Position numbers and translations under genes: made by a program. Below are positions 1 through 64,000 of a stretch of DNA of 64,000 bases, piece by piece. The notes under the pieces were generated by a model that saw only the letters and a list, made by a program, of their open reading frames with translations, was not told the DNA's origin and did not search any database. The DNA is from Octopus sinensis (Eukaryota): contig NC_043017.1 of the NCBI RefSeq assembly GCF_006345805.1, forward strand, positions 17,980,001 through 18,044,000, written 5' to 3'. How positions within the stretch are numbered: position 1 is the stretch's first letter; every line of letters begins with the position of its first letter.

Positions 1-1433
1 ATTAATATAATTTATTAACTGCAAAAATTCAACATGTTCTCTTACAGCTGTTTTGATTTTACCCAAAGAATTAAATTCTAATAATTAAAACATGTTTTGG
101 GGCAAAATCTCAGAGTCTGTTGAGATGTTTTGGAAGAATAACATCTAATAACCCAGTGGTATGTCTTTTCTACTCCTCTGATGAGATTTTGCCCCCAAAA
201 CCTATATATATCCTATATACAAAATACAAAATGGCTGACTGTTAGTAAGGAAAGACACACAAATAAGAAAGAAGAAAGCAAAGGACCACTGATGAGGTCA
301 CAGGAGTGTGACGAAAGAACTCTGGCCGAAATAAGATTAAGATTAATGTAAAAAATGAATAACGCTGAAGCAAAGCTACACCAAATGTATAGTGCGTGTG
401 TTTTTATTGGATAAAATGGCAAAATGACCATTCCTAAATACAACAATATATATATATATATATATTGTTATGGGTTAGACAAGGGAAGCAACAAATAAAA
501 CAAGCCTGTATGATTCAATTATGTATTGAGAAAAAATATGGCAAGACCCACATCAAAGACAGCACAAAGCTGTTATAATATATTTGAGTCCAAGGCACAA
601 GGCCATCACAAAATATTAGAATTCAAAGCACAGAGCTGTTACAAATAGATTGATAATATCAGTCCTTGTTGGTTGAAAATTCAATGTTGGAGATACAAAG
701 TCGTAGATTTCCTTGGTTTATTCCTTCCTCCAGTTCAACATTAACAACTATTATGCCTCAATCTCTCCTATCCTCCTTAGCAAAACCCTTGTCCTATATA
801 TATTTTTTATTTATTAATAAAGCTGCAAAGACAGCACAAAAACTGTTACTCAGAGTTTCACATTCCTGTCTGTCAGACAGTTTTGGTTGAGAATTCCAAC
901 CTCAACCAAAATATACTAGAGTAAGCACATAAATGTGAAACAAGGTGGAAGAAACAGTTCTTGAATACAGGAGGTAGAGTAGTATGCTTTATTAATAAAG
1001 CATATTACTCTACCTCTGGTATTTGAGTACTATTTTTTTCCACCTTGTTTCATATTTATGTGCTTACTCTGATATATATATATATATGTACACACATGCA
1101 TGCATGCATACACACACACACACACACACAAAGACAGACTGACAGGTATATATGTTATGTATGCATAAGTATGGGTGTGTATCTGTAAGCAACCATGAAC
1201 TAAACCTGGTTTGCATGTTAATCTTTTTGGAAACTCAATCGTTAATGTTTTGCTGAATAGAAACTTTCTGGAAAATGTTATTTCAATCATGTAACAATAC
1301 CTTTTTCTTAGACCAATAACCTTGTTTGTAATTTCTACTTGGATGGCCTAGGAAGATTCTTGCACTAAAATAAGTCATTGATAACTATCAGGCTCTCACA
1401 AGTCCTATACCTGCTCTCTATCTCAGTGTATAT

Positions 1434-1865
1434 TATCATCATCATCATCGTTTAGTGTCCACTTTCCATGCTAGCATGGGTTGGACGGTTCAACTGGGGT
1501 CTGTGAAGCCAGAAGGCTGCGCCAGGCCCAGTCTGATCTGGCAGTGTTTCTACGGCTGGATGCCCTTCCTAATGCCAACCACTCCGTGAGTGTAGTGGGT
1601 GCTTTTTACGTGCCACCAGCACAGGTGCCAGACGAGGTTGGCAAACGGCCACGATCAGACGGTGCTTTTACGTGCCACCAGCACGGGGGCCAGACGAAGC
1701 TGGCAACGGCCACAATCGGATGGTGCTTTTTATGTGCCACCGACATGAGGCCAGTTAGGGCGGCGCTGGCAACGGCCACATTCGGATGGTTCTCTTACGT
1801 ACCACCGGCACTGGTATCACAGCTGCAATTTCCATTGATGTTGATCGATTTCGATTTTGATTTGG
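1434..1865 (-). mobile_element. RTE 3'UTR-derived repeat. Further copies near 2925, 5360, 7607, 8650, 11345, 17860, 19370, 20330, 25715, 32740, 36650, 42980, 48298 and 60600
   Basis: Shared GGATGCCCTTCCTAACGCCAACCAC core, CCATGCTAGCATGG palindrome and (CAT/GAT)n tail. Confidence 0.88.
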
Positions 1866-3579
1866 ATAGACAAATTCCACCTTAGAGATGATATACCATA
1901 GTGACAAAATCTTGGTCTGGCAGATGACAAGGTCACAAATGATCAAACACGTGTGTATACAAAAAGAATAAAGAAAACTATAAAAAATTTGATTTAGTAG
2001 AGAAAAGAAAAATTATCGAATGTTACAAATTGTCCATGGAATAGCTGTAAATAAATAAAGTAGCTGTCTTTTTTTTAAAACTACATTTGGACTGTAGCAG
2101 TCTTTCAGTAACGAGTGAAATGCTTTGAATAAACGTGAAATATTTTAAATACTTGGTGTGTAATCATACATAGATATGTAGGCAGACTGAGGACAGGAAC
2201 TACTCACTCACTTACACACACTATGATATGAATATACAAACAGCACACACAAACATTTCAGTTTACCTAAATAATTGATTGATTGTGACAATACATTACT
2301 GTAGATAGATGATGCAAACTAATTATTGACCAGAAAAGTGAAGACAGAGAGAATCTAAAGATCCAGTATTTTGGGATATGACTGTGCTAATAATAACACA
2401 GGAATATAATATTGATTTCAATCTCAGACACAAAACAAATTCATAGACACACACACACACATACACACACACACAAATATGTATACACACATATACATAT
2501 GTACATATATCATATATATATATATATAAGAATTTTTTGCGTAATGAGATAAAAAAACTAAGGCTGTGTAGATATTAGAATATTTATAGATAGAAGGTCT
2601 TACAGCTGTTTCCAGGATATTTATTAATTATATCCCTTCATTGGAGATGGTGTGAGAGGATGGTTAAGTAATAATTAATTTAAATAGGATACAAAATAGA
2701 GAGTGAGGTGGAGGAAAGAAAATAGATGTGAGATATGTAGGGGTATTGAGTTTGTAGATCCATTTTTTAGAAAGAATGGTATATATGTAAGATTCCAATA
2801 CCTTATGAGAAAAATTCAACAGTATTTAAGATTGTCCATTCTAAGTATAGAGTTTATACACAATGTAAGATTCCACGAATAGTGTCATAAATAACAGTGA
2901 CAAACGAAGTATAAGGTGACATGTAAAAGTACCCACTACACTCTTGAAGTGGTTGGCATTAGGAAGAGCATCCAGCTGTAGAAACTCTGCCAGATCAGAT
3001 TGGAACCTGGTACAGCCATCTGGTTAGCCAGTCCTCAGTCAAATCGTCCAACCCACGCTAGCATGGAAAGCAGACATTAAACAATGATGATGATGATATA
3101 TACATATATACATTCATATATATACATAAATGTCAAACGAAGAAAATCAGTGTCCAACACCACATTGGTAGATATAATTTCTTTATTTGTGAATTAAGGC
3201 TACCATTGGTTTCAATGTTAAGAAAAGTAGAAAAATATCCTAGTGTCTTAGTAATTTTTCAAGCTGACCTCCATTTTGGAAAACCCAACCTTGTTTAGTT
3301 TGCGGGGATTCTGATGAATATATATGTAACTTAAATGTTAATATATTTAATGATTTAGTATTAAAAAGTTAACCAGAAACAATTATGTGATGAATTAAAG
3401 GCAATATTGGATAACTTCAGACATGTTTTAATTTTAATCTTATTAAGACCTCATTAGCAAACCTTGACTTCACCATGTTTACCAAAGTAAAGATAAGAGA
3501 ATGTAAATGTAGAAAATTCTACGAAATTAAAAATTCTTTTAGAGAATATAATTACTCAAAGTGGGATGGATGTATAGGT

Positions 3580-3915
3580 TATTAGACAGACAGTCAGACA
3601 GGAAAACTTTCAGAAAGGCAGGCAGTGAGATAGATAGAGAGAGGGGGGAGACAGACAGACAGGCGGATGGACAAACAGATGGAGAGATGAACAGACAGGC
3701 AGATAGACAGACAGGCAGTCAGACAGACAGCTTGATAGATAAATAGACAGATGGACAGACGGACGGACGGTTGGATGGATCGATGGATAGAGGGATGGAT
3801 GGATCTCTCTAGATGTGTAATATCTAGAGAAGATATAGAGAGAGTTTGATGGAGGTAGACAGGTAAATATACACATAGAGAGAGACAAGGTGAGAAAGAG
3901 AAAGAGAGACAGAGA
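3580..3915. repeat. Compound tetranucleotide microsatellite (GACA/GATA/GATG/GA)
   Basis: Directly visible. Confidence 0.9.
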
Positions 3916-4889
3916 TTATTTGGTAAGTTAATGGGTATAAGGAAAGAAACAAGTTAAAATAATCACTCTAATGCACTAAGATGTGAATGGAATAAATAAT
4001 AGAAGTGATTCTATAGAGATAGGGTAATGGTGGTGGTGGCAGTGGAAATTGGGGGGGATATTGGTTGAGGTGGTGAAGGTTGGTATTAGTAGTGATGGTA
4101 TCTGGTGTTGTTGGTATTGGTGGTGGTAATGGTAGTGGTGGGAATAATGGACATTACTTAAGATACTTCATAATAAGGATTAGTGAAAATAAGATGTTTA
4201 GAGACATTAATTTATTTAAATGAATGGATTATCCCTTCCTTTGAACCAACACAATGGAACCTCTTCAGTGTCACTCAACTTGCTAGAAATAGCAGCTTAA
4301 TCTCCCTCAAAACTCCATCCTATTGTCCTTGAAGAAAAGGGACACATTGGTTAGTGTAGTCCAACATGCCCCTAGAAATACAGGATGGTCAGAGCAGGAA
4401 TGCTTTTGATCATTGATCTGCTCAAGAAAGGCTCTGTGCATGTGTGTGCGTGCATGCATGCATGCGCATACGTGCATGCTCGTGCATATGTGTGTTTGTG
4501 TTAGTCTCTCACTACTTGACAACTGACGTTGGTTTGTGTACATTCCTGAAGCTTAGTAGTTTGGCAAGAGACACAGACAGAGTAGATACAAAACTTAAAA
4601 GAAGTACAGTTGTTGATTCAACCTTCAAGGCTATGCCCCAGCTTGGCCACAGTCCAGTGACAGGAAGTACAAGAATCAAAGAATATAAAGCTGATGATGT
4701 ACCTCAGCACACTTAGCATTTTATTTAGTTGGCCAAAGATTGCAAAAAAAAAAAAAAGAAAGAAAATAGGTTCTCCATTATACAAGTGTGTCGTTCTAAT
4801 TACAGGTGGGAATGAAACACGTCAATGACTAAACAACATCAAATTCTATTGCTATGCTACTTGCATCACACCATACAATCCCTTTCTTT

Positions 4890-5290
4890 CTGTTTCCGGC
4901 ACATACCAATTTCTTTACTACCCACAAGGGGCTAAACACAGCAAGGACAAACAAGGACAGACAAACGGATTAGGTCGTAACTGGTACTTAATTTATTGAC
5001 CAGTGCGTAACTGGTACTTAATTTATTGACCCCGAAAGGATGAAAGGCAACGTCAACCTTGGCGGAATTTGAACTCAGAACGTAACGGTAGATGAAATAC
5101 CTATTTCTTTACTACCCACAAGAGGCTAAACACAGAGAGGACAGACAAACGGATTAAGTCAATTACATCAACCCCAGTGCGTAACTGGTACTTAATTTAT
5201 CAACCCCGAAAGGATGAAAGGCAAAGTCGACCTCGGTGGAATTTGAACTTAGAACGTAGCGGCAAACGAAACACCACTAAGCATTTCACC
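4890..5290 (-). mobile_element. Head-to-tail dimer of a Nin/Deu-domain-like SINE. Other copies near 22790, 24591, 36440, 37030 and 55950
   Basis: Two tandem units of CTGGTACTTAATTTAT(T/C)GACCCCGAAAGGATGAAAGGCAA. Confidence 0.75.
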
Positions 5291-5661
5291 CGGATCTAAA
5301 CACTGTAACTTAGTGATGGTGGAGGGACAAACACAGATACATACATACAAGTGGTCGATGCCAATGCCATCTGACTGGTCCCATGCCAGTGGCATGTAAA
5401 AAGCACCATTCAAGCGTGGTCGTTGCCAGTGCCACCTGACTGGTGGCACCTGGTTGGTGGCACGTAAAAAGCACCATTTGAGCATGGTTGTTGCTGGTGG
5501 CATGTAAAAAGCACCCACTACACTCTCGGAGTGTAGAAACCTTGCCAGATCAGATTGGAGCCTGGTGCAGCCTCTTGGCTTGCCAGTCCTCAAACTGCCC
5601 AACCCATGCCAGCATAGAAAGCGGACGATAAGCGATGGTGATGATGATGATGAGGAGGAGG

Positions 5662-5700
<39 letters not shown>

Positions 5701-6314
5701 TGCATGACAGGCTTCTTTCAGTTTCCATCTACCAAAAATGCTCACAATGCTTTGGTCAGCCTGAGTATATAGAAGAAGACACTTGAACAAGGTGCCAGGC
5801 ATTGGGCCTGAACCCGGAACCATGTGGTTGGGAAGCAAGCTTCTTACCACACAGCCACAGAGACTTTTAGCCAACACCAAATGTGTAGGCAAATGTAAAT
5901 ACCTTGAGTTTATATACAACATCTCTCTAGATAAAGAATGAGACATCAACCAAATTAAGCTTCAGTCCTGAGTTAGCTTTTCATCAATGACCTAGTACCC
6001 TCATTAACTGGGGGACACTGCTTATAAACCCCCACTATTAGTAAGGAGTATCAAGGAATTGGTTGGACGACTTTACATACACACAACTCATTCTTGACAG
6101 TTATTTCAATTAATTAATTACTGATAACATAACAGTGTTCTTTTGTTTGCAAGACATCTAATCTACACAATGTATTAACAGATTTCTAACCATCATCCTT
6201 TATAGTAAACACATGTAAACATCTTATCTTTGTGAATAGTCAAGAGTTTACGCTGTCACAGATGAAATATAAACACAGGATTTAAAAACTAATCCTCATC
6301 TAATCTTCATATTA

Positions 6315-6620
6315 CAGACAGTTTTTCGAAATCAGTGACGAAAAGTTACTGGAAAAATGATATATAAGGATTTGCAAACGGACTCCCTTCATTGAAAACC
6401 GGTGATTGCCGTACACTGAAGACAGGCAAATACCTAGAAATTGCAGTCTGTGCATATCACTTAGGTTGACGAGAGAGGGATGACCTCCCTTTGCAAATAC
6501 CATAAGGGCACAGAAAGTGTGTCTAAAGCCAGCTGGAGACGATGATCTCCTGGGGCTACAAGCTACAGTAACACCCACCCTTAGTGGTTAGCCATATTGA
6601 GATGGCTAGTATACCTTACA
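6315..6620 (+). mobile_element. 5'-truncated retroposon with 14-bp TSD
   Basis: TAATCTTCATATTA is repeated at 6301-6314 and 6621-6634. The 3' ~95 bp recurs as both arms of the palindrome at 35460. Confidence 0.7.
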
Positions 6621-7864
6621 TAATCTTCATATTATATCCCTGATAATATTGTATGCCACACATAGCACTGTAACAGAATGTTGTAAACACAACTGAGAAA
6701 TATGAATTGTCTGGATTGGTGGATATTTTACTCCTTACAGTCAACCAGCTCCCATAATATAATACTGCCTACAGATTCCCATCATGCACGCTTAGAGAGA
6801 CCCTTGAAATATAAATAGCAAAGGTGCCCTTGGCATGATTTGAACTCAGAATGTAGACCTCTTCTCTGTCACTCAGGATATCGAATCTAGTTCTCTTTTG
6901 TTTCTGGCATTTCAAAATATAATCTTCAAAGACAGATTTTTGTTTATATGTTCACTTGTACTGTATCTCTGAAGTATTTTAAGTGTACGTTTCCTCACTT
7001 ACATATATATATATATTCATACAACTATGTATGTATATATATATATATATATTATATATATATATATGTATACTAGCTTAAGGTGACCCGCTCTATGTGC
7101 TGGTGAGGGTGTGATTATTACTTTCTCTTGCTTCCTTTCTGTTTCTTATCGCCACATTCTCCCTCTTTGTTTCTCTCTCACTTTCCCACTCTCTTACTCG
7201 TCCTTTCTCTCAGACTCTCCCTCGCTTTCTCTTACTCTCTATCTTTCTCTTATCTGTCTCTCTCCCATTTATAAAAAACAAAAGATCTTGAGTAAGTTGA
7301 GAAAGAAAATATTCTGAAAGATCAATCATAAATATCAGGCAGTGACAACGGAAAGCACACTTGCCTTTTGTACATGCCACTATTTGAGCGATTAAAAATA
7401 AGGTAAAAAAAATGATGCCGCCAGTTAAATGATGATGATGTGTCACAGGTTTCTTTCAATTTTGCTCAATCAAATCCACTCACAAGGCTTTTGGTCAGCC
7501 TGAGGCTATATTAGAAGATACTTGCCCAAGGTGCCTCACAGTGCGACTGAACTCAGAACATGTGGTTCTTACCGCACAGCCATGCTCGCACCTATATATA
7601 TATATATCATCATCATCATCATCGTTTAACGTCCGTTTTCCGCGCTAGCACGGGTTGGACGGTTCGACCGGGGTCTGGGGAGCCAGGGGCTGCCACAGGC
7701 TCCAGTCTAATGTGGCAGTATTTCTACAGCTGGATGCCCTTCCTAACGCCAACCACTCCGTGAGTGTAGTGGGTGCTTTTTACGTGCCACCTGCACAGGT
7801 GCCAGAGGGGTCTGACATCGGCCACGATCAGTTGGTGCTTTCGTGGCCGATGCCAGACCCCTCT

Positions 7865-7902
<38 letters not shown>

Positions 7903-7954
7903 ATCCAAACGTGGAACAAATATAGTATTATTGGAGGCTCAGGAAAGAAGGAGG

Positions 7955-7989
7955 GTTTAACGTTTCGAGCGGAGCTCTTCGTCGGAAAC
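7955..7989 (-). ncRNA. Minimal hammerhead-like motif with U4C core change (Penelope-type repeat)
   Basis: GUUU-CCGACGA-A-GAGC UCC GCUC-GAAA-CGUU-AAAC; same architecture as the 43705 motif. Confidence 0.4.
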
Positions 7990-8384
7990 ATAGTAGAAGG
8001 AAAGATCCAGAGAAGGGAAGACAGAGGAAAAAAAAATCGCCAACAGTACACACGCGGTCACAATGTTCTTTTAGAACGGTGAATTATTATCGCCTTCCTT
8101 CCACCTATACTCCCCCTTATAATATGGATTAGCACTGGACCCAGCCCTATACACTCACCTCATCACCCTTACCACTGACACTAATCTCTTCCCTTTCCCT
8201 TCAATACTCCCTTTCACAATAGTGTCTACTTTGTTATTCTCCCCACCTCCACCACCACCACCACCCTCTCACAACTGTAAATCTGTTCCTGTCACCATAC
8301 TTCACTTTCCCTCATCACCTTACCTAAAATAATCTCTCTCTCTCTCTCCCTATCTTCTCTTTAGTTATAGGTGTTCCTCTAGGC

Positions 8385-8604
8385 TAGTGCTTTTCAAACT
8401 TTTTGCTGGAGCAGAACCCCAAGGAAACATTCCACTGGCTTGAGGAACCCCTGTGCAATAATTTAATAGTCTTATGCACACATATCTGCACAGGAGAATT
8501 AAAAATTACTGCCGATTTTAGCAGTTTTGTAACTTCTTGCGGAACCCCTGGACTGTACTGGCAGAACCCTAAGGTTCCATGGAACCCTGGTTGGAAACCC
8601 ACTG
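8385..8604. mobile_element. hAT (Charlie-like) MITE
   Basis: (C/T)AGTG...CACTG termini; near-perfect 8-bp TSD CTCTAGGC/CTCTAAGC; homologous to 55480-55680. Confidence 0.85.
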
Positions 8605-9998
8605 CTCTAAGCCCTTCTTTCAAGTTGCAAAGTGACCTTACTACTACTGGTGCCATGTAAAAAGCACCCAGTACATTCCATAAAGTGGCTCCTGTTAAGA
8701 AAGGCTTCCGACCATAAACACAATGCCAAAACAAACATTGGAACATAATGCAGTCTTCCAGGTTGCTACATCCTGTTAAACCATCCAATCCATGCCAGCA
8801 GGAAGAGTGGACATTAAATGATGATGATGATGATGATGATCGTCCACATGGTTTATGGCTCAACTTGCAACAATTCACTATGGTGCCCTAAAGAACAGCT
8901 GTTGCAAGTATGCTGCACCAGCTGGTTGGAGCACTATTTTAAAAATTACATTTCTCTTTGAACAGACTTTGTACATGGTTGCTCAACCTTCCGAAAATAG
9001 CAACCAAATCTCCCTCTTTGTCTTAAATAAGGATGGACATAATGCAGTCTTAGATAGACTATAGAAGATGGAATTAGTTATAATTCAAACGCCATTGACC
9101 ATAGGTCACTCAGTTGGAGTGACCCTGGACCGAACACCTATGGCAACACCACCAACAACAACAACAGCACCACCACCATCACCACCAAAACCATGACGGT
9201 ACTGTCACCACTACTACCAATGCCATCACTATGATGCCAACCAACCACTGCCACCACCCATCACCATCAATATCATCATCATCACTACCACCACCATCAT
9301 CACCAACATCACCATTGCCAACACCACCATCATTGATCTAACATTCCAACCAGAATTACTCTAAAGTGAAGCCATTGATGGACCACAATGAGGAAATGGA
9401 AAGAGGATGGCAGGAGGAAGGACCAGAGAGGAGGATGCGGGTGTCCAAATCTTCTATGAATGCTTGTTTCTGGCAGCTGTGGCCATTATTGGTCATTATT
9501 GGTCAGTGTGGCTTGTTTATTTCCTCTGACTTATTCTGGCCTTTTGTTTGTGTGGTTGAATGTTTGTTGGGTTTTTTTTTTATCTTTTGTGTCTGTGTTT
9601 TGTTTGCCTGCCATAATTTACCTTATTTATAAGTGTATATATATATATATATACATATATACACACATTTCTATACAAACACAATTATGCACACACACTT
9701 ATACATACAAGTTTAACTTCATAAAATCAATACCACGTTTTGTGCCTGCAGCATATTGAATACATTAATACATGTACAATAATAAGCAGGTATATTGTGT
9801 ACAAATGCACAGACATCATCATCATCATTGTCGTCATCGTTGTCATTGTATCTATCATTTTGCCCCCACCTTCTAGGCTGGCATTGATTGAATGGTTTGT
9901 CAGAATTCAACAAGTTGAAGGAGAAGGTTGTGCTTCAGTGTCTCAGTTTTGGTCCTCTTTGTCACCAACTACTTTATAGAGTCTACTGAGGGCTTTAA

Positions 9999-10212
9999 CC
10001 CTTTAGTGTTCAGCTTAATCTGTTAAATGTAATACATTTTTCACTCAAATTATTTTCAGGAGTGGCGGTGTGGTAAGTAGCTTGCTAACCAACCACATGG
10101 TTCCGGGTTCAGTCCCACTGCGTGGCATCTTGGGCAAGTGTCTTCTGCTATAGCCTCGGGCCGACCAATGCCTTGTGAGTGGATTTGGTAGACGGAAACT
10201 GAAAGAAGCCTG

Positions 10213-10252
<40 letters not shown>

Positions 10253-10626
10253 TTGTGTGTATGTTTGTGTCTGTGTTTGTCCCCCTAGCATTGCTTGACA
10301 ACCGATGCTGGTGTGTTTACGTCCCCGTCACTTAGCGGTTCGGCAAAAGAGACCGATATAATAAGTACTGGGCTTACAAAGAATAAGTCCCGAGGTCGAT
10401 TTGCTCGACTAAAAGCGGTGCTCCAGCATGGCCGCAGTCAAATGACTGAAACAAGTAAAAGAGTAATTAATCATACATTATCTTACAGCTTTGAAGTTTC
10501 GATGGTGTGATAGTTTATTCTTAGAATGTCAATGTAGGTTAGGTGTGAGGGGTTAGATATGGCCAGTTTGAATGTAAAACATGTTGGATATTTGGGCCGG
10601 ATATGGCCGGCTTAAACACCAAAGGG
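9999..10626. mobile_element. piggyBac-type MITE with a nested tRNA-SINE (about 10058-10465)
   Basis: TTAA-CCCTTTAGTGTT ... AACACCAAAGGG-TTAA. Confidence 0.8.
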
Positions 10627-11767
10627 TTAATTGTGGTGCCGTCATTGTAGAGAATGCTTTACAACAGACAACACTAAAGAACTACCTTGATGGAAGGCTG
10701 ACCTAGGGTTGAATAACAACAACAACAACAACAATTGAATGATCAAAGTATGTACACACATACACATATACACATCTGTGTACGTTTACTGCTTCTCTTT
10801 TCCCTTCCCCCACACCACCAAACCTCAGTCCAACACCTAGTCCCCACTCCCCAGCAACACGGTTGCAACTAGACAAGCATACGTCTGTCATGCCTGCACA
10901 CATTATTACCAAAGGCATGAAAAACATATGTACTCACACGCATGCTCCAAATGAAAACACACACACACACACACACAAAACAATAACCTATCCATGCATT
11001 TGCACAGCTGTTATACATACACACTCACACTCTCACCAGCCTAGCTTTTGTTGGCTTCTAAGTCTGCCAGATACCAAGGCACCACCAGTGTCCTGTCCAG
11101 CCACACAGTGCATGAAGTTCTCCTTTCTAATGCACCTGGTATTAATGAAATAGCAACCTCACTTCTAACAACACCATGTTTACCATGTTTCTTGCCCTGA
11201 CCAATAGCAGCTCATTTTCCAGCAGCTGTCTAGAACTTCCTGCATGTCTCTATTTGGTAGGCCCCAGTTAGGAGCCTACAAAACTTTAAGTCGCATGGAG
11301 CCAAACCAAACTGTTTTGAATAATAATAATAATAATGATGATGATGATGATGATAATAATAATAAGATCATTATCATCATCATTTAACGTCTGCTTTCCA
11401 TGCTAGCATGGGTTGGACGGTTCAACTGGGGTCTGGGGAGCCCGAAGGCTGCACCAGGCCAGTCAGATCTGGCAGTGTTTCTACAGCTGGATGCCCTTCC
11501 TAACGCCAACCACTCCGAGAGTGTAGTGGGTGATTTTATGTGCCACCAACACAGGTGCCAGACGAGGCTGGCGAACGGCCACGATCGGATGGTGTTTGTT
11601 ACGTGCCCACAGCACGGAGGCCAGTCCATGCAGTACTGGCTACGGCCACGTTCGGATGGTTTTCTTGTATGCCACCGGCACTGGTACCACAAAGATACAA
11701 ATTCCATTGATGTTCATCTATTTTGATTTGATTTGATTTGATTTTGATTTTCACTTGCCTCAACAGG

Positions 11768-11805
<38 letters not shown>

Positions 11806-11909
11806 GTATGCATGTATACACACACATATAATATATAGAGAGAGGGTGATAGATAAATATATACATACATACACATATACACACATATATGCTGACATAT
11901 ATAAATATA

Positions 11910-12465
11910 TGTATTGGGTTGGCAAAAAAGGCCCCTCTTCCAATATTCACTTGTCCATGATGAAAAATACTTCTCCAGTATTGTCCAGTATTCTGATCTA
12001 CAGAATTTATATTTTTTCTATCCAAATGATTTTGAAGACTGCAGGATAAATAATAATCAAATAAGACAATGTCTTGCAAATATGGTGGGTGGGGTACTGT
12101 TTCCCATTCAAACTGCTCCAGCCTTTGGAATGTCATCCTTGCTGTTTGTGACCTTCCTGATGGAAGAACACCTTTCGTCTGGAAACCAAAGATGATCGTT
12201 TTTCTTCAAGCACTGACTTAAGCCGTTCAAGCTTCTCACAGTAGATCTCTTTTGTTATCATTGGTTTGGGTTCAAAGTGGACTAAACCTTTCCTATTCCA
12301 CCAAACAGACAACAACACTTTACGTGGGTGAAGACCTTCTTTAGCCTGGGGTGCTGATGTTTCTCCTTTCCCTCCCCACTGCCTTTGGTGCTTGACATTT
12401 TTATTGAGAACCCGTTTCTTATCACCAGTCATTATTCGGTCCAAAAAAGTTCATTTTTGAGATGT
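11910..12465 (-). mobile_element. Decayed mariner transposase fragment
   Basis: ORF fragments DRIMTGDKK, KVLLSVWWN and PHPPYLQD..LFDY; TIR-like TATTGGGTTGGCAAAAAAG. Confidence 0.88.
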
Positions 12466-12621
12466 GACAGCAAAGAAGAGCCTCTTCCTTCCCCTCCTAA
12501 ATTTGGCTGCCCACTTTTGCCCTATTGATTTTGCTGGAACATCTAGTCACTAGTTACTTTTGAAGTCTTTGAACAGTCAGATGTGAGTTTAGCTAAAAAG
12601 AATCAATGCAATTGTTATTGA

Positions 12622-12842
12622 CCCTTTAGCATTTAAACCAGCCATATCCGGCCAAAAGTATTCTGCCTGTTTTATGTTCAAACTGGCCAGATCAGGTCTC
12701 TCACACTAACCCTACAATATCGTTTTAAAAATTAACAGCTACCTCATCAAAATCTCATAGCTACAAGATAATTCATGATAAGTTCAAAACTATGTGGGTG
12801 GAAAAGCATTAATTTTGGTAGAATAATGTGAACACCAAAGGG
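12622..12842. mobile_element. piggyBac-type MITE
   Basis: CCCTTTAG ... CCAAAGGG-TTAA; related to the 9999 element. Confidence 0.75.
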
Positions 12843-13599
12843 TTAAGAGCTGAAATTACTGCATGCAAGATTTCACAGTGCTAGCATCACTCCTTCGTAG
12901 TCTGCCTATGAACTTTTCAACCCATCCTCATAGTAATGAAGGAGAATGTTCTGAAATTATAATAGCCAAAGAAAGAACATGTAGGAGAAAGTTTAAAGAG
13001 TTATTACCTCTGTTAGCAACAAAGGCATTCTCGCTTTCTTTCCCCTTCTCTCTCTCCCCACTCTCTCTCATTCTTTCTCTTTACAATTGAAAGGCTGTAT
13101 GATGTTTTTGTTAGAACTGCAATGTTGTAAGGTAGTAAGACGTGATCATTGAATGCAGAGGTCTTACAAAGACTATAACTGTTCAACCCATGACAGCAAA
13201 GAAAATAGAACAAAGAATGATGATGATATATTTGTTTATGCATACATTGGAAGATATAGACCTTTTGTGATTCTACATCATGACTAGAAATTTCATTTTG
13301 AGGATCCCTAGATAAGTAACAAATGATAAAACACAAGCTCTTATACAAATATCAGCAGCATACAGATTGGGAAGTATTCTATGTCTGATGAGAGTTGAAG
13401 CTCGTTAGAGAGTTTCATTTTATTTGACTAAGGAGAGAAGGAAAGAAAAAGACATTTGTTTACAATTGTCAGGCTACAACAATAGATCTCATGGGTTGAG
13501 AAAATAGGTTTTCTATGAACCATACAAAAGACAGAGTAGAGGATGAACACTGTATAATGCATAATTAATTCATTCATATACACACACACACGTGTTGGG

Positions 13600-15060
13600 G
13601 GGGGTTATGTATGTATACATACATACATGATGGCTGTCATCTGACTAAAGAAGACCATCACACTGATCATTTCCCACGCAATATGACAATGCTTTTGTAT
13701 GAGGTTATCATAGCTGCAGTTGGCTTCACCCAGTCTTGTGTCCAAGGCTTCCATGCTCACTATGGTGTCCTCCTACTCAACCAGGCATCAGCAAGTCCCC
13801 TCGCCAGCAATTGCACAGCCTAAAATTTTAGGTTCAATAATGCTCACACCACGCCTCACAGATGCTCTCCATCCTACTCACATACAAGCCAGGGAAAGAT
13901 ATTCAGTGCCAATATGGGTTGCAGGCTGAGGAATGTGGGAGCACTATGATCTCAAGTGCAAGCAACAGTGGTTATCCTGGAAATCGGAGTTGTTGAAGTG
14001 GAAGATGCAGCCTAGCTTTGAAAAGCAGATGACAACAATGACATCAACATGGCTAAGTTGGACACAGTGCTGAAGGAGGTGAATCTGGCTCTGAGATGGG
14101 GGCTGCACTCCATCAAAATCTGAACCAATTCGGCTACTGTGCTTGGGTGGGTAGGACCAGTGATCACCAATGAAAAGAGAGTTCAAACCAAAGAGGCTGC
14201 AGAAATGTTAGTAAAGTACCACCTGGGGGTTCTTGGGGAACTAGCGACCAAACTTTGTTTGAAGCTGAAAGTGATTTTTGTGCCCTCAGAGAGGAATAAG
14301 GCTGACATTCTAACCAGGGTGAAAAAGATCTGGTTGGCAGTGCCAGAAGATTCAGAGTAGGGAATAGCTGCAGTATGTCAGTAGGTGACTCAGAACTAAG
14401 GGGACTATATGTCATGCATCATATGGGCGTGAATAGAACCCTGTGTCTTTCCATTCAAAAGGTGGACGGGGACTGTAATAGGTGTGCACGAGCCAGGAAA
14501 CATCTCACTGGTGCACAACTGGAGACGATTGGTGGTGGATGTGACACACTACTGACAGGGGACATATCTCTCAAGGGTCAACAGCAGACTGAGTTGGATG
14601 ACCATATGGAGGAAAATGAAAACAGGTACTGCAGATGAGGCTGCATCTATCCTGAATGATGTATTCCTGGAACGGGATCCCGTGGATGAATTACTGATGG
14701 ACAATGACACCACATTTCATTGAGAGATGCTGAAGGAGATGCTTGATAAGTGGAACATGCTCTACTTCTTCAGAGTGGCATTACAGGCTGAGAGGAAATG
14801 GGATCATGGAAAGACACCATTGCACAATCAAGGCCATGGTGGAGAGGGGACACATCTCACCACTGGAAGCAGTATTCTGGTACAATATATCACCCTGATC
14901 AGGACAGGCAGAGGAGTCCATGCCACACAGAGTGATATTCAGGTGTGAATAGCAGCATCCATGTACATCACAACATGCTGTGGAAGAGAGAGAGAGCCTG
15001 TCTTTGTGCAGGTAGGAGAGGAAGTCTAAGTCAAGCCCCCAAAAGCATGCTGCACACATA
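13600..15060 (+). mobile_element. Decayed Ty3/Gypsy-like LTR retrotransposon pol fragment
   Basis: RNase H-like VPSERNKADILTR, integrase zinc-finger remnant HHMGVNRTL and core DNDTTF. Confidence 0.7.
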
Positions 15061-15529
15061 GCAATTCAGCAAAAGAGGAAAATAGAATAAGTACTAGGCT
15101 TAGAAAAAAAGAAGTATTAGGGTCGAATCATCTGACTAAAAATTCTTCAAGGTGTTACCCCAGCATGGCCACAGTCTAATGACTGAAATAAGTAAACGAT
15201 AAAAGAAAGATATGTATCAGTGTGTGTTAGTGTTGTACTTAAAATTTTTTAATACAACTTGTACTACAGGATGTGTTCATCAGCTATTGACTTGAAATCC
15301 CCACACAGATACACACATGTACACACAAATATACACACATATCTATCTGTCCATCTGTCTATCAATTAATTTAGACAGACAGACAGATAGATAGATACAT
15401 ACATGAGAGAGAAAAAGAAAGAGAAAAGGACAAAAGCAATGAGAGAATTAGTAGTACAAAAGTACCAACCACGGTAGTTGTGTTTGGTCTTCATTTTTTT
15501 TTACCTTTCTGGTATTTTCTTAAATATTA

Positions 15530-15740
15530 ATGTTGTCTTTCAAACAAAAGCCATTATCATCATCATCACTCTTATTATCGCCATCAACATCATCATTGTC
15601 ATGTTTACCATCATTTTTGACACCATCAACATCATTTATATCATCATCATCATAATTGCCACCACCACCACCATCATTGTCACATCCACCATCATCATCA
15701 TCATTGCCAACTTTCTTTCCATTGCCATATTTAATCATGA
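15530..15740. repeat. Degenerate (CAT/CAC)n trinucleotide tract; similar tracts at 4020-4140 and 9130-9335
   Basis: Directly visible; it produces spurious poly-I/D/G ORFs. Confidence 0.9.
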
Positions 15741-15994
15741 TTAGCAGTGATTATGGGCAAGTGGAGGAGGTTAATCTATTATAGTTCCAGAATTAACCAG
15801 AGTTGAATGCCATTTCCATTTCTCCTTGGTCAATAATCAATGAAACGTGTGTCAATATACTTCAAAAATGAAGCCTTTACCACAAAGCAAAATGGAATTA
15901 TTACTTATGAAAAGTATTATTATTATTCATATACTCACAACAGATTAAATTGTTGGAAAAAAAAATTCCTAACATCAGGCAACAATAAGTAACC

Positions 15995-16625
15995 TTAAAC
16001 GCCAAGAACCATCCTAAGTATCCTAGCTGTCACTAATAACACTGTTTTCTGGAGCTGTACTAAATTGGGTTTTATGCCTATTTCTTCTATCCATCTGTTC
16101 AAATCTGTAGTGATAGTTCCTAATGCACCTATAACTCCTGGGATACATTTTACCCGCACTTTCCATAGTCTCTGTAATTCAATAGCTAGGTCCTGGTACA
16201 TTGCTATTTTTTTATATACCTCTCATATTTATTTTCTCATCATTTGGGACTGTAAAGTAAATTATCTGGCACTTTCTTTCCTTTTTATCTACTACTGCTT
16301 AATCAAGCCTTTTAGTTTCTATTACTCTGTCAGTCTGAATGTTAAAGTCCCACAACATCTTGTATTATTACTTTATACTACTTTACTAAACTCATGTTCA
16401 TACCATTTATCAGTATGGTCAAATCCTAGCTTTCTACATAACTCCCATTGGATTAATCTCCCTAGGTTATCAAGTCTTTTCTTGTATTCTTTCTGTGCCA
16501 GCGTGCTACATTCACTTAGTATACGAGTAACACTTTCTGCTTTTGAGTTGTATAACCTACATTAGGAACCTACTTGGTTTTTGTCTATCTTGGCTTTTAT
16601 CCAATTAGTCCTTAATGCTTGGTCT
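15995..16625 (-). mobile_element. RLE-type (R4/Dong-like) LINE 3' fragment
   Basis: YQDLAIELQRLW...IPGVIGALG...LQKTVLL C-terminal signature. Confidence 0.82.
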
Positions 16626-16629
16626 TGTG

Positions 16630-17020
16630 CTGCATATTAGAAACAAACTTCCCTGCCTCCCATAAGTATAATGAAATATTTTCTCGTAAAACAGTTAGAA
16701 TATCATACTCTACTCTTCCAAATATAAGTACCATAATAGCTAAACAATCATAATTCAACTTTTAGACTTAAACATAATGCAAGTTGCACAACACTATCTA
16801 ATAAAATTTGGAAGTTAAAAGGAAATAATATTAGATTTAGCCTTAAATGGGACATAGTAAGAAAGGCACAGCCTTATAAAAATAGTACGGATGGATGTGA
16901 ACTTTGCTCTATGGAGATATATAAAATTTTGAAACATAGGGATAATGTAAACTTATTAAATAACCGGTTTGAACTAGGAGTATCGTGCATTCATTGTACT
17001 ACCCATACCTTTAAATATTT
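16630..17020 (+). mobile_element. Penelope-like element GIY-YIG C-terminal remnant
   Basis: ISYSTLPNI..., LSNKIWKLK...WDIVRKAQPY...CELC...LLNNRFELGVSCIH. Confidence 0.78.
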
Positions 17021-18895
17021 TTTAAAATAGCATTTTTGTTATTCCTAAATTTTAGATCTTGATGTTTTTTAAAATCCAATAAGGAAATAATACACTCTAC
17101 TATTTTTTATTTAATCAGCAATGTATTATCAGTAAATTTAAATAACAAAGTAAAATCAATGATAAGCAGTGTCTTCCTGTGAAAAAAATATGATATTGTT
17201 GATGAAACTTGTTCTTTGTCTACCTACTTCCCCTCTTTGTGATTTTGGTTAATGGAATAACTATAAAAATGAATCTTTTGAATTCAACTAAATTTTATAT
17301 TTTTATGCAGCTGAAGATTGCTCTACATTTTAAAACTGATGTAATACTTGCATTGTTCAATTAAATGGAGTTGCATGAAATGATTGTAATGCATTACCTC
17401 TGGATATCCTTGTTGCTTATTTTGATATATATATATATATATATATATACTAGCTTATATGAGTGTGCGCTTAGATGTACATCCACACACATAAGCTAGC
17501 TCCTCTGGAGGGTTCTTCATTGGGCCTTGGGCCCAACAATCACACTTCATGCATTAAGTGCATATTAAATTTTATTAAGCTTGACCAAGTTGCTCTGGCA
17601 CTCAATCACTACCTCCTTTATCTCACCTTGTCCTATCCACCCTTATTTATAATGTGTAGTAGCCATGTATCCCTTACGTAGCAAAATACCTGTGCTTTTC
17701 CCTCTATCATACTTTACCTTTTCAACACTTGCTATAAAGCCACCTCCCCCTCTCAAATACTACCCACTCCAACATAGTTGTAGGAGCTTCTTCCTTTTTC
17801 TTTTTCCCTTTTTTCCTGTTCTTACTTGGCAACCTCACTAGTGGTGGTGGAATAAAACACACACCCAGTACACACTGTAATATGGTTGGTATTAGGAAGA
17901 GCATCCAACAATAGAAACCATATCAAAGCTGATGCTAGAACTTAGTGCAGCTTGCCAAATCCTGTCGAACTGTCCAACCAATACTAGCATGGAAAATATC
18001 AAAAATATGCCTCCGTCTCTCTCTCTCTCTCTCTGGGTAATTATTATTACATTTTCTCTAGGTTTCAGCTCTCGTCCCCATATTCTCACACTCTCCTTCC
18101 CCACTTCCACCAAATAATCAATCAATCAATCAGTCAATGAATGAATTCCTAGAGTTTCTACTAATCAAAAATAAAAAAATCCATGTTATTCTTATTTCTC
18201 TTTTCATTCACACAATATATTTTATTTTCATATTTTTGTTAGTTTTACACTAACAACAACAATAAAAGATAATAATATAAAATACTACCAAAAATACTAA
18301 TTCATTGTTACAGTGTGTGTTTCTTTCTTTTTTCTCTTTCTTTCTCTCTTTCTCTCTCTCCCTCTCTCTTTCCATCATACCTTTCCTATTAAATCCTTTT
18401 TCAGTCATTTTTTTCCCCCATCAATGACTTGAAGGAAAATTGTTAGAAGTACCAAAAATATATTTTATTAAAAACCAAACTGGTCCAAATGCTTCATTAA
18501 GTTATGTTATACAAATGGTGAGGGAAGAATGAGGGGGTGAGGGACAGTTAAAATAAAAGATAAAAAATGTTACTGGACTCGGCTCCCATACTTTCCCCAC
18601 ATCCTGTTGATGTTGTTATTAGATGAACTCATAGAAAAGAATTGGAGAAAACATGACACCACATACACATAAACACTTAAGTACAGATGCAAGCACATTT
18701 ATATAATAAGCATATATATAGTCGTTGGAGTGGCTGTGTGGTAAGTAGCTTGCTTACGAACCACATGGTTCCAGGTTCAGTCCCACTGTGTGGCACCTTG
18801 GGCAAGTGTCTTCTACTATAGCCTTGGGCCAACCAACCGACCAAAGCCTTGTGAGTGGATTTGGTAGATGAAAACTGAAAGAAGCCCGTCGTATG

Positions 18896-18947
<52 letters not shown>

Positions 18948-19500
18948 GTGTGTGTGTGTGTGTGTGTGTGTGTATGTTTGTGTGTTTGTCACCCCCAACA
19001 TCACTTGACAACCGATGCTGGTGTGTTTACGTCCCCGTAACTTAGCGGTTCGGCAAAAGAGACCGATAGAATAAGTACTAGGCTTACGAAGAATAAGTCC
19101 TTTTGCAATCTCAAGAACTTACCCACCCATCCATCCTCTCCAATGCCCTGCACTCTTCACTATATACACCTCCCTGAGACTCGGGTAAATGACACCCAGC
19201 CTTACCCCCTCATCACATCTTCATCTCATTTTCCTCTTCTCTCCACCTGAGGTGCCAATGTTTCTCCTCTCATGCATGATTCCTTTTTCTCTCCTTCAAT
19301 ATAATACTTCCCCTAGATGGAGGGATCTTGTCTTGTAAGCTACTTGGTAATCTTATTGCAGTATGTGCCATATGAAAAATGGTTGGGACATCCAGCCGTA
19401 GAAACCTTGCCAAAGTAGACAGCAGGGTTTAGTGCAGTCTTTTGTCCTATTGGTTCCTCTCGAATCATCCAACCCACACCAGGATGGGAAACAGGTGTTA

Positions 19501-20280
19501 AATGATGAGGAGGAGGTGTGTATATGTGTGAGTGGGTGTATGTTTGTTTCTCTTTGTCTTGACATTGCATGATTGTTGTGAATGAAGGTCACTCATATCC
19601 AATCTCCCATGAAATCATGTCTGGCCATAGTGAAATATTATCTTGCTGGGAAACAGATAAGGTAAGAGTTGGCAACAGGATAGGTATTTAGCCACAGAAA
19701 ATCTGCCTCAATAACCTTAATTCAACCCATAGAAGCCTGCAAAAATCAAAATTTAAAACGATGATGATGATGAAGAGAGAGACAGATGTTTGTGTGATAT
19801 GTATGCACTGACTGACACAGCTTCAGATATCATTCTTTGGTAAGTAAATCTAAAAGAATTGAATACATTTGGAAATTAGTATTATTTTCTTTTGAATTTT
19901 TTTCATTGATTATCAATAAAGTAATTGAGATTATATTACATCAGACACAGAAGCATTCACGTACACACAAGTAAGATCTCTTCTGTGTCTGATGTAATAT
20001 ATATACTTTTTACTCTTTACTTGTTTCAGTCATTTGACTGTGGCTATGCTGGAGCACTATCTTTAGTTGAGCAAATCGACCCCAGGACTTATTCTTTGTA
20101 AGCCTAGTACTTATTCTATCGGTCTCTTTTGCCGAACCGCTAAGTTACAGGAACATAAACACTGTTTTCTTCCTCCTCTCCATACTTAATATTTTCTGAT
20201 TTTTCCATCTCTTTCTTTCACCTGTAACAACTAAGTTGTATAAGCATACATCAGGAGATTTTATGCACATGCATGTGTGC

Positions 20281-20330
<50 letters not shown>

Positions 20331-20730
20331 ATTGCCAGATTAGACTGGAGCCTGGTGCAGCCTTCTGGCTTCCCAGAACCCCGGTCGAACCGTCCAACCC
20401 ATGCTAGCATGGAGAACGGACGTTAAACGACGATGATGATGATGATATATATATATATATGTATTTGTATATATTGTATATATATATACAAATGATGAGG
20501 AGGATGTGTGTATATGTGTGGGTGGGTGTATGTTTGTTTCTCTTTGTCTTGACATTGCATGATTGTTGTGAATGAAGGTCACTCATTTCCAATCTCCCAT
20601 GAAATCATGTCTGGCCATAGCGAAATATTACCTTGCTTGGAAACAGATAAGGTAAGAGTTGGCAATAGGAAAGGTATTTAGCCATAGAAAATCTGCCTCA
20701 ATAACCTTAATTCAACCCATAGAAGCCTGC
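19501..20730. repeat. Local direct duplication: 19501-19750 and 20491-20730
   Basis: Two near-identical ~240-bp blocks 990 bp apart. Confidence 0.9.
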
Positions 20731-21059
20731 AAAAATCAAAGCTATGTACATGCGTCTATATGTTTTAGTGTATATATGTATATTATAGATGGCCTGGTAT
20801 GTGCATATATTACTAAATCTATATGTAATTCAATGGGAAAATGTTTAAAAACGGATATAACTTTTAATGTAGTAATTGATCAATATTTTACAAATAATTA
20901 TTTAACCTATATATTTAGACTCTGTCCTTCTTTATAAACTATTTTCGATTTAAGGTCTTCTTCGATTTTATACTGAATTTTGTCTATTGCATGCAACTGG
21001 TCATTGTAAAAACCATTAGTTGGAAGGACCAATGAAACAAAAACCATTTTCAAATGTAT

Positions 21060-22245
21060 TAAACTTGGTCACCTAAGTAACAGAAGCTATCTATTTCTTC
21101 TAAGGATCCCCCAGGCATGAAGTTGTCTATTTCCTGTACATTTTAAAGTTTTATTATACCTGTACATCTGCCACACACAAATACTATTTTCTCAGTTAAC
21201 CTTCCTCTGACACCACTGGGTACATTGTATGGAGTTTCTGCCTACACCATTGCTACATATTGCGCAGGGCCATTTCCCTGAAGGGATTAGTAATTTATCA
21301 GCCTTCCTACTGACTAGGACTTTGGTCTTTACTAAATTAACTCTAAGACCCTTTGGCTCCAGTCCTCCCTTCCACACCTGAAATTTCTTCCCTAATTCTA
21401 GTAGAGATTCAGACATAAGAACAAGGTTATCAGCATAGAGAAGCTTCCAAAGGCAACCAGTCTTAAATTCCTTTGTTATGTTCTGGAGGAACAAAAGCAT
21501 TGATGAATTTCTACCTCTAGATTAAATTCTATATTCAGTACCTTACTAATAGCATCCCTGTACATGACTTGTATGGCTCTTATCAATCACTCACCTATCC
21601 CTAGCTTTTGCATTGATCACTAGATAAAGCAGTAGGGGTCTCTGTCAAAGCTTTCTACATGTCGGCAAAAGCCAAGTACAGAGGTTTATTTTTTTACTAA
21701 ATACTTCTCCTGCAATTGCCTTATCAAGAAGATAGCACCAGTAGTGTTTCTCCTTAGCACAATGCTCTGAAAGCAAAGAAGCTAGAATATGAACAGGTTG
21801 GAGAAAGTTCAAAGAGCTACTACCTTTTTTGTTCACTCTCCATCAGAGTGAAAAACAGATTTTATGATGCATGTACACATGCAGCCATACTACATGGCAT
21901 ACGCTACACAGTCAGAGACTGTGACTACAGAGGTCATGCAAAGGCTTTAAAGAAATGAAACCACCATGCTCCACTGGTTGTGTAATATCAGTGTGCATGT
22001 ACAATAGAGTGTAAATGTTTTAAGATTGGGTATTAGGGAGAAGACTGTGCTGGTATGGTCATGGGATGCATACGGATGAGGACAGCTACAGTTGTGGAGG
22101 GAACTTATAGAAGAGGAAGACACAGGAGGATGTGGGATGAAGTGCTGAGAAATGATCTTCAGATGTTGAGCCTCACAAAGATAACAAGGGACTGAGGCTT
22201 TTGGCGATATGCTGTGCTTCAGAGGACATGTCAAGCTAAGTAAAA
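21060..22245. mobile_element. RTE-clade LINE fragment with 5' inversion
   Basis: 21840 to 21060 on the minus strand encodes the RT core (AIFLIRQLQEKYL, LLYADNLVL, FCYLGDQV). 21841-22245 on the plus strand encodes the downstream RVKNRFYDAC region. Confidence 0.85.
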
Positions 22246-22414
22246 CTGTGGCTATCTATACATACAGGAATGTCATTTGTGGCCATGCTCTCTCTCTCTC
22301 AAACACATGCGCATGCATGCACACAGTCTGAAGTATTTAAAAAATAAAAATGCATTAAAGATAGAAGATGAGATATGAAGATGATGAAAGATTTTTATTC
22401 TGTAAAATGGAGAT

Positions 22415-22720
22415 GTGTGTTTGTTCCTTCTCGAGCCATGCCTGGCTCATAAGGGCCGGTTTCTCAGTTTCTTGGCGTATAGGTTCCCCACCTGGACAGG
22501 ATGCCAGTCCGTCGCAGGTGAGCTGCAAGATGCTGGAGGAAAGAGTGAGAGAAAGTTGTGGCGAAAGAGTCAGCAGAAGTTCGCCATTACCTTCTGCCGG
22601 AGCCGCGTGGAGCTTAGGTGTTTTGCTCATAAACACACACATCGCCCGGTCTGAGATTCGAACCCGCAATCTCTCGACCGCGAGTCCGCTGCTCTAACCA
22701 CTAGGCCATGTGCCTCCACA
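22415..22720 (-). mobile_element. tRNA-derived SINE with V-domain-like core
   Basis: A box TGGCCTAGTGG, B box GGTTCGAATC, core CTGCGACGGACTGGCATCCTGTCCAGG; 13-bp TSD GTAAAATGGAGAT. Confidence 0.9.
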
Positions 22721-23519
22721 GTAAAATGGAGATACAAAACAACATGTCAAAAAATAAATATAATAATTAGAAATATCAATTTCAAATTTTGGTACAAGGC
22801 CAGTAATTCCGGAGGAGGGGATAAGACAATTACATTGACCCCAGTGTTCAACTGGTACTTATCTTATCGACCTTGAAAGGATGAAAGGCAAAGTCAACCT
22901 TGATGGAATCTGAACTCAATTTAAAGCTGGAAGAAATGCTTCTAAATATTTTGCTTGGTATGCTAATGATTCTGCCAACTCACCACCTTAATTATTAGAA
23001 ATATCAATGAAAAGAAAGAATATTAATAGAATGAACTAAAATAAAATCCATCATTGGATGGAGACTTTCCAATAATTGAAAATTAATTAATCCACAGAAA
23101 AGACCATCACAAAAGTGAATGAGAACTCATTTTGTGTGTGTGTGTGGATAGATAGATAGGTAAAGAGAGAGAGAGAGTGAGACAGACAGATATATATATA
23201 TGTATGAATATAAAAAGATAGATAGATAGATAGATAGATAGACAAAAAGACAGATAGATAGATTTATATATATTGTAGTATATATCAAATTGAAAAGTAC
23301 TGGTAACAAAAGATTTCTAATAAAAATGTCCTTTAATTATGACTCACTGCTTTATAATGTCACTCTTTCATTATCTGAAAGTCATATCCACACCTTGTCT
23401 AATGTTATTGTTAACAAATGGTATATTCGTTTAAACTGTGATGTAGATGAAAGCAACTTGTCCCAGTTGTTAGTATCTTGCAATATTCACTATCTTATTG
23501 CTTTGAGTTCAAATACTGT

Positions 23520-24210
23520 CTGATCTGGCAGTGTTTCTACAGCTGGATGCCCTTCCTAACACCAACCACTCTGTGAGTGTAGTGTGTGCCTTTTACATGC
23601 CACCGGCACAGGGGCCAGAGGAGGCTGGTGCTTTTTACGTGTCACCAGCACAGATGCCAGTCAAGGTGGCGCTGGCATCGGCCACGTTCGGATGATGCTT
23701 TTTACGTGCCACTGGCACAGGTATCACAACTACAATTTCCATTTGATTTTTATTTTGATGTTGATGCACTTGACTCAATAGGTCTCCTCAAGCACAGCAG
23801 GTCACCCTACGATCCTAGGTAAGCACAGCAGGCCGTCCTGTGAGCCATGAACTCACTTCATTTGTCAGGTCTTCGCAGTCACAGCATATCTCCAGAGATC
23901 TCGGTCTTTCATCATTGCCTCTATGAGGCCCAATGATCAATGGTCATGCTTGACCACCTCATCCCATATCTTCCTGGATCTACCTCTACCCCGGATTCTT
24001 TCAACTGTTTGGGAGTGGCACTTCACACATCTTTCCTCATCCATCCATAGTACATGACCATACCAACACAAACGTCTCTCCTGCATGCCACATCCGATGC
24101 TTCTTATGTCCAACATTTCTCTCAGGGTGCTTACACTCTGTTGTGCATGCACACTGACATTGCACATCCAGCGGATCATGCTAGCTTCATTTCTTTCAAG
24201 CCTACGCATC
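23520..24210 (-). mobile_element. RTE LINE 3' end (ORF2 C-terminus plus 3'UTR)
   Basis: ORF 23937..24215 (RRL.WYGHV..M, GRGRSRKIW) is contiguous with the abundant 3'UTR repeat. Confidence 0.88.
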
Positions 24211-24239
24211 GACATTATCTACGATTTTAGAGGTATAAG

Positions 24240-25717
24240 GATATAACAGTAGGAATACTACTAAGCCCTTCATTGCACAATGAAGGCTTTAAATTGTATT
24301 GAAAAAGTTTACTCTAGAATTAGAGTAACAAGATTTAATAGTAATCCAAAACCTACAATCATTTTATGTTATAGTCCAACAAATGTCTCACTTGAGGATG
24401 TGACTGAATTCTATGAGAGCTTTTCAAATTTAACTAGAGACATACCCCAACATAATCTCACAATAGTTGTTGGGGATATGAAGGCAAACCATGGACAAGA
24501 TCTTATGTACAGATACACACCATATCCACTTACAAGAAGAAATGGAAACTACCTACAGGAATATATAAAAGAGAATGGACTTATTTACCTATTTCTTTAC
24601 TACCCACAAGGGGTTAAACACAGAGAGGACAAACGGATTAAGTCGATTATATTGACCCCAGTGCATAATTGGTACATATTTAATCGACCCCGAAAGGATG
24701 AAAGGCAAAGTCGACCTCGGCAGAATTTGAACTCAGAACGTAGTGGCAGGCGAAATACCACTAAGCATTTTTCCCGGTGTGCTAACGTTTCTGCCAGCTC
24801 GCCACCTTGGTAAATGGACTTATTTACCTAAACACAAAATTTCAGAAAAGAAAATGAAAACTCCTAACACATTCAGTCCCAATGGTACCAAAGCACAGCT
24901 AGATTTTATGCCTATAAACAGTAAATGGATTAATAGTGCTATAAACTGTGAGATTTACAACTTTTGCTGTAATTTCACCTCTGACCATAAAATACTCACA
25001 GCAAAGATTTGGCTAGCATTCATAAAAATATAACCAGAAAACAACTGCAAAAACTATGATTGGGCTGCCCTAAGGAATCCAGATATTCACAACAGATAAG
25101 CCATGTCAGCAAGAAATAGCTTTAGCTCTCTCTCCTCCAAATACCCTATGATGTAACACCAAACAAAAAAAAAATACGAGACTCATTAAAACATAAAAAT
25201 GCTGCAGAAGAACATATTCCAAAAAAACCTAAAATAAGAAAACATTCAATGGGAAAAGCCAAGAGATGAGACAAACACTTAAAGAAACTGCAGAATTAAA
25301 GAATAAAGTACCCACAAAAAGTGATACAAAACATTAAGCAATTCAAAAATAATTTATTCAGCAGAAAAAAAATCAAACTAGTTCAATCCTCAATCAAAAA
25401 TAATCAATCTGCATCAGCCTGGAAAACCATTAATGAAATCAGTGGATAAAAAATCCAATCAAGTCAAAACTCTAAGCAAACAAGTGAAAAAAAAATCTCT
25501 TCCAAAGTCTCCCTGGCAAACTTCCAGATTTAGTTGATACAACAAATATCAGAACAAATCAATATCAAATGTGGAAACTTTACAAATGCTTCACTGGAAA
25601 CTGTTCTGAAAGCATTGAAATCGAACATCGAACAGAGTACCTGCCTTGATGACATACCACCGTAGGTATGGAAAACCAAACAATTTAATCATATCCTCTT
25701 GAAGTTCTGCAGTGATG

Positions 25718-25748
<31 letters not shown>

Positions 25749-26535
25749 TTAACGTCCGCTTTCCATGCTAGCATGGGTTGGACGGTTCAACTGGTGTCTG
25801 GGGAGCCCGAAGGCTGCACCAGGCCAGTCAGATCTGGCAGTGTTTCTACAGCTGGATGCCCTTCCTAACGCCAACCACTCCGAGAGTGTAGTGGGTGATT
25901 TTATGTGCCACCGACACAGGTGCCAGACGAGGCTGGCGAACGGCCACGCTTGGATGGTGTTTTTATGTGCCACCGACACAGGTGCCAGACAAGGCTGGCA
26001 GACGACCACGAATCAAAACAATATATGAGAGGTGTTCATTAAAGATTTCCCCTGACCTACTTTCGGTTATTGCAAGAAACGGAACTTGTGCATGTATAAT
26101 CATATATGTCTCTACATGCCACATTGTAAATTGCTGCTTTCCACTTGTATTCGTTTGTCTTTTACGACTGCTGAAGTGGACTAAGGTGTTACAATAGAGG
26201 CAGATGAATGCAGATCAGTGACCAAATCTCTTGTGGAAGCGTCATCCAACCAAAGTACAAGTATATGGGAAATTAACACCTGTATCATCTCTTGTGAAAG
26301 GTAGAAGAGTCCAGTTTGCTGGACATTGTTGTAGAGCTGAAAACGAGGTAATTTCTACTCTTCTCCTCTGGAAGCCATCTGCTCACGATACCAGAGGGCA
26401 CACACTCTCCTATCCTGATGTAATCTCCAGGGATACAGGCATCCAGCAACAGGACCTCCGTAATGCTATGATGGACCGTGAAGTCTGGGGTAACATAGTA
26501 AATTCCATTGTCTCAACTATAGTCAAACAATGAAA
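24240..26535 (+). mobile_element. Decayed APE-type LINE (RTE/RTEX-like) with nested SINE and RTE-tail insertions
   Basis: Endonuclease motifs TIILCYSPTN, VGDM and QLDF; C-terminal RRVQFAGHCCRA...MMDREVW. The SINE at about 24591-24812 is flanked by a duplicated AATGGACTTATTTACCTA. Confidence 0.8.
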
Positions 26536-26539
26536 TGAA

Positions 26540-27430
26540 TATACTTGAAAGGTTACACCAAGAGAGACTTTTGGTGAGATGAAAGTTTATGGTGATGACA
26601 TACCATTATATGATGTTGTCAAGCACTGGCATTACCAGTTCAAATGTGGTTGGACATCAGTGGAAACTGCTCCTATTTCTAGTCAACCACATTTAGCCAT
26701 TGATGATGACACTATCCATAAAATGGAAGCTGCCATTTTGAAGGATCGCCACATAACTATTTGGCAGCAAACCCAAGAAGTGAAGATAAGTGTTGGGTTC
26801 TATGGAAAAAATCATTCATAGCCATTTGCACATGCAGAAGTTGTCTGCACGATGGATTTCACAGATGCTCACACCTTTTCAGAAGCAGGAATGAGTCAAT
26901 TGCTCCCAGGCTCTTTTGGCAATGTGCTAAGAAAATGAGGAGGACTTTTTCGGCAGACATATCACACAGGATGAAACAAGAGTCCATCACTATAAACTAG
27001 TCGAAGCAATGGAGGCATGATAACTCACCACCTCGGAAGAAGGCCCATATCCAACCCTCAGCAGGCAAGGTGATGCTCACAGTCTTTTGGAAATAGCATG
27101 GATTAGTGATGTTGGATTTTCTTGCAAAAGGTACCAAAATTGATGGAGAATATTATGCTTCTCTGCTGCACAAATTGCAGGACACCATGAAAGCAGAGAG
27201 GCATGGCATGCTGACCAAAGGAGTCTGCCTCCTCCGAGACAACATCCCAGTTCACAATATGCAGGTTGCCCAAATGAAAGCACAATCCTGTGGCTATGAA
27301 GTCCTTCCTCATCCCCCTTACTCTCCTGACCTTGCACTATCTGACTTCCACCATTTTCCAACCATGAGGTCTTTTTTGAAGGGGAAACACTTTTCAGATG
27401 ATGATTTTAATGATGTGTTTGTATACTTTT
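26540..27430 (+). mobile_element. Decayed mariner transposase
   Basis: GKVMLTVFW..., HPPYSPDLALSDFH; stops and frameshifts. Confidence 0.9.
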
Positions 27431-28742
27431 AGAATGACATTGTAGGATAGGTGTGAGAAGTTGGATCTGGTCAATTTTAACAGGTGGAATATTTGGGTCA
27501 ATCCTTCACTCCAAAAGAATTTTTTATCCATCTATTTACATAGTAGAAAGATTACAATGCCTTATGGATCTACAGTTCCAATTTGCTATTGGCACTGATT
27601 AAATGAACCATACGGAGCTAGGTTTATAGCTCAAAGAGGTAACGATACAGTTGTGATTTTTAATGGAGAACCGTGTTTACCAGCTCATGCAGACCAAAGA
27701 AACAATGATACAAATATTGATTATTTACATATTGTGAAAACAGTCTCTCAGTCTTTGAATGTTATTTCAGACTCTATTAATAATGATTGCGATTTGACAA
27801 CTGATAGAGGAACAAATACTACAAATGGTGTAAGATTTGTTTCTGAGACACATGATGTTAAGTTAATTTCATTGTAGCATTGCATGAATTTTACTTGTTG
27901 ATTAAGACTATTTAAGGTTGCTATCAGCTTAGTGTCAAAGCTCAGTCACTCAGCTGAATAAAGATTCTAACCATAAAGACTCCCATGTGGGTTTGGTTTA
28001 CTTAGATAAACTTAGTACAATACAACAATGGCATTACTGATTAATAATAACCAAGTTCCACTTGATGACCCATATATGTGAAGTCTATGTAATTCCATCC
28101 TGTTTTAAATGGAATAAAAGTTGTTTTGTAATTGTTAGAACAGAAAAATAACACCTTGATGCAAGAAAATTCAGTTTCAATTTTAACAAAGGCAAAAGGA
28201 GGTTTAAAAACAAGAAACTTTCAAAAGAATTAGGAGAAATACCACCATCAAAGCAGTGTTTCTCCTGCTTTATTTTAATGTATGTAACATGATTTCATTT
28301 TTCAGGGTCCAACCATTTACATTATAGTATTATATATTATGTATAGCTCTGTTGTTCATTACTGAGTTTATAGAGCACTTTTGTTTATCATTTAACAAAA
28401 TACATCTTACCATCTTTTGAGAAATAGTTTTATATATAGAGAGAAAGGGGGAAGGCGAGAGAGGGGGAGAGGGAGGGAGGGAGAGACTAACAGACAGATA
28501 TATGAGTTACAGCCAGATTAACACCATTCCGTTTTGATAGTATAAAATACTGCTGAAGAGTTTCTGTAAATACTGCTGAAGAGGTTTCTGTAAATTAAAC
28601 TTTATATAATATCTATCACCTGATTAGCTATCAAAGAACATAAGTGATTCCATTAGTCCTTTAAGACAAAACAAAAAGGAACAGAAAACTGAAAGCAAAT
28701 TAGAAAAGGCAGAAGGATCAGATGCTGAACAATCATATTCTG

Positions 28743-38837
<10,095 letters not shown>

Positions 38838-38919
38838 CCTAATGGTTTACCTGAAAAATAATGAATATATAATCAATACATGAGTAATAAGGGAATTACC
38901 ATCATGAGGTATGCGGTCA

Positions 38920-39550
38920 AGGGAGAAAAGGTTGGCTAGGGGATATAGAAGGAGACCTATGGAAGTATGCTGTGCGTGAGAAGACCCGGCAGGACGAGTG
39001 AGACCATAAACCATGGCCTCTACCTGGGATGTAGCCAGTCCACTTATGCATACCTTTCCTTCTTGGGACACAAAACTCTATTTGTGAAGACCTGTTGAGG
39101 CAAGTGAGAATCAGAATTGAAATCGATCAACATCAATGGAAATTGTAGCTGTGATACCAGTGCCGGTGGCACGTAAGCGAACCATCCGAACGTGGCCATT
39201 GCCAGCGCCGCCCCCGACGGGCCTCCGTGTCGGTGGCACGTAAAAAACACCATCCAATCGTGGCCGTAGCGAGCCTCGCCTGGCCCCGTGCCGGTGGCAC
39301 GTAAAGAGCACCATCCGACCGTAGCCGTTTGCCAGAAGCACCATCCGATCGTGGCCGTTGCCAGCCTCACCTGGTCCCCGTGCCGGTGGCACGTAAAAAG
39401 CACGGAATGGTTGGCGTTAGGAAGGGCATCCAGCAGTAGAAACATTGCCAGATCAGACTGGATCTGGCGCAGCCTCTTGGCTTCCCAGACCCCAGTTGGT
39501 CCGTCCAACCCATGCTAGCATGGAAAGCGGACACTAAATGATGATGATGA
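38920..39550 (+). mobile_element. RTE LINE 3'UTR copy with internal ~50-bp tandem repeats
   Basis: Same family as the 52330 copy; ends CCATGCTAGCATGG...(GAT)n. Confidence 0.85.
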
Positions 39551-40197
39551 GGATTTCTGACAGTCTCTGAGGAATATCATATAGACCATTCCTTTTGAAG
39601 GTTATAATTCATACCTAAGGTTTTGAATTAGGATCCATGCTCCCCTCACACTCCAAAATCAACCATGTAGAAGAAATTCCAACAAGTCAACATCTGTAGG
39701 CCATTTCCTTTAGAACTCCACCTCATCATCATTTCAACACCTGTTTTCTATCCTTACATGGACACATACATAGTGAAATCCAACTTTCTTAAATATTCCC
39801 CTGATAATTCTTCTCATGTCTGTCTCAGGTTTCCTTTGCTCAGAGGGTATCTGCCACACTCAGTGCATGACACCTTTTCTTTCAAACGGCTTACATTACG
39901 ATTATAAAGTAATTTGTGGGGAAAATCTTTTCCAAAGGGTGGGGAGAGGACTTCGGAAAATTCACAAAATCCTAGTTTTTCCCTCATAACTGTATGTATG
40001 TGTATGTGTGTGTGTATAATTATGTGTATCTATATGTATACAATATATATTATGTGTATATAATATATATATTGTGTTTAAATGTACACTGTATTTATAT
40101 ATATATATTTATATTACATAGAGGGCATTATTACACATAAATGCCACATGCTAGGAGGGACTTTATTAAGATTTCTTATTAAGATTTTATCCTAATT

Positions 40198-40233
<36 letters not shown>

Positions 40234-40580
40234 AAGTAATAACGAGTGAATGACAATAATGACGAAGGGTTAAAAAAGCGTAAAAATAATTGAAAATGAA
40301 ATAAAATTGAAACCAAAACATTAAAAATTATTGAAAGTGGGTAGAAATAAACACTACGTAGTGTATTACTCTAGGGTATCTGTAAAAAGTTAAATGTGAT
40401 TTCGGAACAGAACGAAACATTTATGACGGAAAAATATGATCTTGTGAATTTTCCGAAAGTCCACTCCTTACCCTCCAGGGTTGTCAACGCGCATTTTTTT
40501 TTCTTCATATTCGTTTTCCACACACTTGTTAACACCCGCTAGGTTGGTTATTTTATTTATTTTTTTTTTACACAAATTAA

Positions 40581-41048
40581 GGATCTTTTCGGTTTGACCG
40601 GCAGTTTCTTAAAATAATTTCCACGTAACTAAACACTTTTAAACTTCGTATACTGGTAGAATGTGTTTATAAAATATCTTTTTCTCTTGGCTTTATTGAG
40701 AAAATTCTATGGTTTGTAAGATATTTGTTGTTTTTTTCCTTCAATTTCTGCAATTTCAACTAATCAATGACGTCTATTGAGGTGAAAACATTCTGTGCCG
40801 TATGAATATGTCCCTCGTTTAAGAAACAGATTGGGTTTATTTACATTTCTGAAGAAAAAAGATGACCTTCCTCCCACCCCTAACCCTAACCCAGCCTAAA
40901 GATACCCTTCCCCCACCCTACCCCTAACAAACCCTAACTGTAACCCTAAAACATTGAAAAGCAATAGATCGATACTAGGGTCATAATTATGAGTGACAAT
41001 TCCATATGACACCGCTAGAAAAAACTGCCGTTCAAACCGAAAAGATCC
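40581..41048. mobile_element. Non-autonomous DNA transposon (MITE) with GGATC...GATCC termini and internal (TAACCC)n-like repeats
   Basis: TIRs GGATCTTTTCGGTTTGACCGGCAGTTT / AAACTGCCGTTCAAACCGAAAAGATCC; flanked AA/AA. Confidence 0.85.
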
Positions 41049-41403
41049 AATTAGTTTTATAAACAAACTAAAGTTAGGATTAGGGTTAGGGTTAAAAAAT
41101 TAGGTTTAGGGTTAAAAAGTCGTTGTAGGATCGACTATTTACGACTAGCTAGCGCGAGTGCGCGTACCTGGACCACTATTCGCTAGTAGTACCAAACGAT
41201 GTGTGTTTGTATATGTGTGTGTGTATAAAGTACATTCAAAGCCTTGTCGCATATTCTGGATGAGGACAAATATAAAAGACATTGTATTGTGATACATTTG
41301 TTGTTTACGATTAGACGGGGTGGCTATGGTTCAATCTGTCTTGGAACGAATTGACTGAGAAATAAGTTTTCAAAAGGAGAAATCTCAAAATAAAGAGACT
41401 AAC

Positions 41404-41530
41404 CTACAGAGTTTAACCATTCACAGTGAGGTTGGTCTTGTTGAGAAGTTGTCTTCTGTCTGTGGTGGTTTTGTAGGTTTTAATGTTTGTCGACAATATT
41501 TTTATATTTAACGAGATAATCCATGAAATC
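41404..41530 (-). other. HINT2: Probable non-coding 5'UTR exon of HINT2 (5' end uncertain)
   Basis: Donor TAG|GTTAGT after 41404 in unique sequence. The first coding exon has a strong acceptor 13 nt before its ATG, so an upstream exon is required. ETS and AP-1 motifs lie about 250 bp upstream. Confidence 0.6.
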
Positions 41531-41769
41531 AACTAAAGAGATTGAAATATTGACAGAGAGTGACTGGAAGTTTATAAAAGGGATTATAATACCAGAATTA
41601 AAGGTGAAGAACGTGATAAACAGAAGAGATGGAACAGTTTATGAGGATATTTCAGTATAAAAACACGTAAAAGTGACGAGGTCAAAATATAATAACAAAA
41701 CTAAAGAAATAAAAGTAATACATATTTAATTATTTAGCTTAATAAATATTAGAGAAAAATCAAAAGTTT

Positions 41770-41806
41770 CACCTGAGTCAGGTGTCCTTGGTGGCTTACT
41801 TCCGGT
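41770..41806 (-). promoter_or_regulatory. Candidate HINT2 promoter motifs: palindromic E-box/AP-1/E-box and ETS site
   Basis: CACCTGAGTCAGGTG at 41770-41784 and ACTTCCGGT at 41798-41806, upstream of the probable first exon. Confidence 0.4.
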
Positions 41807-41834
41807 GTTTTCTCTTCAATAAAGTAGAAGCCGA

Positions 41835-42160
41835 GGATCTTTTCGCTTACAAACTACAGAATTTTCTCAAGAAAACCAAGAGAAAAAGATGTTTGGCGAA
41901 CCTTCGGTATATGTACCGGTGTAAATGCCGGATACATTTTAAAAAGTGTTGTTTTCTTTTATATATATGGGGGGTTAGGGTTAGAGGTGGGAGAAAAGGA
42001 TTTCTGTTATCTTCAGAAATGTAAACAAAGTCACATGTGTACATATACCGAAGCATCGCCAGATGTTTTATGTAACACATTCTACCAGTATACGAAGTTT
42101 AAAAGTGTTTAGTTATAAACAAATTATTTTTAAAATCTGCCGGTCAAAGTGAAAAGATCC
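41835..42160. mobile_element. GGATC-terminus MITE, second copy
   Basis: GGATCTTTTCGC ... GAAAAGATCC, flanked GA/GA; shares internal sequence with the other copies. Confidence 0.8.
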
Positions 42161-43338
42161 GAAGCGGATTAATGGGACCAGTTAGCGGGTTGGGGGTATA
42201 AGAGTTCTTTAAATAACAATAAATGACTGATAACGTTAAGCAGAAGATATATCTTGAGCACAAGATTTGATATAACAATAACTGTTTAATAACATTATGC
42301 TCGATTATATTAAACGGCTGTGACTATATAGCTTAATAATACTAAAACTCTAGGGATGTTTGTTTTGGACCCAAAATATCTCAGAAATAGTGTGTTTTAT
42401 CGTAAGGTTAACCAAAAAATTATACTAATAGAGAGTGATGTTATAGAAATAAGAATCTCTACTCAGTGCGTAATCCATTTCTTGAATGTAGACATGCAAC
42501 AGTGAAGATAAAGAAACGAGAAGGGTTATGTACCAGCAGTCAAATGTACCTTAAGTGCTGATGCTATATCATACTTTTCTGAGAGAAAATATTCTTTCTT
42601 ATACACACGGCTTCTTTTTCTTATAGTGCTTCTCAAACTATCTGATATGGCGTACTGGCAGTTTTTTCGGTTAATGTTTACATCTTGACCCGGAAATGAA
42701 AATCCCCCCCCCCCAAAAAAAAAAAATTACTGGGATGGGTGTAAAACAATGTGTAGGAAACGAATATGGAAAAAAATGCGTGCAAAGCAATAGGAGGGTG
42801 GGGAGAGGACTTCGGAAAATTCACAAGATCCAAGTTTTTCCCTCATAACTGTATATGTGTATGTGTTTATGTATATATGTGTGTATATATATATGTACAC
42901 ATGTATATACATATATATATATGTATGTGTGTGTGTATATATATATATATGTGTGTGTGTATATATATGTTTGTGTGATCATTACCAGCGGCTAACTGGC
43001 TTCTGTGCCAGTGGCATGTAAACGGCATCATTCTAGCAGGATTGTTACCACCATCGCCTTACTGGTACCTGTGCCGGTGGCATGTGTAAAAAGATTCGAG
43101 CAAGGTCGTTGCCAGTACCGCCTGACTGGCCCCCGTCCCGGTGGCACGTAAAAGCACCCACTACACTCTCGGAGTGGTTGGCATTAGGAAGGACATCCAG
43201 CTGTAGAAAATCTGCCAGATCAAGACTGGAGCCTGGAGCAGCCATCTGGTTCGCCAGCCCTCAGTCAAACCGTCCAACCCATGCTAGTATGGAAGGCAGA
43301 TGTTAAACAATGATGATGTATGTATGTATACAATATAT

Positions 43339-43680
43339 GGATCTTTATCTTTTGACCAACAGATTTAAAAAATAATTTTTTGTAACTAAACACTTTCAAA
43401 CTTCGGACACTGGTAGAATGTGTCATATAAAACATCTTTTACTCTAAGCATTTTTGAGAAAAGCTTATATTTAGGAAGTTATTTCACGTTAAAGTTGTAG
43501 TATTTCGGTAATTTCAACCAATCAATGACATGTATTCAGCTGAATAAAATTACTGCTGTTGTTTATCAACAAGAACTTCCGGTGGTGTATATTTCGTTTG
43601 TCACTGTTATTTATAACAACCCTAACCCTAAAACCTCAACAATAACAACAACAACATCGAAAAAATACCTTAGGAATGAG
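43339..43680. mobile_element. Partial GGATC-terminus MITE
   Basis: Left end plus AACTAAACACTTT...CTGGTAGAATGTG core shared with the 40581 copy. Confidence 0.65.
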
Positions 43681-43704
43681 AACCAATGTTCAAAATTCCC
43701 CCAT

Positions 43705-43750
43705 GGCACCTGATGAAGGCTGGAGGGTATATTAGCCGAAACGTTGTGTT
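43705..43750 (+). ncRNA. Minimal hammerhead-like motif in a Penelope-type terminal repeat
   Basis: GGCAC-CUGAUGA-A-GGCUG...UAGCC-GAAA-CGUU-GUGUU. Stem III is reduced to the palindrome ACGU, so it could only fold as a dimer. Confidence 0.5.
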
Positions 43751-43789
43751 AACAACAAACAAGATGAGGACAAATATCCATCAAATGTA

Positions 43790-44800
43790 AATAATCTAAA
43801 TAAAGCACAATCATTGTTGCAAACTATTCCTGGACTTTCACGTAACATATGTAACTGGAGGCAGCACGCTTTAGGAATCCCAGCACTTCCAAACGACAAG
43901 TTGGAAATTCCTGATGCAATTAAGTACTTAGAAAATGGGTCCTTGTTTTTGGTCTTTGACAGTGGCATTGATGACCCAAACAGAATTTTAGTTTTTTCCT
44001 CAGAAAAAGGCTTGGATGATCAAGAAAGCTCTAAAACTGGGCCTGTGGTGGGACTTTTAAGGTGTCTCCTAGTTTGTGGTGATAGCTTTTCACGCTACAT
44101 ATCATCATTGGAGGGTCATGTGTGCACAGGTTATTTGCCTTCCTGACGAAAAAAGAAGCCTCATATCATCGTGTTCTGTTTGCTGTGCAGGATTAAAGGG
44201 CAAATTGTTGACTTGTGACCTGTTTTATGGACTTTGAAAAAACTCTCCATAATTCATAACATGCACCAAGTATGGAGTCGGGACATCTGTATACTGCAAG
44301 TCAACCATCACTAGACGATACCGCAACTTTAATTCCCACCATCCATACTGTGTAAAGAGAGGGATTGCTCTGTGAAATGGATTTGAAGATTTGTCTGATG
44401 ATGAAATTATCTCTTCTCAGTTTATTCATACATTGGGACTGTAAGGGGACAGTCTTCGTCAGCGAAGAGAAACCCCCACAGTTTCCTGTACAACTCTGGA
44501 ATATATGCGACTGCGTTTTAAATGACTTGCTAAGATCAAATAATTCAGCAGAAGAGTTCCACAATGCTTTGCGGTCATTGATAACATCCACACATCCAAA
44601 TTTGTGGAAACTTTGAAATGCGCTTAAGACTGAAGAAGGCTTAAGCCAGATGAAAATTGCACACATTTGACATGGGGACTCGACAATAAAAAAAATGTCC
44701 TGTCAAATGAATGATGCTCAACTAAAGAAACTAGCTGAGAATTATCAATCTGAAAACACTCTGCAATTTTTAAGAAATATTGCATGCAATTTGTCATAAA
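43790..44800 (+). mobile_element. Decayed MULE-type transposase
   Basis: FLVFDSG...RILVFSS, DGTF-like segment and NNSAEEFH...HPNLWKL motifs; stops and frameshifts. Confidence 0.75.
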
Positions 44801-45570
44801 AGAATTTTCTTCAAATATATTAAACTTTTTTCCTAACTTTATTTTTATGTACTTGCCATCATTTTTATCTTAATGTGTGAATAAAATGTGATCTAAAATG
44901 TATTCATATTACCAATAGTGAAATTTACTATTTCCTCTTTCTAGTAAAACAACTGCAGAAGTATTGAGCTAAAAGTAAGCCAATATACTTGGCATTTGTC
45001 AGTCTGAAGAAAGCCTTCAACAGGGTTGTTCATTCTGTGATTTGGGGAGGACAAATGGCTTGTGAGAGCCATCAAGTCATATACAAAATGCTGTTAGTAA
45101 GTGTCAGCAACTAATTTAGTGCACTAGTGCTTTTCCAGATTTTTAATCTTAAGAATATTATTTCTCTTGCTTGCATTTTTCCATGTAATATATATACCTT
45201 TTACTTGTTTCAGCCATTAGACTGTGGCTATGCTGGAGCACTGCCTTTGAGAATTTTTTTATCTTTAGTCAAATAATCAATACCAGAACTTTATCTTAAG
45301 CCTTGTACCTATTCCTTTGGTCTCTTTTGCTGAACCACTAAGTTATGGGGATGTAAACATACCAACACTATTTGTCAAGCAGTGTTTGGAAGAAACATAG
45401 ACACACACGACAGGCTTTCTTCAGTTTCCACCTACCAAATCCACTCACAAGGCTCTCGTTGGCCAGAGGCTATAATAAAAAACACTTGCCCAAGGTGTCA
45501 TGCAATGAAACTGAACCCAGAACCATGTGGTTAGGAAGGAAGTTTCTTACCACACAATCACATCTGCACT

Positions 45571-45609
<39 letters not shown>

Positions 45610-46259
45610 GGTTTTTTCACATGAAATGTTGTATTTGAACAGTAACAATAAAATATTTCAGAAGTGTTAGAGAACTGATTTATTTAATCAAAGTATGATC
45701 CATGTTCATTTATGATGTTTACCCAATGTTTTATCTACATCATATATTCCATCTTTAAAAAAAAATTAATCTAGGTTGCTTCTTTTTCAAATTCTCATGC
45801 ATACAATCAATTTCCTGGAAATACAGTGTTGTGTTACCGTTTGTTTGTTGTTGCAAAAATGAATAATGAATATGTATATATGTATGTGTAAATGTGCATA
45901 TATATATTTGCATAAGTGTGCATATATTCCTATATGTGTTTATTGTCTGATGTAAATGCTTTCTTGATGCATGATCTCCATAAATGCTATTCTCTCTGCT
46001 GGTGTGGTGATGTATTTTACTTCCTGCAGTAATTTGCATTTATGTTTTTCTTGTTGGCTTAAGTCTCTATAGATTTTATTTCTTTGTGTTTATCAATAGC
46101 ATTCTTTTCAGTCTTTCAGCCTGTCCTCTTGTGAGTTGCAGCCTTCCCATGCTGGCAGTGACTGTGTTAGTGTAAATTCTAGAGGAGACATATAGATCTA
46201 TTAAGTGAAGTTGTGTCATGATGAGAATTTCTTAGATAACAAAGTAGTGTTTTTCAACA

Positions 46260-47740
46260 CCTAGCTAGCCTGGCTGAGGCTCACATTGTTATGTTTATGT
46301 ATTTGTTTTGCAAGATTCCTGATGTGAAATTGTATGCTGAAACAGATATCGTCATATTTGGGGATGATCACTTATTTTTTTTTTTTTAGCCACACACACT
46401 ATATACTCATTCAGTTCAGCTTTGTTATTATTCTTACCTTATTGTCCTTTGTCTGAAATCTTTTGTCACACATGCTGTGACCCCTTCGACATGTCTCCAA
46501 TTCCACAGGAGTTTTTGTCTGTATCTGTGTCTGCGCACACGAGTGTCTAGTGTTTAGTATGTTGCATCTATGTGTATATGGGTTTGCTTACTATGCTGTG
46601 TATACCCATCTAGCATTTTTTATTCATTTATTTACTTATATATCTCTTTTTTTCTTATTCCACCTTAAGTGTGTGTGTATGAGTTTATATATTATACTGT
46701 TTGTATCTGTCTCTTTTTTTTCTTTCTTTCTCTCATTCTGTCTTTAATTGTCATGTTGCATAGTGTGGTGGAGGGTATAACTGTTTCATTCATGTTTTCC
46801 GTTGAGGCTCGGTCTGTTGATAATATCTTAACATCTTTGTATTTAACCAAGCCTCTATGTTCTAGTTGAGCAAGTTAGTAGAGCACTGATGAGTTTTTCA
46901 CCTCTTTGAGCTCCCAGTGTCCCCCTATCCACTCCTTAATGCTACATGCTGTCTCCCCGATGTATGTTGTCATGTTTCTGTACTATCCCTCAGTACACCA
47001 TATGGAGGAATTACAACCGTGTTTCGTGATCTGCTACCACAACAGCTCCTTTATAGGATCCAGTTAGCTCAAGACATCATCAGGAGGAACCACGTCCGGT
47101 TTCGGCCCCTACTCTTCTACCGTTTTGACATGGCAAGGCCCCACCTTTCAGAGGTGTCTTCAGCTCTGGTGTTGGGTGCATGTCTTCTTTCTTCTGTTCC
47201 CTAGCCTCTTCAATGTATCGTCAGCGAGTGTCAGCCGGTGACTGATTGACTTGTAAAATTTTTCCCTTTAAATACCTGCCATTAGGCTCCAGCAGGCAGC
47301 CCCAGCAAGTTGTCACATGACAGTCTCACCTTAACTGGCTAGACTACATTTCCAGGCTAACTGTAGGATTAGAAATGTAGTCTGTAGCATTCGGTGTACT
47401 GAGGGACAGTGCACAAACAAGACAACATATATTGGGGAGACAGCATGTAGTATGGGGGGGGGATAAGGGACACTGGAAGGAGCTCAAGGGGGAGAAAATC
47501 TCATCAGTGTCTACAAACATGCTCAATTAGAACATAGAAGCTCAGTTAAAAACATAGATGTTAAGATATTATCAACAGACATGATAGTTAGATTACAGGT
47601 GCCACACACACAGTTGTAGACAGACCAAGCCTCAACAGAAAACATGAATGGAAGAATAACATCCTGAAATATAACAATATCTGTTTCAACACATGAGTTC
47701 ACATCAGAAATCTTGCAAAACAAATACATAAATGTATTTA
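46260..47740. mobile_element. Two diverged copies of a probable Penelope-like repeat in inverted orientation
   Basis: 46787-46999 is the reverse complement of 47393-47650, and 46296-46366 of about 47660-47735. Degenerate CTGATGA/GAAAC motifs lie in the spacer. Confidence 0.6.
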
Positions 47741-47903
47741 TGTATAAAATATAAAAAAATATAACAAATAATATATATAAAATATAAAAATAATTTATTA
47801 AAACACTCAACACCTTTACACTTTTCTCTTCATTTTCATTAACTCCAGTATAAAATTGATCCCTTTCTTTTCATTAAATCTTTTTTAGCAAGAGAATAAA
47901 CTG

Positions 47904-47964
47904 CTAGCTAATCTCTTTCAACTGATATTTGCTTTTTAGGATAGAGGTTGTATTCTCGTAGGCA
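47904..47964 (-). CDS. YRDC: YRDC last exon (SAYENTTSILKSKYQLKEIS*)
   Basis: Acceptor TTATTATTTCAG, phase 2, TAG stop. A minus-strand AATAAA lies near 47795. Confidence 0.88.
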
Positions 47965-50900
47965 CTGAAATAATAAGAAACAAATATTTTATGTGTGTGT
48001 ATATATTTATTTGTAAGGCAGGAAGCTCCACTAATTATTTCACATTTCCAATTTTTGGACCTAGTGAAGGTTGATGTGAGTCAAAGCTGCATATATACCT
48101 TGAACCAACATTCACTGCCATCAGAAACCTGACATTCAGAGTAACAATTATTACAGTTTCCAACACAATAAATAGGATAAAACTACCCAATATATATTTT
48201 CTCTTTCCTTCTTCATGCAATTCTTCTTACTATGTGTTATGAATTATAATATCCTATCATTAATTCCCTTCTTCAATAGTAAATAATAGATAAAAATATC
48301 ATCATCATCATCGTTTAACGTCCGCTTTCCATGCTAGCATGGTTCGACTGGGGTCTGGGAAGCCAGGAGGCTGCACCAGGCCCAGTCTGATCTGGCAGTG
48401 TTTCTACAGCTGGATGCCCTTCCTAACGCCAACTACTCCGTGAGTGTAGTGGGTGCTTTTTACGTGCTACCGGCACAGTGCCAGGCAAGGCTGGCAATGG
48501 CCACAATCGGTTGGTGCTTTTTACATGCCACCAGCACGGAGGCCAATCGGGGCGGCACTGGCAACAGCCACCGGCACTGGTATCACAACTTATAGATATC
48601 TTATTTTATATTGGGTACAAAAATGCAGCATAGTGTCAAATGATGTTGATATATGAATACTGTCTTTACTTAAAATAAAACAAGTCTTAATTGTTGAACA
48701 GCAGTGATTAATGGATTAGATGGCGAGCAGAAATAAAGTTTGAATAAAAGCCTTCTTTGAACTGGTTTATGACGAATTTTATTCAAACTTCATTCTAAAT
48801 GGATACCAAAGTGTTCGAGAAGACAACCCAACTGAGGAAGATTATATTTACTGGATGCTACACATCTACATATCAAAAGCAAAAGTTCCAGATGAATTTA
48901 AACTAGAGGTACTCTTAGTCCTCTGTGGGGCAAGGACCTCATCGTTAAAGAATCCAAAACCTTTGAGGCAGCAACAGAACACCTGGACTCAAAGTTCATA
49001 AAGAAAGGTTCAAACATAATGATGTGCCATAAGCTACGAACTCAAAAGTAAAAGAAAATTAGTGTATAGAAGGAATTATGTCAAACCCCTTTTTATCAGT
49101 AGCAATATACATAACAGAATGTAAAATCTCTCCTCTCATGGCTCATATGACAGCAGTTCAACAAATAGCCTCCCAGCATCTCACAAAATCTCTCTTCCAT
49201 ACTCATAATGCTTGTTTCATTAACATGCCTTTTTACTCAGAGAATGAGTACTAAGATCTTTCTCAAAAATTCAGTTCCAGGTAATAGATAAAGTCTACCA
49301 CATAAGAACAGGAACAGTCTTTCAGACAGGCTTCCACATAGTTTTCTCTTCTAAATTTTTCTGATAATTCTTTGGTCAATCTTAGATTGTATCTTAAAAG
49401 ACATTTGTCTAAGATGTTGTGCAGTGGAACTGAACCCAAAGCTACAATTTAGCAAAGAAAAAAATACACCAAAGTAAAGTATTTAGCTAAGAAAGAAAAA
49501 CATAAAGCTAAGAAATACTTCATATAATGGTATTACTTCTTACCTTCCATCACGTAATACCTTGAAACAATTTTTGACACTGAGGTCAACTACTGTTGAA
49601 CCTTGTCGTGACTCAACAGTACTCCCCAATGTACCACCATCACAGACAATGTCCAATTCAGGCCATAAGTTTTCAAATTCCTAGAAAACAATGAAAACTG
49701 TAGTTAGCAGAAAGAAATGTATGATATATATATATATATATATATATACAAATATACATACACACACACACAAATAAATATACATACATACATATATATA
49801 TATATATACACACACACACAAATAAATATACATATATACACATTTATGACAATCTCTATATATAAAGATGAGAATGTATATGTGTGTGTGTGTCTGTCTG
49901 TCTGTCTGAATCCCTAAAACTTGAGAACTACACAACCAATTTCATTCAAATTTTATATATGCCTTACTTAGGGTCCATGTAGTGTCATGGTCAAAAAAAT
50001 TTTAACTTCTTGCCTAGTGCGAGCCCACAGCAATATCATATCTTCACTATTTCTGTATTACATGTCAAAAATGAAACAATAACATCTCTCTATTGTAATG
50101 TCAGATGCTTTCACTTTAATACTGAAACTATTAAAGTGAAACTATTATATAAGAGGGATGAAATGTAAGTAGACATCCATTATGCTAGAAGATCTGCTAT
50201 GGTCTTACCACTAACAAAGGAATGATAAGACCATAGCGGATCTTCTTCTAGCATACATATATATATTTATATCTATGTGTTTATGTATTTGTAGATATAT
50301 GCATATATTTATGAATATGGGCATGCACGAGTTTTCTTGCACAAGATAATTACGAAAATAATCTATGGGGAACACAATTTCTTGCAAAAATCCAAGGCTA
50401 ATGCAAGGGAAATAACAATCAAAATATTCTTATAAGCTGCCTCTTGTAACCTGTGTATTTATTTTCAAACCCCATTCAGTCCAGTGAATCTCGTGTTTTC
50501 CTATCTGAAAGGGAGACAAGTACCTACACTTCCATGTGGCATACTTGAACAATTGCAAAGACCTCTTCACATGAAAGCATTGGTAGCTTTAAGACCCCAA
50601 AAAAGGAAGAAAGAAAATTAAGATTCATGTATATATAATTAATAGAAAATTTATAAATAAATGGGCAAGGGGCTTCTACTATAGCTTCAGGCCAACCAAA
50701 GCCTTGTGAGTGGATTTGGTTGACAGAAATTGAAAGAAGTTCATCATATTTGTATGACTGTGTGTGTGTGACTTTGCATCTGTGTCTGTTCCCCACACCA
50801 CTTTACAACCAGTGTTGGTGTGTTTAAGACCCTGTAACTTAGCAGCCTGGCAAAAGAGATCAATAGAATAAGTACCAGACTTTTAAAAAAGAGTATTGGG

Positions 50901-53256
50901 GTCGATTCATTTGATTAAAAAGAAGAAAATTGAAGGTGGTGCCCTAGTATGGTCACAGTCTAATGACTGAAACAATTAAAAAAATAAAAGATAACTATAT
51001 GTATATATATGAATAAAAAAATGGAGTTAACGCAGGTGTAATCAAATATTTTTACTTTCGACACATGTTTCGAAAATTCCACTGATACTATTCAAAAGAA
51101 TAAATGGTATAAACAATGCAATCTTCTCCTCAGGAAAGTGAAAAAAACGAAACTCGTCAATAAGACATTTTAGCAAAAAATGATGGATTTGTATAGCGAT
51201 AGACAGAACGCTATTAATATTGTTTAAAAAAACGTTATATGATATAACGTCATAAGTAGCTAACAGAAACAGTAGGGATATTAATAGTGAATGTTAAATA
51301 TAAAGGAAATTAAAGTTTAAATTATATATAATGATAGAGACTACTTATATGCACTAAATATATGTTTCTGCCAATGCTTACATCTGTATGCTCGCTGTAT
51401 AACCGTGTTTACTAGAGTATTTTTCGAAAAAATAATGAAAAATAGCTCAGAATTGCATATATGCACACACACACACACACTGAAAACAGTGTAGAGTTTA
51501 ATATTTATAATTTCATTGGCAATGGGGGTGACTCCTTCAAATAGTTTGAATAAGCCACTAATCAGTTAAACTTTGAAGTTAATGTCAATGAAATTATAAC
51601 ATATGTATACACACACACACACACACACAAAATAGGTGCTGTATGGGTTAATTAATTATGCGACTTTTCAAAGAATGATTTACAAATATTTTTTCTCTTC
51701 ATTACAGCTTTTCACCACCCAAAGAGTTTTCTGATTATATTAGAGTGGAATACTTCTCTGAGAATGCACACACATGTACAATATGAAAAATATGTCAAAG
51801 AATGTTTGAAACTTTACTTTTATGGACAATGGACTTTGTTGGTCACTTATGTTAGCACTTGTGAGGGCAATGGGTCCATCAACGGTCCGAGCCAAACCTC
51901 GTATGAATGAATGATCTGGAATACGTATACCAACATAATCTGTATCAGGATTCAAATACTCGTTCAGTTGTTGGGATCGCTGAAACACTAAGGTGACAGG
52001 TCCAGGAAGTAAATCATGTAAAAGTGAAATGGGGACAGTCACATTGCACCATCTGAAACAAAACAAAAAATAATGATAATAATTGTTTCTAATTTAGGCA
52101 CAAAGCCCAAGCAAATGAACAAGCATGGCCATAGCTCGTGAGCTTAAACTAGATGAAATGAAATGAAATGAAAAAAGCTTTTATGTGGCTGACTGATCTG
52201 CTAGAAACACCAGTAAAATATTCCTCAAATAACAACCATTTCCAAAGTAGAAGGATGCATTCAATAATGTAATCCAAGATAGAGTTTGACTAAATAAAAG
52301 GCAAGATGCTCAGGGACGGGATGCTTCTCTTCATCATCATCATGATGGGTTGGACGGTTCAACTGGGGTCTGGGAAGCCAGAAGGCTGCACCAGGCCCAG
52401 TCTGATCTGGCAGTGTTTCTATAGCTGGATGCCCTTCCTAACGCCAACCACTCCGTGAGTGTAGTGGGTGCTTTTTACGTGCCACTGGCACGGAGGCCAA
52501 TCGGACAGCGCTGGCTACGGCCACGTTCGGATGGTTCTCTTACGTGCCACCGGCACTGGTATCAGATTACAATTTTGATTTTCACTTGCCTCAACAGGTC
52601 TTCACAAGTGGAGTTTTGTGTCCCAAGAAGGAAAGGAATGCATAAGTGGGCTGGCTACATCCAGGTGTAGGCCACAGGATTATGGCCTCACTTGTCCTGC
52701 TGGGTCTTCTCACGCACAGCATACTTCCATAGGTCTCGGTCTCTCGTCATTTCCTCGGTGAGACCTAAAGTTTGAAGGTCGTGCTTCACCACCTCGTCCC
52801 AGGTTTTCCTGGGTCTACCTCTTCCACAGGTTCCCTCAACCGCTAGGGTGTGGCACTTTTTCATACAACTATCTTCATCCATTCTCGCCACATGACCATA
52901 CCAGCGCAAACGTCTCTCTTGCACACCACAACTGAGACAAACCAAATGACTGATAAAAAGAATTCTTACTTGGAAATATCTTTGACATCAGCAATGCTAA
53001 TGGCAATAGGTTTCAATGGATTCCGCTTCTTTATCTTGTATATACTGTCAACAGCATCCTTATTTTGGGCAAGACAAGCAATGCCATAGATAGTGTCAGT
53101 GGGAACAGCAATCACACCTCCAGACAGCAATTTCTTGGCAGTAATAGTTATTTGAGGTTTCAGGTCTAGAAATATAAGAAAAAAACTTTGCAACTAAAGG
53201 GTTCGAAACTTCTTGAACAAGAATTATAAGCCAGTGAGGAAGCCTCTACACAGATG

Positions 53257-53303
<47 letters not shown>

Positions 53304-54926
53304 TGTGTACAGTGCTCAGGTGTAGTTTCGGCGGATTTCGGAAAGCATGAGGGCCTTAAAGGATGTAGTGTCATGGCAGTCAACAACTGACGCAGGCAGT
53401 TTATTCCACGCTTCAGCAACCCTGAGCGTGGACCAAATCAAGTCATTAATTGAGATTAACCCACAATGCACAACCCAAAAATCAGCAGAAAGCCTCGACC
53501 TATCAAAATACGTCGTTTGTGGGCACCTGGTAAAGTTTGAGTGCACAAATCGCTATTATCTTTGGGTACCTCATGAGTTGAATGAGAAGAACCTTTTGGA
53601 TCGCATTTCCATCTGTGATTCGCTTTATAAACGGAATGAAAACGTGCCTTTTTTAAAGCAAATTGTGACAGGTGATGAGAAATGTTCAGAGAAAGTGATC
53701 CTGGAGTAAGTGACATGAGCCACCCTTAACCACCCCAAAAGCGGGTCTTCACTCTAAAAAAAATCTTGCTCTGTGTCTGGTGGGATTGGAAAGTAATTCT
53801 GTACTATGAGCTTCTCCCAAGTAACCAGACAATTAATTCTGAGAAATACTGCACACAACTGGACGAGTTAAAAGCAGCAATTCAAGAGAAACGTCCAGAA
53901 TTGGCCAACAGGAAGGGTGTTGTTTTCCAACATGATAATGCAAGACCACACATTTCTTTGGGCACCAGGCAAAAATTGCTGCAGCTCGGCTGGGATGTGT
54001 TACCCGACCCTCCATATTCAACAGATATTGCTCCTTCAGATTTCCACTTATTCAGATCTTTGCAGAATAGTCTTAAAGGTAAAAATTTCAATTCCTTGGA
54101 TGACGTAAAAAATACTTTGATGAATTCTTTGCCATGAAACCCACCTCAATTCTGGGAAGAGGGTATTTTCAAGTTAAAGGAAAGATGGAGACGCATTGCG
54201 CAACAAAATGTTTCATATTTGGTTGATTAAAAATGTAATGGCAAGTATTTATTGACCTTTTTCTTTCCTTTAAAAATCGGCACAAACTTCCCGGACAACC
54301 CAATATATTTCCAATTACAAAGAAATTTGAACAATAGATATAAGACCCAAGTTTAAAAGAACCAGAGAAAAAGAGGATCTTTTCGGTTTGAACGGCAGTT
54401 TTTAACATAATTTCTAGGTAACTAAAAAATTTTAAACTTCGTATACTGGTAGAATGTTTTTATAAAACATCTTTTTCTCTTGGCTTTATTGAGAAAATTC
54501 TATAGTTTGTAAGATATTTGGTGACAATTTCATGACACCGCTACAAAAAATTGCCGTTCAAACCGAAAAAGATGTTTTATAAACACATTCTACCAGTATA
54601 GGAAGTTTAAAAGTGTTTACTTATGCGGAAATTCTTTTTAAAAAATGCCGTTCAAATCGAAAAGATCCGAATTCTCGCGTGTAAAACACAAATTCGCAAA
54701 AATTTTCTTAAAGTTCCAAAAAATAAAGAAGTTACGAGGCGATATGTGAAGTGCTTAAACCAGAATGCCGCCGGTTTTTTTGTTTTTTTTTACACGCTCA
54801 AGAAATATAAAAGTTAAACTTACCTTCTATAGTATCCAGCTGTATGATTTTTGCCATCTTGTTCACTGGTTTCAGGACTCTACTAATTTTAAATCCGCTA
54901 CTAAATAATAAACTACAGATTTTCAT
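47904..54926 (-). CDS. YRDC: Threonylcarbamoyl-AMP synthase (YrdC/Sua5/TsaC family), whole gene model, 5 exons, 243 aa
   Basis: Exons 54926-54824, 53165-52970, 52052-51818, 49680-49544 and 47964-47904 have consistent phases (1,2,0,2) and total 732 nt. Motifs: GGVIAVPTDTIYG, KKRNPLKPI, LLPGPVTLV, GIRIPDH, PIALTSAN, GSTVVDLS. Confidence 0.95.
49544..49680 (-). CDS. YRDC: YRDC exon 4 (EFENLWPELDIVCDGGTLGSTVESRQGSTVVDLSVKNCFKVLRDG)
   Basis: Read manually; acceptor TTTTCTAG, donor AG|GTAAGA. Confidence 0.95.
51054..51139 (-). ncRNA. Type I hammerhead ribozyme motif (Penelope-associated type) in YRDC intron 3
   Basis: Minus strand reads ACUUUC-CUGAGGA-stem II (GAAGAUU...AAUUUUC, G-C closed)-GAAA-CAUGU-GUC-GAAAGU. 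All core nucleotides are present and stem I is a perfect 6 bp. Confidence 0.8.
51818..52052 (-). CDS. YRDC: YRDC exon 3
   Basis: Within ORF 51740..52066; acceptor TTGTTTCAG, donor AAA|GTAAAG. Confidence 0.95.
52330..52935 (-). mobile_element. RTE LINE 3' end in YRDC intron 2
   Basis: ORF 52688..52945 (RRLRWYGHVARM, GRGRPRKTW), 3'UTR and (GAT)n tail. Confidence 0.9.
52970..53165 (-). CDS. YRDC: YRDC exon 2
   Basis: Within ORF 52966..53193; acceptor TTTCTAG, donor AA|GTAAGA. Confidence 0.96.
53256..53430 (-). mobile_element. CR1/L2-type LINE 3' tail with (ATT)n
   Basis: RVAEAWNKLPASVV...SFK followed by a long (ATT)n tail. Confidence 0.75.
53430..54305 (+). mobile_element. Decayed mariner transposase in YRDC intron 1 (antisense)
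   Basis: IVTGDEK, LCVWWDWK, FQHDNARPH, PPYSTDIAPSDFHLFRSLQN; right TIR ending GACAACCCAATA-TA. Confidence 0.92.
54375..54668. mobile_element. GGATC-terminus MITE in YRDC intron 1
   Basis: TIRs as above, flanked GA/GA; contains an internal partial terminus near 54545-54575. Confidence 0.8.
54824..54926 (-). CDS. YRDC: YRDC exon 1 (MKICSLLFSSGFKISRVLKPVNKMAKIIQLDTIE)
   Basis: Donor G|GTAAGT after 54824, phase 1, completing the D codon of exon 2. Two in-frame ATGs. Confidence 0.85.
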
Positions 54927-55479
54927 GAAGTTGACAACTGCGAAATGTCAAATAGCGAGATGGTTTTGATATTACCCTTGTGGCTTACGCAATAGTTTCA
55001 TTTTGAAGTAAGCAGGTGCACGTGTTACAGAGCCAGATATAATTTTAATAATTACTTCAGACACACACACAACAGAACTGTGGCAGGTTATATATAACCT
55101 CTATAATTAGTTTTGCCGATGTTGATAAAACGGTGAAAATTATTACCGTTCGCTCCCTTAAAATTGGCAGACAAGGCTCCAAAAAAAGAAAACAAGAGAT
55201 AATAATGTTTACCGCGATGAAAGGGTATTTCCGGAAGATCTTTTCATTGGAGAGAAATATGACGAAATGTCTATCCTCAAAAGTTAATACTTTTTTCTTC
55301 TCTTCATCGCATTTTGTAAGTGTAAGAAATGTTTTAAAGTAAGCTGTTAAATAAATCTGCTTTCACTTTGAAAGCATGACTATAGAGAGGGGGAGATTTT
55401 GATGCCGGTTTTTGAAATTTATTTTACATAGAATATTTTTTCTTTTTTATAACGTTGATATCTTGAAGTTACTGTAGAC

Positions 55480-55680
55480 CAGTGGTTTTCAACCAGGGTT
55501 CCGCCAGTACAGTCCAGGGGTTCTGCAAGAAGTTACAAAACTGCTAAAATCGACAGTAATTTTTAATTCTCCTGTGCAGATATGTGTGCAGAAGACTATT
55601 AAATTATTGCACAGGGGTTCCTCGAGCCAGTGGAATGTTTCCTTGGGGTTCCGCTCCAGCCAAAAGGTTGAAAAGCACTG
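55480..55680. mobile_element. hAT (Charlie-like) MITE in the YRDC/CDK5RAP1 intergenic region
   Basis: CAGTGGTTTTCAACC / GGTTGAAAAGCACTG TIRs; perfect 8-bp TSD CTGTAGAC. Confidence 0.9.
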
Positions 55681-56282
55681 CTGTAGACGATACTCTACAG
55701 CAAAGCTGATTATCAGGGATCAAGTTATGGGTGTATAAATGTATGAAAAAATTCGGACTCTGGGTTAAAATTCGAATGAGTGGAAATTTTAGGAGCTATG
55801 GGGGGGGAGTTAAAAATTAAAAAAAGAAACTGATATTCTATTATATAGTAACAGTGAAACTGTAACCAAGTCGTAGACATATATGACTAAAGACTTTGAT
55901 ATTTAATAATATAGTATAAAACAATCATCCTTTCTACAATAGGCCAGCATTTTTGAGGGGTAGAGAAAGTTGATTATATTGACTATGTTCAACTGGTACT
56001 TATTTTATCGAACTGAAAGAATGAAAGGCGAAGTTCACCTCGGCGAAATTTGAACCCAGAACGGTAAAGACGGACGAAATGCCAGTAAACGTTATTGTTC
56101 GGTGTGCCAGCATGCTATCTTCAGAATAATAATAATGAAGTGAAAATGAATATAACTTTATTTTAAAGATTACAATAATTTCATCAAGCTTTTATAAACT
56201 TTATCCCAGAGATGACACCAATGTTATCATAAGCCTCGAAAAATCATAACTGGTCACATGTTAGAATGCTAGCTGAAGTATT

Positions 56283-56379
56283 TTGAATGGAAAGTGTTTT
56301 ATTTACTTTTTTCGGCGATGTTACGGTATAAGTACCGGTATACTCCCGGAAGTACCAGATACATTTAAAAAAAGTGGGG

Positions 56380-56416
<37 letters not shown>

Positions 56417-56632
56417 GGGGTTAGGGTTTCTGCTAGGGTTAGGGTTTGTGGCGATGCTTCGGTATATGTACACACGTGACTTTGTTTACATTTCTGAAGA
56501 TAACAGAAACCCTTTTATCCCACCCCTAACACAAACCCTAACCCGAACAGAAACACTAACCCTAATCCTAACCCCCCATATATAAAAAAAAAACACTTTT
56601 TTGAAATGTATCCGGTACTTATACTGTAACAC
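56283..56632. mobile_element. Foldback remnant of the same MITE family directly upstream of CDK5RAP1
   Basis: Internal sequence is the reverse complement of 41900-42060; the left and right arms are inverted copies of each other. Confidence 0.7.
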
Positions 56633-56735
56633 CGCCCGCTTTCCTTTATTTTCGGTCGGACAAAATGTGGCTTTACACCGTGTCAGACTGGCATGGCTGT
56701 CTCCTCTAGTCTTGTCCTTCGTTATCTCTACTTAA

Positions 56736-57066
56736 ATGATGTTATCTTTCAACCGTTTGTTGTCAACAAATTATACCTTCACCACTTGTCTTCGACGAAA
56801 ATCCCAACCACATATAAGCTCCCATTATAGAAATGTACCGCCCTACAAACGATGTGTGTCTTCAGTTAAACATAACGAAAGCTCATCACCTCGCAAAAGT
56901 AACTTTGAAACTTTCAGAGAAAAACTCGTGCACGGACCCAACTTTGATGACTTCTTATGCAATAATTCAAATGAAACAATTATTAAACAGAACAATATCC
57001 CTGCAGAAATAACCAATGACATACCTTATTTACATAAATCTCTATTTAAGGGCCAACGACGTAGAG
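56736..57066 (+). CDS. CDK5RAP1: CDK5RAP1 exon 1 (targeting peptide plus GPNFDDFL...IPYL region); start codon uncertain
   Basis: Within ORF 56736..57071; donor G|GTTAGT; the phase fits exon 2. Confidence 0.82.
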
Positions 57067-60000
57067 GTTAGTGTGTTTATATAATTAATTGGGTAAAATT
57101 TTGTTGGGCATCCCCACCTGACTTTGTCTCTAACTTCCAGAAAAATGGTTACTTTTTAGAGAAATTTTCGGTAAATATTCATAGTAATTCCCGCACGATT
57201 TTCACTAAGAAAAAAAAAAAAACTAGGATTTTTTGCGTAGTATCAACCCCGCTTCAGATGGTGTAGATTCCGATTGTATCGGAATTTGTTGTGAAAAATA
57301 TTTTTCTTTGGGTGAAAAGAGGAGTTTCGGAAGATTCACACAAGGTGGCCTTGTTTCCTCGTAACTTTAAGAAAAATGGGGATTTTTTCATGAAATTACA
57401 AAGTGTGTAAATTACAAATTATATCGGAAATTAGTGCAGAAAGAAAAATAATTGAGTACACACACATACTGATGCATAATTTACCTTCGTGGTATTTTCT
57501 AGGTGTATATGATGTGCGCAGGACCACTTTTCATTTTTTTTTTTTCATATTAAATTCCGATATAATCGTGACCTACACGCTGTGAAAGTTATTAATAGAA
57601 AATTTCATTAAAAAGTACCCATTTTTCGGAAAGTTACGAGTAAACAAAGCCTGCTCGTGGGAATTGCCGAAAATACATACTTCACTCTCTGAAAAAGAAT
57701 TTCAGCACATATTTTAATATATCAGAATCTACGCCATTTGAAGCATATTTGTAGAAAAATTCGTTAAAATGTATCCATTTTTCTAGAAGTTAGGAGGCAA
57801 CAAAGTTGGGGGTGGGGCGCACATGTGTAGGAATGTCTGGTTTGTTCTGATTGAGCTGATGTATCATGCAAAACATTCTGGTCGTGACCGTCCCATGCTT
57901 CTATTTCTCTCCAAATATATGTAGGATTACATCTATTTGTTTTTAAAGATGGTAAGATGTAATTTGAAGGATATTTGGCTGCTATTGCTAGCAAGTCAAG
58001 CAACTGCATAGGTATCCAGGCAATCTTTCGATAAAAGTAGCAAATTCATAGATAAATCAGTTGACTTATTTTGACATTTGTGCTACTTTTATCGAAAGTT
58101 TGCCAAAATGGGGCAGAAATTCATTGATTGGTCAATTACTTTGTTGATGAAAATCTAGTGAGAATTTACAAAAAAAAAGACAAAGACAGGTGTGTAAACA
58201 ACAAACAAATGTATTAGTTTAACGCTCAGGAACAACTGACAACTCCATGCAAATAGGACTTGTAAATGCACTGGCAGACCCTCTACTCCCCCCAATTACA
58301 CTCTTTCTGCAGGTACACGGTCAACACTGCTCCTGGTCCACTGCTTGGCACAGTCTCTCAATTTGTCCATTGTGAATCTTCTGTGTCTCCTGTGAGAAAT
58401 TGGCTGCCATAATCAACACTTCATCACCACCTGTCTCCACCAAGGTTCATCCCACCATCATTCCAGCCTTCATCTTACACTGTCTGTCATCCCCAGATAG
58501 CCATCAAATGAGCCATTCACACTACATTAGAGGAGTAATTCCGATCTCGGTGGAATCACTGTTATCCGTAATGCTCTCACCTTCTGTCAACACAAGTTTC
58601 TATCAACTTGTGGTGATAGAAACTCCATACATTGTACCCAGTGCAAGCTTTGGACACATAAGAGGTGCAGTAGTATCCCAGGAAGGTTAACAGAGAAAAT
58701 AGTCTTTGTGTGTGGCAAATGTGCAGGTACCATAAGCACTAAAAATGCACAGACAACAGACTCCCTCAAATGCTTGGGGATATCAGAAGTAGTAGAAAGC
58801 TTCTGTTACCTAGGCGATCAACTTAGCAGTGGAGGAGGAAGTTCTGAAAGTGTAGTTGCTAGAATAAGAATGGACTGGGCAAAATTCAGAGTGAAAGACA
58901 GATTGTGTGATGCCTGTGTACATACAGCTATGCTACATGGCAGTGAAAGATGGGCTTTGACTGTAGAGGATAATTTAAATGTGTGTACATCTATAGTATA
59001 TTCCTATGATGTGTTAACTCTGTTAGTTTTGATTTTCTCCTTGTAGTTTATCTTGAAACCTATGGTTGTCAGATGAATGTTAATGATACAGATATTGTCT
59101 GGTCAATATTGGAGAAGGAGGATTTTGAAAGAAGTTTTGATATCAAAAATGTAAGTTTAATCTGTTTTTTTTATATTTCTTCTCTTTTTTTAATGGCATC
59201 TAAAAATGCTTCCATACATAAATTATTGTCTGCTTAAGCTTCATTCAGACAAATTTCATTAAAAACTCTTGATAGTTATTGAAGATTAAACTGATTGAAA
59301 TTTTATGTTGATATGAATATTGTAAATATCTATATAATAAAAGCGAAATTGTGTCTGTCTATCTGGGACCCTTGTATCTCAGTCTACATTTGCTCTACAT
59401 AGACATATTATCCCAGGATTGAAAATCTGCTTTTCATTTGGTTCATTTGGTCACTGTGCATGCAGCTATGTGCTGCCATCTGTTGGCATGCTGCAAAACT
59501 AGCCTGGGAATTTTTTGATACCACTTCGTTTGTATTTATATTTATTTCCTGTATCCATTTTTGCCATCAGTGTGATGTAGCATTCCTGATGACCTGTTCT
59601 ATTCGAGAGGGAGCTGAAACTAAGATATGGAAACGTCTAGAATACTTGAACTTCTTAAAGAAGAAAAGAAAAAGAAACTCTATGAAAATTGGAATTTTGG
59701 GTATGTTGCAAAAAAAAAATTTTATCCAGTGTAAGTGAATTTTGAAATTTTGTTGAAAATATTTGATATAATGTGACTATATAAGGTGGAAAGTTTGAAT
59801 TGTTGCTCAAGCTATTGAACTGTGAGAATAAATTATGAGGGTAATTTGAAAATTATATGCACTCTTGTTTCTGTAATTCATTAAAGCAAAAGCTGGGATT
59901 GAACAAATACATACTTTTTCAACCTAGTTTCCTTGCTTTTCTAAAGTTGACTTCTTCCAGTGGTCCAACAAGCTTGCTTATTCCATCAGAGAAAGTTTAT

Positions 60001-61119
60001 GGTTGGTCACGCAGCCATTTATGCACCACTTCCTGTGTTTCTTTGTCCATAGCAAATCAACAACCTTGTAAAGGATGCCTGAGCAGTCCAAAGAGGTGAT
60101 AGTCAGATGGGGTGAGATCTGGACTGGATGAAGGATGTTTCAGAAACTCAGTTTTCCAATGGTTTCAACAATGTCAGTGGTTGTATGTGGACATGTGTTG
60201 TTGTGCAGCCACAACACTTGCTTTGACAATAAACCTCATTGTTTGGTGTGAATTTCTGGTTTGAGTTTGTTGGCCAGCATTTCATTGTAGCCTATACTGG
60301 TGACTGTAGACTCCCTTTCCAGATAATGTTCCAGTATAGGCTCTTTTGCACCCCACAAAACGGCTAGCATCACTTTTTCTGCAGAAGTTTAGTCTTGAAT
60401 TTCTTTTCTGCTGGCTATTCCAGGTGTTTCCACTTCATACTCTCCCTTTTGGAATCTGGCTCAGTGATGGACCCAGGTCTCAACTCCTATAACAATTCTC
60501 TCCAAAAAAAAGCTTTGTTTTCATCATTGTAATGGTCAAATTGGTATTGACATATTTCCATGCAATTGTATTCATGCACTTCAGTGATGCTCTTTTGGCA
60601 CCTGTCTCACACAGACTTATCTGATCGTGGCCGTTGCCAGCCTCGTCTGGTCTCCGTGCCGGTGGCACGTGAAAATCACCATCCAATCGTGGCCAGGTAA
60701 AAACAGATCATGAGGGTATAGCTATGTGCATAGTAGCTAGAATAGAAGTAGGTTATGGTGGTATGAATAAGTGATGTAGTCAACAGTAGCTAGAATAGGG
60801 TTGTCATGACTTGTGATGACAGCCTGAGTGGTATGGATATGTGATGATAGTGAGTGGTAGCTAAAGTTGGTGTAGGTTATGATGCTAATAGCTAGTAACT
60901 ACAACAAAAATAGGTCATGGTGGCATACTCTTTTTACTCTTTTACTTGTTTCAGTCATTTGACTGCGGCCATGCTGGAGCACCGCCTTTAGTCGAGCAAA
61001 TCGACCCCAGGACTTATTCTTTGTAAGCCTAGTACTTATTCTATCGGTCTCTTTTGCCAAACCGCTAAGTTAAACACACTACCATCGGTTGCCAAGCGAT
61101 GTTAGGGATACAAACACAG

Positions 61120-61176
<57 letters not shown>

Positions 61177-63251
61177 TACAAAGGGCTTCTTTCAGTTTCC
61201 GTCTACCAAATTCACTCACAAGGCTTTGGTCGGCCCAAGGCTATAGTAGAAGACACTTGCCCAAGGTGCCAGGCAGTGGGACTGAACCCGGAACCATGTG
61301 GTTGGTAAGCAAGCTACTTACCACACAGCCACTCCTGCACCTTGTAAGCATGGTCATGTCATGCTTACAAGTAATAGCTAAATCAGTGTTGTAGACTCTA
61401 GAGAAGTAGAGTTTGATATGAGCTTGAATGGTAAGTAAAGTAAAGGCAGTTCTTAACGGTGTGACCTTGTAATAGCAGATGATGGTAGATAAAATAGAAA
61501 TATGTTGTGATGACATCAGTAAGACGTAAATGGTAAAAACTGTTTACTGGGGAAGGGATTGGTCATAGTGGTTTTGATACAGAAATTTAGTGGATGGTAT
61601 CATTAATATTAATGTTTGATGATGACATATTGATAATGGTAAGATAATGAGATTTAACTCAGTATTTCAATGCAAGGTTCTATGTCATAGGATGTATGGC
61701 AGAGCGGCTGAAAACCAAGATTCTGGAACAAAGCAAGGCTGTTGATATTGTTTGTGGTCCTGATGCATATCGAGATCTCCCTCACCTTTTGGCAGTTTCC
61801 TATGAAGGGCAGACTGCAGGTAAGTAAGATTGCTATCAATTATTCTTTGATGGGCTTCTTTCACTTTCCATCTACTAAATCCACTTCTATATCTCTTGTT
61901 GGCCTGAGGCTATAGCAGAAGACACTTGCCCCCAATATATGTGCATGGTGATGGAAGGGGTGTGTCTTTTTGTCTTGACATTATGTGATAGTTGTAAACA
62001 AATGTCAGTGTCATACAACCAGTATCATTTGATTCTAATCTTCTATGAAAGCTTTTAGGAAATATTACCTTGTTTAGAAACATAAGGGTTGGGGTAGGAA
62101 GAGGACATCTGTCTGATGTACTTCAGCAGATTTTGTCAGGCCTATGTAAGCATGGAAAAGTGAACAATGATAATGATACACACACACACACACCAGTATT
62201 ATCTGGTAAATTACTGCTTGATAAGTGTTTTGTTTCAAAGCTAAACCATACGATAGAATATGTCTGTAGATTTTCAGTGAACACCATATGTATAGATAGA
62301 TATAAACAGCTTATCAGTATCTTCTTGGGCAGGAAAAAACGATGTCATCCAGATTAGTTCCACACTTGTGTTGGGATCTCATCAGCAACTGCATACCCTA
62401 TTGGTAGAATCATTGTATTTCAGACAAATTGTCTTCTTGTATATTTGTTCCAGCTCTCTATGGCCTGAGTTTCAACACTGCTGGGGTCAACTTTGTCTTT
62501 CATTCTTCTGGAAGTCAATAAAATAAAGCACCCAGTCAAATTCTAGTTCCTTCTCGAGCCATGCCTGGCTCATAAGGGCCGGTTTTCCCGGTTTCTTGGT
62601 GTATAGGTCCCCCACCTGGACGGGACGCCGGTCCATCGCAGGTGAGCTGCAAGATGCATGAGGAAAGAATGAGAGAAAGTTGTGGCGAAAGAGTCAGCAG
62701 AAGTTTCGCCATTACCTTCTGCCGGAGCTGCGTGGAGCTTAGGTGTTTCGCTCATAAACACACACACTGTCCGGTCTGAGATTCAAACCCACGATCCCTC
62801 AACCGTGAGTCCGCTGCTCTAACCACTAGGCCATGTGTCTCCACATCAAATTCTAGGGTTGATTGTAATTTACTATTCTCCCTCCCCCAAATAACATAGG
62901 CATTGTGCATATGTTAGAAACTATTGTTAATTATTATGACACTAAACTGACAAAAACCAGGTAGTAATAAACTAAATGTTGAAGTTCATAAAATAAGTAT
63001 CAGTAACATACTCAAGGACCAATGTATTTCACTGTTATAGCCTCCAGAAATTTGTCACCTTGTGCCAATGCTTGAAATTTAATATGTGGTAATGATTAAA
63101 GAAACCAAAATTGATTTTGTAGCATTTGGGAAACTGAAAATTTGATTTAATTTTCTGTTTTATTTTTAGTGAATGTTCTATTGTCTTTGGAAGAAACTTA
63201 TGCTGATATTATGCCAGTTCATGTTAATAACACCAGTAAATCTGCTTTTGT
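56736..63251 (+). CDS. CDK5RAP1: Mitochondrial tRNA 2-methylthiotransferase (MiaB-type radical SAM enzyme), first five exons; gene continues beyond the window
   Basis: Exons 56736-57066, 59047-59150, 59571-59700, 61691-61819 and 63170-63251 have consistent phases (1,0,1,1). The UPF0004 Fe-S ligand motifs [20 protein letters not shown] and GCMAERL are present, plus GPDAYRDLP and [14 protein letters not shown]. These are MiaB/CDK5RAP1-type, not CDKAL1-type. Confidence 0.95.
58230..58980 (+). mobile_element. Decayed RTE LINE fragment in CDK5RAP1 intron 1
   Basis: [26 protein letters not shown] and RLCDACVH in ORF 58708..59046. Confidence 0.8.
59047..59150 (+). CDS. CDK5RAP1: CDK5RAP1 exon 2 ([22 protein letters not shown]...)
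   Basis: Acceptor TTCTCCTTGTAG, donor GTAAGT. Confidence 0.96.
59571..59700 (+). CDS. CDK5RAP1: CDK5RAP1 exon 3 ([16 protein letters not shown]...KIGIL)
   Basis: Within ORF 59460..59738; acceptor CCATCAG, donor G|GTATGT. Confidence 0.96.
59900..60590 (-). mobile_element. Decayed mariner transposase in CDK5RAP1 intron 3
   Basis: Minus strand encodes [15 protein letters not shown] and a downstream VHKWLRDQP-like segment. Confidence 0.75.
60928..61335 (-). mobile_element. tRNA-derived CORE-like SINE in CDK5RAP1 intron 3
   Basis: Reverse complement of the 38190 family. Confidence 0.88.
61691..61819 (+). CDS. CDK5RAP1: CDK5RAP1 exon 4 ([12 protein letters not shown]...[12 protein letters not shown])
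   Basis: Read manually; acceptor CATAG, donor G|GTAAGT. Confidence 0.96.
62547..62845 (-). mobile_element. tRNA-derived SINE, same family as the 22415 copy
   Basis: High similarity to 22415-22720; 11-bp TSD TCAAATTCTAG. Confidence 0.9.
63170..63251 (+). CDS. CDK5RAP1: CDK5RAP1 exon 5 ([28 protein letters not shown])
   Basis: Acceptor TTTTATTTTTAG, donor GT|GTAAGT. Confidence 0.95.
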
Positions 63252-63419
63252 GTAAGTTTAATGTTTTTATTTAAAGTAATATATCTTCTTTAATTAACAG
63301 TGTTCCTTTTGACATCTACAAACTTCACTGTATTACTTCACTGTATTCTGGCATAGAAGACTACCACCACTCTCTTCTTAGACCTTGTCTTTTATTTAGC
63401 TGTTTTGATTGTAAGGAGA

Positions 63420-64000
63420 TTATGTAAGAATATTGACCACAGCAGCGGTTTTCAAACATTTTATATTGAACTGGAGATCAAAATTACTGTTGAACTTTGC
63501 CAGGATGTGACAGTAAATGGAAGGCATCAAGAACAGAGCGCTGGTGGTTCCCAGGTACAAACAGTCTGGGAGAACCAGTAGCTGTGTCACAAAGAATGGT
63601 GCCTTCAGCAGTCGGAAGTGGGAGATAGGCAAACTTGCAACAGGACAACTTGGTAGAAGCTAAATCCAAAGTGTCCAGAGCTGGCTGATCCTGCACAATG
63701 GCAGTTAAATCGATTGCAGCAGGAGATGAAAGGGAGCACACAAGAAGACGAGAGAGTGCGTCAGCAGGCATGTACTCTGTTCCAGCTATGTGCCGAATGT
63801 CACTTGTGAACTGGGAAATGTAGTCCAGGTGATGAAAAGCATGAGGCGAGTGTATGTCCGATTTAGATGACAGAGCAAACATAAGAGGCTTGTGATCAGT
63901 ATAAATCACAAAATCTCGGCCCTCAAATTGATGTTGAAAATGCCGAACTGACAGGTAGATCTGTCAGAAACCTGTAATCAATAATGATACTGTGCACCAA
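63420..64000 (-). mobile_element. Ty3/Gypsy RNase H to integrase-linker fragment in CDK5RAP1 intron 5
   Basis: IYTDHKPL...ISQFTSDIRHIAG...ADALSR (ORF 63484..63909). Confidence 0.92.

What the first reader, a model, noticed from the sequence alone, without database searches (positions are those of the whole stretch)
51054..51139. Hammerhead ribozyme with an intact core, in sense orientation in YRDC intron 3
Seen in sequence: the minus strand, which is the YRDC transcript strand, has a type I hammerhead with every core nucleotide (C3 U4 G5 A6 G7 G8 A9; G12 A13 A14 A15.1; G-U-C17). Stem I is a perfect ACUUUC/GAAAGU. Stem II is unusually long: GAAGAUU/AAUUUUC, then CAUUG/CAGUG, AUAC/GUAU and a terminal UAUUC-UUUU-GAAUA hairpin. 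Stem III is minimal (AC-AUGU-GU). The predicted cleavage is after 51060. Established knowledge: Penelope-like elements carry minimal type I hammerheads, often thought to act as dimers. Inference: the nested pairing suggests a young or selected motif. If active, it would cut the YRDC pre-mRNA co-transcriptionally and could modulate expression of an essential t6A enzyme.
Basis: partly seen in the sequence, partly recalled or inferred. Interest (0 to 1): 0.78.

Follow-up and report, generated by a model that had tools for sequence, protein, structure and literature searches.

The report
Retrotransposon-borne hammerhead in a YRDC intron
The hammerhead ribozyme fold is real. It is the tail-end ribozyme of a young, 5'-truncated Penelope-like retrotransposon copy, one of more than a thousand in this genome, that landed in an intron of a YrdC-family gene, and nothing suggests it regulates that gene.

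Summary
Observation confirmed. Window 51054-51139 (minus) has a complete type I hammerhead: 6-bp helix I, CUGAGGA, a 55-nt helix II, GAAA, a 2-bp helix III with an AUGU loop, and C17 at 51060. A descriptor scan finds only this site, and none in 200 shuffles. A covariance model built only from other hammerheads of this genome finds only this site (30.1 bits, E about 1e-6). Rfam's own models miss it.

It is not a locus-specific element. It lies in a 462-nt repeat (50996-51457): the last 38 codons plus the 3' UTR of a Penelope-like element (PLE), ending in a TA-rich tail. At least 41 copies are identical over 111 nt. About 320 copies carry this exact core pattern, and about 1,400 more belong to sister subfamilies. 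Copies show variable 5' truncation, head-to-head inverted pairs and repeat-ORF-repeat units.

Across subfamilies, helices I and II covary strongly, so the fold is selected in the PLE lineage. Individual copies decay neutrally.

The copy does sit in sense orientation in an intron of a YrdC-domain gene. It has no partner hammerhead in the window and no sign of exaptation. This is an ordinary transposon passenger. The modest novelty is a conserved, unusually long helix II.

The parts
50996..51457 (-). 5'-truncated copy of a Penelope-like retrotransposon: the last 38 codons of its RT-endonuclease ORF plus the whole 3' UTR
   Evidence: BLAST against 30 genomic copies shows a common 3' end at 50996-51007 and variable 5' ends at 51150-51457, at 95-99.6% identity. 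Longer copies continue upstream into the ORF.
51341..51457 (-). Remnant of the PLE ORF: 38 codons and a TAG stop, the C-terminal end of the GIY-YIG-type endonuclease domain
   Evidence: The translation aligns to residues 670-705 of the 709-aa PLE protein P0005 (E 0.004). The same region of a longer copy matches P0004 655-700 (E 7e-5).
51054..51139 (-). Type I hammerhead ribozyme motif, starting 201 nt after the ORF stop and ending 57 nt before the element's 3' end
   Evidence: Sequence read; descriptor scan with 1 hit versus 0 in 200 shuffles; independent CM R1 at 30.1 bits, E 1.4e-6.
51072..51126 (-). Extended helix II (55 nt): a 7-bp base, a 5-bp and a 4-bp segment, and a terminal hairpin
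   Evidence: Folds alone at -14.6 kcal/mol. Nine of its 12 proximal pairs show changes on both sides among 22 subfamily representatives.
51059..51060 (-). Predicted scissile bond (after C17 = 51060)
   Evidence: Position follows from the core numbering. Cleavage was not tested.
51061..51068 (-). Helix III segment ACAUGUGU. It is self-complementary (8 pairs including 2 G-U), so two copies could form an extended helix III
   Evidence: Direct reading of the sequence. Co-folding two copies gives -46.6 kcal/mol against 2 x -18.1. This segment is shared with the short hammerheads of this genome.
50996..51010 (-). TA-rich 3' tail at the junction with the target. CATATA occurs at both junctions and may be a short target-site duplication
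   Evidence: Most solo copies end in ATTCATAT followed by (TA)n. The window's flanks were read.
51818..52052 (-). YrdC/Sua5-domain exon upstream of the intron that holds the insertion
   Evidence: Pfam PF01300, E 4.5e-16, profile 74-143. AG acceptor and GT donor read.
52970..53165 (-). YrdC/Sua5-domain exon (profile positions 5-56)
   Evidence: Pfam PF01300, E 4.8e-17. Splice sites read.
49544..49680 (-). Downstream exon that closes the intron, carrying the C-terminal YrdC-domain motif GSTVVDL
   Evidence: Open frame with that motif and canonical splice sites. This 46-aa piece alone gave no Pfam hit.

Best explanation
The motif is the 3'-UTR hammerhead of a recently active Penelope-like retrotransposon (PLE) with a C-terminal endonuclease. 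The window holds a dead-on-arrival, 5'-truncated copy: the last 38 codons, the 3' UTR and a TA-rich tail. It inserted at a TG/TA microsatellite inside an intron of a YrdC-family gene, and happens to lie in the sense direction.

Shown here: membership in a repeat family, the architecture of the element, and covariation of the hammerhead helices among subfamilies.

Inferred for the parent element: the hammerhead acts on tandem or read-through PLE transcripts. It probably acts as a dimer, through the self-complementary helix III, when two copies lie on one RNA. It would cut 57 nt upstream of the unit's 3' end and release unit-length RNA with 5'-OH and 2',3'-cyclic-phosphate ends. The conserved long helix II may also serve as a structured handle for the element's reverse transcriptase.

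Inferred for this locus: the single intronic copy is a passenger with little or no self-cleavage and no role in YRDC expression.
For: Repeat family. The 111-nt region has 1321 first-look candidates in the genome, and 41 of 43 scored are 100% identical. The pattern CTGAGGA-N30-60-GAAACATGTGT occurs 322 times (reversed control 1), and the A7 sister pattern 1406 times (control 0).

Retroelement behaviour. Copies share a 3' end and have scattered 5' ends. Most solo copies end in (TA)n. Head-to-head inverted pairs joined at their truncated 5' ends occur at several loci.

PLE identity. At two loci the repeat flanks an ORF of about 660 aa with a period of about 2.87 kb, as repeat-ORF-repeat. The ORF carries the PLE-type motifs DKT-G, RLI-PS, FDISNFY, PMGSS and YRDD. 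Its homologues are 709-727-aa proteins with an RT plus a Cys-rich linker and a GIY-YIG-type endonuclease. The endonuclease C-terminus is encoded in the first 140 nt or so of the repeat and in the window copy. Copies with uninterrupted frames of 700-865 aa exist at 95% identity. This layout matches the published one: pseudo-LTRs, inverted 5'-truncated partners, hammerheads near the 3' end and (TA)n targets (PMC8557442, PMC4209133).

Selection on the fold in the lineage. In 22 representatives of several subfamilies, 86.7% of cells pair against 73.4% when shuffled (0/500). Fourteen of 20 pairs change on both sides (2/500). Slid controls pair at only 29-47%. The comparison with short-helix-II hammerheads gives the same result.

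No selection on dispersed copies. In 10 copies chosen without regard to the hammerhead, 4 have core-disrupting changes. Core diversity is 11%, and the hammerhead window is no outlier.

No partner motif in the window.
Against: Self-cleavage, transcription and any effect on splicing are untested. Pfam did not recognise the RT of the two ORF copies I read, so the PLE assignment rests on motifs and on homologues whose own GIY-YIG and RVT_1 Pfam hits fall below Pfam's cut-offs. Those two ORF copies are broken before the endonuclease. The PLE clade (Neptune-like or other) was not determined by phylogeny. The target-site duplication is ambiguous because the target is TA-rich. A 2-bp helix III with a tetraloop is more stable than in the most minimal PLE motifs, so some monomer activity cannot be excluded. 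I could not check whether the insertion is present at the orthologous intron in other octopus species.
Confidence: 0.88

Rival explanations
1. An active intronic ribozyme that cleaves YRDC pre-mRNA co-transcriptionally and modulates expression of the t6A enzyme.
For: The core is fully intact and the motif lies on the transcribed strand within an intron. Conserved intronic hammerheads exist in amniotes (cited in PMC7229834). A vertebrate survey reports that hammerhead-bearing PLE derivatives are depleted from introns, which suggests such insertions can matter (bioRxiv 10.64898/2026.07.22.740005).
Against: The copy is indistinguishable from at least 41 others, so its intactness reflects youth. 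There is no second motif in 64 kb to form a dimer. Metazoan PLE hammerheads showed no detectable monomer cleavage and only low dimer cleavage in vitro (PMC4209133). In Anolis, RNA-seq showed no ends at the PLE hammerhead site (PMC11167929). A cut inside an intron need not change mRNA output.
Confidence: 0.05
2. A unit of a non-autonomous 'non-LTR retrozyme': a short ORF-less tandem repeat expressed as a self-cleaving circular RNA, rather than a fragment of an autonomous PLE.
For: Many copies lack the ORF. One locus holds an ORF-less 1.1-kb unit duplicated in tandem at 98.9% identity (L071). Retrozymes are proposed to derive from PLE pseudo-LTRs (bioRxiv 10.64898/2026.07.22.740005; PMC7229834).
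Against: The window copy is single, not tandem. It begins inside the endonuclease coding sequence. 5' ends are scattered, as expected from truncation. ORF-bearing units carry the same repeat.
Confidence: 0.05
3. The conserved hammerhead-like fold, especially the long helix II, serves mainly as a protein-binding or priming structure for the PLE reverse transcriptase, and self-cleavage is dispensable. This is a rival for the family-level mechanism, not for what the window copy is.
For: The length (52-58 nt) and pairing of helix II are kept across subfamilies with different sequences. In vitro, hammerhead catalytic mutants did not affect PLE insertion, and reverse transcription starts internally near the 3' end (PMC11167929).
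Against: All catalytic core nucleotides are kept in every subfamily, although the search pattern itself required them. Core conservation is hard to explain by binding alone. PLE hammerheads from fungi cleave well (PMC4209133).
Confidence: 0.25
4. A chance match to the hammerhead consensus in AT-rich intronic DNA.
For: The fold energy is not unusual for the composition (z = -1.45), and Rfam reports no hit.
Against: There were 0 descriptor hits in 200 shuffles. The independent CM gives E 1.4e-6. There are hundreds of copies against reversed-pattern controls of 0-1, and the helices covary.
Confidence: 0.01

Closest known systems
Minimal type I hammerheads in the pseudo-LTRs of Penelope-like elements (Cervera and de la Pena 2014, PMC4209133)
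   Same: Type I topology and a canonical core. A G10.1-C11.1 pair. A short helix III (2 bp) with a palindromic segment that suggests dimer action. A position near the 3' end, within the repeated flank of a PLE. Hundreds to thousands of mostly solitary copies from truncated elements. Pairs on opposite strands 100-700 bp apart.
   Different: Helix II is 55 nt, not 6-8 bp with a small loop. Helix I is a full 6 bp. [quoted passage not shown] Rfam models miss it entirely.
Drosophila virilis Penelope hammerhead (same paper)
   Same: A young invading family with nearly identical copies (97 of 130 identical there; at least 41 identical here). [quoted passage not shown] It escaped the standard descriptor.
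   Different: The D. virilis motif has a 2-bp helix I that overlaps an intron end and a 6-bp helix II with one bulge.
Naiad/Chlamys PLE 'HHR_half_core' cases and (TA)n targeting (Craig et al. 2021, PMC8557442)
   Same: The two halves of the core are separated by 35-50 nt. Insertion favours (TA)n microsatellites. Insertions form complex tandem and inverted structures.
   Different: Naiads carry the endonuclease at the N-terminus and were reported to lack canonical hammerheads. Here the endonuclease is C-terminal and the three helices are complete and covarying.
Metazoan non-LTR retrozymes with type I hammerheads (PMC7229834; bioRxiv 10.64898/2026.07.22.740005)
   Same: Type I hammerhead, a 2-bp helix III with a tetraloop as in invertebrate motifs, AT-rich non-coding carrier, and a likely PLE origin.
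   Different: Retrozymes are short tandem arrays without an ORF, expressed as circles. The window copy is a solitary 5'-truncated PLE end that starts inside coding sequence.
Conserved intronic hammerheads of amniotes (HH9, HH10)
   Same: A hammerhead in sense orientation inside an intron of a protein-coding gene.
   Different: Those are single-copy and conserved at orthologous positions, and Rfam recognises them. This one is a multi-copy transposon fragment with no Rfam HH9/HH10 match at this site.

Membership tests
Hammerhead ribozyme, type I | Conserved core: C3 U4 G5 A6 N7 G8 A9, G12 A13 A14, A15.1-U16.1, H17 | tested here: met
   All are present at 51133-51127, 51071-51068, 51061 and 51060, with N7 = G and H17 = C (descriptor).
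Hammerhead ribozyme, type I | Three helices around the core with helix I open, supported by compensatory changes | tested here: met
   Helix I: 5 of 6 pairs change on both sides. Helix II: 9 of 12. Overall 86.7% of cells pair against 73.4% shuffled (0/500). Helix III was fixed by the search pattern, so it is uninformative.
Hammerhead ribozyme, type I | Match to a curated hammerhead covariance model above its threshold | tested here: not met
   There is no Rfam hammerhead hit at gathering score or at E <= 10. A model built from Rfam-detected hammerheads of this genome does match (30.1 bits, E 1.4e-6) once a 51-nt insertion in helix II is allowed.
Hammerhead ribozyme, type I | Mg-dependent self-cleavage after position 17 | not testable with these tools
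   This needs in vitro transcription or RNA end mapping.
Hammerhead ribozyme, type I | Tertiary contact between helix I and helix II loops, needed for fast cleavage at physiological Mg | not tested
   No recognisable loop-loop motif. Helix I could extend past a C-A mismatch and helix II has a G-G mismatch after 7 bp, but this rests only on reading the sequence.
Penelope-like element (endonuclease-positive) | Single ORF with a PLE-type reverse transcriptase | tested here: inconclusive
   PLE-like motifs are visible in the ORF next to the repeat. Homologues are RT-EN proteins of 709-727 aa. Pfam gave no hit on the two copies read and only a sub-threshold RVT_1 hit on a homologue.
Penelope-like element (endonuclease-positive) | GIY-YIG endonuclease joined to the RT | tested here: inconclusive
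   The homologue P0003 hits PF01541 at 18.6 bits, below the 22.6 cut-off. The Cys-rich linker and the C-terminal endonuclease segment align to the repeat and to the window copy (E 7e-5 and 0.004). The catalytic GIY/YIG residues of this family were not examined.
Penelope-like element (endonuclease-positive) | Pseudo-LTRs from partial tandems, and inverted 5'-truncated partner copies | tested here: met
   Repeat-ORF-repeat with a 2865-nt period at L070 and the same arrangement at L072. Head-to-head pairs at L029/L030, L006, L017, L024 and L001/L002.
Penelope-like element (endonuclease-positive) | Hammerhead motif inside the repeated flank near the 3' end | tested here: met
   The hammerhead ends 57 nt before the (TA)n junction and starts 201 nt after the ORF stop.
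Non-LTR retrozyme | Short ORF-less unit in head-to-tail tandem arrays, one hammerhead per unit | tested here: not met
   The window has one copy only, and it begins in coding sequence. One ORF-less tandem was seen elsewhere (L071).
Conserved intronic hammerhead (HH9/HH10 type) | Single-copy motif conserved at the orthologous intron across species | tested here: not met
   It is multi-copy: at least 41 identical copies and 322 pattern matches. Orthologous conservation could not be examined because no other cephalopod genome can be searched by DNA here.

The most novel reading that the evidence does not exclude
Octopod Penelope-like elements carry a distinct structural class of hammerhead. Helix II is a conserved module of about 55 nt whose pairing is kept by covariation. 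In this genome this class outnumbers the short-helix-II form about 8 to 1 among motifs that share the same helix III. Standard Rfam models do not detect it. The module could be a docking platform for the element's reverse transcriptase, or a switch that couples ribozyme folding to retrotransposition. If so, searches with the Rfam models would undercount PLE hammerheads.
Probability: 0.3. Interest if true: 0.45.

Novelty: new variant of a known kind. Interest (0 to 1): 0.25.

Why it matters
For the locus itself it matters little. This is one more transposon fragment in an intron, and the proposed link to t6A biology has no support.

For ribozyme and transposon biology there are two modest points. 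First, a whole class of PLE hammerheads escapes the Rfam models only because helix II is long. I counted about 1,700 motifs in this genome with intact cores. Genome surveys that rely on the Rfam models may therefore undercount them. Second, the long helix II keeps its length and pairing across subfamilies that differ in sequence. That is the signature of a functional RNA module, and it gives a concrete handle on the unresolved question of what hammerheads do for PLEs.

Tried and rejected
1. Rfam scans found no hammerhead in the window, at gathering score on the whole window or at E <= 10 on 801 nt. A weak snR75 C/D-box hit (20 bits against a gathering score of 40) overlaps the motif and was treated as chance.
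2. A SINE was rejected: no small-RNA head was found, and the repeat continues into an ORF.
3. A MITE or DNA transposon with long terminal inverted repeats, suggested by the inverted pairs, was rejected. Most copies are single, with scattered truncation on one side only and a (TA)n tail on the other.
4. The most abundant GIY-YIG-bearing 781-aa ORFs are not the partner element. Their 3' flanks (L065-L067) share nothing with the repeat and gave no hammerhead hit.
5. Single related elements from Octopus bimaculoides (L073) and Argonauta hians (L074) were read. Both have hammerhead-like remnants with the same helix III segment and a long spacer, but with broken cores or stems, so they were not used for covariation.
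6. Contig C8223 was checked as a possible alternative haplotype that might show the empty site. It has no DNA similarity to the window.
8. The RNAalifold consensus recovered only the base of helix II, so the named structure was counted explicitly.
Intact-length ORFs are reported only as existing.
Full report
**1. The observation**

The minus strand of window 51054-51139 reads as a complete type I hammerhead:
- Helix I: ACUUUC with GAAAGU.
- Core: CUGAGGA.
- Helix II: 55 nt, opening with G10.1 and closing with C11.1.
- G12 A13 A14 A15.1, then C15.2, an AUGU loop, G16.2 and U16.1.

The thermodynamic fold reproduces helices I and II, but its energy is ordinary for this AT-rich composition (-18.9 kcal/mol, z = -1.45). 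Energy alone therefore proves nothing.

Two other tests show it is not chance:
- A hammerhead descriptor required the core, helix I of at least 5 bp, helix II of at least 4 bp, and the GAAA box within 80 nt of the CUGANGA box. It finds this one site in the window on either strand, and no site in 200 dinucleotide-preserving shuffles.
- Rfam reports nothing at gathering thresholds and no hammerhead at E <= 10 in an 801-nt search. I built covariance model R1 from five other hammerheads of the same genome that Rfam RF00163 does detect. R1 gives a single hit in the 64-kb window, exactly 51054-51139 minus. The hit scores 30.1 bits (E about 1.4e-6) and covers the full model, with a 51-nt insertion in helix II.

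Rfam's miss is therefore explained by the long helix II.

**2. It is part of a repeat**

- The 111 nt around the motif have 1321 first-look candidates in the 2.72-Gb genome. Of 43 scored, 41 are 100% identical.
- Comparison with 30 of these loci defines a 462-nt repeat in the window, 50996-51457. Copies share a 3' end at 50996-51007, and their 5' ends scatter between 51150 and 51457. Identity to the window copy is 95-99.6%.
- Most solitary copies end in ATTCATAT followed by (TA)n. Others run on into a further shared sequence.
- Several loci hold two copies head to head, joined at their truncated 5' ends: L029/L030, L006, L017, L024 and L001/L002.
- The window copy is flanked by (TG)n-CATATA upstream and ends in ATATATATACATATA. 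It therefore sits in a microsatellite, with a possible 6-bp CATATA duplication.

**3. The repeat is the end of a Penelope-like element**

- At two loci, L070 and L072, the repeat lies on both sides of an ORF of about 660 aa. The ATG is about 50 nt after the repeat, and the period is about 2.87 kb.
- The ORF shows RT motifs in the order seen in PLEs: DKT-G, RLI-PS, FDISNFY, PMGSS, YRDD.
- Pfam finds nothing in these two copies. The large protein database returns homologues from Octopus bimaculoides, O. sinensis and Argonauta hians, plus two full-length proteins of 709 and 727 aa. Those two carry an RT, a Cys-rich linker and a GIY-YIG-type endonuclease. Their GIY-YIG and RVT_1 Pfam hits fall below Pfam's cut-offs.
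- The C-terminal endonuclease segment of these proteins aligns to the first 140 nt or so of the longer repeat copies (E 7e-5).
- The window copy opens in that same reading frame. It has 38 codons and a TAG stop (51457-51341), which align to residues 670-705 of the 709-aa protein.
- The two ORF copies I read are broken before the endonuclease. The family also has copies with uninterrupted frames of 700-865 aa at 95% identity.

The window therefore holds the last 38 codons, a 345-nt 3' UTR and the TA-rich tail of a 5'-truncated PLE. The hammerhead starts 201 nt after the stop codon and ends 57 nt before the 3' junction.

This is the published PLE layout: pseudo-LTRs from partial tandems, an inverted 5'-truncated partner, a hammerhead near the 3' end, and (TA)n targets in some clades (PMC8557442, PMC4209133). 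PLEs are abundant in this genome, with 4846 first-look GIY-YIG candidates and 17387 for this RT.

The assembly statistics suggest the genome is Octopus sinensis. So does the fact that the O. sinensis homologue is withheld from look-up. This is an inference, not a test.

**4. Selection acts in the transposon lineage, not at this locus**

Whole-genome pattern counts:

| Pattern | Hits | Reversed control |
|---|---|---|
| CTGAGGA-N30-60-GAAACATGTGT (window type) | 322 | 1 |
| CTGAAGA-N30-60-GAAACATGTGT (A7 sister type) | 1406 | 0 |
| CTGANGA-N8-29-GAAACATGTGT (short helix II) | 203 | 8 |

- The A7 set contains several subfamilies. Their helix II sequences differ, but the lengths stay at 52-58 nt.
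- I aligned 22 representatives, chosen for diversity from the first chromosome, plus the window copy and two variants. On that alignment 86.7% of cells form standard pairs, against 73.4 +/- 1.2% in column shuffles (0 of 500 reach the observed value).
- Fourteen of 20 pairs change on both sides (2 of 500). The covariation score is 0.41 against 0.20. Sliding the partners by 1-3 columns drops pairing to 29-47%.
- Helix I has 5 of 6 pairs with double changes, for example ACUUUC/GAAAGU, ACUUCC/GGAAGU and AUUUUC/GAAAAU. The proximal 12 pairs of helix II have 9.
- A smaller comparison with the short hammerheads, which share the same helix III and a similar 3' tail, gives the same picture.
- Helix III and the core were fixed by the search patterns and so carry no information.

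Dispersed copies behave differently. I took ten copies selected through a different part of the element. Four have core-disrupting changes. Pairwise diversity at core positions is 11%. The hammerhead stretch is not an outlier among 86-nt windows, at 4.2% within a range of 3.7-8.9%.

The intact core in the window therefore reflects a young insertion, not local constraint.

**5. How it most likely works**

For the parent element, I infer the published model (PMC4209133):
- Transcripts that run through a tandem or pseudo-LTR arrangement carry two hammerheads.
- The helix III segment ACAUGUGU is self-complementary (8 pairs, two of them G-U), so two motifs can form an extended helix III. Co-folding two copies gives -46.6 kcal/mol against 2 x -18.1.
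- Cleavage after C17 would release unit-length RNA with 5'-OH and cyclic-phosphate ends.

How much this matters for transposition is open. In the one PLE studied biochemically, hammerhead mutants did not impair insertion in vitro, and RNA-seq showed no ends at the cleavage site (PMC11167929). [quoted passage not shown] I give that alternative about one chance in four.

**6. The host gene**

- PF01300 (Sua5/YciO/YrdC) matches two minus-strand exons, 53165-52970 and 52052-51818.
- A third exon, 49680-49544, carries the C-terminal GSTVVDL motif.
- All three have AG/GT boundaries and consistent phases.

The PLE fragment lies in the 2137-nt intron between the second and third of these exons, on the transcribed strand. 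The name 'intron 3' is plausible but depends on an upstream exon I did not locate.

Nothing indicates a role in YRDC expression:
- The window has no second hammerhead.
- The copy is one of hundreds.
- Metazoan PLE hammerheads are poor monomeric cleavers (PMC4209133).
- A vertebrate survey reports depletion of related elements from introns (bioRxiv 10.64898/2026.07.22.740005). At most, this suggests that such insertions can be mildly harmful.

**7. Verdict**

This is an ordinary passenger fragment of a young PLE. The only element of novelty is at family level. It is a PLE hammerhead class with a conserved helix II of about 55 nt, maintained by covariation. This class dominates in this genome, and Rfam's hammerhead models miss the one copy that was scanned with them.

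Noticed in passing
window 16634-17018 (+): Fragment of another Penelope-like element ORF (linker and endonuclease part). It matches P0003 residues 387-596 by tblastn (E 1.8e-12). Model R1 finds no hammerhead nearby.
   Followed up: partly
window 63487-63963 (-): A 159-aa open frame whose translation looks like the pol region of an LTR retrotransposon.
   Followed up: no
G000 C15:31242370-31242813 (-) and C8223:287971-288385 (+): Two further loci with the Sua5/YrdC domain. The C15 copy is one 185-aa open frame, only 30-34% identical to the window's exons. The C8223 copy shares no DNA similarity with the window. Which locus is the true YRDC orthologue was not settled.
   Followed up: partly
L071 (G000 C2:89072500-89076000): An ORF-less 1130-bp unit, made of a PLE end plus an inverted 170-bp piece that carries a second hammerhead. 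It is duplicated in tandem at 98.9% identity with a period of 1086 bp. The arrangement resembles a retrozyme and could yield unit-length or circular RNA.
   Followed up: no
window 51090-51173 (-): Weak Rfam hit to the C/D-box snoRNA family snR75 (20.2 bits, gathering 40, E 0.09), overlapping the hammerhead. Taken as a chance match in AT-rich sequence.
   Followed up: no
L074 6893-6995 (+) (Argonauta hians) and L073 about 5640-5740 (+) (Octopus bimaculoides): Related PLE copies in other octopods carry hammerhead-like remnants downstream of the ORF. These have the same GAAACAUGUGU or GAAACAUAUGU segment and a spacer of about 60 nt, but the single copies read have degraded cores or stems. The long-helix-II class may therefore predate the split of these genera.
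   Followed up: partly
G000, several chromosomes: A further hammerhead family has a GC-richer long helix II (GCACUGGUGG ... CCACCAGSGC) and one extra nucleotide after A9. It shares the same helix III segment.
   Followed up: no
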